NCBI GenBank assembly: GCA_934772045.1
Contig: CAKVMH010000002.1
Span: 219,062 to 283,061, forward strand
DNA from: an uncultured Clostridia bacterium
GTDB lineage: Bacteria > Bacillota > Clostridia > Christensenellales > UBA1242
Reading direction: 5' to 3'
DNA length: 64,000 nt
In this document: piece after piece, positions 1 through 64,000 of the stretch
Layout: each line of letters starts with the position of its first letter
How positions within the stretch are numbered: the stretch's first letter is position 1
The notes under the pieces: model-generated
Seen by the model: only the letters and a program-made list of their open reading frames with translations
Told to the model about the DNA's origin: nothing
The model's database searches: none
Made by a program: the position numbers and the translations under genes

Positions 1-1
1 G

Positions 2-802
2 GATAGCGTGCAAATTTACCGCCATTTAAACATAGGCAGTGCAAAAGTGACCGCTGATGAAGCGCAAGGTATTAAACATCACCTTATTGACATTAAGGAA
101 TTTAATGAAAATTACAATGTTGGTGAATTTGTGCGTGACTGTACACATGCCATTGGCGAAATTACAAACAAAGGCAAGTTACCAGTCATTTGTGGTGGAA
201 CAGGGCTTTATGTTAAGGCTCTAATGGATGGTTACACGCTTGGCGACAGCGCAGATTTAGAATTCAGGCATAAATACGAGCAACTTGCAAAAGAAAAGGG
301 CAATGAGTATGTTTGGGGCATTTTAAATGATGTGTCGAAAGAATATGCAAGTAAAGTTCACCCAAACAACTTAAAACGCGTTATAAGGTATTTAGAACTT
401 GCTACACATGGTAAGCAAGCAGAGAAAAAGGAAAGCCCATTAAAAGATTTTGATGTGTTATGCGTTGGCATAATTGCAGATAGAGATTACATCTACGAAA
501 AACTTAATAAACGCGTTGATGTAATGTTGAACGCTGGGCTTGAAAACGAAATAAAAGGCTTAATTTCAATGGGGGCAAAGCGTGACATGCAAGCCTTCAA
601 TTCAATATGTTATAGAGAGTGGTTTGACTATTTTGAAGGTAAACAAACCATGCAACAAACAATTGATTTAATGAAACAGCACAACAGAAATTACGCAAAA
701 CGCCAATTGACATTTTTAAAGACAATTAAAAATGCAAAATTAATGGATATTAATGAAGCAGAAGTTGAAATAAGGAGATTTTTAGATGATACAACTAAAT
801 AA
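2..802 (+). CDS. miaA: tRNA dimethylallyltransferase MiaA, 5' end cut by window edge
   Basis: Frame is open to the window start. The translation (QIYRHLNIGSAKVT, HHLIDI, LPVICGGTGLY) is typical of the IPP-transferase family. Confidence 0.9.
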   Translation, partial: DSVQIYRHLNIGSAKVTADEAQGIKHHLIDIKEFNENYNVGEFVRDCTHAIGEITNKGKLPVICGGTGLYVKALMDGYTLGDSADLEFRHKYEQLAKEKGNEYVWGILNDVSKEYASKVHPNNLKRVIRYLELATHGKQAEKKESPLKDFDVLCVGIIADRDYIYEKLNKRVDVMLNAGLENEIKGLISMGAKRDMQAFNSICYREWFDYFEGKQTMQQTIDLMKQHNRNYAKRQLTFLKTIKNAKLMDINEAEVEIRRFLDDTTK

Positions 803-2024
803 AAATGCGGTTGAAATCGTTAATAGGGCAGAGGAGAACTGCCTTAAATTTTTTAAGAGCATTGAGCAAACCGAATTTGAAAATCAATTAAAAGTTTTAA
901 ACGCTTTCAATTCTTGCAATGTGCAAGCGTATCATTTTGCGGGAAGTAATGGTTACGGTCATAACGATTTGGGCAAGGAAAAACTTTGCCAGGTTTTTGC
1001 TTCAATTTTCCATACTGAAGACGCATTAGTAAGCCCACTTATTAGTTGTGGCACAGAAGCGATAACAAAATGCCTTTTAGGTTTATTACGTCCACATGAT
1101 AACATGCTTTGTATCACTGGCACACCATACGACACATTGCACGACGTTATTTGGGGTGTAAAAGGGAAAAATGTTGGTTCATTAAAAGATTACAGCATTG
1201 AATATAATCAAGTGGAACTTGTAAATAATGATTTTGATTTATCTGCCATTAAAACAGCCATTGAAAAGTATAATCCTACATTGATTTATATCCAACGTTC
1301 GCGCGGTTATTCATTGCGTAATGCATTGACAATTGAACAGATTGAACGTGCAATCAAATGCGTAAGGGCAGAAACAAAGGCAACAATTTTAGTTGACAAT
1401 TGCTATGGTGAGTTTACTGAAACAAAAGAACCTACCGATGTTGGGGCAGATGTGGTTGTTGGTTCACTCATAAAGAATTTAGGCGGAGGCATTGCTCCAT
1501 GTGGCGGATATGTGGCAGGGAAAAAAGATTTATTGGAACTTATTTCATATCAAATAACAAGCCCTGCTGTAGGGTTTGATGCAGGCGGTTATGAACTTGG
1601 TTACAAAGCATTTTTCCAGGGCATATTTAACGCACCACATGTCGTTGCACAAAGCATTAAGTTGGTAAGGTTAGCAAGCGTTGCTATTGCAAATTTGGGC
1701 TATGAAACAATTCCAAGTTTAAATGAACCTACAAGCGACATTGTTTGTTGCATTAAATTTAATGATCCTAACAAATTAATAAATTTTGTTAAGGCAATTC
1801 AACAGGGTAGCGCAATCGATAGCAACTCTTCGCCAGTTCCAAGCGACATGGAAGGTTATGCCGACCAAATCATAATGGCAAGCGGAAGTTTCAATCAAGG
1901 TAGCACAATTGAACTTAGTTGTGATGGTCCAATCCGTCCGCCATATGCAGGTTATTTGCAAGGTTGCGTAAATTATGCTCACGGCAAAATTGGGCTTATA
2001 AACGCAATTCAGACATTACTTTAA
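786..2024 (+). CDS. PLP-dependent methionine gamma-lyase family protein (aluminium-resistance / YnbB-like)
   Basis: 412 aa. N-terminal region (HF..SNGYGHNDLGKEKL..VF...F..EDALV.P.I.CGTEAI) matches the YnbB/aluminium-resistance family pattern. Overlaps the miaA stop, as in an operon. Confidence 0.75.
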   Translation: MIQLNKNAVEIVNRAEENCLKFFKSIEQTEFENQLKVLNAFNSCNVQAYHFAGSNGYGHNDLGKEKLCQVFASIFHTEDALVSPLISCGTEAITKCLLGLLRPHDNMLCITGTPYDTLHDVIWGVKGKNVGSLKDYSIEYNQVELVNNDFDLSAIKTAIEKYNPTLIYIQRSRGYSLRNALTIEQIERAIKCVRAETKATILVDNCYGEFTETKEPTDVGADVVVGSLIKNLGGGIAPCGGYVAGKKDLLELISYQITSPAVGFDAGGYELGYKAFFQGIFNAPHVVAQSIKLVRLASVAIANLGYETIPSLNEPTSDIVCCIKFNDPNKLINFVKAIQQGSAIDSNSSPVPSDMEGYADQIIMASGSFNQGSTIELSCDGPIRPPYAGYLQGCVNYAHGKIGLINAIQTLL

Positions 2025-2707
2025 TAATCAATATTAGGCTAGGGCACACTGCCAATTTGGTAAAATCGCTTAAAATATATAAGGGAATTTATACCAAAAT
2101 ATCTGTGGACATCCACAGGGCAGTGTGAAAGCTTACACACATATCTTTGCGTAAAACAACACTTTTACGCAAAGATATGGTAAAATAAAGCAAAAAATGG
2201 GTGGATAACCCTTAAATTTTCCACATTTTTAAAAATAAACTTTATAATGCTTGACAATTCGACAAGATTTAATGTGTACAAATTTTACGTTATTAATTTT
2301 TAATAATTTTCGGTTTTAACTAAAATTGATGATTTACTTTTATTCATCTTTAAGCAAATTTTCAGTTTTAGTTTTTTTATAAATCTCAAACATACATTGT
2401 TTTGATTGCCTAACAGATTTTATAAAATCTATATCTGCAATTTTAAAACTTAGATGAAGAATTCATCATCTTTTTATTTCAAAATCGCTCTCAGAGCATT
2501 TTAGAGATTTCCCTTTTTGTATCCTAATTAGCATTAGTTTATCATTAATATATTTTTTCATATAATGTTAATCAAACATTCTTATTACACAAAATTTGCA
2601 TTCTAGGTTTTCCTTTAAAGATTTATATGAATATTTATATAAAGAAATTTTAGGTTAATTTTATAAGATTGTTGGTTAATGTCAAAATTCACATCTTTGC
2701 GTAAAAA

Positions 2708-2737
2708 AACCAAACACGTTTTTATGTTTGGTTTTTA
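2708..2737 (-). terminator. Rho-independent terminator downstream of serS (A-run and T-run on both sides, so potentially bidirectional)
   Basis: Hairpin accaaaca-cgttttta-tgtttggt flanked by A7 and T5, about 25 nt after the serS stop. Confidence 0.7.
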
Positions 2738-2761
2738 CAATTAATATTTTCTAAAAGCTTT

Positions 2762-4051
2762 TTATTTATTTTTAGGCATAATAACTGCTTTGCCAGCCAT
2801 GTATGGACGCAAAACTTCTGGCACGGTTATTGAGCCGTCTTTATTGTAATTATTTTCAACCACCGCAATCAAACCGCGTGGACTTGCCACAACTGTATTA
2901 TTAAGTGTATGCACTAAATATGTGCCCTTCTCGCCTTTTGTGCGGATATTCAAACGCCTTGCTTGTGCATCGCCTAATGTTGAACATGAACATACTTCAA
3001 AGTATTTTTGTTGACGTGGGCTCCACGCTTCGATATCGCAAGATTTAACTTTCAAGTCAGCCAAATCGCCTGTGCAACAGTCGAGTTGACGCACTGGAAC
3101 ATTCATATTATTGAATATTTCAACTGAATAACGCCACATCTTTTCATACCATTTCATGCTATCTTCTGGTTTGCAAAGCACAATCATTTCTTGTTTTTCG
3201 AATTGATGTACCCTATAAACACCGCGTTCTTCAAGACCGTGAGCGCCGATTTCTTTACGGAAACATGGGCTGTATGATGTCATGGTAATAGGCAATTCAC
3301 TCTCATTAACAATCTGCCCTTTGAACCTACCAATCATGCTATGTTCACTTGTACCAATAAGGTATAAATCTTCATTTTCAATTTTATACATCATGGCGTC
3401 CATTTCAGCAAAACTCATAACACCATTAACAACATCGCTTCTAATCATAAAAGGCGGAATTGCATATGTGAACCCTTTATCAATCATGTAATCACGCCCA
3501 TAGGCAATCATAGCCTCATGTAAGCGCGCGATATCCCCTAACAAATAGTAGAACCCATTGCCCGATGTCCTACCGGCACTTTCTTTATCTAAACCACCAA
3601 CACTTTCAAAAATGTCAGCATTGTAAGGGATTTCATAATCTGGCACTTTTGGCTCACCAAAACGAGCAACTTCAACATTTTCGCTGTCGTCTTTGCCAAC
3701 CGGAACTGATGGGTCAACAATGTTTGGAATGGCCATCATATTTTGCCTAATTTTTTCGCTATATTCAGCAACTTGTGCTTCAATTTCAGCAATCCTAGCA
3801 TTGTTTTTAACAACAACCGCTTTAATTTCATTTGCTTCGTCAATGCGTTTTTCACGCATTAAAGCACCAACTTGTTGTGATAAGGTATTGCGTTTTGCGC
3901 GTAAATCATCGCCTTCTTGTTTTAAAAGACGGATATCTTTATCCCATTCCAAAACTTCATCAACTAATGGTAATTTTGCGTCTTGAAATTTCTTTTTAAT
4001 GTTTTCCTTAACTAAATCTGGATTAGTTCTAATAAGATTAATGTCAATCAT
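2762..4051 (-). CDS. serS: Seryl-tRNA synthetase
   Basis: 429 aa. N-terminal coiled-coil arm (MIDINLIR...VKENIKKK) and class II core motifs (TSEHSMIG, FRKE, VHQFEK, GSACSTLGD-like). Confidence 0.95.
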   Translation of the reverse strand: MIDINLIRTNPDLVKENIKKKFQDAKLPLVDEVLEWDKDIRLLKQEGDDLRAKRNTLSQQVGALMREKRIDEANEIKAVVVKNNARIAEIEAQVAEYSEKIRQNMMAIPNIVDPSVPVGKDDSENVEVARFGEPKVPDYEIPYNADIFESVGGLDKESAGRTSGNGFYYLLGDIARLHEAMIAYGRDYMIDKGFTYAIPPFMIRSDVVNGVMSFAEMDAMMYKIENEDLYLIGTSEHSMIGRFKGQIVNESELPITMTSYSPCFRKEIGAHGLEERGVYRVHQFEKQEMIVLCKPEDSMKWYEKMWRYSVEIFNNMNVPVRQLDCCTGDLADLKVKSCDIEAWSPRQQKYFEVCSCSTLGDAQARRLNIRTKGEKGTYLVHTLNNTVVASPRGLIAVVENNYNKDGSITVPEVLRPYMAGKAVIMPKNK

Positions 4052-4159
4052 GTCAATTCTCCTTTAATTCAACATATTGTGTGATTTTTCTTTGATTTAG
4101 GCTATATATAAAATAAATATTATGTTCTGCATTAGTTTTGTAAACCCATTTGTTTTTAG

Positions 4160-4385
4160 AAAATAAAAAAACCACCACTAAAATAATATAGAGGTGATAT
4201 TTACCACTGTGCCACTCTAATTTGAGCAAAAATGCCCCAACTCGTATATGCAAATTGCGCCTTGCATTGGCCCCGCATTACCAGGTATCTCAAGGGGTAG
4301 ACGTGAAATCCTTCCATGAATCGCTCTCACCAACCGCGAAACTCTCTCCCACTTCCAAAAGTCACTAGTCCCTTTCAAACGATAT
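4160..4385 (-). promoter_or_regulatory. T-box riboswitch leader of serS (specifier probably UCU, Ser)
   Basis: Minus-strand reading shows AGAGAG/GGTGAGAGCG stem I elements, a specifier-loop candidate CACG-TCT-A, the T-box sequence AATTAGAGTGGCACAGTGG, then an imperfect terminator hairpin ending in T7 directly upstream of serS. Confidence 0.7.
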
Positions 4386-4612
4386 ATTAAACTAATAAAA
4401 TTCTAAATGTAAATCAAAATTTTGTCAATTAATTTTTGCAAGTTTTTTATATTTTTATAAGAAATTTATTTGTGTTTTTTACGCAAAGATGTTAAAATTA
4501 TAGTGATGTAAATTAGATTGTTTTTGATAAAATTTTTAAAAATTTTCAATAATCATCTCATTTACCATGCTGTAACATTTAAATTGTTCAATTTGAACTA
4601 AAAGGTTAAATT

Positions 4613-5680
4613 ATGTCAAACAACTATTATTTAGATAGAAATCGTAAATACATGCAAAAATTAAATGAAATGTTGTGTGATTTGCCGAGTTTTTGCAGTA
4701 TATTTTTCATTGGTATACAGGACACCACCACCCCGCTCACTCGTTTTAATTATGCGGTTGATTTAAAAACATTCTTTAATTACCTTGTAACATATGAAAC
4801 TCATTTTTTTAATAAACCTATTACAAGCATTACTTTAAGTGATATTGATGAAATTGATGCTCAACTTATTGAGCGTTTTATGGCATATTTGTCCTATTAT
4901 GACAAGGAAAACGGCGAGATTTTAACAAATGGTGAACGCGGAAAGTTAAGGAAACTGTCTACCCTTCGCGCGTTCTTTAAATACTTTTTTAATAAGGATA
5001 TGTTAAGAGCAAATGTTGCAAGCAAGGTAAAATCGCCAAAATTACACGATAAACCTATCATTCGCTTGGAACAACAAGAAACTGAAGAATTGATGTATTC
5101 CTGCGATAGCCTTGCAGGTTTTAGCATGCACCAACGCAAATACAATGAAAAGTTTAAAATACGCGACAACGCCATTTTGTCTTTATTTTTAACGACAGGT
5201 ATCCGTGTTAGCGAATGTGTTGGTTTAAATGTTGATGATATTAACTTTAACCTTAACTCATTCAGGGTTACACGCAAAGGTGGTAACCAAGTTATTTTAT
5301 ATTTTGGCGAAGACACGGCAGAAGCATTAAAATCTTACCTAGCCTACCGCGACACATTGCATATTCCAAAAGAAGAACGCGCTTTGTTTATTTCCAGCCA
5401 AGGCAAACGCATGATGGTTAGGAATATGGAATATTTGGTAAAAAAATATGCCAAAGTTGCCACCCCACTAAAAAATATTACACCACATAAATTGCGCTCT
5501 ACATATGGCACGAACCTGTATAATGAAACAAAGGACATTTATATTGTTGCAGAAGTTTTAGGTCATAAAGATGTAAACACAACTAAAAAACACTATGCTG
5601 CAATCAGTGACGATATACGTCGTTCAGTTGCTGGCAAGGTAAAATTAAAAAGTGAAAGTTCCCCTACTCACGGTAACTAA
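4613..5680 (+). CDS. Tyrosine site-specific recombinase, Xer family (355 aa, XerS-like length)
   Basis: C-terminal catalytic region has R (TGIRVSE), HKLRSTY, LGHKDVNTTKKHY (catalytic Tyr). N-terminal SAM-like core-binding domain. SD-like aaaagg lies 5 nt upstream of the ATG. Confidence 0.85.
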   Translation: MSNNYYLDRNRKYMQKLNEMLCDLPSFCSIFFIGIQDTTTPLTRFNYAVDLKTFFNYLVTYETHFFNKPITSITLSDIDEIDAQLIERFMAYLSYYDKENGEILTNGERGKLRKLSTLRAFFKYFFNKDMLRANVASKVKSPKLHDKPIIRLEQQETEELMYSCDSLAGFSMHQRKYNEKFKIRDNAILSLFLTTGIRVSECVGLNVDDINFNLNSFRVTRKGGNQVILYFGEDTAEALKSYLAYRDTLHIPKEERALFISSQGKRMMVRNMEYLVKKYAKVATPLKNITPHKLRSTYGTNLYNETKDIYIVAEVLGHKDVNTTKKHYAAISDDIRRSVAGKVKLKSESSPTHGN

Positions 5681-5760
5681 CTGTCACGATTTTATGAATT
5701 ATAAATATGTAAATTATTGTATAATCTATAATTTACGGTTGAAATTGTTTATTTCTTTCA

Positions 5761-5856
5761 CAATTTAGAAGCAAAATTACTCATTTTATTCGCAATTTAA
5801 AAGGAAAATTACTCATTTTATTCGTAATTTAAAAGGAAAATTACTCATTTTATTCG
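5761..5856. repeat. Three tandem copies of a 32-bp repeat (plus a partial fourth) between the recombinase gene and the lexA promoter
   Basis: Units caatttaRaagSaaaattactcattttattcg at 5761-5792, 5793-5824 and 5825-5856. The fourth copy breaks off exactly at the SOS box. Confidence 0.9.
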
Positions 5857-5864
5857 TAATTTAT

Positions 5865-5878
5865 CGAACAAATGTTTG
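5865..5878 (+). promoter_or_regulatory. LexA (Cheo/SOS) box overlapping the lexA promoter
   Basis: CGAACAAATGTTTG compared with the Firmicute consensus CGAAC-N4-GTTCG. It overlaps the -35 TTGACA at 5876-5881. Confidence 0.7.
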
Positions 5879-5904
5879 ACAAATAGATTTTTTTGTGTTA
5901 AATT
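5876..5904 (+). promoter_or_regulatory. Sigma-A type promoter of lexA
   Basis: TTGACA (5876-5881), a 16-17 nt spacer, then TTAAAT/TAAATT (5898-5904), about 70 nt upstream of the lexA ATG. Confidence 0.55.
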
Positions 5905-5975
5905 CAGTGTAACAATAAAAATTAGTTTGTAAAAATTATTGTATTTTATTGAAACTGATTATATAGGAGTTTACT

Positions 5976-6569
5976 ATGAATATGACGGACCAAACATATG
6001 AATTTATTTGCGATTTTGTCAAAAAAAATAAATATCCGCCAACAGTTAGGGAAATTTGTGCTTGTTTAGGGTTTGATTCAACTTCGACCGCATCTTATCA
6101 TTTGAAAAAATTGGAAAAAATGGGTAAAATTCGTCGCACTGGCAACAAAAACCGTGCAATCGAACTTGTTGAAGATGTTGAACCGCAAATTCCAAGCGTT
6201 AACCTGCCCCTTTTAGGTACAATTGCTGCTGGTCAACCGATTTTAGCCGAGGAAAATCTTAATGAGAAAATTGTTGTTTCACAAGGGCTTTTTGTTGGCA
6301 ACAATCCTTTTGTGCTTAAAGTTAAAGGTGACAGTATGGTTAATGTTGGCATATATGACGGCGATTTAGTGATAATTTCCCAGCAACCCGTTGCTAATAA
6401 TGGCGAAATCGTGGCATGTTTAATAGACAATGAAGCCACTGTTAAACGCTATTATAAAGAAAATGGTTATTTTAGGTTGCAACCTGAAAATTCATTTATG
6501 CGCCCTATTATCACAGACCATTTGCAAATTCTGGGTAAAGTTGTGGGGTTAATTAGGACTAAATTCTAA
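5976..6569 (+). CDS. lexA: LexA repressor
   Basis: 197 aa. N-terminal wHTH (PPTVREICACLGFDSTSTASYHLKKLEKMGKIRR), AG cleavage site (IAAGQP), and the S24 peptidase Ser (GDSM) and Lys (VKRY). Confidence 0.95.
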   Translation: MNMTDQTYEFICDFVKKNKYPPTVREICACLGFDSTSTASYHLKKLEKMGKIRRTGNKNRAIELVEDVEPQIPSVNLPLLGTIAAGQPILAEENLNEKIVVSQGLFVGNNPFVLKVKGDSMVNVGIYDGDLVIISQQPVANNGEIVACLIDNEATVKRYYKENGYFRLQPENSFMRPIITDHLQILGKVVGLIRTKF

Positions 6570-6734
6570 TATTAATATTTTTGTGTTTTACCTACCCCAC
6601 ATTTGTTAGATATTGGTTATTTTAATTAAATATTTAAAGTTTTGCGTTGTTGCAAGTTGACGCAAGGCTTTTTTTAAAGGAATTTTGTTTGACTATGACC
6701 TTTTAATTATTATATAATTAAATTGAGGGATAGT

Positions 6735-8162
6735 ATGAAAACTGCTGATTTAATACCTTTAATTTTGCATGAACTGAATAATGGTGACAAATATGGTTTT
6801 GAATTGACCAAAGAAATTGAAGATAGGTCTAACCAACAAATCCAAATCAAGCAACCGACACTGTACACTGTGCTTAAAAAATTGGAAAAATCCAAATTCA
6901 TTACATCTTATTGGCAAGATAGTGAAATTGGCGGTAAAAGGCATTACTATAAAATAACTGATAACGGCAAAGCACAATTATTAACTTTGCCTTCTTTTGA
7001 TGAAAGTTTAAACGCGATATTGCTAGATGATAGCCAAAACGAAGAAGAAAATGAAGCAAGTAATCAAACAATTGCGGGAATAAAGCCAAGTTTTAACGAA
7101 CAAACTGTGAAAACTGAACAAAATCCTAATATTTATGAACCTGAACATTTAAACAAAAACATTTGGGAAAATTTAAATACTAATAATGAAGCAAATGAAC
7201 AAACTAATACTGCACATGAAGATATTAATGCGGTAAGCGATGATAGTTTTATAAATAACAATAAAATTACATCACAAAATGAAATTTCGCAATCTAAGAA
7301 AAAAGATGACGATAATTTTTCAATTATGGACCTTATTGCTGACAATGCAAGTTCTTCTGCCCCAACAGCCGAAACTAAAATTTCGGTTATCAATTCAAAT
7401 GAAGTTTTTAAAGACGATATAATTGACCACAAAACGCAAATTGAACAAAATAAGGAAAATGTTGCAATTTTAAAAGAAACAAGCAAGGCTTCTGACGAAG
7501 TATTTGCCGAAAATAAAGATATAAGCAAGTTTATTGAAAAAACCCCACCATTGCCTGCAGATACTAAGCCGACATCGTTTGCCGAAGCTCAAAACGGGGT
7601 AAAAACACTGGACAATTTAGATAAGGCTAATTTGAACCTTACCAATGCAGACTACGCTTTCAACGACATAAAATATGTCGATTATGTGGACTTTAAAACA
7701 AAAAAGTCGTACATAAAAGCAAAAAAAGTTGCCAAATTTTCATTAATTAAAACATTCTTAACTTCAACATATCTTTTGGCAATGATTTTATTATGTTGTA
7801 CAGTTGTTTTGCGTACACAAAAAGCATCAATTTTGTTTTACATAATGTTATCATTAAGCGTGGTTGGCTTAGGGTTTTATATGGGCCATAATATTCACTC
7901 TAATCAAACATTGCGCTTGAAAGCGTTAAAAACCGAATATAAACTTAACTTAAAATTGCGCTTAATTATTAATTCCACGCTATTGTTAGCAGTCATCGTT
8001 GTATCAATTATATCGAGTATATTTACTGGTTTTAACACAATATCTAGTATGTTCGGCAGTAGCAACTTTGCAAACATATATGCACCAGTATTGCTGACAA
8101 GTTCAATATTTATTGACTTATTAATTGCACATCTGTTCAAAAAAGTGATAGACAAAATCTAA
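6735..8162 (+). CDS. PadR-family wHTH regulator fused to a long low-complexity linker and a C-terminal multi-pass membrane domain
   Basis: N-terminus LILHELNNGDKYGFELTKEI...QPTLYTVLKKLEKSKFITSYW...KRHYYKITDNGK is a PadR fold signature. About 250 aa of N/E/D/Q-rich linker follows, and the last ~130 aa contain about 4 hydrophobic helices. Start placed at ATG 6735 because GAGGGA lies 4 nt upstream (the ORF track starts at 6723). Confidence 0.7.
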   Translation: MKTADLIPLILHELNNGDKYGFELTKEIEDRSNQQIQIKQPTLYTVLKKLEKSKFITSYWQDSEIGGKRHYYKITDNGKAQLLTLPSFDESLNAILLDDSQNEEENEASNQTIAGIKPSFNEQTVKTEQNPNIYEPEHLNKNIWENLNTNNEANEQTNTAHEDINAVSDDSFINNNKITSQNEISQSKKKDDDNFSIMDLIADNASSSAPTAETKISVINSNEVFKDDIIDHKTQIEQNKENVAILKETSKASDEVFAENKDISKFIEKTPPLPADTKPTSFAEAQNGVKTLDNLDKANLNLTNADYAFNDIKYVDYVDFKTKKSYIKAKKVAKFSLIKTFLTSTYLLAMILLCCTVVLRTQKASILFYIMLSLSVVGLGFYMGHNIHSNQTLRLKALKTEYKLNLKLRLIINSTLLLAVIVVSIISSIFTGFNTISSMFGSSNFANIYAPVLLTSSIFIDLLIAHLFKKVIDKI

Positions 8163-8186
8163 AAAGCAGATTTTGAAGGAGATTAA

Positions 8187-9119
8187 ATGATTCCAGCCTT
8201 AGAAGTAAAAAATCTTACAAAGTTTTACGGCAACAAAAAAGTTGTTGATAATATTTCAATTTCCATATACCCTGGGCAAATTTACGGCTTTGTTGGGCCA
8301 AATGGTGCGGGTAAATCAACAACAATCCGTATGATAACTGGATTAATTGATTCAAATGGTGGTTCAATTAAAATTTCTGGTTACAGTATAGATAGGTCAC
8401 ACAATCATGCCCTTTCTCTCATAGGTGCGGTTGTTGAAACGCCCCAAATGTATCCTTACCTATCTGGTTTAAAAAACTTACAACTTTTTGCAAATTTTTA
8501 CGGAAAAAGAGCGTTGGATAGAATACCAGAAATTGTAAAACTGGTTGGAATGGAAAATCGCATTAAAGATAAAGTATCCGCTTATTCTTTGGGTATGAAA
8601 CAGCGCTTAGGCATTGCTCAAGCCTTACTAAACCACCCTAACCTGCTTATCCTTGACGAACCTACCAATGGCTTAGACCCTAACGGCATTGTTGAAATGC
8701 GCAACATTTTGCGTGTGCTTGCCGAAAAGGAAAAGATTGCGATTTTAATTTCAAGCCATAACTTAGCGGAACTTGAACAAATGTGTGATGTAATCGGCAT
8801 TATTGACAAAGGAAGAATGTTACAGCAAAAAACAATGGTGGAAATTAATGCTATGGTCGCTTCTAACCAGCGATTACAACTTATGTGTAATTACCCTAAT
8901 TATGCCGGTATGATAGTTAAACAAAAATATAATATAACTGGGCAAGTTATTGGCAATTCTTTAATTTTACCGCTTAAAGAAGCAAACATCGCCGTTGTTA
9001 TTTCTTATCTTGTAAGCAAACGCGTGAAAATTTACGGAATTAAAAAAGTGCATAAGTCATTGGAGCAATTATATTTTGAAATTTTACAATCAAATCGACC
9101 TTCGACAAGTATTTTTTAA
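8187..9119 (+). CDS. ABC transporter ATP-binding protein
   Basis: Walker A GPNGAGKST, signature YSLGMKQRL, Walker B LLILDEPTNGLD, H-loop SSHNL. Confidence 0.9.
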   Translation: MIPALEVKNLTKFYGNKKVVDNISISIYPGQIYGFVGPNGAGKSTTIRMITGLIDSNGGSIKISGYSIDRSHNHALSLIGAVVETPQMYPYLSGLKNLQLFANFYGKRALDRIPEIVKLVGMENRIKDKVSAYSLGMKQRLGIAQALLNHPNLLILDEPTNGLDPNGIVEMRNILRVLAEKEKIAILISSHNLAELEQMCDVIGIIDKGRMLQQKTMVEINAMVASNQRLQLMCNYPNYAGMIVKQKYNITGQVIGNSLILPLKEANIAVVISYLVSKRVKIYGIKKVHKSLEQLYFEILQSNRPSTSIF

Positions 9120-9130
9120 AGGGGATAAAT

Positions 9131-10870
9131 ATGAATAAGGTTATTCGTGCAGAACTTAAAAAAGCAGTGTCAAAACCAGGAATTTATGTTTTGGCAATTT
9201 TGCTTGCACTAATTTTGGTTTTAGGTGTGTTTATCTATAAACCAAAGGACAATTCAAACAGCGAAATAGTTCTTAATAAAACAACAGTTTTAGAGAATTG
9301 TACCGACTTTTTCGGTGATGGTGCAACTTCCGGCTATAAAGTGCTTGCAGACGCAAAAGTGGAAGATGCTAGTGCACTTTTAGGAATGTATACCATTGAT
9401 AGCACAGATTATAAAACAAAAATAACAGCACTTTTTGACGACTTCAAAGCAAAATTTAAAGATTATAAAGATTGTGCTTATTTAGAACCAGCAGAAAGCT
9501 ATGTTCAACAAACCAAAACTAAAATGTTAGACAGTTTTAAAACTTTTTATGACACCGTTAATGCTGGTTTAAATAAAAGCGATTTAGGTGCTTACCCTAT
9601 CGTTACAACCAAAAAGAATTATGACGATTTAAGTGCGAATTATTCAGACGGCAGACAACTATTGAAAGCTAACACAACTTCAATTGCAGACACCTGTGAG
9701 GAGTTTTCAAATAGTTATCTTAATAAAATTGAAGAAAACATTAATAAATTTTATTTCCCAACAATTAGTAAAGAAAAAGTAGCAGATTACACCGACTTAT
9801 CTTCGAACACAAAGCGCAAACAACTTGATGACCGAATAACAGCAATTTTAGCAGAAATTAACGAAATAAAAGATAAAGCGCAAACAGGCACTGAATATAA
9901 CGCTAACACCACCCAAATTAACGCTTTACAAGTACTTATTAACAAATACGTCGATAGTTGTGCAACATTTGAAAATTTAATAAAATATGACCTCATGTCA
10001 AGCTCAATAAAAACCGCCAAAGTAAATGACAGGGGCAATTTGTTATATTTAAGCAACACCAACTTGCTAGATACTGAAGCGTGGCTCATAAAATATGAAT
10101 ACTTGTTTAAAAACAATAAAACAATTAATGATTATGCCACACCACTTACCATTGGCAAAGCATCGAATGGTAGTGCAAATGGCTATGATTATGCATATTT
10201 CAGCCTAAAATTATTTTCATTTGTAATCATAGCATATGCAATTATGGCAGGTGCTAATGCAATAGCTGGTGAAGTAAAAGAAGGTACTATGCGTTACCTT
10301 GCTATTCGCCCAGTAAGCCGTAAATCTATATTGTTTGGCAAACTATTAGCAATCGCTATTATGGCATCAATTTTAACCATTTTCAGTGGAGTAATTTCAA
10401 TTTTAGTTGGTGGTTTTATATACGGCTTTAAATCTGCAACAATTTTAACGATTTTCGCAGGCAAATATGCAATAACATTGCATCCTATTGTTATGCTTGC
10501 AATTTATCTATTAAGCGCAATTTTAGAAATGCTGGTGTATTTGTCTATCGCAATAATGCTTTCCACCCTTTTAAAATCTGACATTTTAACCGTAACACTT
10601 GTTATGGTTTTATACCTTATTAATGTGTTGCTTCCAGTGTTTGCCATGTCAAGCCCTGGCTGGTTAGCATATTATCCATTTAGCCATATTTCACTTTACG
10701 CGTTGTTTGGTAGCACATTGTACGCTAACGCAAATAACACATTAAACTTATTGTTTGGCGCAAAGGCTTACCCTACTTCAAGCCTTTGGTTGACCTTATT
10801 AGTTATCGGTTTAGTTGTTGCAGTTTGTAGTTTTGTTGCTTCAAAAGTGTTCAAACATAAAGAAATTTAA
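9131..10870 (+). CDS. ABC-2 type permease with a large extracytoplasmic domain between TM1 and TM2
   Basis: 579 aa. One N-terminal TM, about 330 aa of soluble region, then about 5 TM helices. Gene is 11 nt after the ATPase gene. Confidence 0.7.
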   Translation: MNKVIRAELKKAVSKPGIYVLAILLALILVLGVFIYKPKDNSNSEIVLNKTTVLENCTDFFGDGATSGYKVLADAKVEDASALLGMYTIDSTDYKTKITALFDDFKAKFKDYKDCAYLEPAESYVQQTKTKMLDSFKTFYDTVNAGLNKSDLGAYPIVTTKKNYDDLSANYSDGRQLLKANTTSIADTCEEFSNSYLNKIEENINKFYFPTISKEKVADYTDLSSNTKRKQLDDRITAILAEINEIKDKAQTGTEYNANTTQINALQVLINKYVDSCATFENLIKYDLMSSSIKTAKVNDRGNLLYLSNTNLLDTEAWLIKYEYLFKNNKTINDYATPLTIGKASNGSANGYDYAYFSLKLFSFVIIAYAIMAGANAIAGEVKEGTMRYLAIRPVSRKSILFGKLLAIAIMASILTIFSGVISILVGGFIYGFKSATILTIFAGKYAITLHPIVMLAIYLLSAILEMLVYLSIAIMLSTLLKSDILTVTLVMVLYLINVLLPVFAMSSPGWLAYYPFSHISLYALFGSTLYANANNTLNLLFGAKAYPTSSLWLTLLVIGLVVAVCSFVASKVFKHKEI

Positions 10871-10874
10871 CATT

Positions 10875-10904
10875 AAAAAATTCAGCGTTAGGCTGAATTT
10901 TTTA
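10875..10904 (+). terminator. Rho-independent terminator of the PadR-ABC operon
   Basis: aaaaaattcagc-gttag-gctgaatttttt begins 5 nt after the stop codon. Confidence 0.85.
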
Positions 10905-11018
10905 ATGTCATGATCTTTATAATCAACAAAGTGAAAACCATATTTTAATGTGTTAAAATATATATTAGTATTACGTTAAGTTAAAACTAAATTTAAAAAT
11001 TAATATGGTTATTAAAAT

Positions 11019-11471
11019 TTAATTGGCGTGTTTTGCTATTTCACCAGTTGCCAATTCGTCGCACCTGTTATTGTAAACATTGTCAGCATGACCTTTAACC
11101 TTAATCCATATTATTTTGTGTTTAACATTTAAATTAATCAATTGTTGCCAAAGCTCAGCATTTTCAACTGGTTTCTTTTTGGCATTTTTAAAACCGTTCA
11201 TTTGCCATTTTGTGACCCAATCTTGCAAAAAACCATTAACTAAATATGCGCTGTCGCTGTACAATTCAATTTCGCAAGGTTCTTTCAATAAATTAAGAGC
11301 GTTAATCGCCGCAGTTAATTCCATTTGATTGTTGGTGGTGTTTGGGTTATATCCGCTTATCTCTTTCATTGTGTCTTTATAAAACAAGACAGCACCCCAA
11401 CCGCCGGCACCAGGGTTACCACTGCAAGCACCATCAGTGTATATTGTAACCTTCTTCACATTACACCTCAA
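11019..11471 (-). CDS. rnhA: Ribonuclease HI
   Basis: VTIYTDGACSGNPGAGGWGAVL, NNQMELTAAI, YSDSAYL, KGHADN..NNRCDELA: the canonical RNase H1 DEDD residues and context. Confidence 0.9.
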   Translation of the reverse strand: MRCNVKKVTIYTDGACSGNPGAGGWGAVLFYKDTMKEISGYNPNTTNNQMELTAAINALNLLKEPCEIELYSDSAYLVNGFLQDWVTKWQMNGFKNAKKKPVENAELWQQLINLNVKHKIIWIKVKGHADNVYNNRCDELATGEIAKHAN

Positions 11472-11718
11472 TGTTGTCGCCTTTATTGAATTTTGTATTC
11501 ATAAATGCTGAATATTCATTATTTAAGAGGCCTATATCATATTCTTCTTTGGTTATTTCTTTAGCAAGCAATGGTGTTTTATCATGTTTTACCGCTGGAA
11601 GCTTTTGCGCTTTTTTCATAGCTGAAAACATGTCTTCTGCTTGAACGTAAACTGTCACAGGGATGTAATTCCCAGTGCCCATATGCCCCATTTTTACTTT
11701 TACACTATAATACTTCAT
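11461..11718 (-). CDS. Small hypothetical protein (85 aa), translationally coupled to rnhA
   Basis: ORF only. It overlaps the rnhA start by 11 nt. No family recognised. Confidence 0.4.
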   Translation of the reverse strand: MKYYSVKVKMGHMGTGNYIPVTVYVQAEDMFSAMKKAQKLPAVKHDKTPLLAKEITKEEYDIGLLNNEYSAFMNTKFNKGDNIEV

Positions 11719-11821
11719 GTTTCCAGTATATCAAATATCAAAATTAAAAACAAGTTTAATATTAGATATATTGCAATTATATTAGCAACTTTTCAAATAT
11801 AAAGTTTAAATAATTCGCATA

Positions 11822-11850
11822 AAAAAATTGCCTAATAAACAGGCAAAATT
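11822..11850 (-). terminator. Terminator downstream of tRNA-Trp
   Basis: Minus strand ttgcct-gtttatt-aggcaa followed by T7. Confidence 0.7.
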
Positions 11851-11858
11851 TTTTAATT

Positions 11859-11933
11859 TGGCAGGGGAGACGCGATTCGAACACGCAACCAATGGTTTTG
11901 GAGACCACTACTCTACCGTTGAGCCACTCCCCT
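11859..11933 (-). tRNA. tRNA-Trp (anticodon CCA), CCA end encoded
   Basis: Reverse complement AGGGGAGTGGCTCAACGGTAGAGTAGTGGTCTCCAAAACCATTGGTTGCGTGTTCGAATCGCGTCTCCCCTGCCA folds as a cloverleaf. Anticodon loop is CT-CCA-AA. Confidence 0.9.
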
Positions 11934-12046
11934 ATATCTTTTTTATTGTAACATAATAAAAATTTAATGTCAATGTTTTAACAATAGAAAAAGAGCAACT
12001 TTTATTGCCCTTTTCCTTGTTAAACTACCAATTGGAATGTTTAAAA

Positions 12047-13636
12047 TTACTTTGCAGTATCAGTAAAACGAGATTCACGGATAACATTGACTTTGATATG
12101 CCCAGGATATTCTAGTTGTGCTTCAATTTCCTTTGCAATGTCGTGTGCCAAAACTTGTGCTTCTTCATCGCTAATTTGCTCTGGTTTAACCATAACACGA
12201 ATTTCACGCCCAGCTTGAATTGCATAAGTCTTTTCAACGCCTTGATGTTTGTTTGCAATTCCTTCAAGTTCTTGCAAACGTTTGATATAATTTTCCAAAC
12301 TTTCACGCCTTGCGCCTGGCCTTGAGCTTGAAATAGCGTCAGCGGCTTGAACAATAACTGCTTCGAGTGTCCTTGGTTCAACATCATTGTGGTGTGCTTC
12401 AATGCAGTGAATGACTGCTTCACTTTCCTTGTATTTACGTGCCAATTCAACGCCAATGCTTACGTGTGTGCCTTCCACTTCATGGTCAACAGCTTTGCCT
12501 AAGTCATGCAATAAACCTGCACGCCTTGCAACCTTTTCATTCGCGCCAACTTCGGCAGCCAACATGCCAGCTATGAATGACACTTCCAATGAGTGGTTTA
12601 AAACATTTTGCCCATAACTTGTACGATATTTTAACCTACCCAAAACTTTAACAATTTCTGGGTGAATGTTATGAATATCCGCATCAAAACAAGCGTTTTC
12701 GCCTACTTCTTTGATTGTTTCTTCAACATCGCGTTGAACTTTTTGCACTAATTCTTCAATACGCGCTGGGTGAATACGACCATCTAAAATGAGTTTTTCA
12801 AGCGCGATGCGTGCAACTTCACGCCTAACAGGGTCAAAACCCGACAATGTGATGGCTTCTGGTGTGTCGTCTACAATGAAATCAATACCCGTTGCTGCTT
12901 CCAATGCCCTAATATTACGACCTTCACGACCAATAATACGCCCTTTCATTTCTTCATTAGGAAGTGTCACAACACTTGTGGTAACTTCACTTGTGTTGTC
13001 AACTGCACATTTTTGGATTGCCAAAGTGATGATATTTCTAGCCTTTTTATCAGCTTCTTCTTTTGCCTTGTCTTCAATTTCTTTTGCAATTTTTACTGCG
13101 TCGATTTTGGCTTCTTCAGTGTAGCGGTCGATAATAACTTGTTTAGCTTCATCTTTTGTCATTTGGCTAACTTTTTCAAGTTCTTTTACAATGCTCTCCT
13201 GCAATTCGTCCAAAGCGGATTCTTTGCTGTTTAAAGCTTCAATTTGATTGTGTACGCGTTCTTTGCTTGCTTCCAGCTCATCAACCTTTTTATCCAAGGC
13301 TGTTTCGCGTTTTGAAAGCAATTCTTCACGCGCATAAAGGCGTTCTTCACTACGTTTAGCTTCTTCGCGCCTTTCCTTGTTTTCACGCTCAAACGTTGAT
13401 TTAAGCATGTCAATTTCTTTACTGGTCTGTTCAACCTGCTCATTTTTAATTTTGTCTGCTTGCACACGAGCTTCTTCTAAAATTTTATCGGCACTTGCAC
13501 GGGCTGATTTGGTTTTTTTGTTAATGACAACTGCAGTAACGCCAACACCAATACCACCACCAACGGCAAGCATAATAATAGATAAAACAACAGCAAGAGC
13601 TGGGCTAACAGAAAGTAACATTAATGTCAAATTCAT
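12047..13636 (-). CDS. rny: Ribonuclease Y
   Basis: 529 aa. N-terminal TM, long coiled coil, KH domain ([15 protein letters not shown]) and HD domain (LLHDLGKA...HH). Confidence 0.95.
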
Positions 13637-14022
13637 ATTTCCTTACCCTTTAAATCGCAACACAAAAATATTTATTTTTAAATCGCAAAATCAATTAAAT
13701 TTGCATCCAAAAAACCTTTAACGAATAAACCAATTTATTTCGCTTTCGCTCATAAATTTGGTTTGTTGTTTATCACAATAAGCGTGATTACATAATAAAT
13801 CACTTAATTATGTTTAAGTTTATGGTATTCACAAAAACATCAATGATAGATGTTACTTAGCAAAAATTTTAATATAATCGCGTTAAACGATATAATTATT
13901 ATATCTCAAATAGATAAATAAGTCAAGCGTATCCATTTATTTATGTAAGTATAAAACAATAAGAAAAAACACCCCAAATGCAGTACATGTGGAGTGTTAA
14001 ATACACACTATTTAGTTTTATG

Positions 14023-15174
14023 CTATTCATCTAAATTTATAATTTCCATATTCTCAAGCACAAAATTAATAAGTTCGTTGTAATTTATTATCTTACTTTC
14101 TTCCTTTTCGCTGTCACTTATCTTAGGCTTAATAACTGGATTACGTGGTAAAAACACTGTGCAACAATCTTCATAAGGTAAAATCGAAAGGTCGTAAGTG
14201 TCTATATCTTGTGCAATGTCGATAATTTCTTGCTTATTAAAACTAATTAATGGGCGTAAAACCGGATATTTAGCAACTGCATTAGTGCTTGTCAAACTTT
14301 CAATAGTTTGGCTTGCAACCTGCCCCAAACTTTCGCCTGTTACAATGGTTTTATATTGATATTTTTCACAAATTGCGTTAGCAACCCTTATCATAGCACG
14401 CCTTAAAAGGTTAATTGCAAACTCTGTTTTACATTGAATATGAAATTCTTCTTGCATTTTGGTCATGCTACAAATATACATATATTTTGCACCAATAAAC
14501 TTTTTAACCTTTTTTGCTATGTCAATAACTTTTTGTTTTGCCTGTGGGCTTGTGTAAGGGAAACTATCGAAATGTAAAATGTCTTGCCTTAGCCCGCGCT
14601 TAGCCATGCAAAAACCCGCTACTGGGCTGTCAATTCCACCACTTAATAAAAGTAAACCGTCGCGATATTCACCTAATGGCAAGCCTGAATAAGCATAAAT
14701 TATATCATTAAAAATGTAAGTCTTTCCATTTTCACGAATATCAACATGAATTGTGGTTTTAGGGTGATGTATGTCAACCACAGCATTAGGGTTAGAATTT
14801 AACACAATTTCGCCTAAATCGGCACAAAAATCGTTAGATTTTATAGGGAAAGATTTTTCCGCCCTATTAACTTCGCATTTAAAACTGCCTTCGATTTTTA
14901 ATGCTGACACATATTCTTTAATCGCATCAACACTTGTTGCTAATTCAACCGCTTTTGATATTGAATGTACGCCAAAAACACACTTCAATTCATCAATAAT
15001 GGCATTTTCGTCGTCATAATCACGCACCAGCAACCTATTTTGAATGTTTTCAATTTTGCATTTATGGTTTTTAAGTGCTGTTTTAATATTTTCAAAAAGC
15101 AAGTGGGTGAAATATTTTTTATTCCCACCTTTCAAATGTATTTCATTAAATCTAATTAAAATTATGTTTTCCAT
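14023..15174 (-). CDS. thiI: tRNA 4-thiouridine synthase ThiI
   Basis: 383 aa. THUMP-like N-terminus and PP-loop LLLSGGIDSPVA. Adjacent to a cysteine desulfurase gene, like the B. subtilis nifZ-thiI pair. Confidence 0.9.
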   Translation of the reverse strand: MENIILIRFNEIHLKGGNKKYFTHLLFENIKTALKNHKCKIENIQNRLLVRDYDDENAIIDELKCVFGVHSISKAVELATSVDAIKEYVSALKIEGSFKCEVNRAEKSFPIKSNDFCADLGEIVLNSNPNAVVDIHHPKTTIHVDIRENGKTYIFNDIIYAYSGLPLGEYRDGLLLLSGGIDSPVAGFCMAKRGLRQDILHFDSFPYTSPQAKQKVIDIAKKVKKFIGAKYMYICSMTKMQEEFHIQCKTEFAINLLRRAMIRVANAICEKYQYKTIVTGESLGQVASQTIESLTSTNAVAKYPVLRPLISFNKQEIIDIAQDIDTYDLSILPYEDCCTVFLPRNPVIKPKISDSEKEESKIINYNELINFVLENMEIINLDE

Positions 15175-15178
15175 ATTA

Positions 15179-16282
15179 TCATTTTATCCTTAAAATATAT
15201 TCCGCCACCGCATTATTCAAATTTATTGCAAGTTGACGGCAATCTTCTATTGTTACATCGTCACCAAATGAAATGCGTATTGCCCCTTCAATGTAGTCTT
15301 TGCCAACGATTGGTTCAAGCACCCTATTAAGCCCAGCCTTACTGTTGCATGCCGAGCCTGTACCAATCAAAAAACCTTTATCTTCAAGCATGTGTAAAAT
15401 TGTTTCGCCCCTTACACCTTTGAAGCATATCGATATGATATTATCCACGCATTCATCGTTAGACACAAGCACATGGTTTTCAGTAATATTTTCTATTATA
15501 ACCTTTTTGTGTTCTGCGTAATTATTTATCTTTAAGTTTTGAATGGCAGTGTTAAACGCCAAAATTGCCGGTAAGTTTTCAGTGCCTGACCTTAACCCCA
15601 TTTCTTGCCCGCCACCTAAAACGAATGGTTTAAATTTGTTTGGTGTTTTTACATACAATGCACCGATACCCTTAGGCCCATAAATTTTATGTGCTGAAAT
15701 GGTGTAATAATCTACATTAAGGTTAGTAAGGTTAATTTTAAACTTACCCAACGCCTGCACGCCGTCACTATGAACAACTATGCTAGGGTTAATTGCCTTT
15801 ACCTTACGCACAATGCTTTCAATATCATTAATTGCGCCTGTTTCGTTACTTACATGAATAATGGACAAAAATGCGGTCTTATTATCTATTTCCGCAATCA
15901 ATTTTTCTTCATCTACCGCGCCATTAGATTTAAGTGGAATGAAGCAAACATTATAACCTTTTTGTTGAAAAGCCTTTGCGGTTGCATATATTGAACTGTG
16001 CTCCCCTGCACTAAATATATACTTCTTGTCCATGCGTGTGATATTCGCATTTATCACTGAGTTATTTGCTTCGGTTGCCGACCCTGTAAAAACGATATTT
16101 GATTTTGCTGGTGCCCCTAGCTTTGTGAGTATTTCGCGCCTTGCAGTTTCTATTGCTTGTTTTGCAAGGCTTGCTTGTGCATATAGTGCGCTAGGGTTAA
16201 AAAACACCTCACTTGCTTTGATATAACTTTCAAGTGCGTCGTTACTTATTTTTGTTGTTGAGGCGTTGTCAAAATATTTCAC
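15179..16282 (-). CDS. Cysteine desulfurase (NifS/IscS/NifZ family)
   Basis: 367 aa. Class V aminotransferase pattern: SAHKIYGPKGIGALY (PLP Lys) and GSACNS (catalytic Cys loop). Confidence 0.85.
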   Translation of the reverse strand: MKYFDNASTTKISNDALESYIKASEVFFNPSALYAQASLAKQAIETARREILTKLGAPAKSNIVFTGSATEANNSVINANITRMDKKYIFSAGEHSSIYATAKAFQQKGYNVCFIPLKSNGAVDEEKLIAEIDNKTAFLSIIHVSNETGAINDIESIVRKVKAINPSIVVHSDGVQALGKFKINLTNLNVDYYTISAHKIYGPKGIGALYVKTPNKFKPFVLGGGQEMGLRSGTENLPAILAFNTAIQNLKINNYAEHKKVIIENITENHVLVSNDECVDNIISICFKGVRGETILHMLEDKGFLIGTGSACNSKAGLNRVLEPIVGKDYIEGAIRISFGDDVTIEDCRQLAINLNNAVAEYILRIK

Positions 16283-16321
16283 GCCAATTATTATATCACA
16301 ACAAAATAACTTTTACAATCG

Positions 16322-16972
16322 CTATGGCACAAGATTTAACGATTTTCCTAAACTGCCACCATTTAGGTACACTTCTGGCACTTTGCCAATAATTATGCTT
16401 TCTGCTAACATCACTTGGTTTTTTGAGTAAAAGTCGTACGATTGTATCGGCATAACAATACTTATGTGTGTGTCGATATAAAGGAACAAGGTGTGTTTGG
16501 TCATGTTTATGCCCACTGCGTCAAATTCGCTGTCAAAACTACTGCTCACTGCGCCAATAGGTATCAGTTTAAAATTAATAATAGGCCCACGCCCAATAAA
16601 TATCGGAATACCAGTCAGCGTTCCAAAATTCAGTTTTAAACCATCTTGTCCCAGTTGCGACATCTGTAACTGCGCTTCTTTAACAATTTCACGGCTTATA
16701 CTGTTTATTTCATATTGATTTGCTGAAAATGAAACAATTTCGCCATTCGCATCATAATTGATGTCAATCAACGCGTCATAGCTTAAAGTGCGGTTAATTA
16801 CATTACTGACTGCCAAATTGATTGCCTTTTCAGTTAATGCACGTGTTTCAGCTTTGCAGTATGTTTTTATAACTGGGCTGGACACAAAAAAATAAAAGCA
16901 GAATATTGAAGAAAAAATAAAAAAGACAGTAACAAAAAGTGTTATTCTGCGTTTGTTTCTGCCCTTTTTCAT
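16322..16972 (-). CDS. yunB: Sporulation protein YunB-like
   Basis: 216 aa. N-terminal TM then a soluble domain. Layout and motifs (..INLAVSNVI.., ..YDANGEIVSF..) resemble the YunB family. Assignment made by eye only. Confidence 0.5.
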   Translation of the reverse strand: MKKGRNKRRITLFVTVFFIFSSIFCFYFFVSSPVIKTYCKAETRALTEKAINLAVSNVINRTLSYDALIDINYDANGEIVSFSANQYEINSISREIVKEAQLQMSQLGQDGLKLNFGTLTGIPIFIGRGPIINFKLIPIGAVSSSFDSEFDAVGINMTKHTLFLYIDTHISIVMPIQSYDFYSKNQVMLAESIIIGKVPEVYLNGGSLGKSLNLVP

Positions 16973-17128
16973 ATATTAAGATATTATTAAAACTTAAAAA
17001 ATATTATATGGATTTATTTAATTAGTGCATATCACTCATTTTTACTCATTTAACGCCACGAATTTATCATTGTATTAAATGTAAATAAGCTAATGTAAGA
17101 TGTGCTTTAAATGAAACATATTTAGCAA

Positions 17129-17506
17129 TCAATGCCCACCGCGTTTTGTTTTACTGCTGAAAATCAAGGCAAACACAAACGACGCAAAAATTGCCATTGC
17201 AATTCCGCCAGAAGCAGCCGTAAGACCACCAGTAAAGATGCCAATCACACCGAATTCTTTTGTGGCTGAAATTGCACCACGCGCAAGGCTTGCCCCAAAA
17301 CCAATAATAGGAACACTTGCCCCAGCCTTTGCAAACTCTTTAAATGGCGCATAGATATTAAACACTTCAAGCACCATGCCAATCACAAGGAAAAGCACTA
17401 ATATACGCGCTGTTGTAATTTTGGTGCGTATTACAAGAATTTGCCCTAGGAAACAAATAAACCCACCAACTAAAAATGAAATGACATAATCCCAAATGTT
17501 AAACAT
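17129..17506 (-). CDS. spoVAE: Stage V sporulation protein AE (SpoVAEB-type)
   Basis: Start moved to ATG 17506 (AGGAGG lies 7 nt upstream); the longer ORF start is unsupported. MFNIWDY..GGFIC.LGQ...PIIGFGASLARG is typical of the SpoVAC/SpoVAEB superfamily. Follows spoVAD. Confidence 0.85.
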   Translation of the reverse strand: MFNIWDYVISFLVGGFICFLGQILVIRTKITTARILVLFLVIGMVLEVFNIYAPFKEFAKAGASVPIIGFGASLARGAISATKEFGVIGIFTGGLTAASGGIAMAIFASFVFALIFSSKTKRGGH

Positions 17507-18536
17507 TGTCACCCTCCTTTTTTGTTGCCTTATTTTGTTTTGGCGTGCCACAATATTCAAATTCAACCGCATGGGCAATGCCAGGAATTGTATCGCCTTG
17601 TTGCGAAGTTGTTGTACTCATCAACGCACCTGTGGATACAAGCAGAACTCGCTTAAATTCGCCCGCTGTAAGTTTTTTTAAAATGTATGAATTTAAAATA
17701 CTTGCACTACAACCAGCGCCACTGCCTCCCATAAACACTCGTTCGGTTTTGTCGTACATCATACAACCACAATCTGCATAATTTTTGCCCAATATAACAC
17801 CTTTTTGTTCCATTAGGTCGATTAAAATTTCGCTTCCCAATTTGCCCAAATCGCCAGTTGCAATAAAGTCATAATCGCTAACTTTTTTGTTGCAATTTTT
17901 TAAATGTTGTTCAATTGTGTCACATGCAGCGGGTGCCATTGCCGCACCCATATTGTTTACATCTTCTATGCCGTAATCTATAACTTTACCAAACGTCACT
18001 GCATTAATTTTTATTTTACTAGGCTTATTAGATAACAAACTTGCACCACCACCCGTAATTGTCCATTGTGCTGTTGGCGGACGCTGGTTACCCAACTCCA
18101 ATGGAAACCTGTATTGCCTTTCAGCACTGCTAAAATGTGTGCAAGTTGCACATACTACATTTTCAGCAAGTCCATTATCAACGAATATGGCACCAATTGC
18201 CAAGCTTTCTGCCATTGTCGCGCACGCTGAATAAAGCCCAATGAAAGGTAAACCTAAATCTCTTGCCGTGTATGACGAACTAACAATTTGGTTAAGTAAA
18301 TCGCCACCAAACAAAAAATCAATTTCGCTTGCATTTATGTTAGATTTTTGAATAACACCTTTAACAATGTTTTCAAGCAATTTTCTTTCCGCTTTTTCAA
18401 ATGTCTTTTCTTTTAAGGTGTCATCTTTAAAGCATACATCAAAATAATTTTTTAACGGTCCTTTACTTTCCAACGGACCAACCATGCTAAACCCAGAATA
18501 TAAATAAGCACCATTTTTTAATTTAATTGTTTGCAT
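17499..18536 (-). CDS. spoVAD: Stage V sporulation protein AD
   Basis: Thiolase-like fold protein, MQTIKLKN...GPLESKGPL..YF, positioned between spoVAC and spoVAE. ATG 18536 is preceded by AGGTGG. Confidence 0.9.
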   Translation of the reverse strand: MQTIKLKNGAYLYSGFSMVGPLESKGPLKNYFDVCFKDDTLKEKTFEKAERKLLENIVKGVIQKSNINASEIDFLFGGDLLNQIVSSSYTARDLGLPFIGLYSACATMAESLAIGAIFVDNGLAENVVCATCTHFSSAERQYRFPLELGNQRPPTAQWTITGGGASLLSNKPSKIKINAVTFGKVIDYGIEDVNNMGAAMAPAACDTIEQHLKNCNKKVSDYDFIATGDLGKLGSEILIDLMEQKGVILGKNYADCGCMMYDKTERVFMGGSGAGCSASILNSYILKKLTAGEFKRVLLVSTGALMSTTTSQQGDTIPGIAHAVEFEYCGTPKQNKATKKEGDNV

Positions 18537-18545
18537 ACTTACCAC

Positions 18546-18992
18546 CTAAATAAACAACCCTGCAAAACCGCAGATAATTGACCCCACAACCCCACAGACA
18601 ATCACAGGGCCAGCAATAGTGAACATCTTAACGCAAATGCCGTAAATAATTCCTTCCTTTTTAAACTCAATTGCAGGGCTAGAAATTGAGTTACTAAATC
18701 CGGTAATAGGAATAACTGAGCCAGCACCACCCCATGCGCCAATAACATCGTAAACCCCTAAACCAGTTAAAAAACATGTTATGAAAATGATAGTCATAAG
18801 CATGCAACTGGTAACTTCACTTTCCGCAAGGTTTGGGAAGAAATAACTGTACATGTCAAAAAAGCCTTGCCCAATTGCACATATTAAGCCACCTAAAAAG
18901 AAAGCTTTTAAAAGTGACGGCCATGCTTTTGTCTTTGGCAACTTTGATTCAACATATAAATTGTAATTAGTATTTCGCTTATTTTTATCCAT
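18546..18992 (-). CDS. spoVAC: Stage V sporulation protein AC
   Basis: 148 aa, 4-TM protein. LLKAFFLGGLICAIGQ and ITGFSNSI motifs. First gene of the spoVAC-AD-AE cluster. Confidence 0.9.
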   Translation of the reverse strand: MDKNKRNTNYNLYVESKLPKTKAWPSLLKAFFLGGLICAIGQGFFDMYSYFFPNLAESEVTSCMLMTIIFITCFLTGLGVYDVIGAWGGAGSVIPITGFSNSISSPAIEFKKEGIIYGICVKMFTIAGPVIVCGVVGSIICGFAGLFI

Positions 18993-19137
18993 TTTAACCT
19001 CAGCTAAATTATTGTCAAAAGGTCAAATTTTAATCAAAATTTTTAAAAAAGTGGATAAATATTGGTCTTTTTTATAGTTTTTGTATGTTTTTAAATAATT
19101 TTTTTAAATTTATTCATACTAATGTTAAGGAGTAACT

Positions 19138-20871
19138 ATGAAAAAAATAATTCCAATTTTAACATTACTTTCAGTGCCTGTTATGTTATGCGCGTGCAAT
19201 ACAGACAATGAAAAAGCATACACAACTTATGATAACTACAAAACAAACATTAATAATTTTCAAAAAAACTTAATTAATTACGCAAACAATAGTGAAAATG
19301 GGCTTTCAAAATTAACTTTAAATAAATATAAATTAACTTTTGCATTGCCGGAAAATAATTTACCTATTGCAACTCAACCAGCTAATGAATTAAATGAAAA
19401 TAACGAAAATGAGTTGAATAAGAATAACGAGTTAAACAAAACAAACGAAAATGGACAGGCAGACAAAAATATAACTACCCTTCCAAACAAAGATTTTAAA
19501 CCGGTTGATATAGGAAGTGGTAACAAAAATTCAGAGCAACAAAACAATGGTAATGAAAATCAAAATGAAGACACAAAAACAGACATTGACCCAGACCAAA
19601 GCAAAGCACTAGACGAACAACAACCAACAATTTTGCCAAAGCAAGAAACACAGGATAAAACCAACACAACACCAGCCAGTCAAACCGACTTCCAAAAAAT
19701 TTCAACTCTTTACACTTTAACAAAAGATGTTGACAATGAGTGCAACGCTTACTGCCAATTAAAAACCAGTTTAGTCAACGCTATAACAGAAACAAACAAA
19801 TTGATTGACATGGTTAACAATAATGAACTTGAATTGACAAATGAACAACGCCTTTTCTTAACCGAGCAATCACATCAATTAAAAAATTTAGGCAGGCAAT
19901 TAAGCACCGCTACAACTCAATTATCATTCAGTTTGAACGATTTAAACACAGCAATTTCTAACCAAACAGACATTGACCAATTATCAATGAAATATTTAAT
20001 CGTTTTGGAAAATCTGGTTAATGGCAATGAAATGTTAGAAAACAGCCTATATTCTCTCAATTTAATCAATCAATTAATGCATATGCCAGCAACCTCAAAT
20101 AGCAACAATACTGGCAGAATTTTGTATGGCTGGCAACAGAATGGTCAACCGCCAATCGTTTATGATTATTTATTAGATAAAGACGGCAAATTGATTAATA
20201 ATGAAGAAAATAAATACGAAAATGATGCGAACAATACTAATGACAGTGAAAAAAATGCTGACGATACCCCAAAACAAACCGAAACAAATCAACCAGTTAA
20301 GGAAACCGAAACAAGCAACGATAACACAACTAAAAGGACATGGTTAACCCCTAATATTGACACTTACGGGAATTACAGGTCTAACATCGACACATTTTAC
20401 AACACTGCCCTTTTAAACCGCTTCAACAATGGTCGTTACGGTTACGGAATGAACGGGTTTAATGGTTATTACGGCACATATGGAGCTTTTCCAAACAATG
20501 GAAATGGGTTTTATGGTTATAATAACATGAACAATGGTTACATGCAAAACAACCCATATTTTAACAACAATTTTAACAATTCTAACCAAAATTTAAACTA
20601 TAACGATAGTACAATAAATAGCGACCAATCAATGTTAAACACACAAGATAATGTAAACACAAACAAACCAGCACGAAAAAAGAAACAATTTAAACTCAAC
20701 AAAAACATTGACACATATCGCGACGAAAACACGCCTACACCAGCACAAAGATTTTCAAACATTAAAGATTCAGTGTCGAATTTCTTTTCAAAGTTTCGTA
20801 AACCTGAAAAGGATAAAATCAAAAACCCAATTTACGAAATGAAAAATGAAGAAAATTCAAAAATTAAATAA
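19138..20871 (+). CDS. N/Q-rich low-complexity lipoprotein, function unknown
   Basis: Signal peptide with a lipobox-like VMLCAC. 577 aa dominated by N, Q, E and K, with a Y/G/N-rich C-terminal region. Confidence 0.6.
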   Translation: MKKIIPILTLLSVPVMLCACNTDNEKAYTTYDNYKTNINNFQKNLINYANNSENGLSKLTLNKYKLTFALPENNLPIATQPANELNENNENELNKNNELNKTNENGQADKNITTLPNKDFKPVDIGSGNKNSEQQNNGNENQNEDTKTDIDPDQSKALDEQQPTILPKQETQDKTNTTPASQTDFQKISTLYTLTKDVDNECNAYCQLKTSLVNAITETNKLIDMVNNNELELTNEQRLFLTEQSHQLKNLGRQLSTATTQLSFSLNDLNTAISNQTDIDQLSMKYLIVLENLVNGNEMLENSLYSLNLINQLMHMPATSNSNNTGRILYGWQQNGQPPIVYDYLLDKDGKLINNEENKYENDANNTNDSEKNADDTPKQTETNQPVKETETSNDNTTKRTWLTPNIDTYGNYRSNIDTFYNTALLNRFNNGRYGYGMNGFNGYYGTYGAFPNNGNGFYGYNNMNNGYMQNNPYFNNNFNNSNQNLNYNDSTINSDQSMLNTQDNVNTNKPARKKKQFKLNKNIDTYRDENTPTPAQRFSNIKDSVSNFFSKFRKPEKDKIKNPIYEMKNEENSKIK

Positions 20872-20921
20872 ATTTCCAAAATTTTATAAACAAAATTCAA
20901 AGATGGCAAATTATTAGCAAA

Positions 20922-21644
20922 TCATAACTGCATACCATCTCGCATAAATTGCAAAACTTTATTTTCAATACGGCTCACTTGAACTTGGCTCACGCCAAGT
21001 TCTTTTGCTATCTCGCTTTGCGTTTTATCCAAATAATAGCGCATTATAATCACTTGTTTTTCGCGTTTATCCAATTTTTCAATCATTTCACGAAGTGTCA
21101 GTTTATCAATATAGTTTTCTACATTAAATTTATCCGCCACCTTATCAGACAGACAAACACCGTCCTCCTCATCGTCAAATTTTTCATTCAACGACAAGGG
21201 GTTTGTGTTGGCCTCCATCGTGAAAATTAAGTCAGTTTTATCCATATTAAAGGTTTTCGCCAGATGCTCCACCGATGGCTGTTCCCCATGTTTTTTAACA
21301 AATTCAGCAATATAATTTTTTATTATAATCGCATTGTGCTTAATGCTACGTGAAACTTTAACACTTCCGTCATCACGCATAAACCTTTTAATCTCACCCG
21401 CTATCATAGGCACTGCGTAAGTTGTAAATTTAACGTTAAAATTAGGGTCGTAATTATTGATGGCCTTAACAAAGCCCATTGACCCTAATTGAAATAAATC
21501 GTCATACTCAATTCCTTTATTTATATACCTTTTAATAACGCTCTTAATAAGCGGAGCATTAAAGGTTATTAACTTTTCTTTTGCATCATTATCACCGAGT
21601 TTTGCTTGCTCCAACAACTCAGCGGTTTGACTGCCAGTAAGCAT
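20922..21644 (-). CDS. sigF: Sporulation sigma factor SigF
   Basis: Sigma-70 regions 2-4 (DLFQLGSMGFVKAINNYD, TYAVPMIAGEIKRFMRD, QSEIAKELGVSQVQVSRIE). Third gene after spoIIAA-spoIIAB. Confidence 0.9.
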   Translation of the reverse strand: MLTGSQTAELLEQAKLGDNDAKEKLITFNAPLIKSVIKRYINKGIEYDDLFQLGSMGFVKAINNYDPNFNVKFTTYAVPMIAGEIKRFMRDDGSVKVSRSIKHNAIIIKNYIAEFVKKHGEQPSVEHLAKTFNMDKTDLIFTMEANTNPLSLNEKFDDEEDGVCLSDKVADKFNVENYIDKLTLREMIEKLDKREKQVIIMRYYLDKTQSEIAKELGVSQVQVSRIENKVLQFMRDGMQL

Positions 21645-22073
21645 TTAGCACACCTCGGCATTGTCAATCTTTTTAGTCATATAGACGGTTAAACCTTCCT
21701 TGTTATTGCTAACTTTAAGTTCGTCCATAAATGCTTCAATAACGGTAAATCCCATTCCGCTTCGTTCCTGCTCTGGCTTAGATGTGTAAAAAGGGCTTAG
21801 CGCTTTTTTAATGTCGACTATGCCGATACCATTATCAATAACTGAAATGTGAATTTCATTATCCTTTATGCCCATTTTCATTGTCACCCAGCCTTGTTTG
21901 TTTGGATAGGCATGCACAATAGAATTGGTTACCGCTTCACTAACTGCTGTTTTAACATCTTCAATCTGCTCTAACGTAGGGTTCATTTGTAACAAAAATG
22001 TCGCTGCCACAGTGCGCGCAAACGCTTCATTTTCAGGCACTGCTTTAAACTTAATTTCCATCATATTTTTCAT
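21645..22073 (-). CDS. spoIIAB: Anti-sigma F factor SpoIIAB (serine kinase)
   Basis: Start moved to ATG 22073 (AGGAAGG upstream). HATPase_c motifs (EAVTNSIVHAY, DNGIGI, GMGFTV). Confidence 0.9.
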   Translation of the reverse strand: MKNMMEIKFKAVPENEAFARTVAATFLLQMNPTLEQIEDVKTAVSEAVTNSIVHAYPNKQGWVTMKMGIKDNEIHISVIDNGIGIVDIKKALSPFYTSKPEQERSGMGFTVIEAFMDELKVSNNKEGLTVYMTKKIDNAEVC

Positions 22074-22083
22074 AATTACCTTC

Positions 22084-22395
22084 CTAAACAATTTTGGGCA
22101 TAATTTCATAAAGCCCAGACATCTTAAATATTCTTTCCGCCGTTCTGCTTGGGTTTGAAATAAAAATTGGCTTGTTATATTCTCTCATCTTTTTGTATCT
22201 CCCTATCAAAACACCAACCCCAGTGCTGTCCATAAAAGTAAGTTCACTTAAATCTAGCACTATCTGCACAAAACCCTTTTCAGTTTCAAGTAGTGCGTCC
22301 AGTTCTTTCCTAACCGTTTTTGCTGTATACTCGTCAAGTTCACCAGAAAGTAAAATATATAAAGTTCTATTCATAATTCTCGACTTGATTTGCAT
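22084..22395 (-). CDS. spoIIAA: Anti-sigma F factor antagonist SpoIIAA (STAS domain)
   Basis: Start moved to ATG 22395 (AAGGAGG upstream). LSGELDEYTA....L.FMDSTGVGVLIGRYK includes the phosphorylatable Ser context DSTG. Confidence 0.9.
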   Translation of the reverse strand: MQIKSRIMNRTLYILLSGELDEYTAKTVRKELDALLETEKGFVQIVLDLSELTFMDSTGVGVLIGRYKKMREYNKPIFISNPSRTAERIFKMSGLYEIMPKIV

Positions 22396-22533
22396 ATGAC
22401 CTCCTTGCAAATATACTAGCAAAAACAAAATTAAAAAAAATGGTAACATTTGTAATAATGCCACCATTTTGTGTTGTAATTTGTTGAAATTGTTTAAGTT
22501 GTAATTTTGAAAATTTTTGTAAACAAAATTAAC

Positions 22534-23562
22534 CTAAGTTAAAAAGTAAATAAGCAAAAATATCCCGGCAAGTAAACCGCAAACTAAAAGCACTGTGAAG
22601 AAAATTGCCCACCCATTTTTAGGCAAACTGCCAACTTTACCTGTTTGACCATTCATAAGGGCTTTGTAACGCTTATCTTTATATGTTGTGGTAAATAAAT
22701 AAACCGGCAATAAGCAATAGTTGTATTTTGCGTTATTATAATCTGTGTTTACAGTAAGCGAAACAACACCGGTACAACCATGCTTGGATAAGATTGCATT
22801 TTCAATTTCGCGTTTCATCATTGATTTAGCCGTTGCAACGCAATCATTGAATAATTTGTCTTGATATTCTAAAACATATCCGTTTATAAAATCTGTTTTA
22901 AAATCAACAGCCGACAAATAGTCAAACGGCATAATTTCAGCTAATTCTGCTTGGTTTAAATTAGAATTTGCTTCAATTGTCAAATTCCTAAAATCTTTAT
23001 CAATTGAACCTGAAACAACCTTCCTAATTGTCTTAGTGCGAGTTGTCCCATCGCTATCTTTCACTGTTTTTTCATATGTCAAAACGCCGTCGTAAATAGT
23101 TGAACTGTCAAAATCAAAAACAAATGTATTAACGTATAAGCCCATAACGTTTTCTTGTGTTATGCCCTTAAATATCTTTTTGTTTGTATAAAATCGCTTA
23201 AAATTTTCCTTTTTGAACATATTTATTGCATCAGCTTTGCCAAATGTAAAAGGAACAACCGAATCAATATACATCAAATTCTTGCTTTTGCTAGCAACAA
23301 TCGTTTCACTGCCACAATACATACACTTGTTGGTTGCTTGCAGTTTGTTAATAATGATGTTTGCCCCACACGATTTGCATTTTAATTGACGTGTTTCATT
23401 CGCTAAAGGGTCAACTTCAAGTGACACATTTTGTTCAAGAGGCTTTTTTACAAATACATGGTTATACTTAACATTTTGTGCATCACCACACATTTCACAA
23501 ACATTGCTTTTGCTTTTAGGGTCAAAATATACTATACCCCCACAATTTTTACATTTTCCCAT
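22534..23562 (-). CDS. Zinc-ribbon protein with three CxxC pairs and a C-terminal TM anchor, function unknown
   Basis: CKNCGG..CEMCG, CKSCGA...CMYCGS. The last ~30 aa are hydrophobic. Confidence 0.55.
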   Translation of the reverse strand: MGKCKNCGGIVYFDPKSKSNVCEMCGDAQNVKYNHVFVKKPLEQNVSLEVDPLANETRQLKCKSCGANIIINKLQATNKCMYCGSETIVASKSKNLMYIDSVVPFTFGKADAINMFKKENFKRFYTNKKIFKGITQENVMGLYVNTFVFDFDSSTIYDGVLTYEKTVKDSDGTTRTKTIRKVVSGSIDKDFRNLTIEANSNLNQAELAEIMPFDYLSAVDFKTDFINGYVLEYQDKLFNDCVATAKSMMKREIENAILSKHGCTGVVSLTVNTDYNNAKYNYCLLPVYLFTTTYKDKRYKALMNGQTGKVGSLPKNGWAIFFTVLLVCGLLAGIFLLIYFLT

Positions 23563-23674
23563 GTTGTTATTTTAACAAAAAAGTAAAACTTATGCAAATA
23601 TTTTCACAGTTTAAATTTTAATTGAATAAGTTTGAAAAAAAACATATTTGATGTTAATCTAGCAATTATGACAT

Positions 23675-23698
23675 AAAAAAACTCCTATTTCTAGGAGT
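23675..23698 (-). terminator. Terminator (duplicate copy) after the tRNA-Thr fragment
   Basis: Minus strand ctccta-gaaa-taggag followed by T6. Identical to the copy at 23788-23810. Confidence 0.75.
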
Positions 23699-23702
23699 AT
23701 TA

Positions 23703-23739
23703 TGGAGCTAGTGAATGGAGTCGAACCATCAACCTGCTG
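23703..23739 (-). pseudogene. Orphan 3' half of tRNA-Thr(UGU), from the anticodon-stem 3' strand to CCA
   Basis: 37 nt identical to 23816-23852. There is no matching 5' acceptor strand, D-arm or anticodon upstream. Confidence 0.85.
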
Positions 23740-23787
23740 TATTAAGGAAATACGTAGTTTTGACGTCAATCCAGCAGCCATTTCAAA

Positions 23788-23810
23788 CAAAAAACTCCTA
23801 TTTCTAGGAG
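23788..23810 (-). terminator. Terminator after tRNA-Thr(UGU)
   Basis: Minus strand ctccta-gaaa-taggag followed by T6, a few nt after the tRNA 3' end. Confidence 0.75.
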
Positions 23811-23815
23811 TATTG

Positions 23816-23890
23816 TGGAGCTAGTGAATGGAGTCGAACCATCAACCTGCTGATTACAAGTCAGCTGCTCTGCCATTGAGCCACACTAGC
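23816..23890 (-). tRNA. tRNA-Thr (anticodon TGT)
   Basis: Reverse complement GCTAGTGTGGCTCAATGGCAGAGCAGCTGACTTGTAATCAGCAGGTTGATGGTTCGACTCCATTCACTAGCTCCA. Anticodon loop CT-TGT-AA. Confidence 0.9.
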
Positions 23891-23955
23891 ATATTGATAT
23901 ATTAAATTATTTTTGTTGCTTTGTCAATCAATGAATGACTATTTTCCACTTGGAG

Positions 23956-24040
23956 TGGTGGAAGGGGATGGATTCGAACCATCGAAGACGAAGTCGACGG
24001 ATTTACAGTCCGTTGCATTTGGCCGCTCTGCAACCCTTCC
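23956..24040 (-). tRNA. tRNA-Tyr (anticodon GTA), long variable arm
   Basis: Reverse complement GGAAGGGTTGCAGAGCGGCCAAATGCAACGGACTGTAAATCCGTCGACTTCGTCTTCGATGGTTCGAATCCATCCCCTTCCACCA. Confidence 0.9.
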
Positions 24041-24064
24041 ATAACGCACTTGCATAAACAAGTG

Positions 24065-24140
24065 TGGTGGCTCGAACCGGAATCGAACCAGTGACACAAG
24101 GATTTTCAGTCCTTTGCTCTACCGACTGAGCTATCGAGCC
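24065..24140 (-). tRNA. tRNA-Phe (anticodon GAA)
   Basis: Reverse complement GGCTCGATAGCTCAGTCGGTAGAGCAAAGGACTGAAAATCCTTGTGTCACTGGTTCGATTCCGGTTCGAGCCACCA. Confidence 0.9.
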
Positions 24141-24149
24141 TTAATAATT

Positions 24150-24226
24150 TGGCGACCCGGAAGGGGCTCGAACCCTCGACCTCCAGCGTGACAGGCTGGC
24201 GCTCTAACCAGCTGAGCTACCGGGCC
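24150..24226 (-). tRNA. tRNA-Asp (anticodon GTC)
   Basis: Reverse complement GGCCCGGTAGCTCAGCTGGTTAGAGCGCCAGCCTGTCACGCTGGAGGTCGAGGGTTCGAGCCCCTTCCGGGTCGCCA. Confidence 0.9.
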
Positions 24227-24256
24227 AAATTAAAATTAAGTTATTGCCTTTAGGGC

Positions 24257-24333
24257 TGGTGGGCCTTCACGGACTTGAACCGCGGACCGACCGGTTATGA
24301 GCCGGTTGCTCTAACCAACTGAGCTAAAGGCCC
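24257..24333 (-). tRNA. tRNA with CAT anticodon; elongator type, probably tRNA-Ile2 (lysidine) rather than Met
   Basis: Reverse complement GGGCCTTTAGCTCAGTTGGTTAGAGCAACCGGCTCATAACCGGTCGGTCCGCGGTTCAAGTCCGTGAAGGCCCACCA. Pair 1-72 is Watson-Crick, so it is not an initiator. The 5' half closely resembles Bacillus tRNA-Ile(CAU) as I remember it. Confidence 0.8.
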
Positions 24334-24391
24334 TTGTATGTTGAGTTAACAACTAAGCAAGGTAAATCCGCACTCGTCACAATGCAGAAAA

Positions 24392-24467
24392 TGGTCGGGG
24401 TGAAGGGACTCGAACCCCCGGCCCCATGATCCCAAATCACGTGCGCTACCAACTGCGCTACACCCCG
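24392..24467 (-). tRNA. tRNA-Pro (anticodon TGG)
   Basis: Reverse complement CGGGGTGTAGCGCAGTTGGTAGCGCACGTGATTTGGGATCATGGGGCCGGGGGTTCGAGTCCCTTCACCCCGACCA. Confidence 0.9.
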
Positions 24468-24481
24468 ACGATTACTTTTCA

Positions 24482-24510
24482 ATAATACAATATTCTAAAA
24501 ATAATGTCAA
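24482..24510 (-). promoter_or_regulatory. Sigma-A promoter of the tRNA operon
   Basis: Minus strand TTGACA (24510-24505), 17-nt spacer, TATTAT (24487-24482), about 15 nt upstream of tRNA-Pro. Confidence 0.6.
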
Positions 24511-24646
24511 TGATTTTTTTAAATATTTTTGAATTTTTATTTAATTTGTTCTAATATTATTAGATTTTCGTAAGAGTGTATCATTTTATTCATTCACATA
24601 AAATTTAACATTTACTTTCTATAACTTATTCCTTTTAAGCGTAAAA

Positions 24647-25093
24647 TTAATCTATTTTAACACGCTTTTGTTTATGTTTGCATTCGTACATTTTTTTATC
24701 TAACTTATCAATAACATCAACCACATCTTCACCATTAAAGCCAAATTCATAGGCATACGCAAAATTATTTTGACTATCACAATAATTTACAAAATCGTCC
24801 TTTTTATCATTATCAACAATAATAAAAAATTCATCACCACCGTATCTTATAGCAGTGCCAAAACGGGAAAGTTCTTTCCCTATTTTATTAATATATTTAT
24901 CACCTTCAAAGTGTCCATATTTATCGTTGATTTTTTTAAGGTTGTTTACATCTGTAACAGCCAAATTTAATGTTGTTTTTTGCAATGTTTCAATATAATG
25001 TTTATGGAACCAATTTCTATTATAAAGCCCGGTCACGACATCACAGTATGCCATTTTTATCAGTTTATTATAAGTTTTTCTTTTGATGAACAT
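24647..25093 (-). CDS. Stand-alone minimal GGDEF-domain protein (putative diguanylate cyclase), no sensor domain
   Basis: 148 aa. DVVTGLYNRNWF, VTDVNNLKKINDKYGHFEGDKYI, RYGGDEFFII. No RxxD I-site is visible 5 residues upstream of GGDEF. Confidence 0.8.
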   Translation of the reverse strand: MFIKRKTYNKLIKMAYCDVVTGLYNRNWFHKHYIETLQKTTLNLAVTDVNNLKKINDKYGHFEGDKYINKIGKELSRFGTAIRYGGDEFFIIVDNDKKDDFVNYCDSQNNFAYAYEFGFNGEDVVDVIDKLDKKMYECKHKQKRVKID

Positions 25094-25234
25094 AATTTCT
25101 CCTGAATAAATAATTTATTAATTTTTTAATTAAAATAATACAATATTCTAATAAAAATTTGTTTTGTTGTTGCAGAATTTACTATTTCGTTCGCAAACTT
25201 AGATTGTTTTTAATAGTTAAATTTATTAGCATAG

Positions 25235-26065
25235 TTATAGCCAGGTAGGTATTATTTCAAATGTTTTGCTGTTTAAATAAGATAAATTTATATCTTTTTT
25301 AAACTTAAATGCCAAATAATTTGCGGTTAGATGAAGCTGTTTTTCATTGTCTTTGCCGTACTTGTTATCGCCCACAATTGGGTACCCATAGTATGCGATA
25401 TGAGCGCGTATTTGGTGCGTTTTGCCTGTTACAAGGGTTGCAGTCATAAGCGTGTTGTCGCCACGATATTCAACAATGTCAAACTCGGTTACAATTGGCT
25501 CATACCCAGTCGTTTTTAACTCACTAATCCAAACTTTACTTAAACTATCAACTTTTTTAAGGTAGACAGTGCGCTTAATTTTTGTTATATCTACCCTGCC
25601 ATGAACAAGCAAAGCATATTTTTTTATAATGCCGTTACGTGTTTTAAATGCAGATAAAAGCGAGCGCTCACTAGCTTTATTTAACGCGAAAATAACAAGC
25701 CCTTCGGTGTTGCGGTCTATGCGATGAACTGGCAAAACGGTGGCATAATTTTGCTTTAAAACAGCCACAAGGTCACGCTCTGTTTCACTTGCAACTTCAA
25801 TACCTGCGCGTTTATTTACAATCAAAACATTTTCATCAGCGTACACCAAAGTGTACCATTCTTTTTGTTCTTTTTCAGTGTAAAAAACAACTAATTTATC
25901 GCCAATATGCAGGTCAATATCTTCTTTTACGCGCGCATTATTAACTTTAACATCTTTGTTTGCTAAGATTTTTACGACATTGAAGCGGGAAAGGAAAGGC
26001 AATTCATCAATAATTGCCTTAATTAGCTTTTTGTCTGATTTAACTTCAAATTCTATCTTTTGCAT
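25235..26065 (-). CDS. RluA-family pseudouridine synthase
   Basis: S4-like N-terminus; catalytic motif HRIDRNTEGLVIFA; TGKTHQIRAH. Confidence 0.85.
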   Translation of the reverse strand: MQKIEFEVKSDKKLIKAIIDELPFLSRFNVVKILANKDVKVNNARVKEDIDLHIGDKLVVFYTEKEQKEWYTLVYADENVLIVNKRAGIEVASETERDLVAVLKQNYATVLPVHRIDRNTEGLVIFALNKASERSLLSAFKTRNGIIKKYALLVHGRVDITKIKRTVYLKKVDSLSKVWISELKTTGYEPIVTEFDIVEYRGDNTLMTATLVTGKTHQIRAHIAYYGYPIVGDNKYGKDNEKQLHLTANYLAFKFKKDINLSYLNSKTFEIIPTWL

Positions 26066-26153
26066 TGTATTTAAGTTGTTTTAATTTGTTAATTAATATT
26101 TTCTTTTAAAATAGGTTTATAAATATATCAACGTTAGCACTCTTTATTAAACA

Positions 26154-27014
26154 TTATTTGTTATCGGCAAAGTATAAATCACGCATGTATTTTGCGCCGA
26201 TTTCTTGGCTTTCACTTGCTTCACTAATTATCCAAGGTGTTATATTCATTTCGTGTAATACTTCAACAAATTCTTTTAAATCTGGCTTGCCAACACTTCC
26301 GTCAGCCATGTTTTGCCCGTGAACTAAATGATGCATTTCGCCCTTGTCGTTATATTGAATGGTGTAAGCATGAAAATGAATATGCTCGAATTTTTCAGGT
26401 ATCTCAGCCTTAATTTTTTCAAGCCTTGTTTTGATTGCATATTTATCTGTCAAACTACCCAGTTCTCGCGCATGCAAATGTGCAATATCAATGCATGGGT
26501 AACAATATTCGCAGGCTTTACAAATTTCAATAATCTCGTCTAACGAGCCCAAATTCGCAGTCTTACCGCCAATTTCTGGATAAAAACGGACATTGCCCAT
26601 ATCAATTGATGATGTAATTTCATTTATTGCGTCAATCAGTTGCTTTATCGCTACACGCCTACCTTCAGGTGTATTATCGTGCCCACCACCTGGGTGAAAA
26701 ATAATGCGGTTAACGCCCACCGATTTAGCAAGTTCAATGCCTTGACGCATATACTCTTTGCTTTTCTCAACACTTGGCGTGTTTTTACTACCTAAATTTA
26801 CATAATATGGTGCATGTATTGAAAAATGCATGCCCTTTGCTTGTTCGTTTAAATATATTGCTTTATTCGCGTCACTAATTTTAAAACCGTAAACGCATTG
26901 TATTTCGTAAGCATTGAGCCCTAATGCACGCAACCAGTCAAACAAACCAGCAAATTTACCTTTATAGTTTGATGGTGTGCCAGCAACGCCAAAAATAGGT
27001 TCTTGTTCTGCCAT
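26154..27014 (-). CDS. TIM-barrel protein of the xylose-isomerase-like / endonuclease IV (AP endonuclease 2) superfamily
   Basis: 286 aa. HAPYYVNLGS, IIFHPGG, IDIAHLHA: a metal-ligand pattern like Nfo-type enzymes. Confidence 0.6.
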   Translation of the reverse strand: MAEQEPIFGVAGTPSNYKGKFAGLFDWLRALGLNAYEIQCVYGFKISDANKAIYLNEQAKGMHFSIHAPYYVNLGSKNTPSVEKSKEYMRQGIELAKSVGVNRIIFHPGGGHDNTPEGRRVAIKQLIDAINEITSSIDMGNVRFYPEIGGKTANLGSLDEIIEICKACEYCYPCIDIAHLHARELGSLTDKYAIKTRLEKIKAEIPEKFEHIHFHAYTIQYNDKGEMHHLVHGQNMADGSVGKPDLKEFVEVLHEMNITPWIISEASESQEIGAKYMRDLYFADNK

Positions 27015-27056
27015 AAATCTCCTTATTTATACAACTACACTTTTTTATTAAGCAAA

Positions 27057-28391
27057 TTAAACAAAGTTTTTAAAGAATTTTTCACGCAATAACAAAAGTT
27101 TTGCATCGTTAATGCGGTAACTATTGTCAACACTCATGCTGAAAATTTTGTTGAAATGCCCTATTGCTTTTTCGTCTTCAATAATCATAACGTCTTGCAA
27201 TGTTTGATTAATAAGCCCACGATTAAGTGTAAAAGAGCCATACATAGCATATTTTGAATCAATAACCATTGCATTAAAGCGAATGAACCCGTCATAAAGA
27301 TAACAATTTGCACCGCTTAAAGCAAGTTCTTTAACATACGCACGTGAAGCAAAATACCTACTGCTGTTTTCAGATTTTAAAGGTACCATTAACCTTACAT
27401 CGATGTTTGAATTTAATGCAAATTTCAGCAATGACATTATGCTTTCAGTCGGTATAAATTCTTCAACCTGAATTTGAATTGATTCTTTTGCCATACAAAT
27501 TGCTTTTATAAGCATCAATTCTAAGTCTTGATTAACAGCATTAGGTATGTATTGCATTGTAGCGTCTGCTTTCACTTCAAATTTCGGTGCAGTATATTCC
27601 ATGTATTTACCGCTTGCAAAAATGACATCTTTGTGCGCTGAAATATCGACTGCTTGGACAACATCGCCCTTAAATTTAAGCAACACATTTGCAACTGTAC
27701 ATTTATTTTTAAGTTGGCACTTTTTTGCGTCAATTTTGCCAAGATAAGCGGTTGTGCCATCAATAATTATGCGGTTGCGTTTATTGATTAATGTACGGTC
27801 GAAAGTGCGTAATTTGCTAAACTTATAAACTTTTGCACCTGCTTTAATTAATCCCTTTTTTGCCATGCGTGAAACATGCTTGTCATAAATAATTTTAACA
27901 ATAACCCCAGCTTCTAACTTTTTTAACAATGGCTGTTCAAGCCATTCAAAATCGTTAACATCTAATTTGGTAACTTCAAAAATTATATATTTTTTTGCGG
28001 TGTTGATTTCACGCAATAAATTTTCCTTAAATTTGATGTGCGAATGGAAGAATTCAACACTATTGTTGCCATACACTTGTGCATTGTACCCTAATTTATT
28101 AAAACTGAAATAATCATCTGTCAAATTTTCATCTGTCTTTAATAACTGCTTACTTACAAGGTTTTCAAAAACTTGGTCTTCTTTAACTTTAACGGACAAT
28201 GAATTGCGTTTTTTGTAATAAATGATTTTAGAGCATAAGTATATCACCCCACCAATAAGTGAAGTAAAAATAAAAAGCGTTAGCCACAAAATAATGGCGC
28301 GTGGTTTGTCGCGTTCAAAAATTATCATAATCGAGGACATTACAATCAGCAGAATTGCCAAAAGTAATATTAATAAAATTTTACCTAACAT
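27057..28391 (-). CDS. Membrane-anchored phospholipase D / cardiolipin-synthase-like protein; both HKD motifs appear degenerate
   Basis: Two N-terminal TM helices, then two PLD-like repeats. At the expected H-x-K positions it reads NKRNRIIIDG and IRFNAMVIDS. Confidence 0.6.
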   Translation of the reverse strand: MLGKILLILLLAILLIVMSSIMIIFERDKPRAIILWLTLFIFTSLIGGVIYLCSKIIYYKKRNSLSVKVKEDQVFENLVSKQLLKTDENLTDDYFSFNKLGYNAQVYGNNSVEFFHSHIKFKENLLREINTAKKYIIFEVTKLDVNDFEWLEQPLLKKLEAGVIVKIIYDKHVSRMAKKGLIKAGAKVYKFSKLRTFDRTLINKRNRIIIDGTTAYLGKIDAKKCQLKNKCTVANVLLKFKGDVVQAVDISAHKDVIFASGKYMEYTAPKFEVKADATMQYIPNAVNQDLELMLIKAICMAKESIQIQVEEFIPTESIMSLLKFALNSNIDVRLMVPLKSENSSRYFASRAYVKELALSGANCYLYDGFIRFNAMVIDSKYAMYGSFTLNRGLINQTLQDVMIIEDEKAIGHFNKIFSMSVDNSYRINDAKLLLLREKFFKNFV

Positions 28392-28485
28392 ATTTTTATT
28401 TTAACAAAAGTGCAATTTTAGTGCAACTAAAAATGTTAAAATTAAATTATTGCAGTTAAATTTTACAAAAATAAGCATAAAAATA

Positions 28486-28514
28486 TTGTAATTATTAAAA
28501 TTTTTTGCTAATAT
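28486..28514 (+). promoter_or_regulatory. Sigma-A promoter of the tRNA-Thr(CGU) array
   Basis: TTGTAA (28486-28491), 17-nt spacer, TAATAT (28509-28514), about 19 nt upstream of the tRNA 5' end. Confidence 0.55.
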
Positions 28515-28532
28515 ATTTACGATTACGCTTAT

Positions 28533-28608
28533 GCTGATGTAGCACAGTCGGTAGTGCAATTGATTCGTAATCAATAGGTCGCCGGTTCAAGTCCGGCCAT
28601 CAGCTCCA
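28533..28608 (+). tRNA. tRNA-Thr (anticodon CGT), canonical, CCA encoded
   Basis: GCTGATGTAGCACAGTCGGTAGTGCAATTGATTCGTAATCAATAGGTCGCCGGTTCAAGTCCGGCCATCAGCTCCA is a perfect 76-nt cloverleaf. Confidence 0.9.
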
Positions 28609-28667
28609 TTTTTTTTATTATCAGGGACGTGCTTGCACTACCGACGCTAAACTAAATTTTAATAAAT

Positions 28668-28890
28668 GCTGATGTAGCACAGTTGGCGAGTAGCGTTAAA
28701 CAATATGCCACAATTGGCATGTTGTAGCGGTGCCGTCAGGCAACGAGTGAGCGTTAGCGATGGAAGTGCAATTGATTCGTAATCTTAGTTTAAGAAAACT
28801 TCATTTCGTGCTCACAGATATATTTCTTTATCTGTTCGCTCTCAATTCGTTTACAATAGGTCGCCGGTTCAAGTCCGGCCATCAGCTCCA
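28668..28890 (+). ncRNA. 223-nt tRNA-Thr(CGU) derivative interrupted in the D-loop (82 nt replace 5 nt) and in the 3' anticodon stem (70-nt insertion); copy A
   Basis: 28668-28683 equals tRNA nt 1-16, 28766-28784 equals nt 22-40, and 28855-28890 equals nt 41-76. All three segments are identical to the canonical gene. Function unknown; it could be a pseudogene. Confidence 0.6.
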
Positions 28891-28949
28891 TTTTTTTTAT
28901 TATCAGGGACGTGCTTGCACTACCGACGCTAAACTAAATTTTAATAAAT

Positions 28950-29172
28950 GCTGATGTAGCACAGTTGGCGAGTAGCGTTAAACAATATGCCACAATTGGC
29001 ATGTTGTAGCGGTGCCGTCAGGCAACGAGTGAGCGTTAGCGATGGAAGTGCAATTGATTCGTAATCTTAGTTTAAGAAAACTTCATTTCGTGCTCACAGA
29101 TATATTTCTTTATCTGTTCGCTCTCAATTCGTTTACAATAGGTCGCCGGTTCAAGTCCGGCCATCAGCTCCA
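28950..29172 (+). ncRNA. Second, identical 223-nt interrupted tRNA-Thr(CGU) derivative; copy B
   Basis: The 282-bp unit (59-nt spacer plus 223 nt) at 28891-29172 looks identical to 28609-28890 when the two are read side by side. Confidence 0.6.
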
Positions 29173-29174
29173 AG

Positions 29175-29198
29175 TCCTAGAATGTCTAGGATTTTTTT
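29175..29198 (+). terminator. Rho-independent terminator closing the tRNA-Thr array
   Basis: tcctaga-atg-tctagga followed by T7. Confidence 0.85.
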
Positions 29199-29255
29199 AC
29201 AAAAAATGGCTACAAAACTAGAATTTGTAACCATTAAGTCAATAAGATTTGAATT

Positions 29256-30332
29256 TTATTTGTATACCACAGTAATGATTTTACAAATTTCAGGATGAGA
29301 AACACAAGTCAACTTCAGTTTCACGCTACCCTTATTTTTAAATATTAAATTAATCAAAGGCGGATTATTTGCAGTAATTTCTGCAATATTTTTTTCATCA
29401 TCAACAATCTCAACTTTTATGTATTGGTCGACATACTCATCATCGCCATATGTAATTTGGTAATTCACACTATAAGATTTTCTTGTGATTGTTAAAGTGT
29501 CATTTTCTAAATTCGGCAAAACAATTTTATATTCTTTTGATGGCACAATTATTGAACTGTCGTCTTTTGTTTCGTCATTTTCATTATTATTTTCTTCATC
29601 TTTACAATCATCGGTCTTGTAGCCTTCATAATTGTTTTCATCAATTTTGTTGTCGTCGTCATTGTGTTCTTCTTTTTCATCAACTTTGTTGTCGGCGTCA
29701 TTTTGTTCTTTTTTCTCATCAGTTTTGTTGCCATCATCACTGTTTTCTTCGTTTTTATCGGTTTTATTATCGTTGTCACTTATATCGTCCGTATTGTCGT
29801 CTATGTTGCTATCGCCAGTGTTATCACCTGTTGTTTTGTCGTCGTCTAGTTTGACGTCGTTGTCATTATTGTAATTATCATCTTTATCGTTGTTATCTGT
29901 GTCGTCGTTTGAATTTATATCCTCATCTTTCTTTTCTGTGCTTGAATTATCATTTCTGCCATCATCTTTTGTGGTGCCTCTGTCTTCATTGTTTTCCGTC
30001 TTGTTTGTACCTTTATTATCGTCATCTGCCGAAATAGTGCTGTCATTATTACCTTTGTTAGAACTAGAATTTTCTTGATTATCAGTCTTAGTTTCGCTGT
30101 CACCAGAACTAGAATTATTATCACTACTATTAGAAGATGTATCATTATCGCCATTTGGTTTGTCGCTCGGTTTGATATTGGTGTAATTGCCATTCTTATT
30201 TTTGTTGTCAGTTTGTGAATTTTCATACCCAAAGTTATTGTTCGCTTCAATATTTCTTTTGACAATTAAAAAAATTGCTAGCGTTAATACTAGCGCGATA
30301 CATAAAATTGGATAAAAAATTGCTTTACGCAC
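29256..30332 (-). CDS. Membrane-anchored, extremely acidic D/N/K/E-rich protein with a small beta-rich C-terminal domain
   Basis: N-terminal TM (ILCIALVLTLAIFLIV), about 230 aa of low complexity with internal 13-aa repeats, then an ordered C-terminal ~100 aa. Confidence 0.6.
   Translation of the reverse strand: MRKAIFYPILCIALVLTLAIFLIVKRNIEANNNFGYENSQTDNKNKNGNYTNIKPSDKPNGDNDTSSNSSDNNSSSGDSETKTDNQENSSSNKGNNDSTISADDDNKGTNKTENNEDRGTTKDDGRNDNSSTEKKDEDINSNDDTDNNDKDDNYNNDNDVKLDDDKTTGDNTGDSNIDDNTDDISDNDNKTDKNEENSDDGNKTDEKKEQNDADNKVDEKEEHNDDDNKIDENNYEGYKTDDCKDEENNNENDETKDDSSIIVPSKEYKIVLPNLENDTLTITRKSYSVNYQITYGDDEYVDQYIKVEIVDDEKNIAEITANNPPLINLIFKNKGSVKLKLTCVSHPEICKIITVVYK
29635..29790. repeat. Four imperfect 39-bp tandem repeats inside the acidic protein gene
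   Basis: Units begin ttttcatcaaYtttgttgtcg.... They encode the repeat DNK.DE..E.ND. Confidence 0.7.
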
Positions 30333-30437
30333 GATAAAGCAATTCTAACACAATAGGTAAAAATAAGCAATTATTTTGTCGAATTTTAAAAGTTTACTAA
30401 TAAAATTCGTATTTATTGAAAAGTACAAGAAAATTAA

Positions 30438-31445
30438 CTAATTATTTTCCTTTTTACGGTTGGTTATAATGTTAATTTTATGTTTTTCATTGTTAAGGTA
30501 AGATATGTAACCTTTAACCCTACTGTTGAGTTTGTAAAGATAATGTGTTGCAACATTTGCCCTGTCGCTGTTCTCTTTTGTTATCGCCATGGCTGTGAAA
30601 CCGTTGTCTAATTTAATAACTGCGCCGACAGGCAAAATTTTAACAACAGTGCCTTCCACTTCGTCGTCAATTTTAAGTTGATTAAAGGCTTCGTCCCTAG
30701 GGTCTGTGGTGAGTTGCTTCAACCCAACGCTTATGCGTGAAAAATCTGTGTTAGCGTCAAGCACTTTAAATTGATGAACAGATTGTTCGGTTAAAACGCT
30801 TTTTAAACTGTCAATTCGACCATAACTTGCGTCTGCAATTGAAAGTTTTGCTTTTGCGCCAGTTTCTAGCAACACGACAGCATACTTATCTTCTAATTTG
30901 ATAATGGTGCCTGACAAAACTTCACCAATTTCAACTGGCTGAATTTCAGTGTTCATAAGCAATTTTGTGCTACATATAATTGATTTTTTAATGTTGTTCA
31001 ATTCAATAACAATTGCGTTGATTTCGCGGTTAATTAAACTGTCTTTATTTGCAAAATCTTGTGGTGCGCATTGGCTGAATGGCAAAAACACGCGATACCC
31101 CATAAATTCGCCCAAAATACCAGCAGTGTTAATTGCTGTTGCAACAAAACTAAGTTCACTGCCAACTTTTAAAGCCTTTAATTTTTCCTTATCTTCAATT
31201 GCTTTATTAACGCCTGCATGGTTCAAAATAAGGCAACCTTTGTCGTCAATACTGCCAGTCACCATAACCAAAATTGCGTCGCCAAGTTTAAAAGAAGGTT
31301 CAAGTTCAGTGCGTGGGAAAACACCTTCTTTAAGCCCACCGATTGCAACAACAACTTCCTTTTCACCAATCATAACAATTGTGCCAGTGATGATGTCACC
31401 ACGGTTGTATTGCGTCATGCTAATATTAAAATCTTTCATTTTCAT
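30438..31445 (-). CDS. S1 RNA-binding domain protein (short ribosomal protein S1 homologue, about 4 S1 repeats)
   Basis: Repeated GD...G.V........V.L..G..G/A motifs. Sits in the Firmicute plsC-rpsA type neighbourhood. Confidence 0.75.
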   Translation of the reverse strand: MKMKDFNISMTQYNRGDIITGTIVMIGEKEVVVAIGGLKEGVFPRTELEPSFKLGDAILVMVTGSIDDKGCLILNHAGVNKAIEDKEKLKALKVGSELSFVATAINTAGILGEFMGYRVFLPFSQCAPQDFANKDSLINREINAIVIELNNIKKSIICSTKLLMNTEIQPVEIGEVLSGTIIKLEDKYAVVLLETGAKAKLSIADASYGRIDSLKSVLTEQSVHQFKVLDANTDFSRISVGLKQLTTDPRDEAFNQLKIDDEVEGTVVKILPVGAVIKLDNGFTAMAITKENSDRANVATHYLYKLNSRVKGYISYLNNEKHKINIITNRKKENN

Positions 31446-31448
31446 GTT

Positions 31449-32039
31449 TTATTCTCCTTTAAGTAATTCATTCATTTTGCTGACAATTAAATCAGCAAAT
31501 TCTGCCATATACGCCTTGTCACCCTTCCTTGTTGGGTCTGGATACAAAGGCTCACCAATAAAAAGTTTTGTGCGCCTAAAAGCCTTAATTTTTTTGCTAT
31601 ACATCATTGGCACAACTGGTGTGTTTGTCCTAATCGCAAACATTGCAACCCCTTCTTTTGCCGAACCATCTTCAATGACCGGTGTCTTCGCACGAGTGCC
31701 TTGTGGGAAAATGCAAATATGTTTGCCTTTGTTTATCAAACGCAAAATTTCCTTAATTGAACTTGGTTCCACTTTTTGCCTGTCGACCCTAACCGCCCCA
31801 ATGCAACGATAAAAAGCCGATGCAAATTTGTTTTTAAATAGCTCTTTTTTAGCTAAAAAATAATGTTTCTTTTTAAAGGTTATGTCCAACATAGGTGCGT
31901 CTAAATTTGACATGTGATTGCATGCCACAATGTAATTTTGTTTTTTCAAACTTTTTAAATTTTTCTTACCGACTTTTTTAATTGGAAAAATCAAAAATAA
32001 CGGCAAAAATGCAATAACAAACATTATCCAAAATAACAT
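31449..32039 (-). CDS. plsC: 1-acyl-sn-glycerol-3-phosphate acyltransferase
   Basis: N-terminal TM; HX4D motif NHMSNLD; FPQGTR motif. Confidence 0.85.
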   Translation of the reverse strand: MLFWIMFVIAFLPLFLIFPIKKVGKKNLKSLKKQNYIVACNHMSNLDAPMLDITFKKKHYFLAKKELFKNKFASAFYRCIGAVRVDRQKVEPSSIKEILRLINKGKHICIFPQGTRAKTPVIEDGSAKEGVAMFAIRTNTPVVPMMYSKKIKAFRRTKLFIGEPLYPDPTRKGDKAYMAEFADLIVSKMNELLKGE

Positions 32040-32043
32040 ATAA

Positions 32044-33270
32044 TTACCCTTTTATAGCATTGCCGGCAACATATCCTGTTGACCATGCAATTTGTAAATT
32101 AAAACCACCAGTAAGCGCGTCAACATCAAGCAATTCGCCCACAATGTAAAGGTTAGGGACCAACTTACTCTCGCAAGTTTTAGAGTTAATTTGCTTCACA
32201 TCGACACCGCCAGCGGTTACGATACTAACATTGATATTATCTAATGATTTTATTAAAAAGTCAAATTTTTTAAGTCCGTTTAAAATTTTGGTTCGCTCCG
32301 TTTTCGTCAAATCTGCCATTTTTTTGTTTGGCAAGCCCAAATGCTCAATAAAATAGCCCACGAACGAATGTGGTAAAATGGTTAAAAGGTAATTTTTAAG
32401 GTCTGTTTTTGCAAATTCAACACAAGCGCGCTGTAATTTTTGTTCAACTTGTGTAACTGACAATGCAGGTTTTAAATCTAAAATAAATTTTGCCTTGTTA
32501 ATGTCAAACCCATTAATTTTGCTAGACAAAGTGAGTGCAATTGGCCCTGTTATTGAATTGAACGTAAACATCATTTCGCCAAATTCGCTAAATTTTTTGT
32601 TGCCAATTTCAATTTCAGCACTGACATTCCTTAAACTTAAACCATTCAATTCACTCACATCATCATATAACACAATTGGGCATAATGCACTTTTGACTTC
32701 AATTATGTTGTGCCCAAATTGTTTTGCAATTTTATAGCCTAAATTTGTCGCCCCCGTGCCAGCATATGACAATCCACCCGTTGCTAAAATTAAACTATTA
32801 GCAGTGTACTCAATGCCGTTGTTACACTTTATATGGAAAATATTGTCAGCTTTTGAAACGGCTTCAATTTCATTATTTAATGAAATTTTTGCGTCATATT
32901 TATGCAAACATTTTTCCAAAGTTTTGATTACGTCGCTTGATTTGTCACTTTCTGGAAACACCCTTTTGCCACGCTCTGTGCGCGTTGGTAATCCGTTATT
33001 TTCAAAAAACTCAATAGTGTCTTGTGGTGTAAAACTGTTTAACGCAGAATACATAAATTTGCTGTTGTGCATTATGTTTTCCAAATGTGTTTCAACACTG
33101 CTGTTGTTTGTTAAATTGCATTTACCTTTGCCGGTGATGTAAAGTTTTTTACCAAGTTTTTCATTATGGTCTAAAATCAAAGTTTTGTTACCATTACGCG
33201 ATGCAAAAATTGCTGACATCATGCCTGACGCCCCGCCACCGATAACAATAACATCAAATTTTGTTTCCAT
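32044..33270 (-). CDS. NAD(P)/FAD-dependent oxidoreductase, HI0933/BaiN-like flavoprotein
   Basis: DVIVIGGGASGMM dinucleotide fold; ITGKGKCNLTN; C-terminal GELLDVDALTGGFNLQ. Confidence 0.8.
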   Translation of the reverse strand: METKFDVIVIGGGASGMMSAIFASRNGNKTLILDHNEKLGKKLYITGKGKCNLTNNSSVETHLENIMHNSKFMYSALNSFTPQDTIEFFENNGLPTRTERGKRVFPESDKSSDVIKTLEKCLHKYDAKISLNNEIEAVSKADNIFHIKCNNGIEYTANSLILATGGLSYAGTGATNLGYKIAKQFGHNIIEVKSALCPIVLYDDVSELNGLSLRNVSAEIEIGNKKFSEFGEMMFTFNSITGPIALTLSSKINGFDINKAKFILDLKPALSVTQVEQKLQRACVEFAKTDLKNYLLTILPHSFVGYFIEHLGLPNKKMADLTKTERTKILNGLKKFDFLIKSLDNINVSIVTAGGVDVKQINSKTCESKLVPNLYIVGELLDVDALTGGFNLQIAWSTGYVAGNAIKG

Positions 33271-33360
33271 TTTGGTATTCTATCACAAGTTACAATATAA
33301 AGCAACCATACAAAGTTAAATAAGTTTAAAAGGACATTAAAAAATAGCCTTAATGAATGG

Positions 33361-34071
33361 CTACTTTTTTAAACTTAAAACATATTTCATTTCTTTGGCA
33401 TTTAAAGGTGTATACTCACCCCTTGAAAGCCCACCTAAGCGTACGTCGCCGATTTGTACGCGTTTCAAAAACTTTACTGTTTTGTTAACAGTTTCAAACA
33501 TCTTCCTGATTTGCCTATTTTTACCTTCTGTGATTGTTACGGCAAGTTTTGTTTGTGTTGGGTTTTGGTCAAGCACCACAATGCTACAAGGTTTTGTTTT
33601 GTATCCGTCAATTTCAACGCCTGATGAAAGGGTTTTAATCTCATCTTTTGAAATTGAACCTTCAATTGTCGCATTATATATTTTTTTAATTTCGCTGTTT
33701 GGGCGTGTCAAAATATTTGCTAAATCGCCGTCATTTGTAAGCAACAACAAACCTTCCGTATCATAATCTAGCCTTCCAACTGGGAAAATGCGCGCATGTA
33801 CGCCACGCATAAGTTCCATAACAGTTTTCCTGTCCTTTTCATCATTCACTGTTGAAACGTAACCTTTTGGTTTGTGTAATTTATAGTAAACAAAACTTTC
33901 CTTAACATGCAATGTTTTGCCGTCTATTGTGACATGGTCGGTTTCTTTAATATCGGTTGCAAGGTTTGTAACCACCTTATTGTTAACTTTAACTTTACCT
34001 GCAGTGATTAATTCTTCTGCCTTTCTTCTGCTCGCAACACCTGCGGTTGCAATGTATTTATTTATTCTCAT
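33361..34071 (-). CDS. rluB: rRNA pseudouridine synthase, RsuA/RluB family
   Basis: S4 domain (RINKYIATAGVASRRKAEELI) and catalytic GRLDYDTEGLLLLTNDG. Confidence 0.85.
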   Translation of the reverse strand: MRINKYIATAGVASRRKAEELITAGKVKVNNKVVTNLATDIKETDHVTIDGKTLHVKESFVYYKLHKPKGYVSTVNDEKDRKTVMELMRGVHARIFPVGRLDYDTEGLLLLTNDGDLANILTRPNSEIKKIYNATIEGSISKDEIKTLSSGVEIDGYKTKPCSIVVLDQNPTQTKLAVTITEGKNRQIRKMFETVNKTVKFLKRVQIGDVRLGGLSRGEYTPLNAKEMKYVLSLKK

Positions 34072-35227
34072 TTAATTTTTCTTCCCATAGTATTTCTTTG
34101 ATTTGAAGTGTTTTATTGTCTAAAAACTTGTCAATCTTATTCATTGTAAACAATTTTACAGAATTAATCAACTGATTATCAAAATAAACTTCAATTTTAC
34201 CCACTTCTTGCCCTGATTTTGCGTCTTCTAATTTCACATTGTATTTCAAAGTTATGTCATCATATTCATTGCGCCTTACTGGAAAATAGAAATTGTCGCC
34301 AGCATAAAGGTACAACCTTCCAGATTGTTCATCATCAATATATTCATTGTAAATTTGTTTATTTTTATCAATTATTTGAACATCCCTAAAATCTATAAAA
34401 CTATTTTCCAATATGTCAGCACTTTCTTCAAACATAGGTCCGCAATTCAACACAACACACACCCTAGTGTGACCGTCCCTTTCGCAAGCGCTAACCAAAC
34501 ATCTGCCAGCATTTGATGTGAAGCCAGTTTTGACACCACAACAGCCTTCCAGACTTGAAAGCAAACGATTTTTATTTGTTAAATAGCGTTTGTCTGCTTG
34601 ATTAGTTGCTGGAATGATATGTGTTTTTGTCGACACAATCTCTTTAAAAATTGGGTTGTTTAAGGCATAAGCAGTTATAAGTGCCAAATCATATGCAGTC
34701 GTGTAATGCTCCTTGTTGTCCAACCCATGCGGATTAACAAAATGAGTGTTTGTCGCGCCAACTTTTCTTGCCATATCATTCATAAGGCGAGCAAACCCTT
34801 CAACATTTCCGCCAACATGATACGCAAGCGCAGTTGCACTGTCATTTCCGCTTCTAAGCATAAGCCCATACAACAAATCGCGCACTTTAATTTGTTCGTT
34901 TTTCTTTAAATATATAGACGTACCTTCCACTCCCACCGCTTTATCGTTAACGGTTATTGTTTCATCTAAGTTTGTGCAGTTGTCAATTACTGTTATTGCT
35001 GTTGCCACTTTTGTTGTGGAAGCCATAGGCAGTTTTTCTGCTTTATTTTTGGAGTATAAAATGCGTTTGCTGTCCTTATCTAAAACACACATTGCTTTTG
35101 CCGATGTCATAACAGCAAATGTGTCGGCATTTTTAGGAGTTGCAATAAATCCTAAAAAAGCAGGCAAAACACAAGCAAAAATCAGCACAAAAATTGCAAT
35201 TTTGCTTTTAAAATTGTGCTTTATCAT
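34058..35227 (-). CDS. D-alanyl-D-alanine carboxypeptidase (PBP5/DacB-like)
   Basis: Signal/TM; SxxK (ASTTK), SGN and KTG motifs. Precedes ytfJ-like sporulation genes. Confidence 0.85.
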   Translation of the reverse strand: MIKHNFKSKIAIFVLIFACVLPAFLGFIATPKNADTFAVMTSAKAMCVLDKDSKRILYSKNKAEKLPMASTTKVATAITVIDNCTNLDETITVNDKAVGVEGTSIYLKKNEQIKVRDLLYGLMLRSGNDSATALAYHVGGNVEGFARLMNDMARKVGATNTHFVNPHGLDNKEHYTTAYDLALITAYALNNPIFKEIVSTKTHIIPATNQADKRYLTNKNRLLSSLEGCCGVKTGFTSNAGRCLVSACERDGHTRVCVVLNCGPMFEESADILENSFIDFRDVQIIDKNKQIYNEYIDDEQSGRLYLYAGDNFYFPVRRNEYDDITLKYNVKLEDAKSGQEVGKIEVYFDNQLINSVKLFTMNKIDKFLDNKTLQIKEILWEEKLNENK

Positions 35228-35625
35228 TTCATGCCACCTGCAAATTTTTTAAGCACATCGGTCGCATTTTTTATAAGGTTTAAATATGCGGTTGATTTGT
35301 CGGCGTGTATGATTTTAAACTTATTGTTATTTACCACAAAAAAGCCAATAGGCGAAACTGTAAACCCACCGCCTGTGCCACCTGCCATTGGGAAATCGGC
35401 AGAATTACGCTTTGCATTTAAGTCGTTATATTCACCACCGCCAGAAACAAAACCAACGCTGACCTTTGAAATTGGAATAATAACCGAGTTGTCCGGCATG
35501 GTTATTGCGTTGCCAATAACGCAATTTACGTCAATAAGTGAACGAACCTTATCAAGCGACACATCAATGAGCGACTCGATTTTGTTATCCCTGTTTAAAC
35601 TTACTTTTTCTGTTTTTTTCATCAT
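35224..35625 (-). CDS. ytfJ: GerW/YtfJ family sporulation protein
   Basis: 133 aa. VIIPISKVSVGFVSGGGEY and GGTGGGFTVSPIGF are typical YtfJ motifs. Confidence 0.8.
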   Translation of the reverse strand: MMKKTEKVSLNRDNKIESLIDVSLDKVRSLIDVNCVIGNAITMPDNSVIIPISKVSVGFVSGGGEYNDLNAKRNSADFPMAGGTGGGFTVSPIGFFVVNNNKFKIIHADKSTAYLNLIKNATDVLKKFAGGMK

Positions 35626-36175
35626 ACTTTCTCCATGAATAAATTAATGTGTAACTTACTGCATATAGTACGTCCCAAACCGAAATGCGCATAGCAGTTT
35701 TCACGCGCATTGAACACACATCTTGGTTATATTTTGGCTCAACATTAATAAAAATATGTGCTGATTTTTTGTTGTTTTTAAGTTTTGCTAAAAATGATTT
35801 TACAACAACATCAATATACCCCGAACCAACCGCAGAAACACACGCATCATTTAAGTAACCAAAGTTAGAACTTATGTCCAAAGTTAAAAGCTGTTGCCTA
35901 AAATATATCTGTTTAATTAAATTCATAAAGAAGATGACATCAAAAGTTTGGTCGGTCAATTTTATGCGTTTTTCCTTTTTCTTGTGGTAAATGTAAACAT
36001 ATCCATGTTTTACCCTAACCTTGTATTGCAACTTGATTTTATTAAAAAGGCATATTGTAAAAACACCCTTCAAACGCAAAACATTAAATTTAACTTCAAT
36101 GCTAATTAAAAAAGGATAACTTACAATAATAAAAACTAAAAACAGCACAAACAAAAAAATAAGATACCACATCAA
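35585..36175 (-). CDS. DUF2953 (YtfI-like) sporulation-associated membrane protein
   Basis: N-terminal TM. Position immediately upstream of ytfJ, as in Bacillus ytfI-ytfJ. Confidence 0.55.
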   Translation of the reverse strand: MMWYLIFLFVLFLVFIIVSYPFLISIEVKFNVLRLKGVFTICLFNKIKLQYKVRVKHGYVYIYHKKKEKRIKLTDQTFDVIFFMNLIKQIYFRQQLLTLDISSNFGYLNDACVSAVGSGYIDVVVKSFLAKLKNNKKSAHIFINVEPKYNQDVCSMRVKTAMRISVWDVLYAVSYTLIYSWRKYDEKNRKSKFKQG

Positions 36176-36344
36176 TATAGTATCTTACATTTGTTTTCTT
36201 ATTATTCACTTTGTGTCACAAGTTAAAGTTGCAAATTAAACGTTTTTAATAGGTTAAGAAACCTTGTTAAAATATTATAAAAGTATTTTATTAATTACCT
36301 TTAACAGCAACAACACCGCAAACACACATTAAAATTCAATTATA

Positions 36345-37016
36345 TTAAACTGCTTCGGCTGGTGTTTCATCTTGCGCTTTTTCAGTTATGGAGGATTGCT
36401 CTGCCACATTAGGTTTAGCATTTTCGTCAGTTTTTTCTTCATCTGGAATTGAGAACTCACGATACAATGAATCACCTTCGCTGTGAATAACTCGGATACG
36501 GTCAAGCAATTCATTATAATTTGGCAACGCTTCAATGTTTGTAAGCCCAAAACGCTTTAAAAATGTATCTGTTGTGCCGAAAAGCAAGGGTTTACCAACT
36601 GCATCTTTCCTGCCAACCACTTCAATTAGGTTGTTTTGCAAAAGCAAATCAATTGCATAGTCCGCATTTTTAACATTACGGATATTTTCAATTTCCAACC
36701 TTGTAATAGGTTGTTTATATGCAATAATTGCAACCGTTTCAAGTGCTGCTTTGGTAAGCGTGCGCTCCCTAATAGGATTTAAAATATCGCTAATATCGCT
36801 TACTATGCTAGGGTTAGAACAAAATTGAACTTTTGATTTATATGTAATAATGTTAATGCCACTGTTTTCGCCGTATTTTTGCTTTAAAATATCAAGGCTT
36901 TTATTAAATTCTTTGTCATTTATGTCAAATTTTCGCTTAAATTCATCAATCTCAACGCCGTCGCCAGACACAAACAAAACGCCTTCAATCACTCTTGCGA
37001 TGTCTTCAAATTTCAT
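36345..37016 (-). CDS. scpB: Segregation and condensation protein B
   Basis: IEGVLFVSGDGV, AALETVAIIAYKQPITRLEIENIRNV, GKPLLFGTT. Follows scpA. Confidence 0.9.
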   Translation of the reverse strand: MKFEDIARVIEGVLFVSGDGVEIDEFKRKFDINDKEFNKSLDILKQKYGENSGINIITYKSKVQFCSNPSIVSDISDILNPIRERTLTKAALETVAIIAYKQPITRLEIENIRNVKNADYAIDLLLQNNLIEVVGRKDAVGKPLLFGTTDTFLKRFGLTNIEALPNYNELLDRIRVIHSEGDSLYREFSIPDEEKTDENAKPNVAEQSSITEKAQDETPAEAV

Positions 37017-37762
37017 TCTTCTTCCCTCTTTTTTATCAAAATATCTTCATATCTATCTGTTTGCACAACCACAATTTTTTGGAATTTAAGCATGTCTAAA
37101 ATAGCTAAAAATGTGGTTATAATCTCACTCTTTGTGTAAGTTTCGTCAAACAGGCTGAAAAAGTTAATTTCCTTATTCTCTTTAAGCACATTTGTTAAGA
37201 ATGCAATTTTATCTGCAACCGTCCATCTATCGCGCCTAATCTTCTTTTCTTCTGGGTTTTCGCGATCTTTCGTTTTCATCAAAATGAAAGCAAAAGCGTC
37301 AAGCAATTTGTCCAAATTGAAATCATTGAACACAATGCGCGTATCGCCTGCCATTTTGTCTGGTTGCTTATAAAAACGATCTACATTTTCATATTGTTGC
37401 AAGTTAGTGCCTGCTTCTTTAAATAACTCATATTCCTGCAATTCCATTTGCAATTTTAAAAGGCTGTCTTCTTCGCTGTCTTCTTCTACTTCTTGTTCAA
37501 CTGGCAACAATGTGCGCGATTTAATTTCAAGTAATCTACTTGTCATATCCAAAAAGGCAACAGCTTCGTCCATGTCCAAACTTGAAATGTCATCCATATA
37601 TTTCATGTACTGGTCAGTAATTTCGCTAATACGTATTTCCATTATGGACATGTTGTTTTCTTTAATAAGGTGCAACAAAAGATCTAAAGGGCCTTCAAAC
37701 CCTTCCAACTTAAATGTTAAATGACCGTTAAATTCATCGGTATATTCTTCAACTTCTTCCAT
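37013..37762 (-). CDS. scpA: Segregation and condensation protein A
   Basis: FEGPLDLLLHLI motif, acidic middle region, kleisin C-terminus. Confidence 0.9.
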   Translation of the reverse strand: MEEVEEYTDEFNGHLTFKLEGFEGPLDLLLHLIKENNMSIMEIRISEITDQYMKYMDDISSLDMDEAVAFLDMTSRLLEIKSRTLLPVEQEVEEDSEEDSLLKLQMELQEYELFKEAGTNLQQYENVDRFYKQPDKMAGDTRIVFNDFNLDKLLDAFAFILMKTKDRENPEEKKIRRDRWTVADKIAFLTNVLKENKEINFFSLFDETYTKSEIITTFLAILDMLKFQKIVVVQTDRYEDILIKKREEE

Positions 37763-37784
37763 TGTGCCCCTAAATTAAAGTTTC

Positions 37785-38465
37785 CTATATTAACGCAAGC
37801 GGTAAATATAAATAATTATACAATAAATTCAAATATAAAGCAAATAAATCAACGCCAAACAGCAATTCACAGCAAATGCTAACAATTAAAATTCCATACA
37901 AAATTTTAACGCCATTTTTGTAATTAAAGTAGATGAATTTGTTGTTTGGGCGCATATATGATGTTATAAAATCGAACCCTGCAAGCGGATAAATTGGTAA
38001 TATGTTAAACAACACCAAAAAGCTGTTAATCTGCATTGTAATTCGCAAAACAAGGTAAAAATAACGCATAAATTCGTTTGGGCAACCAACAGTTTTGTTA
38101 AAAATTAAATACATTATTGAAGCAATTAAGCCTAATATAAAATTTGCCAATACGCCAAATAACGAAACACACCTTATGCCTTTACGATAATTTTTAAAAT
38201 TGCCTGGGTTTACTGGTGCAGGTTTTGACCAACCCACCCCTATTAAAATGAAGAACAAGAACCCAGCTGGGTCAATGTGCTTTATAGGGTTTAATGTCAT
38301 CATGCCTAGCGATTTTGCTGTGCCGTCCCCCATTTTGTAAGCAGTAAACGCCCTAAAAAATTCACGCAAAGAAAGTGAAAATGCAAACACTAACACGATA
38401 ACTAAAAATTGTATAACCGCGTCTAATGGCTCGATATTTTCACTTAATAATATTGAAATTAACAT
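37785..38465 (-). CDS. Site-2 protease (M50)-like membrane protein with the catalytic zinc ligands substituted
   Basis: Family pattern ...AYKMGDGTAKSLGMMTLNPIKHIDPAGF...GWSKPAPVNP... is conserved. However, HExxH reads REFFR and the LDG Asp reads PLAG. Confidence 0.65.
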   Translation of the reverse strand: MLISILLSENIEPLDAVIQFLVIVLVFAFSLSLREFFRAFTAYKMGDGTAKSLGMMTLNPIKHIDPAGFLFFILIGVGWSKPAPVNPGNFKNYRKGIRCVSLFGVLANFILGLIASIMYLIFNKTVGCPNEFMRYFYLVLRITMQINSFLVLFNILPIYPLAGFDFITSYMRPNNKFIYFNYKNGVKILYGILIVSICCELLFGVDLFALYLNLLYNYLYLPLALI

Positions 38466-38475
38466 TTTTAAAAGT

Positions 38476-40944
38476 TTATTTTGCCAACTTAATGCTCATC
38501 AGCCTATTATAAAAACTGCTTGCATTAAGTGGGTTTTTCTTATCTGTAATTTGAATTATGGCAGTATCATTTTCATTTGTCACAACAATTCCAAGTTCTT
38601 TAAACACTTCCAAACAAACACTAAATTGTAAATAGTTATACTCCGCTTGATTTGGCTTATTAGCGCCTTTTAAACTTGCACTTTTGTTGGTTTTTGCTAA
38701 GATGTTTTTATAAAAATTATAGCAATAGTAACCGGTAATTTTATTTTCACATGCAAACTGCATAAGCCTAAAATATTTACCAAAAATTTCGCGTTCTAAA
38801 CTAACATCTTTTAGCACTGCAACATTTGTTTCTGGCATATGCGGTAAGTATATTGTTGACTTTGTGTTGTGTTGCAGAACACTTAAATACCCAATATTTA
38901 GTAATGGGTCAAGGAAAATAATACGGCTAAATGTGTTAAAATAATTGAAATTTGTAGGTGCTAAAAGTATGGTATTCAACCCTGTTGCGTCGCCAACATC
39001 AAACACCCTATTGCGGAAAATATTGTTACTGTCGTAAAGTGATTTAAAGTTAATATAAGTGTTATAATCATTAGCAATAATAAGTGTACCATACACTGTT
39101 TTATCCATGTCTAAAAGTAAACGAATAAGTTGGTCGCGATTATAATTATTAAACTTGTAACCATCTTCAATTGGATATATAATTTGTTTAACATATTCAG
39201 CCAGAATTACATTGTTGTCTTGCGGACGGTAGATGCCTTCATAGTCAATTGACTTTACAATGCCAGAAATTGTCTTGCTGTTTTTGAATGTGTCAATGTT
39301 TAAATCAGCCAAAATGCTACATTCAGTGTTGCCAGACAATATAAAATAATTGTCACTAGCATTGAATGCCAACAAACTAAAATTTGGATAATTCAAAACC
39401 AAATGTTGTGGGTGTTTTGGTAAACTGCTTATTGTTGCATTTTTTAATTTAAAGTTGAATATTGGTCGTGCATTCATATGCCCGCAAGGTTCAATGCGGT
39501 CAATATCCTCAACCAACTTTAATGTTATTTCACTTGGTTCAAAAGCAAAATCATATGCTTTTGTTGGCAAAAAATCCGCCTTATTCAAATTCTGTTCAAC
39601 ATATTGGTTAGTTAAACGCGTAAACTGGTCATAATTCTCTACTTTTAATGTTAGGCCTGCAGCCATTGGGTGACCGCCGAATTTGGTTAAAATGCCACTC
39701 ATACTGCTCAACAGCGAGTGTACATTGACGCCATTAACACTTCGGCAGGAACCGGTCAATTCATCTGCAACTTGGCTAAACAAGAATGTTGGGCGATGAT
39801 ATTCTTCGGCAATGCGCGCAGAAACTATGCCTAAAATGCCACTATCCCACTCAGCAGATGACATAACAATCGCACTTATTTTAAAGATATCCTTAGTTTG
39901 CAGTTCAGTTTTTACATCATTATAAACCCTATCACACAATTGTTGGCGTTTAGTGTTAAAATTAATAATTTTGTTTACAATTGGCTTTACCTTGTTTGGA
40001 TTTTCTTCCATATAAAGTTCCAAACTTGTTTCAGCACTGCCCATGCGTCCACTTGCATTTATCTTTGGTGCAACCTTAAATGCCACGTCGCTAGCTTTAC
40101 AATTGTTTGCATTAACACCACACTCTTGCATAAGGCGCAAAATACCAACTGGTAATTTATTAAAATCTTTTAAACCCAGTGCCACAATTGAGCGGTTTTC
40201 GTCTAACAATTCAACAATATCTGCAATGGTAGCAATTGCGCAAATCGGCAAAAATTTTTTTGCATTTGTTATCCCTGCAACTGCCTGCACCAATTTAAAT
40301 GCAACCCCAGCCCCACAAAGGCAATGAAATGGATATGTAGTGCTAATTTTAGGGTTGATTATTAAGCAATTTGGCAAGTTTTCGCCACGCTCATGGTGGT
40401 CAGTAACGATCACGTCTACATCGTTTTGTTTTAAAAACTCAACTTCTTCAACTGCGGTTATGCCACAGTCAACAGTAATCACCAAATCTGGTTTATTGGT
40501 TTCAAGAATTTTAGTCAATGTTGGGACGGATAAGCCATATCCATCTTCATACCTATTAGGCATAAAACTTGTTACATTTGCACCAACTGAATTGAAATAT
40601 TTAAGCAAAATTGCCGTTGCAGTTACACCATCGACATCATAGTCGCCAAAAATTAAAATCTTACTATTATGTGCAATATGATGTTCAATTTTTTCAACCA
40701 CTTTTGCCATATCTTCAAACAAAAATGGGTCGTATAAATCGCTTATACTTGGTGATAAAAACTTTTGCAATTTTGTTTTGGTATCAACTCCGCGAGTATA
40801 TAAAAGATGAACAAGATGTTTGTCCAAATTGAACAATTTGCTCATCTCGTTAACAAATTCTGTATTCACTTCCTTTTCTAATGTACAAATGTATTTCATA
40901 ATTTTATTCTGTAAGAAAACACCGTTTATTTTAGCGTCTATCAC
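38476..40944 (-). CDS. recJ: Single-stranded-DNA-specific exonuclease RecJ (long form)
   Basis: DHH motifs (GDYDVDGVT, VDCG, TDHH), DHHA1 (GGHPMAAG). 822 aa with a C-terminal extension. Confidence 0.9.
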   Translation of the reverse strand: MIDAKINGVFLQNKIMKYICTLEKEVNTEFVNEMSKLFNLDKHLVHLLYTRGVDTKTKLQKFLSPSISDLYDPFLFEDMAKVVEKIEHHIAHNSKILIFGDYDVDGVTATAILLKYFNSVGANVTSFMPNRYEDGYGLSVPTLTKILETNKPDLVITVDCGITAVEEVEFLKQNDVDVIVTDHHERGENLPNCLIINPKISTTYPFHCLCGAGVAFKLVQAVAGITNAKKFLPICAIATIADIVELLDENRSIVALGLKDFNKLPVGILRLMQECGVNANNCKASDVAFKVAPKINASGRMGSAETSLELYMEENPNKVKPIVNKIINFNTKRQQLCDRVYNDVKTELQTKDIFKISAIVMSSAEWDSGILGIVSARIAEEYHRPTFLFSQVADELTGSCRSVNGVNVHSLLSSMSGILTKFGGHPMAAGLTLKVENYDQFTRLTNQYVEQNLNKADFLPTKAYDFAFEPSEITLKLVEDIDRIEPCGHMNARPIFNFKLKNATISSLPKHPQHLVLNYPNFSLLAFNASDNYFILSGNTECSILADLNIDTFKNSKTISGIVKSIDYEGIYRPQDNNVILAEYVKQIIYPIEDGYKFNNYNRDQLIRLLLDMDKTVYGTLIIANDYNTYINFKSLYDSNNIFRNRVFDVGDATGLNTILLAPTNFNYFNTFSRIIFLDPLLNIGYLSVLQHNTKSTIYLPHMPETNVAVLKDVSLEREIFGKYFRLMQFACENKITGYYCYNFYKNILAKTNKSASLKGANKPNQAEYNYLQFSVCLEVFKELGIVVTNENDTAIIQITDKKNPLNASSFYNRLMSIKLAK

Positions 40945-41033
40945 ATAAACAGCGAATGATATTCACACTCATATGTGAAAGTAAATTCAGCCTCTCATTT
41001 CACAAAAAAGCCTTTCAAAAGAAAGGCCAAAAT

Positions 41034-41990
41034 TTATTTATTTTCTGCGGTTTGTGCCTTATTCCCTTGCTTTACTTTACGAACGCGTTTTTTGCAATGT
41101 GTTATGCATGCACTCCACACAAAAGGTAAAACATACAAAACCGTAGCTAATTCAACAACTGCAACAAACATTAAGTTGAGTGAAACATATTTAAGTGCCG
41201 TTGGAGCAATAAGCACAAACAACAAGCCAAATACAAACACTGCAACAGCCAAAACATTCATACGAAGCCTTGACTCTTTCATCGCGGTTGTGATTGCTGT
41301 GCCAAAATCACCACTATTTAACCAGTTGGCCCTGCGCATAGATTCAAACACATTTAAGCACCCGAACACGATAAGCAAGTTCAACACAACTAACAACGCG
41401 AATATGCTTAAACCAACGGTAAGCCTTAACATTGCGCAAATTGACAAAAAGCCAAGTGTGCCAACAGCCGAACTGATTATTACAGCCAAAGCACTTGCCC
41501 CATTATAGCGGATAAATGCGAATAAACTTGCTAATGCAACCAAAATTAAGATTGCAACAGCTGTGTAAATGTAATCAACTTTCCTAACAACTGGCGCAAC
41601 ATTTACGTGTTCAGTTACGCAATTGTTAGCAATTGCCAATTTGTCGGCAATTTTTTGGTTCATTTCTTGAACGGTAGCATCGTTCAAATGTTTTGTGTAA
41701 CGTACAACAAGTTTTGTTTCATCACCTTCACCATACACCGAAATTGTGTCGAACCCTGAATTGTAAGTTTTAACAACTTGTTCAACTTTTTTGCTGGTTT
41801 CATTAATATTAACTTCACTGCCAACTTTCACTGAAAATTCAGTGTACCCTGCAATTTCAAAATTACCACGCAAACCAATCGTGCATGTTAAAATCAAACC
41901 TACAAGAAGGAAAACTGAAAGTACAATTAATGCTATTTTATTCTTGTTAAAATAGTCCTTATTTGTTTTTGTAAAATCTCTATTAAGCAT
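41034..41990 (-). CDS. secF: Protein translocase subunit SecF
   Basis: Start placed at ATG 41990 (GGAGG lies 5 nt upstream). 6-TM SecDF-type C-terminal half. Follows secD. Confidence 0.85.
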   Translation of the reverse strand: MLNRDFTKTNKDYFNKNKIALIVLSVFLLVGLILTCTIGLRGNFEIAGYTEFSVKVGSEVNINETSKKVEQVVKTYNSGFDTISVYGEGDETKLVVRYTKHLNDATVQEMNQKIADKLAIANNCVTEHVNVAPVVRKVDYIYTAVAILILVALASLFAFIRYNGASALAVIISSAVGTLGFLSICAMLRLTVGLSIFALLVVLNLLIVFGCLNVFESMRRANWLNSGDFGTAITTAMKESRLRMNVLAVAVFVFGLLFVLIAPTALKYVSLNLMFVAVVELATVLYVLPFVWSACITHCKKRVRKVKQGNKAQTAENK

Positions 41991-43296
41991 TTTGTCCTCC
42001 TTTGTGGAAGTTGCACTTTTTGCCATCTTCGTTATTCAAAGGCAAGTACATTGCAACGAACAAGCGCATCAAAGCAAGGCTTACAAACACGCTTACAAAT
42101 GGTAAAACAAATGTCACCCAACCGAATGATTGAAGCCCCATGCTTGGCATGAACATGCAAGCAAAACCAAGTAACATAAATAACGTATTATTCACAAAGG
42201 TGCGAACCAAACAATCTTTAAATGCAAGTTTGAATGAAATATACATTTTCTTGCCTGTTGCATAGTGACGTTTTGCTGTTTCAATGATTGAAAGCAATGT
42301 GTCAGCCATTAACAAATAGCAAAGCATCATGCCAACAATACCTGCAAAATTGATGTGCACTGCTGGAATTGATTGCAACAAGAATAAGCCGATAACCGTG
42401 TAGAAAAGCATTGCAAAAGCTGAAAGCAAGCCCATGTCACGATATTTTACAATCATAAACACTAAAATTGCCAAAGCAAACACAGCAAACAACACATAGG
42501 CATAAATGCTTGCACCCCTACCATATGTTGCGCTAATTTTGTCTGCTTCAATTTTTGTCAAATTAACGTCAAGCATACCTGAACGAATTTTATTCGCATA
42601 AGTGTTTGCGACATCAATGCTTGTGAAGGCCTCACTTTGGATAACAATCATGCCATCGGTGATAGCATTGCCACCCAAATCCATTTGAGTAAACAATTCT
42701 TCACCAAAATAGATGTAAACTGTGCCACCATCTTTGGTTGCTTCTTCAACACTTTCTTTTACATCGTCGTTAAAGTCAATGCGGACATAATAAAGCATAC
42801 TACCCGTTTCTTGATTATAATAACTTTGTGATGTAACTGCCTTAATGTTGTCAGCATCTACAAACGCTTTTTTAGCATCTTGCGACATTGAAAAACTAAT
42901 CCTAGCTGGGTCACCAACTAAACTTGTAAGGTTAGAAATGTCGTCTTCACTGCCAACAGCCACTTGAAGCATGATTTTATCATCACCATATTTTGAAACC
43001 GTTGCGTCTTTAAAACCTTGATTTTGCACTATTTTAAGCAAATCTTCCATTGTTGATTTTGTTAATTTGTCGTAACTTGAACTCACTTCATCATCTAACA
43101 ATTCAGCGCGATAAATAATACGGTAAGTTTGACCAACATCTTCACCTAATTTTAAACTTGAAACAAAGTTGGTGTAAGAAAAATATTTACCATTGATTGA
43201 AAATGGATATGTGAAATTAACAAAGGTTGCAATTAAACATATAACTAAAACTATTGCAAAGATAACAAATAAACTTTTTGAGCGTCTTTTAGTCAT
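41983..43296 (-). CDS. secD: Protein translocase subunit SecD
   Basis: N-terminal TM, periplasmic-type P1 domain, and a C-terminal 5-TM bundle (LGLDLRGG-type region is diverged). Confidence 0.85.
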   Translation of the reverse strand: MTKRRSKSLFVIFAIVLVICLIATFVNFTYPFSINGKYFSYTNFVSSLKLGEDVGQTYRIIYRAELLDDEVSSSYDKLTKSTMEDLLKIVQNQGFKDATVSKYGDDKIMLQVAVGSEDDISNLTSLVGDPARISFSMSQDAKKAFVDADNIKAVTSQSYYNQETGSMLYYVRIDFNDDVKESVEEATKDGGTVYIYFGEELFTQMDLGGNAITDGMIVIQSEAFTSIDVANTYANKIRSGMLDVNLTKIEADKISATYGRGASIYAYVLFAVFALAILVFMIVKYRDMGLLSAFAMLFYTVIGLFLLQSIPAVHINFAGIVGMMLCYLLMADTLLSIIETAKRHYATGKKMYISFKLAFKDCLVRTFVNNTLFMLLGFACMFMPSMGLQSFGWVTFVLPFVSVFVSLALMRLFVAMYLPLNNEDGKKCNFHKGGQNA

Positions 43297-43483
43297 TAAA
43301 TACTCCTAAATCAGTTAGATTATAGTAAAAATTTAAAATATTGTCAAACAATTAACACTTAAACTAAGAAACTAACTGATATTATTTTATATTTAACTAA
43401 ATTATTGCCCAAAAAGTTTAAAATTTAACATTAAGTTTTTGTGGTAGTGGTGTATTTTTTGTTGAAGCACGCGTTTTTTAAAA

Positions 43484-43882
43484 TTACGCCGTTTTTTTGC
43501 TTGTCAATTTAAGGATAATTGAAGCCACAATTGCTACAACCACTGCAAAAAGCACATCAAAAACAAAATTTAAGCCGAAACTGAACCCACCATTTAAAAT
43601 TGAGAACACAACAAATGCCAAAACAGCGTACACTACCCCAGCGAAAATTGATTTAAGCAAAAGTTTTTCGTCACCAGATTTTTTAAGTATAAGCACCACA
43701 ACGAACAAAGAAATCGCTTTAATCACATCGTTAATGTACGCCACTGCTTTGGTTGGAATGTCAGCAAATTTAAGGATAACTGCCAAAATAACAGTACCAA
43801 TTAATGTGACAACCAAACCTATCAAACAACTTTTTAAAATGTTAAGGACTAATGCCATTTTTTCGTTTTTTAATTTTCCCAT
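43484..43882 (-). CDS. Small 4-TM membrane protein (TIGR04086/YrzE-like)
   Basis: 132 aa, four hydrophobic helices. Position between yajC and secD resembles Bacillus yrzE. Confidence 0.45.
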   Translation of the reverse strand: MGKLKNEKMALVLNILKSCLIGLVVTLIGTVILAVILKFADIPTKAVAYINDVIKAISLFVVVLILKKSGDEKLLLKSIFAGVVYAVLAFVVFSILNGGFSFGLNFVFDVLFAVVVAIVASIILKLTSKKTA

Positions 43883-44145
43883 AAAGCCTCCTACAATAAC
43901 TTATTTTTGCGCTATGTTTTAAGAACCCAAAACTATCTAAAATTTTGTTGATTTTTTGCTTAATTTGTCTAAATTCACACTTTAAAAAATTTCTTTAATA
44001 AACCTATTTACTTCGATTATTCTAGCCAATTAGTTTGTTGTTAAGCAGAATAAAACATTTTCCTTCACTTTCGATTGTTAATTAATTTGTCGCCAAAAAT
44101 AAATGAAAAATAATTTTCTTACTTAAATGTGTTTTGTTATAACCA

Positions 44146-44170
44146 CAAAAAAAGCATGGCAAGCCATGCT
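44146..44170 (-). terminator. Terminator downstream of yajC
   Basis: Minus strand agcatggc-ttgccatgct followed by T7. Confidence 0.7.
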
Positions 44171-44209
44171 AAATTAATTTTTGTGTTATTAGATTTAAGA
44201 AGCGGTAAT

Positions 44210-44692
44210 TTATTTACTCTTTTTATTAGAATTAGCCTTTGGTTGAGCTGGTTTTTCAGCCTTTTCAACTTTTTTTGCTTCAGGTTTAACTTCTTCTTTA
44301 ACTTCTTTTTCTTCTACTGGTTTCTCTACTGGTTTTTCTTCCGCTTTTGGTGCTTCCTTTACTTGTTCAGCATTTGGTTTTTTAACTACAACCACTTTTT
44401 TAGTAGCTGGTTCATCTTTACCAAAAATGTAGTAAATTGCATTTGCGTGAACTGTGAAATAACCAGTATGTTCCCCACGACCGGTTTTTAAAACGAAGTA
44501 TTTATACTCATCTTCTGTGAAACTTTCAACAACTTCACCAACTACGCCAGTGTCAGTCATAACCTTATCGCCAGGCTTCAACTCTTCACGCATAGCGCCG
44601 AGTTCAGTGTTAAACTTTTTCTTTTTAACATAAGATAAAACAAATAATGCAACAACAAGAACGAGTAATACAACTAATAATACTATTTCCAT
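44210..44692 (-). CDS. yajC: Preprotein translocase subunit YajC with a K/E/P-rich C-terminal extension
   Basis: N-terminal TM plus LKPGDKVMTDTGVVGEVVE core. Gene order is tgt-yajC. Confidence 0.85.
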   Translation of the reverse strand: MEIVLLVVLLVLVVALFVLSYVKKKKFNTELGAMREELKPGDKVMTDTGVVGEVVESFTEDEYKYFVLKTGRGEHTGYFTVHANAIYYIFGKDEPATKKVVVVKKPNAEQVKEAPKAEEKPVEKPVEEKEVKEEVKPEAKKVEKAEKPAQPKANSNKKSK

Positions 44693-44859
44693 AATTTCCC
44701 CTTTAAATTAAACTAAGTAAATTCTAGCAAAACAAAACTCAACATGTCAAACTATTTTGTGTTGTAATTTTGATGAAAATAACAAAAATTTTAATTGAAT
44801 ATGTCTTTTTTTAGTACTTTTAAGAGATTTTTACTTCAAATTCAGTTTTTAAAATTTTC

Positions 44860-45996
<1,137 letters not shown>

Positions 45997-46072
45997 TTAA
46001 ATTGTAAACGATTATATTCCGTAATTGTTCCTTACCATGTTCAGTAAAATAATAGACGATGAAATATTAAAC

Positions 46073-47164
46073 TTATTCAATAAACATGCAATCGCCAAAA
46101 CTGAAAAAGCGATATTGATTTTCAACCGCAGTTTCGTATAGGTTCATAGTGTTATCATACCCAGCAAACGCACTTATAAGCATAATAAGTGTCGATTTTG
46201 GCAAATGAAAATTAGTAATAAGTGCGTCGACAACCTTGAAATTATAAGGTGGATAAATGAATATGCTTGTGTTGTCGTCATCTGCTGTGAGTGGCATGCC
46301 TTTTAAAGCCACACTTTCAAGCGTCCTTACACTTGTTGTGCCAACAGCAATAACACGCCTATTTTCCCTTTTTGCCTTATTTATTATCTCTGCGGTTTTT
46401 TCATCTAAATGGTAATGCTCTGTGTGCATTACATGTTTTGTTATATCGTCTTCCTTGCATGGGCGGAATGTACCTAACCCAACATCAAGGGTAAGTTCAG
46501 CTATTTCAACCCCCATATCTTGGATTTGCTTCAAAAGTTCTTTTGTGAAATGCAAACCTGCAGTTGGTGCTGCCGCACTGCCATCAACTTTATTGTAAAC
46601 TGTTTGATAGCGTTCTTTATCCTTTAATTTTTCATGTATATAATGTGGTAAAGGCATTTGCCCAATACGTGACAAAATATCTTCAAACACACCTTTAAAA
46701 TCGAAACGGACAATGCGGTTTCCGTCTTCTTTAACTGCTTCAACAACACAACTTAATTCGTCGTTAAACTTAATGCTTGTCCCAACCGGAACGCGTTTTG
46801 CTGGTTTAATAAGCACTTCCCAATCGGTCATATTTATGCGCTTCAAAAGCAACACTTCAATGTTTGCACCTGTTGGTTTTTTGCCATAAAGACGTGCTGG
46901 CAATACTCGAGTGTTGTTAATAACCAAAACATCGCCCTTGCGCAAAAAATCGGTAATATCTTTAAAATGCCTATGATAAACATCTTTTGTTTTCCTATCA
47001 AAAACCAGCAATCGGCTTTCATCACGCTTTTCAATAGGTGTTTGTGCAATAAGTTCTTCTGGCAAATAATAGTCGTAACTGGACAATTTTGTGTAGTCGA
47101 CATTATTTTTCTTTTTTGCTGGCAATTTCTTGTTTGTAAGCCCAATAAATTTATTTGCTTTCAT
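46073..47164 (-). CDS. queA: S-adenosylmethionine:tRNA ribosyltransferase-isomerase
   Basis: [34 protein letters not shown]-like [18 protein letters not shown]. Start moved to ATG 47164 (AAGGTG 6 nt upstream); the longer ORF runs into ruvB. Confidence 0.9.
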
Positions 47165-48200
47165 CGTCATCACCTTCTGTTGTGTCAACTTGTAATGAGC
47201 GTGGGACAGGCAAGCCAAAATGCTCATATGCAAGGCGTGTGACCATTCTGCCCCTATTTGTGCGCAAAACAAAACCAAGTTGCATTAAATATGGTTCAAC
47301 AATATCTTCGATTGTTGAAATTTCTTCGTTAGTTGTGGCAGACAAGGTTTCTAACCCGACTGGCCCACCACCAAATTTTTCAATCATTGCTAAAAGCACA
47401 CGCTTGTCAACATAGTCAAGCCCAAGTTCATCAATATCCATAAGCGTTAATGCTTTTTTAGCGTCTTCCGCTGTAATTCTATCCTTATCTTCCACTTGTA
47501 CGTAATCGCGCACACGCTTCAAAAGGCGGTTTGCAATACGCGGCGTGCCACGGCTTCGACGTGCTATTTCGTAAGTTGCTTGCTCGTCTATGCTGACATT
47601 TAATATACTTGCAGAACGCGCGATAATCTTTGCAATTTCATCAACAGTATACAATTCCAACCTACATGAAATACCAAACCTATCACGCAAAGGGCTACTT
47701 AAATTGCCTGCTTTGGTTGTTGCACCGATAAGTGTAAAAGGTTGTATTTTAAGGCGCATACTGCGTGCACTTGGTCCCTTACCAACGATAAAGTCCAAAG
47801 CGTAATCTTCCATTGCTGGATACAAAATTTCTTCAACCGATTTACTGATGCGATGAATTTCGTCAATAAAAAGCACATCATTAGTGTTAAGGTTTGTCAA
47901 AATAGCGGCAAGGTCGGCTGCATTTTCGATGCTTGGCCCACTTGTGATTTTAATTTGACTTCCAATCTCGTTCGCGATGATGTGGCTTAAAGTTGTTTTA
48001 CCTAAGCCTGGCGGACCATACAACAAAACATGGTCTAATGCTTCTTTACGCTTTTTGGCAGCAGAAATGTAAACTTTTAAGTTGGATTTTATTTTTTCCT
48101 GCCCCACATATTCGTCGAAAGACATAGGTCGAAGTTTATTTTCAACTTCGACATCACTCATGTTTTTGGTGCTACTTATAAATCTATCTCTTTCTTCCAT
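47151..48200 (-). CDS. ruvB: Holliday junction helicase RuvB
   Basis: [12 protein letters not shown], Walker [10 protein letters not shown], Walker [19 protein letters not shown]. Confidence 0.95.
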
Positions 48201-48279
48201 TTTAATCCTTTTTGTTGTTTAACTTTTTTATATTGGCATTTGTTAAAGTAAAAATTTGTGTTTATTGTGTTTTTGCCTT

Positions 48280-48876
48280 TTATTCACCTAAAGAATGAAG
48301 CACTTTTGCAACAATTGTTTCACCTGTATCAGTTTCAGTGGCAACTGCTTTTGCGCGCTTTGTGGCTTCCGCTTTGCTAAGCCCTAAGCTTGTAAGCACA
48401 ATTATGGCGTCGTCTAAATACTGATTAGAAGTGTCAATTTCAAATGGGTTAGAATTAGGCAACAAGAAATCAAATGGCTTAATCTTATCCTTTAATTCAA
48501 CTATTATGCGTTCGGCTGTTTTTTTGCCTATGCCTTTACATGAGCCTATAACGTTCACATCTTGTGTGACAATACTGTTGACAATTTTATTCATCTTTTC
48601 GGCAGACAAAATAGCAATGGCAGTTTTGCTCCCCACACCTGACACTGAAATAAGTTGCAAAAACAAACGCTTTTCTTCTGGGCTGACAAAACCATACAAA
48701 CTCATTTCATCTTCTCTTACGTGCATATAGGTGTAAATTTTAACTTCTTCATCTACTGCCGGCAAGCCCATCATGCAACTTTTTGTGACATATATTTGAA
48801 AACCGACACCATTACATTCCACTGTAATATTGTCGAAATCTTTATCTCTTAAAATGCCTTTAATAAAACCTATCAT
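48280..48876 (-). CDS. ruvA: Holliday junction DNA-binding protein RuvA
   Basis: MIGFIKG, LISVSGVGSKTAIAIL and GIGKKTAERI HhH motifs. Confidence 0.95.
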   Translation of the reverse strand: MIGFIKGILRDKDFDNITVECNGVGFQIYVTKSCMMGLPAVDEEVKIYTYMHVREDEMSLYGFVSPEEKRLFLQLISVSGVGSKTAIAILSAEKMNKIVNSIVTQDVNVIGSCKGIGKKTAERIIVELKDKIKPFDFLLPNSNPFEIDTSNQYLDDAIIVLTSLGLSKAEATKRAKAVATETDTGETIVAKVLHSLGE

Positions 48877-49014
48877 ATTTTCCTTTTAAATTTTCATTAT
48901 GCCGTTAAACGTAAATCTCTATTGATTACTAGTAGCCTATTTAAACAACCCTAATTTCTATAAGTAAGATTGAATTGTCTTATCTTAACGCAAACACGTT
49001 AAAACCTCTAAATG

Positions 49015-49500
49015 TTAAATTGAATTGTCGCTCATCATTGAATTTGTTTGCATATGCGTAAGTGCAACTGCAAGTGCGTCGGCAGCATCATCAGGTTTTG
49101 GTGTTTGGCTTAAACCTAAAATGTTTTTAACCATAAATTGAACTTGCTTTTTTTCAGCCCTACCATTGCCTGTCAATGCTTGCTTAATTTGAAGTGGTGT
49201 ATATTCAAAAAGTTTGTCCGTATATTGTTTTGACGCAACTATAAGCACGCCACGCGCTTCCGCCACCGGAATTGCTGTTGTGTTGTTGGTATTAAAAAAC
49301 AATTCCTCAAACGCAACTTGGTCAGGTTTAAAAGTTTCCATCAATTCGCAAGTGGCTTGATAAATTGTGTTTAAACGGCTACTGATACTCATCGATTTAG
49401 GCGTGGTAATAACACCAAAGTCCACAACTTTGCAACCATTTGTTTCAATTACGCCGTAACCAACAATGTTATAGCCTGGGTCGATGCCTAAAATTCTCAT
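49015..49500 (-). CDS. ruvC: Crossover junction endodeoxyribonuclease RuvC
   Basis: MRILGIDPG.., FEELFF, DAADALAVALTH catalytic acidic residues. Confidence 0.9.
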   Translation of the reverse strand: MRILGIDPGYNIVGYGVIETNGCKVVDFGVITTPKSMSISSRLNTIYQATCELMETFKPDQVAFEELFFNTNNTTAIPVAEARGVLIVASKQYTDKLFEYTPLQIKQALTGNGRAEKKQVQFMVKNILGLSQTPKPDDAADALAVALTHMQTNSMMSDNSI

Positions 49501-49506
49501 ATTCCT

Positions 49507-50100
49507 CTATGCTGTCTGTTGTAATTGGTCGATTAAAGAACTTACACTTGAATATAATTCATTAAAGCGAGTGTTGTCTTCGTCCAATTTATTTTTCTTA
49601 ATGTTGTAATCGCTAATCAACATTTCAATCTTATCCAATATTGCTTTGATAATCTTAACTTGTTGTTTATAACCTTTAATTACAATTGCTGGTGTATTCT
49701 CATCAACATTTGCTTTAAAGTCTTTACAAAGTTCGCTTACTTCGTGCTTGTATTCAGTTTTCAAACTGCCACAATCTTGCAATGCAACGCGATATTTTTT
49801 GCAATTGTCGTTAAATTCGGTGTTCACCACATCAACCTCACTGTTCAAGCGGTTAATTTTTGCCTTGTTTTTGCTGTAAACATTTTTACGCTCTGCTTTT
49901 GAAACAGATGAAATATCCCTTGTTATGGAACTTAAATCGTTTTTATGGTCAATCAACTGTTCAAAATAGAACGGCAAACTTGCCCTATTGTCTTCTGCAA
50001 TTAAAAGCGAACTATTATAAAGTGAAAACAAAGCGGACAATTTGTTGCGATTGTCGTTAAGTTTTTTAATTATATCAAGCAATTTGTCGTTTGTTTCCAT
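49507..50100 (-). CDS. Hypothetical coiled-coil protein
   Basis: 197 aa, heptad-rich, no recognisable family. Lies between yebC and ruvC. Confidence 0.45.
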   Translation of the reverse strand: METNDKLLDIIKKLNDNRNKLSALFSLYNSSLLIAEDNRASLPFYFEQLIDHKNDLSSITRDISSVSKAERKNVYSKNKAKINRLNSEVDVVNTEFNDNCKKYRVALQDCGSLKTEYKHEVSELCKDFKANVDENTPAIVIKGYKQQVKIIKAILDKIEMLISDYNIKKNKLDEDNTRFNELYSSVSSLIDQLQQTA

Positions 50101-50104
50101 TTAT

Positions 50105-50830
50105 CTATTCTTCCTCTAAATTATGTACAACGTCAATAACATCGTCACTTTCATTAAGTTTATCAATCATCTTGTCAAAAGTTTCGCGCTTATGTTCATC
50201 TAATGCAATGTAATTTTGTGGTATCATTTCAACACCTGAACTCAAAACTGTGTAACCACCATTTTCAAAAGCGGTAACCATTTCATTAACTGAGTTCGCG
50301 CTAGGTTCGGTGTATACTGTGAACACTTCATCATCTTCGCAGTCAACGGCGTTCATGTTGATTGCAAGTTCCATTGCGCTGTCGCTGTCAAACTTATCAT
50401 TCTTTTCAACAACCACAACACCTCGGTTATCAAACAAATAACTTACACAACCAGTAGAACCTAAACTGCCACCAAACTTATCAAAAGCGTAACGTACATC
50501 ACTGCTTGTGCGGTTTTTGTTGTCTGTGTAACATTTAACAACCACTGCAACACCGCCAACCCCATAACCTTCGTAAGTTTGTTCAACAAACGATGAATTG
50601 TCAACTTCACTGTTCTTTTTAATGATGCCGTTTATGCGGTCATTTGGCATGTTGTATTGACGCGCTTTTGCAATTGCCATTTTAAGTTTTGAATTGCTGT
50701 CAACATTTGGCCCGCCTTCCTTAACTGCAACCATAATTTCGCGCCCGATTTTTGTGAAAACCTTGCTACGCTCTGCATCTGATTTTTCTTTTCTACCTTT
50801 AATGTTGTTCCATTTACTATGTCCTGACAT
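50105..50830 (-). CDS. yebC: YebC/PmpR family DNA-binding regulator
   Basis: MSGHSKWNNIKGRKEKSDAERSKVFTK. Start moved to ATG 50830 (AGGAG upstream). Confidence 0.9.
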   Translation of the reverse strand: MSGHSKWNNIKGRKEKSDAERSKVFTKIGREIMVAVKEGGPNVDSNSKLKMAIAKARQYNMPNDRINGIIKKNSEVDNSSFVEQTYEGYGVGGVAVVVKCYTDNKNRTSSDVRYAFDKFGGSLGSTGCVSYLFDNRGVVVVEKNDKFDSDSAMELAINMNAVDCEDDEVFTVYTEPSANSVNEMVTAFENGGYTVLSSGVEMIPQNYIALDEHKRETFDKMIDKLNESDDVIDVVHNLEEE

Positions 50831-50859
50831 AAAATCTCCTATAAAATAATAATTCTGGC

Positions 50860-51570
50860 TTACATATTGCCTATTTTTTGCATAATAATGCTCCCAGCAA
50901 CGCCCGCATTTAAACTTTCCACGCAAGACATCATAGGGATTGAAACTTTGCTGTTGGCAAGTGTACGCATTTCACTGCTGACGCCATTACCTTCATTGCC
51001 TATTATAACAGATATGCGCCCTTTTGGCAAACGAATTTTGTTTAGGTTTTCACCAAACATGTCGGCAATTAAAAAGTTTTCAGCTATTTTTATTTTGTTC
51101 GCTTCAAATTCTTTAAAGTTTACCAAATGCAAACGAGCCTTTAATATTGTGCCTGCACTGCTCCTAATCACCTTTTCAGTGTAAGGGTCTGCCCCGCCGA
51201 TAAGGTAAATATCATTAAAATTGAACGCCAGTGCACTGCGGATAAGTGTGCCAACATTGCCTGGGTCTTGCACATTGTCCAACACAAGCGAATTACCAAC
51301 TGCATCAATTCCATACTCTTTAATTTTACATACACAAATGATGCTTTGTGGTGTTTTTGTCGTTGCCAAACTATCAAATGTTTTTTTATTGACGTATGTG
51401 GTGTTATTAAACCCTTTTAATTCGCTGTTTGTAGTTATGGTTTGCAAAATATCGATGTTAGCGTTTAATAAATCGTGACAAAATTTGTCGCCTTCAACTA
51501 AAAAAATCTTGTTGTCATGCCTATAATCTTTGTCTTTTAAATTCTTAATTTCTGCCTTTGTTAGTTCCAT
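50860..51570 (-). CDS. TrmH/SpoU family RNA 2'-O-methyltransferase
   Basis: DNVQDPGNVGTLIRSA, IGNEGNGVS, ESLNAGVAGSI motifs. Confidence 0.8.
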   Translation of the reverse strand: MELTKAEIKNLKDKDYRHDNKIFLVEGDKFCHDLLNANIDILQTITTNSELKGFNNTTYVNKKTFDSLATTKTPQSIICVCKIKEYGIDAVGNSLVLDNVQDPGNVGTLIRSALAFNFNDIYLIGGADPYTEKVIRSSAGTILKARLHLVNFKEFEANKIKIAENFLIADMFGENLNKIRLPKGRISVIIGNEGNGVSSEMRTLANSKVSIPMMSCVESLNAGVAGSIIMQKIGNM

Positions 51571-51706
51571 GTTTATAGTATAACAAAGTTAAAATCGCCA
51601 GTCAAATCAAATTAAGCGTGGTAACTTTCAAATATTTAAACTACTTTTATAGGTTTTTGTTAATGCAATAAGAAATTTTATAATTACTCTTCTAATAATA
51701 CATACA

Positions 51707-51731
51707 AAAAAAACCACCGAAGTGGTTTTAA
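51707..51731 (-). terminator. Terminator after the nucleotidyltransferase gene
   Basis: Minus strand aaccac-ttcg-gtggtt followed by T8. Confidence 0.8.
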
Positions 51732-51733
51732 AA

Positions 51734-52651
51734 TTAATCAACATTTGTTGTTGTGCCGTCCCACAAACTTTTTGGGTAAATTTTGTGTTCAGTCAATTCT
51801 TTTAATCCATTAACAACGCTTTCTTTATCTTCTTTGTAAGTTACGCCAAGCCATTTTGCATTAGTTGGTTTAACCTGAACATCAATAGCACCATTTTTAA
51901 CCATTTTGTCTACCACTGTTGGCAACAGGAACTCGGCTTTCAATGGATTTTCTTCAATGGCAGTTGCCAAAAACCTAGGAAATTCCCTGTCAAGCACCTT
52001 AAAGATTTTAGGTGTAAAGCACCACATGTTCATTGACACAACTTGGTCTTCATCAACTATAAATGATGTATCATAATCTAATGGAGTTGCATAAATTTCG
52101 CCATCAATTTTTTCAATCGAACTTTCAATTATATCAATCAATTTTCCATTAGCTGTTTTGCATACACCACGTTTTGCTGCACCATTTTCACTTAATGTGT
52201 TTATAACTTTGTATGCCACCAAACCAAAATTTAAGCCTGAATTTGATTGAATAAAACGGCTGGCGGTCAAATATGCGTCAAGGCCATAAAAATCGTCGGC
52301 ATTCACAATGGCAAAGTCATCTTTTACCACATTTTTACAGCACCAAATAGCATGACCAGTACCCCATGGTTTCACCCTACCTTCTGGAACAGTGTAGCCA
52401 TATGGCAAATTTTCAAGTTCTTGGAACACATATTCAACTTTAATTTTATCCTCAACACGCTTACCAACAGTGTTGCGGAAAATTTCATAATTTTCTTTTT
52501 TGATAATGAAAATCACACGGTCAAAACCAGCGCGAATTGCATCATAAATTGAATAGTCAATAATAAATTCATTATTTTCATTTACAGGCTCAATTTGTTT
52601 AAGCCCTCCGAAACGGCTACCCATACCAGCCGCCATAATAACTAAATCCAT
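51734..52651 (-). CDS. Sugar-phosphate nucleotidyltransferase family protein
   Basis: MAAGMGSRFGGLKQ N-terminal signature and VNADDFYG. Start moved to ATG 52651 (MDLVIMAAG). Confidence 0.7.
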   Translation of the reverse strand: MDLVIMAAGMGSRFGGLKQIEPVNENNEFIIDYSIYDAIRAGFDRVIFIIKKENYEIFRNTVGKRVEDKIKVEYVFQELENLPYGYTVPEGRVKPWGTGHAIWCCKNVVKDDFAIVNADDFYGLDAYLTASRFIQSNSGLNFGLVAYKVINTLSENGAAKRGVCKTANGKLIDIIESSIEKIDGEIYATPLDYDTSFIVDEDQVVSMNMWCFTPKIFKVLDREFPRFLATAIEENPLKAEFLLPTVVDKMVKNGAIDVQVKPTNAKWLGVTYKEDKESVVNGLKELTEHKIYPKSLWDGTTTNVD

Positions 52652-52769
52652 AAAAATCCTTTTAGTGGCTATGCCACACCTTTTAGGTTTAGGCATATTA
52701 CCACGGAATATAACTTTTGTCAAACAAAAAAGAAAATATTTTTAGCAAATTATTCAATTGTTGTATATA

Positions 52770-52950
52770 AAAAAGTTGGTATTTCAACCAACTTCTCTCA
52801 CTATGCGTTTTTTGCTGTTTCCACAAGCTTAGCAAATGCTTCGTTAACCACTTCTCTTCGTTCGTGGGAAAGGAAACAAAAAGTTGGTATTTCAACCAAC
52901 TTCTCTCACTATGCGTTTTTTGCTGTTTCCACAAGCTTAGCAAATGCTTC
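52770..52950. repeat. 73-bp direct repeat (offset 108 bp) duplicating the rplT 3' end plus its terminator
   Basis: 52770-52842 is identical to 52878-52950. The copies are separated by a unique 35-bp spacer. Confidence 0.9.
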
Positions 52951-53256
52951 CTTATCGCAAACAGCCATATCTGCAAGAACTTTGCGGTTAAGGTCTATAT
53001 TAGCCTTTTTAAGCCCTGCAATGAATTTGCTGTATGAAATTGCATTTTCACGGCAAGCAGCGTTAATACGGGTAATCCATAATGAACGCATGTCGCGTTT
53101 TTTCATTTTACGACCAGCGTAAGCGTATTGACCAGATTTCATAACTGCTTGGCGAGCAACACGATATAATTTTGATTTAGCACCACGATAACCCTTTGCT
53201 TCTTTTAAAACTGCACGGCGTTTCTTGGTTGCATTAACTGCGCGTTTAATTCTCAT
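52909..53256 (-). CDS. rplT: 50S ribosomal protein L20
   Basis: [26 protein letters not shown]... Confidence 0.97.
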
Positions 53257-53266
53257 ATTCAGCCTC

Positions 53267-53455
53267 CTAAATCATTTCCTTAATGTTTCTTTCATATTGT
53301 TTTGAAACATAACCGGTTTTCCTTAAATTTCTTTTTCTCTTACGAGATTTCTTTGTTAAAATGTGGCCTTTGCCGTCGTGCATCATTTTAACTTTGCCTG
53401 TGCCAGTGAGTTTGAAACGCTTAGCAACAGTTTTTCTTGTTTTCATTTTTGGCAT
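53267..53455 (-). CDS. rpmI: 50S ribosomal protein L35
   Basis: [22 protein letters not shown]... Confidence 0.97.
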
Positions 53456-53534
53456 AAAATTTCTCCTTATATAAATTTGTAAAATGTAGTTTTAAATGTT
53501 GATTTTGCAGAACCATTTTGATCCTATTTCAACA

Positions 53535-54062
53535 TTATTTTTTTGAAATTGGTGCAAGGAACATAAAGATGTTGCGCCCATTTACTTCTGGTTGTTTGTC
53601 AATTTGCCCTACACTAGCGCACATTTCAGCAAAGCGACGCATAATGTCAACACCGACTTGTGGGCGTGCTTGGAGCCTGCCGAACATACGTATGTTAACT
53701 TTAACTTTGCTTCCGTCTGCTAAAAATTTGCAAACCTGTTTTGCTTTAATTTCCAAATCGTGGTCGTCAATTGTCATGCTTAAAGACATTTCTTTAAGTT
53801 GAGCAACTTTTTGCGCCTTTTTTTGGTCTTTCAATTTTTTAAGTTCATCGAAGCGGTATTTACCATAGTCCATAATCTTGCAAACTGGTGGTTTAGCATC
53901 AGGCGCAATAAGGACAAGGTCCAACTCATAACTTGAAGCAACTTCAAGTGCTTTTTCGCTTGACATCATGCCAAGTTGTTCACTGTTTGGGCCAATTAAG
54001 CGTACTTCTGGCAAAACAATTTGTTCATTCTTAAGTGATTCTTTCAAATTTCCTCCTACCAA
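53535..54062 (-). CDS. infC: Translation initiation factor IF-3 (non-AUG start)
   Basis: INEQI..PEVRLIG, C-terminal domain. There is no in-frame ATG near the 5' end. AGGAGG sits just upstream of an in-frame TTG five codons inside the ORF (about 54047), which gives the usual N-terminal length. Confidence 0.9.
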   Translation of the reverse strand: MVGGNLKESLKNEQIVLPEVRLIGPNSEQLGMMSSEKALEVASSYELDLVLIAPDAKPPVCKIMDYGKYRFDELKKLKDQKKAQKVAQLKEMSLSMTIDDHDLEIKAKQVCKFLADGSKVKVNIRMFGRLQARPQVGVDIMRRFAEMCASVGQIDKQPEVNGRNIFMFLAPISKK

Positions 54063-54260
54063 AGAAAAGTTTCACACCCCATTTTGTTTTGTAAAACAAA
54101 AAATGGGTTACTTTATGTAAAAGCACCCATAACAAAAACTCCAAATTAATGCAATTTGCATATAACAAATTCAAATGTATTAATTTAAAACCATTGTCGC
54201 TTTTGCTTCAAGGTGAGAAGTTATTACTCCTACTTTTACGCCTTCATTATAACAATGTTT
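54063..54260 (-). promoter_or_regulatory. Putative L20-responsive leader / attenuator of the infC-rpmI-rplT operon
   Basis: Minus strand has a TATAAT-like box near 54250, then a long hairpin cccattttttgtttt-ac-aaaacaaaatgggg followed by a U-rich tract just before infC. The analogy is to the Firmicute L20 leader. Not verified by covariance model. Confidence 0.4.
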
Positions 54261-54374
54261 TAAATTTATGTCAACATTTTTAACTAAAGTTTTCAAAAAT
54301 TTTATTTAACTAATCTCTTTAACATTTTCGACTATTTTTTATAGTTTGCCATATTCGCTATACAATGTTTTATC

Positions 54375-55025
54375 TTATTTAAGCCCACCATCAATGACAT
54401 GCCAACCATTTTTATGTGCGAGTTTAACATTCACTTCTATTTCTTTTTCGGTTAAATCGTCTTTTCTGCCACCATCAATAACTTTCCAACCTGTCCTTTT
54501 TAAAGTGTTTTGTTTGGCTTTGGATAATAAGTCGCAACAGTTTAAATAGTATTTTTGCATATCTTTTGATGTAAACCTTGCCCTATCTAAAATTATGTCA
54601 CACAATTTATTAACCTTTTCATAATCGTCAAATGAAACGATATTGTTCAGTTTCTTTATTAACTTTTTAAGATTTACTTCATTTAATTGCCCTTTGTTTA
54701 ACTCACTAATGATAAAATCAAGCAATAAATCCGCTTCATCAATGTAAAGTGAACTTACAATTTTTATAATGCCATCATATTCATCTTTCTTAAAGCCGTC
54801 CATAAGAAAGGTGTTTGTTAATACAAAAAGAATGTTTTTAAAATCGAGTTCAAAAAACAACTCAACTGGTGGAATGTAGTATTCCAATTCGTCAAAAACA
54901 TCATAAAGCGTTTCGTCGTCATCGTCTTTTAATGCTGTAAAATACGCCTCACGCAATTTTGTTAGATATTCATCTTCATCTCTAACATTTTGGCGGTGCA
55001 CCGCCATTCTCTCTTCGTCTGTCAT
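54375..55025 (-). CDS. Hypothetical protein with a tandem C-terminal GW-x-VIDGG-x-K motif
   Basis: Start moved to ATG 55025 (MTDEERMAVH). No family recognised. Confidence 0.5.
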   Translation of the reverse strand: MTDEERMAVHRQNVRDEDEYLTKLREAYFTALKDDDDETLYDVFDELEYYIPPVELFFELDFKNILFVLTNTFLMDGFKKDEYDGIIKIVSSLYIDEADLLLDFIISELNKGQLNEVNLKKLIKKLNNIVSFDDYEKVNKLCDIILDRARFTSKDMQKYYLNCCDLLSKAKQNTLKRTGWKVIDGGRKDDLTEKEIEVNVKLAHKNGWHVIDGGLK

Positions 55026-55203
55026 GCAAAAATGATAACACGCAATCCCATGTTTGTCAATACCTAAATTTTTAAAAATTTGCAGATGAAACAGCAAAAT
55101 CACATTGCATTTTTTAACAAAAAAAAGGAACACTAGTTTAAATATAGTGTTCCATAATTTTTTGATTACAAATTTTAAAACCTTTTGTTACTCGCGTCGA
55201 ATT

Positions 55204-56979
55204 TTAAAGTTGACGGTTTTTAATGTCAGTTAAAACAAGTGTTTCAAAGTCAGCATACGACATTGTTTCAGTGTCCTTGCTACCGCGCTTGCGCACTGCA
55301 ACTGTGCCGTCCGCCATTTCCTTGTCGCCAAGCACCAAAATGTAAGGCACTTTTTCAAGCACAGCGCTACGGATTTTTTTGCCGACAGACTCGTTGTCTA
55401 AGTCCGCTTCAACCCTGACACCTTTTACACGCAATTTATTTTCAACTTGTTTTGCGTATTCAGCGTTATTTTCGCTTACTGTGATGATTTTTGTTTGAAC
55501 TGGGCTCAACCATGTTGGCAATGCACCTTTTGTTTCTTCCAAAACGAAAGCAACAAACCTGTCAAGTGAGCCAAGAATTGCACGGTGAATAACAACTGGA
55601 CGAACTTTTTGGTTGTTTTCGTCAATATATTCAAGTTCAAACCTTTCTGGCAACTGATAATCAAGTTGAACAGTTGAAAGTGTGATGTCGTGCCCAATTG
55701 CAGATTCAACTTGCACATCAATTTTAGGGCCATAAAATGCGGCTTCACCTTCCGCTTCATAATATTCAGCACCACTCGCTTTCAAAATTTCACGCAAAGC
55801 TGTTTCGCTCTTTGCCCAGAGTTCATCATTACCGAAATATTTTTCAGTATTTTTAGGGTCACGCAAAGACAAGCGGAATTTATATTTTTTAAAGCCAAAA
55901 TCTTTGTATACATCTAAAATAAGGTCAATAACGCCTTGAATTTCACTCCTTATTTGGTCTGGACGACAGAAAATGTGGCAGTCATTTTGTGTGAATGCCC
56001 TTGTGCGTTCAATACCGCAAAGTGAACCGCTTGCTTCGTACCTAAAATCGTTTGCAATTTCAGCAATACGCAAAGGTAAATCGCGGTAAGAATGTTGGAA
56101 ATTCTTGTACATAACCATGTGGTGTGGGCAGTTCATAGGACGAAGCACAAACGATTCTTCCCCGTCCCTTTGCATTGCTGGGAACATGTCGTCTTTATAG
56201 TGTTCCCAATGCCCAGATGTTTTGTAAAGATTAACGTTGCCTAATGATGGTGTCATAACATGCAAATAACCCAAAGCAATTTCCTTATTCATAATATAAT
56301 CATTCAATTGACGGCGCAAAATAAAGCCTTTTGGCAACCACATTGGAAGCCCACGCCCAACAAGGTCATCGAACATAAATATGCCCATTTCTTTGCCTAT
56401 TTTACGGTGGTCACGTTCGCGTGCTTCTTGCTCTAAACGCAAACATTCTTTCAAATCGTCCTTATTTAAAAAGCCGTAAACATAAACACGTGTAAGCATT
56501 TTGTTCTTTTCACTGCCACGCCAATATGCCCCACTTGACCTATTGATTTTAAAACTAAAACCACGCAAAAATTTGGTATTTTCAACATGTGGGCCACGGC
56601 AAAGGTCGTAAAAATCACTGCCTGTATGGTAAACTGAAATTACGCTATCTTCTGGCAAATCTAAAATAAGTTCAGTTTTATAAGGTTCATCTTTAAACAT
56701 TTCAAGTGCTTGAGCGCGGGTTACTTCACTGCGCACAAAATCTTCGTTGCGGGCAATTATTTCCTTCATTTTGTCTTCAATTTTGGCAAAATCGTCTTGA
56801 TTTATTGTCAAATTGTCAAAATCGTAATAAAAACCATTGTCAATTGCTGGGCCAATTGCCAATTTTACATTTGGATATAATTCCTTAATGGCTTTTGCAA
56901 GCACATGTGCCATACTGTGGCGGTACATTTCTTGCTTCTTGTTAAATTCTTCTTGTTTTTCAAGTTCTTCTTTTTCCAT
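55204..56979 (-). CDS. thrS: Threonyl-tRNA synthetase lacking the N-terminal TGS domain
   Basis: 591 aa. It starts about 20 aa before the editing-domain HSMAHVLA motif. Class II core (FRYE-like DFRYEASG, GIERT) and a C-terminal anticodon-binding domain. Confidence 0.93.
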   Translation of the reverse strand: MEKEELEKQEEFNKKQEMYRHSMAHVLAKAIKELYPNVKLAIGPAIDNGFYYDFDNLTINQDDFAKIEDKMKEIIARNEDFVRSEVTRAQALEMFKDEPYKTELILDLPEDSVISVYHTGSDFYDLCRGPHVENTKFLRGFSFKINRSSGAYWRGSEKNKMLTRVYVYGFLNKDDLKECLRLEQEARERDHRKIGKEMGIFMFDDLVGRGLPMWLPKGFILRRQLNDYIMNKEIALGYLHVMTPSLGNVNLYKTSGHWEHYKDDMFPAMQRDGEESFVLRPMNCPHHMVMYKNFQHSYRDLPLRIAEIANDFRYEASGSLCGIERTRAFTQNDCHIFCRPDQIRSEIQGVIDLILDVYKDFGFKKYKFRLSLRDPKNTEKYFGNDELWAKSETALREILKASGAEYYEAEGEAAFYGPKIDVQVESAIGHDITLSTVQLDYQLPERFELEYIDENNQKVRPVVIHRAILGSLDRFVAFVLEETKGALPTWLSPVQTKIITVSENNAEYAKQVENKLRVKGVRVEADLDNESVGKKIRSAVLEKVPYILVLGDKEMADGTVAVRKRGSKDTETMSYADFETLVLTDIKNRQL

Positions 56980-57257
56980 AATATTCTCCTTTTAATAAGG
57001 GGAATTTTATATCACTCTTAGATATAATTTCTCCCTTTTTGATTGGTAATTGCTTGCTAATTAGCAAGCAAATGGAGATTTTTATATCGCTCGTAGATAT
57101 AATATTCTCCTTTTGCCAAGGTTACTCAAATTTTTGTTTTAATTTTTACCAAATTTATTTAGCCATAATAAATTTGGTTTTTTTGCCAAATTTATTTTAT
57201 CATATAAATTTGGGTTTTTGCCAAATTTACCAACTTTAACAATTTGGTTTTAAAAAC

Positions 57258-57470
57258 AAAAAACCCTAGCATTTTGTTATGCTAGGGACGATTTTTAACC
57301 GCGGTTCCACCCTAATTAGTGAACTAAATTCACTCACTTGTTTTGCAAGTTTACTTGCGTCGACCTAATTGGTGGTTTCACTTAAAAGTTTGATGCGCAA
57401 ATTCCAGCCAGCGTGCGCTCTCTCTTATCATTGACTTTTAACCTACTTGTCCAATCAATAATCTATTGAG
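57258..57470 (-). promoter_or_regulatory. T-box riboswitch leader (specifier ACC, Thr) upstream of thrS
   Basis: Minus strand has AGAGAGAGCGCA...GCTGG stem I, GTGAA-ACC-A specifier candidate, T-box AATTAGGGTGGAACCGCGG, and terminator ccctagc-ataacaaaat-gctaggg followed by T6. Confidence 0.8.
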
Positions 57471-57544
57471 TTACCTTTATTTTACAACCCCAAAACCACA
57501 AAGTCAAGGGTTTTGTTCTTAATCTTTGATAAAATCCAAGACAA

Positions 57545-58093
57545 TTATAAATTACAGATGTTTTTTTTTGCGAGTTGCGCACTTAAAATATCTTCATTGC
57601 ACTTATAAAGAGCAATTGCTAAAGCTGTTGAAACATTCATTGATGAATTATTGCCAAACATATCAATATGAACTCGATTAGTCGAATTATCAAGTGCATA
57701 TTGTGACACTCCATACTTTTCATTACCCATGATTAAAGCAACCCCATCGAACTGTGAAAAATCGCAATCTCTTAAAGGTATGCTGTCATCACAAATCTCA
57801 ACAGAAATAGGTTCAAAACCAAAATTCTTAACAATAGAGATTGCTTGTTCTGTTGTTGGTAATATTTCATAAGCTGTAGTTTTAGAACAATTCCTTGCCG
57901 TTTTTTCAATTTTATGTGTGTCTAATTCCTTATTTGAAACAATAAATATTTTTTTTACATTAAAAGCATCCGCTAGCCTGAATGCTGATCCTATGTTCTC
58001 TTCATGTTCAAAATTTTCCAAAACTAAAACTATGTTTGGACTAAATTTTTTTTGAATTTTCTTAAATTCATCGTGATCTAATTGTTTGCTCAT
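57545..58093 (-). CDS. SpoU/TrmH-family RNA methyltransferase (short form)
   Basis: 182 aa. LENFEHEENIGSAFRLADAF, GNEKYGVS, SMNVSTALAIALY. Confidence 0.75.
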   Translation of the reverse strand: MSKQLDHDEFKKIQKKFSPNIVLVLENFEHEENIGSAFRLADAFNVKKIFIVSNKELDTHKIEKTARNCSKTTAYEILPTTEQAISIVKNFGFEPISVEICDDSIPLRDCDFSQFDGVALIMGNEKYGVSQYALDNSTNRVHIDMFGNNSSMNVSTALAIALYKCNEDILSAQLAKKNICNL

Positions 58094-58113
58094 AACTCTC
58101 CTGTTGTAAATGA

Positions 58114-58422
58114 CTAATCTTCATCGTCGTCATCGTCGTCATCATTGTCATCATTATTGTAATTGTCGACATCTTCTTCATAGTCGTCATCATCGTCATC
58201 ATCTTCTTCATTGTTATCAGCATAAATGCCGAAATCATGTATTGTCCCATCAGGATGTTCTGTATGATGTCCAACCTCTACACCATTAACTTTAGTCTGT
58301 TCGACATAGTCAATTGATCCATCTCCGCGATCATAAACAACTTGATTTACTTCTACGGAGTTACCTTTATCATCTTCATAAGTATTTGTCACTCTATAGT
58401 AAGTATCTTTATCATCCGTCAT
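58114..58422 (-). CDS. Small protein with a poly-Asp/Glu tail, function unknown
   Basis: Start moved to ATG 58422 (AAGGAGG 5 nt upstream). The C-terminal ~40 aa are almost entirely D/E/N. Confidence 0.5.
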   Translation of the reverse strand: MTDDKDTYYRVTNTYEDDKGNSVEVNQVVYDRGDGSIDYVEQTKVNGVEVGHHTEHPDGTIHDFGIYADNNEEDDDDDDDYEEDVDNYNNDDNDDDDDDDED

Positions 58423-58516
58423 ATATACCTCCTTATCCACTGACAACGTTTTAAAATGGATACGATAAGTATATCACTAAACAATAGAAAAGTCAAACTT
58501 ATTAAAATTTATAATT

Positions 58517-59269
58517 TTAGCATTTTGTGTAAACTTTAAGGCGGTTTGAAAAAATGTTACTTAAAAAACTTACTGCTTCATATTCTTCGTTGGTGTTTAG
58601 GTAAATATCGATGTAATTTGGGCAAGAATTAAGCACATTAGTAATAAAATCAACCGAATTGTTACACTCGGCAATCTTTTTGATTTTTGCGTTTTTGTTC
58701 TTCATGTTGTAAATGCAATAATGCTCGTCCTTAATCACCACTTTTACCTTATAAACCAAGTTATCCATGGTGTTAATCAAAAACCTTATCACATCTAAAA
58801 AAGTGCCAGAATTGAAAAGCGTTAAATTGTCACTGCTAAGTTCTGCAAGGTTGTCCCAGTGCTTTTTAAGCGGATTTAAGCGGAATTCAAGGAATGAATC
58901 CATGTAAAAAGTTTGGTTAAACAAAAGAATGTTTTTCAATGCTGTTTCGTCAGTCGTTTTGTCAAAAAGTGCCAACACTTTTATGTAAGCACTAAATGTT
59001 AATTTATCACAAATAGGGTTTTTGATTTTGCGCGTTAAATAATCAACCTTGTAAACAGTTTCAATATATTCAATTATAATATCTTTTAAAATTTCTTCAC
59101 ATGGCGCCACGAAACTTTCTTCACACGCAAAAAGAAGATATGCAAATTTGGTGTCATCGTAGCAGGTAATGATAGTTTTGCAGAAATCAATTTTTGCCTT
59201 TACATTTGCATAAAGATATTCAATTATCCCCTTATTGTTCAATTGAGTAGCCAATGCTATCTCTCTCAT
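58517..59269 (-). CDS. Hypothetical protein, possibly sporulation protein YtxC-like
   Basis: Start moved to ATG 59269 (GAGGT 5 nt upstream). Size, composition and location upstream of thrS recall Bacillus ytxC-thrS. Weak assignment made by eye. Confidence 0.4.
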   Translation of the reverse strand: MREIALATQLNNKGIIEYLYANVKAKIDFCKTIITCYDDTKFAYLLFACEESFVAPCEEILKDIIIEYIETVYKVDYLTRKIKNPICDKLTFSAYIKVLALFDKTTDETALKNILLFNQTFYMDSFLEFRLNPLKKHWDNLAELSSDNLTLFNSGTFLDVIRFLINTMDNLVYKVKVVIKDEHYCIYNMKNKNAKIKKIAECNNSVDFITNVLNSCPNYIDIYLNTNEEYEAVSFLSNIFSNRLKVYTKC

Positions 59270-59355
59270 ATCTACCTCTATACTATCATATGCACAAACT
59301 TTAAATTTACTCATAAAAAAAATGTATTTATGTGGCATAATTTGCATTGCAAATT

Positions 59356-59500
59356 TCGTGCAATGCTTTGCACATAATTTAAAACGAAATCGTGCAATGC
59401 TTTGCACATAATTTAAAACGAAATTGTGCAACATTTTGCACATAAATAAAAATGAAATCGTGCAATACTTTGCACTTAATTTAAAACGAATTCGTGCAAT
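59356..59500. repeat. About 4.4 tandem copies of a 34-bp repeat, each containing the palindrome GTGCAA-N4-TTGCAC
   Basis: Units at 59356, 59390, 59424 and 59458, plus a partial unit at 59492. Preceded by the palindrome AATTTGCA-T-TGCAAATT at 59339-59355. Confidence 0.9.
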
Positions 59501-59579
59501 GTCACCTAGAGTAAAAGTAAGTATATCATACTAAGAGGTATGTCACTTTAAGTGTGAACAGGTATATTATATTAAGTAT

Positions 59580-59686
59580 GTCACCCTGAACGAATGTGAA
59601 GGGTCTTGCACGAAGTGCTTTTTAAGATTAATATTTCAAAAGCAAGGCAAGCCTTGCAAGATTCTTCGCTTTGCTCAGAATGACAG
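59580..59686. repeat. Two convergent copies of a ~45-49 bp hairpin repeat element (E1 on plus, E3 on minus)
   Basis: E1 (59580-59623) is gtcACCCTgaacgaatgtgaAGGGTcttgcacgaagtgcttttt. E3 (59638-59686) is the reverse complement of ctgtcATTCTgagcaaagcgaAGAATcttgcaaggcttgccttgctttt. Confidence 0.8.
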
Positions 59687-60070
59687 AGAACTATGTATGG
59701 ACACAAAAGTTTAACAAAAATTTTCGGCAGTCCATATGCTGAATTAAAGGAAATGTTTATGTATTACTTTTATTTTAGGTCGGGTTGCTACAATTTTGTA
59801 AATGAAAGCAATTTGAGTTTACCTTTAACAAGTTCAATATATGGAATTTACAGTGCTTGCAACTGCACCTGCTTTGATTGGAGTGCCCCATACCGATGTC
59901 GTATAGGTAGTGCAGTAAATAACAATAACTTGCCACAAATTTTATAAAAATTAACACGACATCACAGAAATCGTAAACTATTAGCTGATCAGAGCCGTAA
60001 CGCGAGATTGTTATTTTTAGATGATATAATACAACTAAACCAGAAGGTTATTAAATGCTTGTTTATATAC

Positions 60071-60097
60071 AAAAAAACACCACTGATGTGGTGTTTT
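60071..60097 (-). terminator. Terminator downstream of the 60119-60706 gene
   Basis: Minus strand acaccac-atca-gtggtgt followed by T7. Confidence 0.8.
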
Positions 60098-60118
60098 ATA
60101 TGAAATTTTGAAATAAGC

Positions 60119-60706
60119 TTATGCTTTTTTCTTTCTTACGATGATTGAACCAACTGTGCCAGCGATAGCAACAGCGTCAACTAATGCGAACACTACAACC
60201 AAAATGATTGCGCTTGTGCAAGTTAAAGTTGTGCCGTCCATTTCCATTTTGAAAGCACTAACTTTTGTGTCAAAACCTGCATTATACAAGTCGGCACTTG
60301 TCTTTTTAAGTTCTTTCAAATTTTTAACAGCGTCTTTGTACTCGTCTTTGCTTACTGTTGGCATAGTGTCTTTAGCTGAAGATGTCATATCATTGCCTGC
60401 AACGATGTACTTGTTAATTTTTTTGGTGCCAAGTGTAAGCATATTGTAACCATCGCGATATGCCCATTCGTCCATAGAAACATAGTTCTTTTTGCCATCA
60501 GTTTTAGATTTCATCTTTACATTAAGAGTGTTACCCCAAACTTTAACGGCAACATTTGCTTCTACACCCATTTCACTGTTTTTGCCATTATATGACAAAC
60601 CTGATGATACTGGGCGAACACACATGAAGACAACAAGTGCTAGCATAACGATTGCAACCACTAAACAAGTAATAAAAGTTGCTTTTTTGCCTAATAACTT
60701 TTTCAT
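60119..60706 (-). CDS. Hypothetical bitopic protein (N-terminal and C-terminal TM helices, K/D-rich ectodomain)
   Basis: AGGAGG 8 nt upstream; 195 aa; no family recognised. Confidence 0.55.
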   Translation of the reverse strand: MKKLLGKKATFITCLVVAIVMLALVVFMCVRPVSSGLSYNGKNSEMGVEANVAVKVWGNTLNVKMKSKTDGKKNYVSMDEWAYRDGYNMLTLGTKKINKYIVAGNDMTSSAKDTMPTVSKDEYKDAVKNLKELKKTSADLYNAGFDTKVSAFKMEMDGTTLTCTSAIILVVVFALVDAVAIAGTVGSIIVRKKKA

Positions 60707-61030
60707 TTATACCTCCTTATTGTCATGATAGCAGATTGAAATAAATTTGTCTAACAAATTTCGGCAAGTTTTTTAAAATATTTTTAAAAAACCAAATTTA
60801 ACGACAAAATTATGTGCTAATTGGGTGTTTTTTGCCAAAATTTCATAAATTTAGCAGTCATAATTTTTATCGAGTGCTAACAACAAACAAATAAACCCAC
60901 TAACTGACTTTATTACTGAACTTATATATGCCTTTAAGTTTAAAAAAATGCCATATAAAATAAATTTACTTGGCATTAACTTTAACAATTTTTGGAAGAA
61001 TAGTATTTATGTAAGTAGGTCGTAGTTTAT

Positions 61031-61079
61031 CTGTCATTCTGAGCGTAGCGAAGAATCTTGCAAGGCTTGCCCTGCTTTT
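61031..61079 (+). repeat. Third copy (E2) of the hairpin repeat element; inverted partner of E3
   Basis: ctgtcATTCTgagcgtagcgaAGAATcttgcaaggcttgccctgctttt. 46 of 49 positions match the reverse complement of 59638-59686. Confidence 0.85.
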
Positions 61080-61085
61080 AAACAA

Positions 61086-61685
61086 TTAATTTTTAATACT
61101 CTTTAAAATATAATAACCTTTGTTGCGTTCAATAATTTCGCAATTGTTAAACAATTCTGTAAGGTGTTTTTTTAAACTTTCCATGCCGTGGTCCTTACGG
61201 ATAACCAAAATTAATTGTCCGCCCAAATTTAAATGTTCAAATGCACCTTGCATAAGGCTAAAAAGCAGTTGTTTGCCAGTTTTGATAGGTGGGTTTGTAA
61301 TAATGTTATCATACATATTGTTAACCGCACAAAAACCGTCACTTTCAAAAACATTTGTGTTGCGTTGAACATTGTTTAAAATTGCATTTTCACGCGCAAG
61401 TTTAACTGCTGTGCCGTTGATGTCAACCATGTCAACATGCACTGCATATTTTTTTGCAAGCACAATGCCAATTGTGCCAAGCCCACACCCCAAATCAAGG
61501 CAAGAACCTGAAATTTCGCACTGTTTTGCAATTGTGTTTAACAATGTGCGGGTGCCGTCGTCAATTTTGTTTTTAGAAAAAATGCTGTCGCAACTGCGAA
61601 AGCATAATTTGTAATTTAAAATTTCATCTTCAAAATTAAAGAAATCACCTGCTGAGTGCTCTTTATCAATAAAATAATGTTGCAT
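61086..61685 (-). CDS. Class I SAM-dependent methyltransferase (RsmC/RlmG small-domain type, NPP motif)
   Basis: LDLGCGLGTIG SAM motif and IITNPPIKTG. Start moved to ATG 61685. Confidence 0.75.
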   Translation of the reverse strand: MQHYFIDKEHSAGDFFNFEDEILNYKLCFRSCDSIFSKNKIDDGTRTLLNTIAKQCEISGSCLDLGCGLGTIGIVLAKKYAVHVDMVDINGTAVKLARENAILNNVQRNTNVFESDGFCAVNNMYDNIITNPPIKTGKQLLFSLMQGAFEHLNLGGQLILVIRKDHGMESLKKHLTELFNNCEIIERNKGYYILKSIKN

Positions 61686-61686
61686 A

Positions 61687-61944
61687 TTAACCTTTATAGA
61701 AAGTGTTTTCAATTGGCAATGCAATAAGGATTAAACCAAGCAAAATCAAACACACACCAACAATTACAAGAGCTTGATAAAGTTTGTCGTTTTTCATTAT
61801 GCTATCTGAATGCCTTTTTGCCATTGTTATGCGTTTTGAAAGCATGCAAATTGCCACGCCGATTGCTGAAACGACAATGCCTGCAATAACTGTGTACCTT
61901 AAAATAAATTCCCAAATGCTGACAAATGATAATAAAGTTGACAT
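61687..61944 (-). CDS. Small 3-TM membrane protein, unknown function
   Basis: 85 aa, hydrophobic. Its stop overlaps the next gene's start in TAATATG. Confidence 0.45.
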   Translation of the reverse strand: MSTLLSFVSIWEFILRYTVIAGIVVSAIGVAICMLSKRITMAKRHSDSIMKNDKLYQALVIVGVCLILLGLILIALPIENTFYKG

Positions 61945-62016
61945 AAATTCTCCTTAAACTTAGCAGTATTTTAACACATTAATTTTACCTTGTCAATACC
62001 AAGATTTTAAATTACC

Positions 62017-62538
62017 CTATTTTGATTTTTTAGGCAAATTGTGGATAAAATCGTACACTGTGTAGCCAAAATACAATGCGCCTGTCATAATGCAGGCAAT
62101 GCAAGCCACTGAAAGCACTGTAGCATAAGCAAAAGCGAATGTCATGCCAATAAGGACTGCGCATTCAAACAAAATACAGCAATAGTTTACAGCATCAATA
62201 AATTCAGGCAATTCCTTATTAAACATAAACACTTCACTGCCCGCTTTAAGTGCGATTGCAATAACTGCAATTATGCCGACAGGTTTTGAAACAACCCCTG
62301 CCACCATAAACATTGCAAGCAAGGTTGTGTTTGTGACAACGCTGGCAATTGAGTTTATGATAATTTCTGTTTTGTTAAACTTATCCTTAAAAATTTCGCG
62401 CCAAATTTTGCAAAGCAAAACACCAGCCACAAACAAGCCCACTGACCAATGTGGTAAAAATATGTATGCAAAAATTGTTAAAGGCAAAAGTGCCATTTCA
62501 ATTGCAAAAAGGGCTTTAAAAAGTGTGTTGTTTTTCAT
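62017..62538 (-). CDS. Multi-pass membrane protein, unknown function
   Basis: Start moved to ATG 62538 (GGAG 5 nt upstream). About 5 TM helices. Confidence 0.5.
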   Translation of the reverse strand: MKNNTLFKALFAIEMALLPLTIFAYIFLPHWSVGLFVAGVLLCKIWREIFKDKFNKTEIIINSIASVVTNTTLLAMFMVAGVVSKPVGIIAVIAIALKAGSEVFMFNKELPEFIDAVNYCCILFECAVLIGMTFAFAYATVLSVACIACIMTGALYFGYTVYDFIHNLPKKSK

Positions 62539-62809
62539 GACTACTCCAATTAATTTGAACAATACTAGCAAAGTTTAACAATTTTGACAAATGTTTTAAA
62601 TGCGGTTTTGTAAATTAAATTGTCTAAAAAATCAAATTCTTTTGCATCTGTGCATTACTGCGGACTATTTAAAATGCCAACCTTTCATAACGCCAACACA
62701 TACTCAACATTACAGCCAGTTTTAAACATTTTAACAAAAAAACAATGTCAACATAATATGAAAGTATGGAAGCATTAAACCACTTAAAACCTTCCATAAA
62801 GGAGATTAG

Positions 62810-63832
62810 ATGAAAAAACTTTCTATTTTGCTTGTCGCCATTATGTCGGTGTTTGCAGTGTTTATGACCACCGGTTGCAAAAAGAATGACGACAATGTTT
62901 TGCGTATCAGCGAAGTTACACATTCAATCTTTTATGCCCCACTTTATGTTGCTATGAATAAAGGCTATTTTGATGAAGAAGGGCTTAAAATTGAACTTAC
63001 CAATGCGGGCGGTAGCGACACTGTTATGACAAGCCTTATTTCAGGCAATGCAGACATCGGCTTGATGGGGCCTGAAAGCACTGTGTATGTGCGCAACAAT
63101 GGTATGCAAAATGCGCCTATTATTTTTGCTCAATTGACGGCATGCGATGGCTCTTTCTTGGTAGGCAGAGATGCGGTTACAAATTTCGATTGGGAAAGCC
63201 TTAAAGGCAAACACATCATTGCTGGCCGTAAAGGTGGAATGCCTGCGATGACACTTGAATACATCTTAAAACAGCACGGTTTAAAACCAGGTGCAGAGTT
63301 AGGTGCAAATGTTGACACTATTTTGGACACCACCATTGCATTTAACCTTACAAGTTCATCATTTATCGCTGGCACTGGCGATTATTGCACTATGTTCGAC
63401 CCTGTGGCAAGTCAATGTGAATTTGATGGCACTGGGCACATTGTTTCTGCCCTTGGCGACGAAGTTAAAGATGTACCTTACACCTGCTTTGTTGCAACAA
63501 ACGACTATTTGAACAACAATGGTTCAAAAATTTCAAAATTCATGCGTGCGCTTAAAAAAGGTTATAATTATTTAATTGAAGCAAACAACGCTAACCGTGA
63601 CGCGGACATCATTTCCGCACTTAAACCATCATTCAGTTCTACAAGCGACCAACTTATTTTAGCTTCGGTTAAAAACTACATCCGTATTGGTGCTTATGCT
63701 GACAGTTTTGTGTTAAAACAAAGTTCTTGGAACCTTATGCTTGACATCATCGAAGGTGCTGGCGAGTTGAAAAATAGGGTTAATTGGGAAAACGCAGTTA
63801 ACACAAAATACGCATTACAAGTTGAGAATTAA
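62810..63832 (+). CDS. ABC transporter substrate-binding lipoprotein, NMT1/THI5-SsuA-like (nitrate/sulfonate/bicarbonate family)
   Basis: Lipobox MTTGC; HSIFYAPLYVA...GYFDEEGL; AGGAG RBS. Confidence 0.75.
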   Translation: MKKLSILLVAIMSVFAVFMTTGCKKNDDNVLRISEVTHSIFYAPLYVAMNKGYFDEEGLKIELTNAGGSDTVMTSLISGNADIGLMGPESTVYVRNNGMQNAPIIFAQLTACDGSFLVGRDAVTNFDWESLKGKHIIAGRKGGMPAMTLEYILKQHGLKPGAELGANVDTILDTTIAFNLTSSSFIAGTGDYCTMFDPVASQCEFDGTGHIVSALGDEVKDVPYTCFVATNDYLNNNGSKISKFMRALKKGYNYLIEANNANRDADIISALKPSFSSTSDQLILASVKNYIRIGAYADSFVLKQSSWNLMLDIIEGAGELKNRVNWENAVNTKYALQVEN

Positions 63833-64000
63833 TGAAGAAAACGAAAAACAACATTATCGCGCAAAATTTAAAACTTAAAACAAACACTATTAAAACTAGT
63901 GTAAACCAAACCGCAGTTAGCGAAAAAATTGACAATAAGTTTGAAAATTTAAGCGAAAATGTTGTTGAAGTTAAAAATTTAAACCTTATTTACCAAAGCA
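63832..64000 (+). CDS. Probable ABC transporter ATP-binding protein, 3' end beyond the window
   Basis: ATG overlaps the SBP stop (TAATG). The frame is open to the window end. It ends ...VVEVKNLNLIYQS, the usual lead-in to Walker A. Confidence 0.5.
   Translation, partial: MKKTKNNIIAQNLKLKTNTIKTSVNQTAVSEKIDNKFENLSENVVEVKNLNLIYQS

Follow-up and report, generated by a model that had tools for sequence, protein, structure and literature searches.

A symmetric palindrome at the replication terminus of a gut Christensenellales bacterium is a probable dif site of a single Xer-type recombinase

Introduction

The 64,000-nt stretch of DNA analyzed in this study (hereafter, the window) belongs to a Candidatus Onthoplasma-type bacterium (Christensenellales), a group represented by metagenome-assembled genomes (MAGs) of ~1 Mb from the gut, and carries at 2140–2179 (no strand assigned) the palindrome CATATCTTTGCGTAAAA-CAACAC-TTTTACGCAAAGATATG, in which two 17-nt arms (left, 2140–2156; right, 2163–2179) are 100% complementary and enclose an asymmetric 6-nt centre (2157–2162). 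What is the role of this palindrome, and which protein acts on it? A first-pass annotation, which had quoted the sequence exactly as we find it, took it for a dif-type site of an Xer-family recombinase of 355 aa encoded 2.4 kb away, and likened the enzyme by its length to the XerS type; it suggested looking at the GC skew, at further genomic copies, at orthologous loci, and for a canonical Firmicute dif with xerC/xerD elsewhere in the genome.

Xer systems with a single recombinase have, to our knowledge, been described in four lineages, XerS, XerH, XerA and XerL. In the XerS/difSL system of streptococci and lactococci, one recombinase of ~356 aa acts on a site that lies at the skew switch and is linked to its gene (PMC1914069, PMC2965235, PMC5357621); the 31 bp of difSL comprise unequal, imperfect arms around an enlarged centre (PMC5357621). 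The XerH/difH system of Helicobacter and Campylobacter has a single recombinase of 354–362 aa, a site near the gene and a dependence on FtsK, and difH is nearly palindromic with ...TGAAAA arms, whose imperfection sets the order of cleavage (PMC3325230, PMC5241119). XerL/dif, a lineage-specific system of the Legionellales with one recombinase, was recognised in organisms without XerCD by a site that occurs once, at the skew terminus, and has been proven through recombination assays and deletion phenotypes (PMC9765430). Our literature search found no description of such a system in Clostridia. Based on comparisons of sequences, we consider it highly probable (roughly 85%) that the palindrome is the chromosomal dif site at the terminus, served by the single neighbouring XerS-like recombinase.

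Results

The expectation for a perfect 17-6-17 repeat, which we calculated from the base composition (per-position match probability, ~0.276), was ~2e-5 per 64 kb and ~3e-4 per genome. In the assembly searched (1,053,235 bp in 7 contigs, 98.6% complete), the full palindrome was present once. The 14-mer ATCTTTGCGTAAAA of its arms had four exact copies, i.e. both arms of the palindrome and two isolated arms at 2693 (+) and 4477 (−), all confined to 2.4 kb, and one copy with a single mismatch was found on a different contig. Since the four genomic copies are all local, the arm motif is not a dispersed repeat, and readings as a dispersed repeat, REP or MITE were excluded. Other candidates were also rejected. 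No T-run follows the palindrome on either strand, in agreement with the first-pass annotation, and the terminator scan had no entry for it, so that an intrinsic terminator, defined by a G+C-rich stem-loop and a U-run, was discarded on the missing T-run. Neither abutted IS ends (a circle junction) nor a 544-bp MITE with ends at 2163 and 2706 was supported: a transposase and further copies were lacking, and the gap between the palindrome and the arm varies from 312 to 1013 bp across species with just two conserved blocks in it.

The cumulative G−C skew of the contig that holds the window (C2, 309,545 bp) reached its maximum at C2:221,192 (window 2131), 9 bp off the palindrome in a per-base calculation, the exact base being favoured by the location of the palindrome between convergent genes. 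In 10-kb bins, the skew was positive throughout 1–220 kb and negative throughout 230 kb to the end, leaving a positive stretch of ~220 kb on the left of the palindrome and a negative stretch of ~88 kb on its right. The cumulative minimum was found on another contig (C1, near 250 kb), which also carries the origin markers, dnaA at 246.9 kb and the densest DnaA-box cluster of the genome at C1:245,683. Transcription converges on the palindrome, with miaA (2–802) and a ynbB-type PLP enzyme gene (786–2024) on the + strand to its left and nearly all genes of window 11–62 kb on the − strand. In 120-kb stretches from 6 other genomes, which had been centred on the palindrome, the skew was uniformly positive for 60 kb and then just as uniformly negative; the distance between the palindrome and the skew maximum was 325, 724, 9 and 18 bp in four congeners, and 224 and 175 bp in two distant relatives whose recombinases are 47–48% identical. 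Two of the six relatives have a second full site ~1.5 kb from the maximum (overall range, 9–1520 bp).

The palindrome is flanked by DnaA-box-like words (2103–2225, no strand assigned), which are CTGTGGACATCCACAG at 2103–2118, GGTGGATAA at 2200–2208 and TTTTCCACA at 2217–2225. Across the aligned loci of the genus (18 of 18), the GTGGA/TCCAC columns showed little or no variation, the general pattern being TGTGGAyA ~35 bp left of the palindrome, and yGTGGAwAA followed by TTrTCCACA, often plus TGTCCACA, on its right. Beside the palindromes of more distant lineages, no GTGGA/TCCAC words were found. These words prompted an oriC reading, which was excluded by skew sign, gene orientation and the position of dnaA: the palindrome is not oriC because it lies at the skew maximum, whereas dnaA and the densest box cluster are located at ~246 kb of C1. 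Just two DnaA boxes within one mismatch were found near the palindrome.

The neighbouring gene at 4613–5680 (+), hereafter xer, is real and encodes an Xer-type tyrosine recombinase of 355 aa (Pfam Phage_integrase, 2e-33), the proposed cognate enzyme of the palindrome. Its best NCBIfam model was XerS (NF003462, 172.7 bits, aligned over 3–355 of 360 positions), but the equivalog cut-off of 267 bits was missed; the XerC, XerA and XerD models scored close behind, and the protein is below the cut-off of every named Xer equivalog. The nearest solved structure was E. coli XerD (1a0p, E = 5e-21), in the alignment of which the catalytic R-K-H-R-H-Y motifs appeared as TGIRVSE, KGG, HKLRST, GHKD and HY, and the weakest Xer structure matched was XerH (5jjv, E = 4.5e-8). 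Annotations of homologues of the recombinase go no further than "integrase" or "tyrosine-type recombinase". Two tyrosine recombinases were identified in the genome, this one and a 463-aa phage-type integrase with SAM-like domains; xer is the single Xer-type gene, and no XerC/XerD pair was found in the genome. With the B. subtilis or E. coli dif as query, there was no genomic match at up to 7 mismatches. The pattern CATAA-N6-TTATG gave one match of chance level, around window 16450.

Both FtsK, with FtsK_alpha, motor and FtsK_gamma (79.5 bits) domains, and Smc are encoded in the genome. Among its oligomers, the most polarised were AAGGGCA (170 leading versus 14 lagging) and AAAGGGCA (72 versus 1). 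Along C2, the strand ratio (+:−) of AAGGGCA was 41:1 on the left of the palindrome and 0:17 on its right; the strand switch falls within 1364–2929 (no strand assigned), the last + copy being at 1364 (−776 bp) and the first − copy at 2923 (+783 bp). Some of the right-hand copies keep the replication polarity within + strand genes, and convergence of AAGGGCA was likewise seen in relatives. From this bias, AAGGGCA/AAAGGGCA can be regarded as a candidate FtsK-orienting (KOPS/SRS-like) motif for this Christensenellales family; AAGGGCA behaves as expected of guide words that FtsK would read.

For comparison, 45 related loci were recovered. The full palindrome was present in ~28 of them as ATCTTTGCG(T/C)AAAA-N6-TTTT(A/G)CGCAAAGAT, in which the spacer was 6 bp without exception and the orientation of the centre relative to xer was constant. 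Lineages whose recombinase is 47–53% identical have their own palindromes of like design, 0.15–3 kb upstream of xer, for instance TCTATGCGTAAAA-GCCGTG-TTTTGCGCATAGT at locus L049, TCTATTCGCAAAA-TACAGA-TTTTGCGAATAGA at L053, TTATTCGTAAAA-CCTGCA-TTTTACGAATAG at L048 and ACTATGCACAAAA-CGCGAG-TTTTACGCATAGT at L051. The recombinase was found exactly once in 75 of 81 sampled genomes of the family, spanning 53 of 58 genera. The strict core GCGYAAAA-N6-TTTTRCGC matched 9 family genomes, once each, and in 9/9 this single match sits 0.2–2.5 kb upstream of xer.

In two distant relatives (G005 and G006), a pair of inverted full sites encloses xer; these sites are located at 5822–5853 and 7118–7149 of L051 (G005:C9, ~105.0–106.4 kb) and at 5859–5890 and 7133–7164 of L052 (G006:C23, ~109.6–110.9 kb). 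The centres of the paired sites are reverse complementary within a species and different between species (CGCGAG/CTCGCG and TGCAAC/GTTGCA, respectively), suggesting exchange between the two sites. Judging from these centres, xer may form an invertible cassette at the terminus of these genomes.

We also compared the two arms with each other. The variable position was T/T or C/C in 25 of 29 loci with a full palindrome, a count inflated by the relatedness of the species, and paired changes elsewhere in the arms were observed in L013 and L031. Left and right arms were unequal at the variable position in L022, L042, L044 and L049. The isolated arms nearly always have T at this position, even where the palindrome has C, the exceptions with C in the promoter arm being L013, L038, L040 and L046. 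As a pattern of aligned sequences, this co-variation is consistent with one protein reading both arms, along with a homogenising process within the palindrome.

Neither of the isolated arms of the window (2693 and 4477) has a second arm beside it. One of them is a half-site at 4475–4492 (−; exact 14-mer, 4477–4490), which occupies the 17-nt spacer of the xer promoter between the −35 box TTGTGT (4470–4475) and the −10 box TAAAAT (4493–4498), and is a proposed operator. Directly upstream of xer, 35 of 39 related loci showed the consensus tTTGTT-TTTTACGCAAAGAT-nTnnTATAAT, i.e. a −35 box and a −10 box with the arm filling the 17-nt spacer between them, and a degenerate second arm is retained at the xer promoter in L054, L025 and L047. 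Promoter spacers normally show no sequence conservation, so the promoter arm is best read as an operator; given this conservation pattern, we lean towards such a role for 4477–4490, through which the recombinase would most likely repress its own gene.

The other half-site, at 2690–2708 (+; exact 14-mer, 2693–2706), lies by a bidirectional serS terminator and a leftward promoter (− strand; TTGACA, 2685–2680; 16-nt spacer; TAAAAT, 2663–2658). A (+) arm was present 310–1010 bp right of the palindrome in 28 of 28 loci examined, and was sometimes doubled. Opposed arm pairs occur in some species ~300 bp on either side of the palindrome; in L027, L034 and L046, the arms of the pairs that flank it on both sides in opposed orientation are 40 bp apart.

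Several minor features were noted around xer. In L014, L016, L017, L026, L028, L030, L035, L041, L042 and L054, the xer ATG comes merely 6–7 nt past the −10 box, implying leaderless xer mRNAs in many relatives; in the window, 123 nt separate the two and include a second promoter-like site (4524–4553). A perfect single arm, CTATGCGTAAAA, was found within the 5′ part of the xer coding sequence at L051 (6200–6211) and L052 (6206–6217). Upstream of xer, L050 (5840–5900) and L053 (5880–5935) have 4–5 tandem or inverted copies of TTGCATAGTA, which resemble the outer arm part ACTATGCA of other lineages and by this resemblance are possibly operators.

The two isolated arms, inverted to each other, enclose a complete serS transcription unit (2762–4428, −) consisting of the gene (2762–4051, −; Pfam seryl-tRNA synthetase domains), its leader and its promoter (TTGACA-17-TAGAAT, 4428–4400, −; promoter scan), and the unit is bracketed by a 34-nt inverted repeat (2688–2721/4462–4495). 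The leader (4187–4388, −) matched the T-box family with a score of 49.3 bits (E = 3.7e-9) against a gathering score of 93, and would thus be a divergent T-box missed by standard annotation; this sub-threshold match and insignificant matches on the palindrome were all that a search for known RNA families in the region returned. Between the palindrome and serS is an AT-rich gap of 740 bp without ORFs, and beyond xer are lexA, a PadR-type gene and ABC transporter genes. To judge from its layout, the order arm(+)–serS unit–arm(−)–xer would be the expected result of the serS unit inserting into the centre of an ancestral full site proximal to xer.

Discussion

We computed how the palindrome is built, that it is unique, conserved and linked to xer, where it lies relative to the terminus, and that XerCD/dif is absent; together these results support the claim of the first-pass annotation that the palindrome is a dif-type site. 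As to binding, cleavage positions, FtsK dependence and autoregulation, we infer a course in which the identical arms of a pair of sister sites would be occupied by four copies of the 355-aa recombinase, while FtsK, guided to the terminus by AAGGGCA and similar polar words, would join the sites at the septum; strand exchange across CAACAC would then resolve the chromosome dimer into monomers. Because the arms are identical, the direction of the site would be given by the asymmetric centre alone, as in Cre/loxP. The arm at 4477–4490, between −35 and −10, would let the recombinase repress xer, and in relatives where a full site abuts xer, the full site would take over this autoregulatory role.

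Cre/loxP likewise has one recombinase and symmetric arms, and its directionality resides in the asymmetric centre; loxP is a phage-borne 13-8-13 site, and Cre is not Xer-like and acts independently of FtsK. The present site shares with it the perfectly symmetric arms and a direction set by the centre alone, and differs in its 6-bp centre and its Xer-type enzyme. Like XerS/difSL, it combines a single recombinase of ~355 aa, a site at the terminus linked to the gene (2.4 kb apart here, 0.15–3 kb in all relatives), FtsK, and arms ending in ...GAAAA. It differs from XerS/difSL in the model score given above, in its 6-bp centre with equal arms that are perfectly symmetric over 14–17 bp, and in the separation of the full site from the gene by 2.4 kb with serS between and one arm at the promoter. 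With a score under the cut-off and a different site architecture, the system is not XerS proper; of the XerS analogy drawn by the first-pass annotation, the enzyme size, the site-gene linkage and the best-scoring model hold, whereas the equivalog score and the architecture do not. The difSL arm TTTCCGAAAA and the difH arm AGTTATGAAAA both end in ...GAAAA at the centre (PMC5357621). Our arms are more like these two than like the XerC arm of E. coli, which the first-pass annotation had named and to which the resemblance is weak. XerH/difH is also similar in having a single ~355-aa recombinase, a gene-linked site with arms that end in ...AAAA at the centre, and FtsK, but it belongs to a different phylum and the proteins are only weakly similar (the 5jjv and 1a0p matches above). 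Unlike difSL and difH, the perfectly symmetric arms provide no built-in order of strand exchange. The likeness to XerL/dif lies in the unique terminus site and the absence of XerCD, although the lineages are unrelated and the present system is known from its sequence. The system is thus not XerH, nor is it XerCD/dif, including CodV/RipX of B. subtilis, which differs in that here there is one Xer gene and no related 28-bp dif.

Known dif sites have neither additional conserved arms nor GTGGA/TCCAC words, and dimer resolution does not account for these features. The palindrome might therefore be both dif and the core of a larger module organising the terminus, in which the isolated arms recruit the recombinase without recombination and the flanking words bind DnaA or another factor; we regard this extension as rather unlikely. 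XDS sites, the subject of Karaboja et al. 2021 as described in PMC11840125 and PMC12322038, are dif-like XerD-binding sequences near the B. subtilis terminus, which unload SMC and are not recombination sites. By analogy, the arms could unload or stall Smc-ScpAB, or else hold a local pool of enzyme; the present arms resemble XDS in being candidate recombinase-binding sequences near the terminus of a genome that encodes Smc, but they lie within 2.4 kb of dif and are not spread over the terminus region.

Apart from this extension, the explanation that competes best with a dif site, improbable as we consider it, is that the palindrome is an att or inversion site and not a site of dimer resolution, belonging to a mobile or invertible element that has been domesticated or has decayed. 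The recombinase would then invert, or would once have integrated, the DNA between inverted sites, which is the serS unit in this window and the xer cassette in distant relatives. The inverted arms bracketing the whole serS unit would agree with this, as would the paired sites of G005 and G006, whose centres suggest ongoing exchange, and a precedent is given by Acinetobacter plasmid modules flanked by inverted dif-like sites (PMC6449649). However, the arms around serS have neither a second arm nor a shared centre, and the orientation of serS relative to xer was identical in every assembly examined. In addition, the recombinase is a single-copy core gene over the 53 of 58 genera, and the full site follows the skew switch in every genome tested. 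This explanation is also compatible with dimer resolution, and both could be true together.

We give still less credence to an operator of a factor other than the recombinase, such as LexA or the PadR-type protein, or to a fork-arrest (Ter-like) site for some other protein. One arm lies in a promoter spacer and another beside a promoter, as an operator might, and in L027, L034 and L046 the arms form opposed groups to the left and right of the palindrome, which recall opposed Ter sites. Nevertheless, no gene other than xer goes with the site in every lineage, serS, lexA and padR being absent at L051 and L052, and AAAA-N6-TTTT with an invariant 6-bp centre is the design of a tyrosine-recombinase core site. 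The least probable of all is a hairpin, in RNA or DNA (a cruciform, a stem that stabilises a transcript, or an atypical terminator for the ynbB-like gene), with an incidental link to the recombinase: the predicted fold is dominated by the 17-bp perfect stem, an Rfam search gave a weak RNA-OUT-like match (E = 0.15, insignificant), and a selected hairpin would produce the same co-variation, with complementarity kept in most species, but it lacks the U-run on both strands, has arms non-complementary at 1–2 positions in L022, L042 and L044, and leaves unexplained the conservation of the stem sequence itself, its recurrence as single arms that cannot pair, the design kept beside xer in the different contexts of distant relatives, and the position at the terminus.

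If the dif reading is true, this would be a fifth single-recombinase Xer lineage, beyond XerS, XerH, XerA and XerL, and one that belongs to the core of an entire family of uncultured ~1-Mb gut Clostridia (Christensenellales, Candidatus Onthoplasma and >50 sister genera). The site could provide a precise terminus marker for the fragmented MAGs of this family. With symmetric arms, the enzyme and FtsK would have to draw all directionality from the 6-bp centre, and such a compact enzyme with its 34–40-bp site could serve as a simple Cre-like tool. For xerS, autoregulation through difSL was raised as a speculation by Le Bourgeois et al. (PMC1914069). In this genus, serS appears to have pulled the recombination site and the promoter arm 2.4 kb apart, a natural separation of functions; that the two are physically separate agrees with the long-standing idea of autoregulation of single Xer recombinases through their own site, and makes it directly testable. 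If the module reading were also true, termination or dimer resolution would be linked to the initiator protein DnaA.

Finally, the gap between the palindrome and serS and the region downstream of xer contain further elements. No convincing small conserved ORF was found in 2180–2690. A conserved element of ~55 nt at 2450–2505, which consists of TTAGATGA...TCATCTTTTT, forming a terminator-like hairpin, and then a short palindrome AATCGCTCTCAGAGCATTTTAG, is common to most relatives, while the remainder of the gap is unalignable; a strong leftward promoter (2685 to 2658) is directed at this element. Between the xer stop codon and lexA, four tandem 32-bp units of AAATTACTCATTTTATTCGYAATTTAAAAGG are located at 5710–5863, each of which holds an AATTAC...GTAATT inverted repeat.

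Follow-up and report, generated by a model that had tools for sequence, protein, structure and literature searches.

Interrupted tRNA-Thr(CGU) copies and a conserved structured RNA module at a tRNA locus of an uncultured Clostridia bacterium

Layout of the array in the window

The window analysed here is a stretch of 64,000 nt (64 kb) from the genome of a sporulating Clostridia-class bacterium, and all positions refer to it. It contains a canonical tRNA-Thr(CGU) gene followed by two copies of a unit in which the same tRNA sequence is interrupted by two modules, termed ins1 and ins2. The neighbouring genes have housekeeping functions (PLD-family, AP endonuclease, RluA-type, SpoU and other methyltransferases), and the canonical tRNA gene keeps its synteny with the PLD-family gene in almost every one of 39 related species. 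The following features were assigned:

28486..28514, + strand: putative promoter read from the sequence; -35 box TTGTAA (28486-28491), 17-nt spacer with a TGC end, -10 box TAATAT (28509-28514)
28533..28608, + strand: canonical tRNA-Thr(CGU), 76 nt, CCA encoded (ARAGORN; Rfam tRNA, 75 bits)
28609..28667, + strand: spacer 1, 59 nt, with a T8 run, the anti-D segment and an AU-rich linker (sequence and relatives)
28633..28645, + strand: anti-D segment TTGCACTACCGAC, antisense without mismatch to tRNA nt 15-27 (28547-28559)
28668..28890, + strand: interrupted tRNA of unit 1, 223 nt; tRNA pieces 28668-28683, 28766-28784 and 28855-28890 around ins1 and ins2
28684..28765, + strand: ins1, 82 nt, 51% GC, a conserved structured RNA domain
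28785..28854, + strand: ins2, 70 nt, 31% GC, the second module, with a hairpin at 28814-28835
28891..29172, + strand: second unit, an exact repeat of 28609-28890, with its spacer at 28891-28949, its anti-D at 28915-28927 and its interrupted tRNA at 28950-29172
29175..29198, + strand: predicted intrinsic terminator; stem TCCTAGA/TCTAGGA, loop ATG, T7 run

Judged from these signals, the array is a single transcription unit comprising promoter, tRNA-Thr(CGU), two repeat units and terminator. The promoter is not listed by a consensus scan, since its score of 8/12 is below the threshold; nevertheless, it is kept as TTGTAA-N17-TAWTAT before the array in five relatives (L011, L012, L016, L055, L058). 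The terminator is likewise absent from the scan listing, and its hairpin (29175-29191, followed by the T7 run) folds at −9.3 kcal/mol in RNAfold. Both elements had been proposed in a first-pass annotation made from the sequence alone.

The same annotation had described a canonical gene followed by two identical 282-nt units. This was borne out by Tandem Repeats Finder (period 282, 2.1 copies, 100% matches, score 1202 at 28572-29172) and by a script comparison, in which 28609-28890 and 28891-29172 agree letter for letter. Exact copies of tRNA nt 1-16 start at 28668 and 28950, of nt 22-40 at 28766 and 29048, and of nt 41-76 at 28855 and 29137, confirming the 100% identity claimed for these segments; an interrupted unit thus keeps 71 of the 76 tRNA positions. 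The D-loop pentamer CGGTA is found in the canonical gene only, as expected if it had been replaced by the 82 nt of ins1. However, an insertion at position 17, keeping A14, R15, G18, G19 and A21, is an equally possible reading of this break (AGU / UGGCGAG...GCGAU / GGAA GUGC). The boundary of ins2 has a 1-nt ambiguity. The hairpins noted earlier at 28700-28725 and 28814-28835 are present, and no terminal inverted repeats were detected at the insert boundaries, again in agreement with the first reading. That reading had missed a stretch of 13 nt in the 59-nt spacer which is perfectly antisense to tRNA nt 15-27. Regarding coding capacity, the sole ORF (28760-28954, 64 aa) spans the unit boundary and its equivalent frame in L011 stops after 10 codons; it was rejected, and the earlier view that no credible ORF exists stands.

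The modules ins1 and ins2 in related genomes

The locus was compared with approximately 45 syntenic loci of uncultured gut Christensenellales. In these relatives, ins1 and ins2 occur separately and mostly as 5′ leaders of a tRNA that is itself complete, in the order promoter, copy of the 5′ part of the tRNA, module, hairpin, linker and intact tRNA. The spacer of the window corresponds to part of this layout: its block GTGCTTGCACTACCGACGCTAAAC..TTTTAATAAAT is the one that separates ins1 from the intact tRNA in L055 and L011, and its AU-rich linker is located directly 5′ of the tRNA start in relatives.

Homologs of ins1, which the first-pass annotation had suggested looking for in relatives, were detected in L011, L012, L013, L014, L015, L019, L045, L049, L055, L058, L062 and L066. 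The module is 90-94% identical where the PLD DNA is 69-72% identical, and 80% identical where the PLD DNA is at 61%. It contains the hairpins P1 (28700-28725) and P2 (28731-28742), an invariant block AACGAGTGAGCG at 28742-28753 and a D-arm mimic GCGATGGAAGTGC at 28757-28769. In the consensus structure, 96.9% of the cells are paired, compared to 24-45% in slid controls. Double changes occur at three pairs, and the covariation score was reached by 0 of 500 shuffles, a support which is modest because only about 10 related sequences contribute. Read on the tRNA-sense strand, nearly all non-Watson-Crick cells of the helices are G·U pairs, which are compatible with this strand alone, and compensatory changes are still seen in L013, where the surrounding tRNA frame has decayed. 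Such G·U-bearing, compensating helices argue for selection on a sense-strand RNA and not for protein-binding DNA sites. ins1 thus shows the slow evolution, the compensated or wobble-paired helices and the strand specificity that are generic to structured ncRNAs, and we conclude from this comparative evidence that it is a conserved structured ncRNA under strong constraint. Among the first-pass proposals, a tRNA-scaffolded structured ncRNA therefore came closest: the RNA domain is conserved, but in most relatives it forms a 5′ leader of the tRNA and not an insertion within a complete tRNA.

In all cases, ins1 is flanked by tRNA pieces: a copy of nt 1-16 or 1-19 precedes it, and the D-arm mimic GAUGGAAGUGC follows it; its closing helix is probably built with tRNA D-loop nucleotides. 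Four (G/U)AGCG motifs are situated in conserved unpaired blocks. L014 retains just the 3′ half of ins1 and the hairpin. In the vicinity of L019 in the comparison, L065 has a plain tRNA and L066 an ins1 leader cut off at the contig end. Using the covariance model R1, ins1 was detected exclusively at the tRNA-Thr locus in 492 kb of related loci, and BLAST found no further copy of ins1, ins2 or the spacer in the 64-kb window. Sequence collections were scanned with the pattern TTGTAGCGGTG-N(4-16)-AACGAGTGA. No match came from viral contigs, and JGI metagenomes yielded 6, one genuine (L049) and five by chance in high-GC DNA; hence, neither the JGI scan nor the 492 kb contained ins1 away from tRNA-Thr(CGU). 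Rfam searches of the window region and six relatives at permissive thresholds returned only tRNAs and noise, and no family for ins1. A C/D-box-like guide RNA was considered and rejected, since the 5′ CUGAUGU is off consensus, a D box is absent and the host is bacterial. For a D-loop (G18) methylase link via the SpoU/TrmH neighbour, the matches were sub-threshold and non-specific, and the gene is absent at this place in the window.

For ins2, homologs in leader position were found in L016, L061 and L010, in the order nt 1-40, ins2, nt 41-51, a short hairpin and the tRNA. They are approximately 71% identical, and a compensatory change from A-U to U-A in the hairpin was noted by eye. The evidence that ins2 may be a conserved structured ncRNA is weaker than for ins1. 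Pairing between ins1 and ins2, as predicted in the minimum free energy (MFE) fold of the window, is unsupported: L016 and L061 carry ins2 but no ins1, and the pairing has an ambiguous register.

Many relatives contain partial tRNA copies, upstream (nt 1-16, 1-19, 1-38, 1-40) and downstream (nt 25-76, 38-76) of the gene. These could be att-site repeats and the modules remnants of element arms, if integrative or mobile elements targeting the tRNA-Thr(CGU) gene had left scars or miniature versions of themselves there. The D-loop and the anticodon loop/stem, where the inserts break the tRNA, are reportedly the classical cross-over regions of integrases; degenerate, weak direct repeats are visible by eye around both inserts, and the gene content beside the tRNA varies between strains. 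However, no integrase or transposase is found near the locus in any relative examined, and neither a recombinase nor a larger element lies between the partial tRNA repeats, the neighbours being housekeeping genes. A MITE or IS origin is contradicted by the lack of terminal inverted repeats and of other copies in the window or the 492 kb; the scan of viral contigs was empty, and the compensating helices with G·U point to sense-strand RNA selection. We therefore regard an element scar as improbable.

Taken together, the sequence relationships indicate that the interrupted tRNAs are recent recombinant fusions of a tRNA-Thr gene with two structured RNA modules, and not intron genes. The modules would have been joined to the tRNA by recombination at short tRNA-derived homologies, for which the AGTGC microhomology between the mimic and tRNA nt 21-25 and the repeated nt 41-51 segment are candidate sites. 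A DNA inversion between anti-D and the tRNA D-arm was inspected as a source of the layout, but its predicted product differs from the observed arrangement. The first-pass idea of a pseudogene created by two insertions and then duplicated was thus partly correct: the copies are chimeras and their duplication is recent, but the insertions are pre-existing conserved modules and not random DNA.

Predicted folds and the role of the interrupted copies

The anti-D segment of the window matches tRNA nt 15-27 at 13 of 13 positions, which 0 of 300 shuffles reach. In 8 loci, an anti-D of 11-13 nt is antisense to the tRNA of the same locus (reached by at most 1 of 300 shuffles); an anti-D to nt 15-27 is absent from L019 and L013. 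L045 has GTTGGTAGAGC as its D-arm and GCTCTACCAAC as its anti-D, as opposed to GTCGGTAGTGC and GCACTACCGAC, respectively, in the window clade, so that the L045 anti-D tracks a change of D-loop base 17 and of the 12:23 pair. The segment is perfectly complementary to the distant tRNA arm, but only imperfectly to the adjacent mimic arm. Such tracking could in principle also result from quasi-palindrome template switching instead of selection.

In the MFE folds of leader plus tRNA, anti-D is paired 11/11 with the tRNA D-arm in 7 of 7 transcripts, and nt 1-7 of the leader occupy the acceptor strand in 4 of 7. For these seven leader-type transcripts, the anti-D-paired MFE lies 7-14 kcal/mol below every fold with an enforced cloverleaf. 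The energy model ignores the tertiary structure and the modifications of tRNA as well as co-transcriptional kinetics, and each of these would favour the cloverleaf. In the window, the MFE of the tRNA with its spacer and that of the full transcript likewise pair anti-D with the tRNA D-arm. The MFEs of other leader types also employ the 5′ copy of the leader. This copy fails to match the tRNA in L058, L015 and L045 and is missing in L014; therefore, an alternative acceptor stem is not universal. The interrupted unit itself is predicted to retain the acceptor stem and the T-arm (z = −5.2), and a fold constrained to the four tRNA stems is 10.6 kcal/mol worse than its MFE.

An explanation that dispenses with a regulatory interaction with the tRNA is that ins1 represents a hitch-hiking protein- or ligand-binding sRNA with repeated (G/U)AGCG motifs. 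The tRNA pieces would then be handles for processing or stability, and the hairpin of mimic and anti-D a protective 3′ stem-loop. The four motifs in conserved unpaired blocks and the retention of just the 3′ half of ins1 with the hairpin in L014 agree with this, as does the precedent of tRNA-flanking sRNAs such as rtT and 3′ETS, which are freed by tRNA processing. On the other hand, a protective hairpin does not account for an anti-D which is perfect to the tRNA instead of its hairpin partner and which follows the D-arm changes of L045, and ins1 was not found apart from tRNA-Thr(CGU) in the 492 kb or the JGI scan. We consider such an sRNA unlikely.

The interrupted structure recurs in metagenome assemblies made independently, k=141 contigs among them; therefore, it is not due to a mis-join, and the mis-assembly considered in the first-pass annotation is refuted, copy number aside. 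One unit is present in L001, L005, L007 and L008, two units are present in L002, L003 and L004, and the contigs of L006 and L009 break within the array. The number of 282-nt units is uncertain, as short-read assemblers cannot resolve exact 282-bp repeats. In L003 and L004, both interrupted copies have the anticodon CGA, whereas the canonical copy stays CGU; the interrupted copy of L013 also has CGA and, in addition, two mismatches in the acceptor stem. The sister strain L055, whose neighbouring PLD protein is 98% identical, has the leader layout without any interrupted copies. The layout of the window thus looks derived and young. The earlier argument that perfect conservation speaks against neutral decay fails in view of this sister strain and the varying copy number and anticodon; recency or gene conversion would better explain why the exon-like pieces are 100% identical.

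The same variation would be expected if the interrupted tRNAs of the window were dead chimeric pseudogenes of recent formation, duplicated in tandem by unequal crossing-over between tRNA-derived repeats and without any role of their own, with ins1 perhaps functional as a leader in relatives. A layout that is polymorphic within the species, the CGA anticodons, the decayed acceptor stem of L013, the identity of the tRNA pieces and the energetically disfavoured cloverleaf all fit. However, the interrupted units hold the only ins1 copies found in the 64-kb window and the same-species contigs, hence ins1, if needed, is supplied by them. Further, compensatory changes in ins1 within the decayed tRNA frame of L013 and an intact anti-D in each spacer speak against it. 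We judge this explanation rather unlikely.

The first-pass annotation had also put forward true intervening sequences, whether a small intron of a new type or an IVS excised by an RNase, which would lead to a spliced or fragmented functional tRNA-Thr. All but about 5 D-loop nucleotides are kept, acceptor stem, T-arm and CCA are intact, and stems could hold the pieces together at the break points. Nevertheless, the same modules occur outside complete tRNAs in relatives, and Rfam cmscan revealed no intron or ribozyme family at E<=10 in 28300-29400 or in relatives. The pentamer is replaced, which goes beyond mere interruption; the anticodon has changed to CGA in interrupted copies, but is CGU in the canonical one; and an intact canonical gene is present in the same operon. 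The ends of ins1 and ins2 lack the complementarity of an RNase III-type IVS, the helices of ins1 being internal hairpins, and a bulge-helix-bulge motif is absent from the predicted folds. ARAGORN and the Rfam tRNA model detect 28533-28608 only, and the interrupted copies vary in anticodon and acceptor stem among strains and species (L003/L004, L013), contrary to a functional tRNA. Intervening sequences are, in our view, highly improbable, and this earlier proposal is unsupported.

We favour, at roughly even chances, a tRNA-linked structured RNA which competes with or remodels the folding of tRNA-Thr(CGU), and which is hard-wired into duplicated tRNA frames in the window. According to this model, anti-D would compete with the cloverleaf for the tRNA D-arm, as suggested by complementarity and co-variation, and in leader-type loci the leader copy of nt 1-7 would also compete for the 3′ acceptor strand. 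One transcript might thereby mature into tRNA-Thr(CGU) or, alternatively, become a tRNA-like RNA of “expanded” form. The tRNA pieces would supply acceptor stem, T-arm and CCA to the interrupted RNA; therefore, RNase P and 3′ trimming could release a stable RNA of 223 nt, displaying ins1 from D-loop position 17. The locus would set the supply of a non-essential tRNA-Thr(CGU) isoacceptor or, alternatively, yield a tRNA-like RNA with another role, and the units of the window would be a hard-wired, recently duplicated form of the leader device. More tentatively, the locus is possibly a natural cis-acting riboregulator of tRNA biogenesis, with ins1, mimic and anti-D forming a chain of alternative pairings. 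This chain would pick either tRNA-Thr(CGU) or an “expanded tRNA” with an alternative 5′ half and ins1 in the D-loop; the tRNA gene would then have a choice of two 5′ halves, controlled by a signal that ins1 senses.

Known systems and implications

The tyrT repeats of E. coli reportedly carry a tRNA segment up to the CCA, and their RNA is said to be freed by processing of the tRNA operon. Like the units of the window, these 178-bp repeats are tandem units distal to a tRNA in the same transcription unit, and each keeps a 3′ part of the tRNA with its CCA; the analogy is limited to the organisation. The corresponding rtT RNA (RF00391) is involved in processing of the tyrT transcript. However, neither the window nor the relatives match RF00391 in sequence or structure, and rtT units retain no more than about 19 nt from the 3′ end of the tRNA, whereas the units of the window keep 71/76 positions and have two structured modules and an antisense segment to the D-arm.

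In synthetic RNase P riboswitches, a structured 5′ leader of the pre-tRNA sets maturation by alternative base pairing (Ender et al.; PMC8925977). An alternative pairing in the leader deciding on pre-tRNA maturation is the shared principle, predicted from sequence in the present case. The synthetic devices are engineered, use a theophylline aptamer and mask the leader beside the cleavage site (PMC8925977), whereas the present element is natural and its antisense is aimed at D-arm nt 15-27. No natural counterpart of leader-controlled pre-tRNA maturation was found in the literature, and nothing equivalent regarding interrupted bacterial tRNAs, antisense tRNA leaders or tRNA-like RNAs in Clostridia.

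In Archaea and red algae, tRNA genes may be disrupted by multiple or ectopic bulge-helix-bulge introns or be split or permuted (PMC3978253, PMC3728597). Such genes resemble the interrupted copies in that they are broken at non-canonical sites, including D-arm and anticodon arm. They need the bulge-helix-bulge motif and a splicing endonuclease, whereas the host of the window is bacterial and its modules lie outside tRNAs in relatives. T-box riboswitches are comparable as leader RNAs that act in cis and pair with one specific tRNA. In ins1, the sequence ACGA corresponds to the Thr codon read by anticodon CGU, followed by a purine, and UGGA is complementary to the 3′ UCCA. A T-box-like reading of these motifs was rejected, since they are too close, only approximately 17 nt apart, and RF00230 has no match at E<=10 in the window or relatives; further, a regulated downstream terminator or ORF is absent, and the significant pairing is with the D-arm of the co-transcribed tRNA. 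In tmRNA, YrlA/Y RNA and gammaherpesvirus tRNA-miRNA chimeras, a tRNA-like acceptor/T-arm aids processing and stability of an appended RNA. The window has no match to tmRNA (ARAGORN) or to an Rfam family of this kind and, unlike these RNAs, its frame is an exact copy of the adjacent functional tRNA, the appended domain leaving from the D-loop. With att-site duplications, the locus shares partial direct tRNA copies flanking inserted DNA and breaks in the D and anticodon regions, but the inserted DNA measures 65-130 nt, lacks a recombinase and has RNA-type covariation.

Several implications follow. Chimeras of this kind escape tRNA finders and break metagenome assemblies, which calls for caution in annotation. 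“Interrupted tRNAs” can arise in bacteria without introns, and the locus appears to be a clear natural case of tRNA genes and neighbouring RNAs swapping parts by short-homology recombination. Leader control of tRNA maturation is so far known only from synthetic constructs (PMC8925977); if the mechanism involving anti-D and an alternative 5′ half were true, this would be, to our knowledge, the first natural RNA leader controlling tRNA folding or maturation, and tRNA supply would join the riboswitch-like outputs. Whatever the mechanism, ins1 represents an undescribed, strongly conserved RNA domain in the poorly studied gut Christensenellales.

The tRNA-Thr(CGU) array and its neighbourhood

The first-pass annotation had described a canonical tRNA-Thr(CGU) gene followed by two identical 282-nt units, each holding a tRNA copy split by an 82-nt insert (ins1) and a 70-nt insert (ins2). 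This array is real and its coordinates are accurate: ARAGORN and Rfam each recognised one canonical gene, Tandem Repeats Finder returned a 282-nt period with 100% matches over 28572-29172, and a script comparison confirmed the identity of both units.

Features of the window
23816-23890: tRNA-Thr gene, UGU isoacceptor (ARAGORN)
28421-28431: conserved motif, (T)ATCGCAACTAAA or GTGCAACTAAA
28533-28608: canonical tRNA-Thr(CGU) gene
28609-28890: first unit (59-nt spacer, tRNA nt 1-16, 82-nt ins1, nt 22-40, 70-nt ins2, nt 41-76)
28891-29172: second unit, identical to the first
29256-30332, minus strand: ORF of 358 aa
29635-29778: 39-nt tandem repeat in this ORF (3.7 copies, 76% matches)

Both hairpins claimed in the inserts were confirmed, and terminal inverted repeats are missing from both inserts. 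The break in the D-loop fits an insertion at D-loop position 17 as well, with A14, R15, G18, G19 and A21 kept. Since independent metagenome assemblies carry the interrupted structure, it is not the mis-join that had been considered. These assemblies contain one or two units, or their contigs break inside the array; the copy number of two is uncertain, as exact 282-bp repeats exceed short-read resolution. Contig ends inside the array (L006, L009, L010, L056, L059, L062, L066) are consistent with repeats and strain heterogeneity and imply systematic under-assembly of the locus in MAGs. The readings as introns or as excised intervening sequences, two of the candidates proposed initially, found no support and rank lowest. 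The array was also compared with tRNA introns, T-boxes, tmRNA, Y RNAs and MITEs, and in each case lacked a defining feature.

The neighbouring genes are of the housekeeping type and encode a PLD-family protein, a TIM barrel of the AP endonuclease type, pseudouridine synthases of the RluA type, ScpAB, SpoIIAA/AB-SigF and SpoVA. Related contigs stem from uncultured Clostridia of human and animal guts, labelled Candidatus Onthoplasma or Christensenella (order Christensenellales), and the adjacency of tRNA-Thr(CGU) and the PLD-family gene is kept in nearly all of 39 related species. The motif at 28421-28431 recurs at the corresponding place in most relatives, some 60-100 nt ahead of the tRNA promoter, in the interval that separates this promoter from the divergent PLD-family gene, and may represent a regulatory site that they share. 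In several relatives the array is followed directly, on the same strand, by a gene for a 2'-O-methyltransferase of the SpoU/TrmH family (L058, 1340-2050; L061, 275-991; equivalent ORFs in L011, L014 and L016), with RlmB, TrmL and TrmH matches all below threshold. It is missing there in the window, and the sister strain L055 has an unrelated class-I methyltransferase at this position. The ORF at 29256-30332 belongs to no Pfam family, has only a weak YSIRK-lipase-like NCBIfam match, and measures 345, 349, 358 or 379 aa depending on the strain.

Leader modules and the ins1 domain

The own tRNA of each species was compared with its flanks, followed by direct reading of the loci. Three kinds of leader were found in relatives, each following a conserved promoter (TTGTAA-N17-TAWTAT) and preceding the intact tRNA. 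Here, anti-D denotes a segment antisense to tRNA nt 15-27, and mimic a D-arm-like segment 3' of ins1.

Leader types in related loci
ins1 type: tRNA nt 1-16/19, ins1, D-arm mimic GAUGGAAGUGC, 2-nt loop, anti-D GCACUACCGAC, AU-rich linker, tRNA (L011, L015, L055, L058, L062; as a tandem in L012 and L049; truncated at the 5' end in L014; in diverged form in L019 and L045; running into a contig end in L066)
ins2 type: nt 1-40, ins2, nt 41-51, short hairpin, linker, tRNA (L016, L061, L010)
Third type, minus strand: L033, 1120-1222; L036, 5725-5835; L048, 5768-5880

The third type consists of an exact copy of tRNA nt 1-38 and a conserved module of about 65-75 nt, with a second anticodon-loop-like CUCGUAAAC within a hairpin, before the intact tRNA. 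No Rfam family matched any leader type. A conserved RNA domain thus accompanies a single tRNA gene and is bracketed by copies of parts of that tRNA. In three further loci (L022, L025, L030; about 5690-5900, minus strand), the conserved promoter is separated from the tRNA by an AT-rich leader of 230-330 nt; these leaders are free of tRNA-derived pieces and partially similar to each other. The near-identical locus pairs L058/L011 and L062/L015 differ almost solely in the 16-19-nt tRNA-like 5' piece of the leader (GCTACTGTGGCTCAGT in L058, GCTGATGTAGCACAGT in L011), indicating gene conversion or allele swapping with tRNA sequences.

DNA identity to the window, ins1 and PLD-family gene
L011, L012, L013, L015: ins1 90-94%, PLD gene 69-72%
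L019: ins1 80%, PLD gene 61%
L055 (sister strain): ins1 90%, PLD gene 96%

The values for the sister strain point to allele exchange at the locus. RNAalifold applied to ten ins1 variants yielded two hairpins, P1 and P2, and a possible closing helix of tRNA-derived CAGUYG with invariant CGAGUG. In this structure 96.9% of the cells are paired, compared with 24-45% for slid partners. Double changes occur at three pairs and the covariation score was reached by 0/500 shuffles, a moderate support given a small and related sample. The non-Watson-Crick cells are almost all G·U on the tRNA-sense strand, which excludes that selection acts on a DNA palindrome or on an antisense transcript. Thus, ins1 appears, with moderate support from sequence comparison, to be a constrained, structured, sense-strand RNA, and it is probably functional. 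ins2 shows less conservation, with about 71% identity and a single compensatory change in the hairpin.

If the modules were integrase att scars or miniature mobile elements, the partial tRNA duplications would be accounted for, but neither a recombinase nor terminal inverted repeats nor a second copy was found, and the observed covariation is that of an RNA. A covariance model built from the ins1 alignment matched solely at this locus in the 492 kb searched, and a pattern scan of JGI metagenomes and viral contigs gave one further genuine ins1 copy.

The antisense segment and predicted folding

The window spacer contains TTGCACTACCGAC, a perfect 13-nt antisense of tRNA nt 15-27, which had escaped the first-pass annotation. 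Eight loci match nt 15-27 of their own tRNA with 11-13 nt of perfect antisense in the flank, a length reached by at most 1/300 shuffles. The D-arm and anti-D read GTTGGTAGAGC and GCTCTACCAAC in L045, and GTCGGTAGTGC and GCACTACCGAC in the window clade; anti-D therefore tracks both the 12:23 pair swap and D-loop base 17. This co-varying segment targets the D-arm of the tRNA.

The mimic arm and anti-D also form a hairpin across the 2-nt loop, and ins1 could be a small RNA for which anti-D merely closes a protective hairpin. However, the complementarity of mimic and anti-D is imperfect in every species, while the perfect match is the tRNA arm 40-110 nt away. This argues for selection on the pairing of anti-D with the tRNA rather than for quasi-palindrome correction, as far as sequences can tell.

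The 8 nt following anti-D (28648-28655, TAAACTAA) are a perfect complement of the first 8 nt of ins2 (28785-28792, TTAGTTTA), which may be due to chance because both are AT-rich. In L042 (5431-5665, minus strand), a 9-nt anticodon-loop antisense, TTACGAATC (8/300 shuffles), opens the canonical tRNA's trailer and forms a palindrome with an anticodon-loop-like copy; a fragment of tRNA nt 38-76 lies about 197 nt downstream. This arrangement is an anticodon-arm analogue of mimic and anti-D.

In thermodynamic predictions, which ignore tertiary structure, modifications and kinetics, the minimum free energy (MFE) fold of leader and tRNA pairs anti-D fully with the tRNA D-arm at all seven loci folded, 7-14 kcal/mol better than any cloverleaf-enforced fold. 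In the four loci whose leader 5' piece equals that of the tRNA, leader nt 1-7 pair with the 3' acceptor strand, and the predicted product is an "expanded tRNA" of about 213 nt with ins1 in its D-loop. For the window, folding predicts that the first anti-D invades the canonical tRNA and that the second pairs back onto the mimic of unit 1. MFE folds of ins2-type and third-type leaders also use the leader 5' copy, by 3-6 kcal/mol. It is conceivable, at somewhat less than even chances, that anti-D regulates tRNA folding or maturation.

Origin of the interrupted copies and proposed function

A module inside an otherwise complete tRNA copy occurs only in the window species and in L013, whose copy contains ins1 alone, reads CGA at the anticodon and has mismatches in its acceptor stem. 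L055, with a PLD protein 98% identical to that of the window, shows the ins1 leader layout, no ins2 and no interrupted copy; the block GTGCTTGCACTACCGACGCTAAAC...TTTTAATAAAT, which makes up most of the window spacer, lies there between ins1 and the tRNA. A leader-type locus could have become a window unit in two ways, by recombination between AGTGC of the mimic and tRNA nt 21-25, and by recombination of the repeated nt 41-51 segments with one another and subsequent tandem duplication. Judging from the junction sequences, the interrupted copies probably derive from leader-type ancestors by recombination.

Anticodon CGA (T36A) in interrupted copies; the canonical copy keeps CGT
L003/L004, window-equivalent 28780 and 29062: two strain assemblies
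L013, 5624-5775: a different species

The window units could also be dead recombination products, i.e., non-functional by-products, in line with the within-species polymorphism, the CGA anticodon of some strains and the decay of the L013 copy. The CGA change may be a shared allele or a recurrent one. The interrupted copies are a young, polymorphic rearrangement of a tRNA-linked non-coding RNA system with an undescribed conserved domain and a tRNA-directed antisense element.

The most similar organisation is that of the E. coli tyrT operon, whose tandem repeats keep a 3' piece of the tRNA and yield rtT RNA; an Rfam search gave no homology of the array to it. Many Firmicutes can dispense with tRNA-Thr(CGU), as they have a UGU isoacceptor; one is encoded in the window as well, which may have left the locus free to evolve a device of the kind proposed here. 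Anti-D, plus the duplicate 5' strand where present, would compete with the cloverleaf, and the transcript would end up partly as mature tRNA-Thr(CGU) and partly as an expanded tRNA-like RNA. Having acceptor strand, T-arm and CCA, the module-bearing RNA could be excised and stabilised by tRNA-processing enzymes. The tandem units of the window would then be a hard-wired, recent variant. The closest analogue to this mechanism is a synthetic RNase P riboswitch, which sits in a pre-tRNA leader (PMC8925977); a literature search found no natural counterpart. If confirmed, the anti-D logic would provide a natural case of tRNA maturation controlled by RNA.
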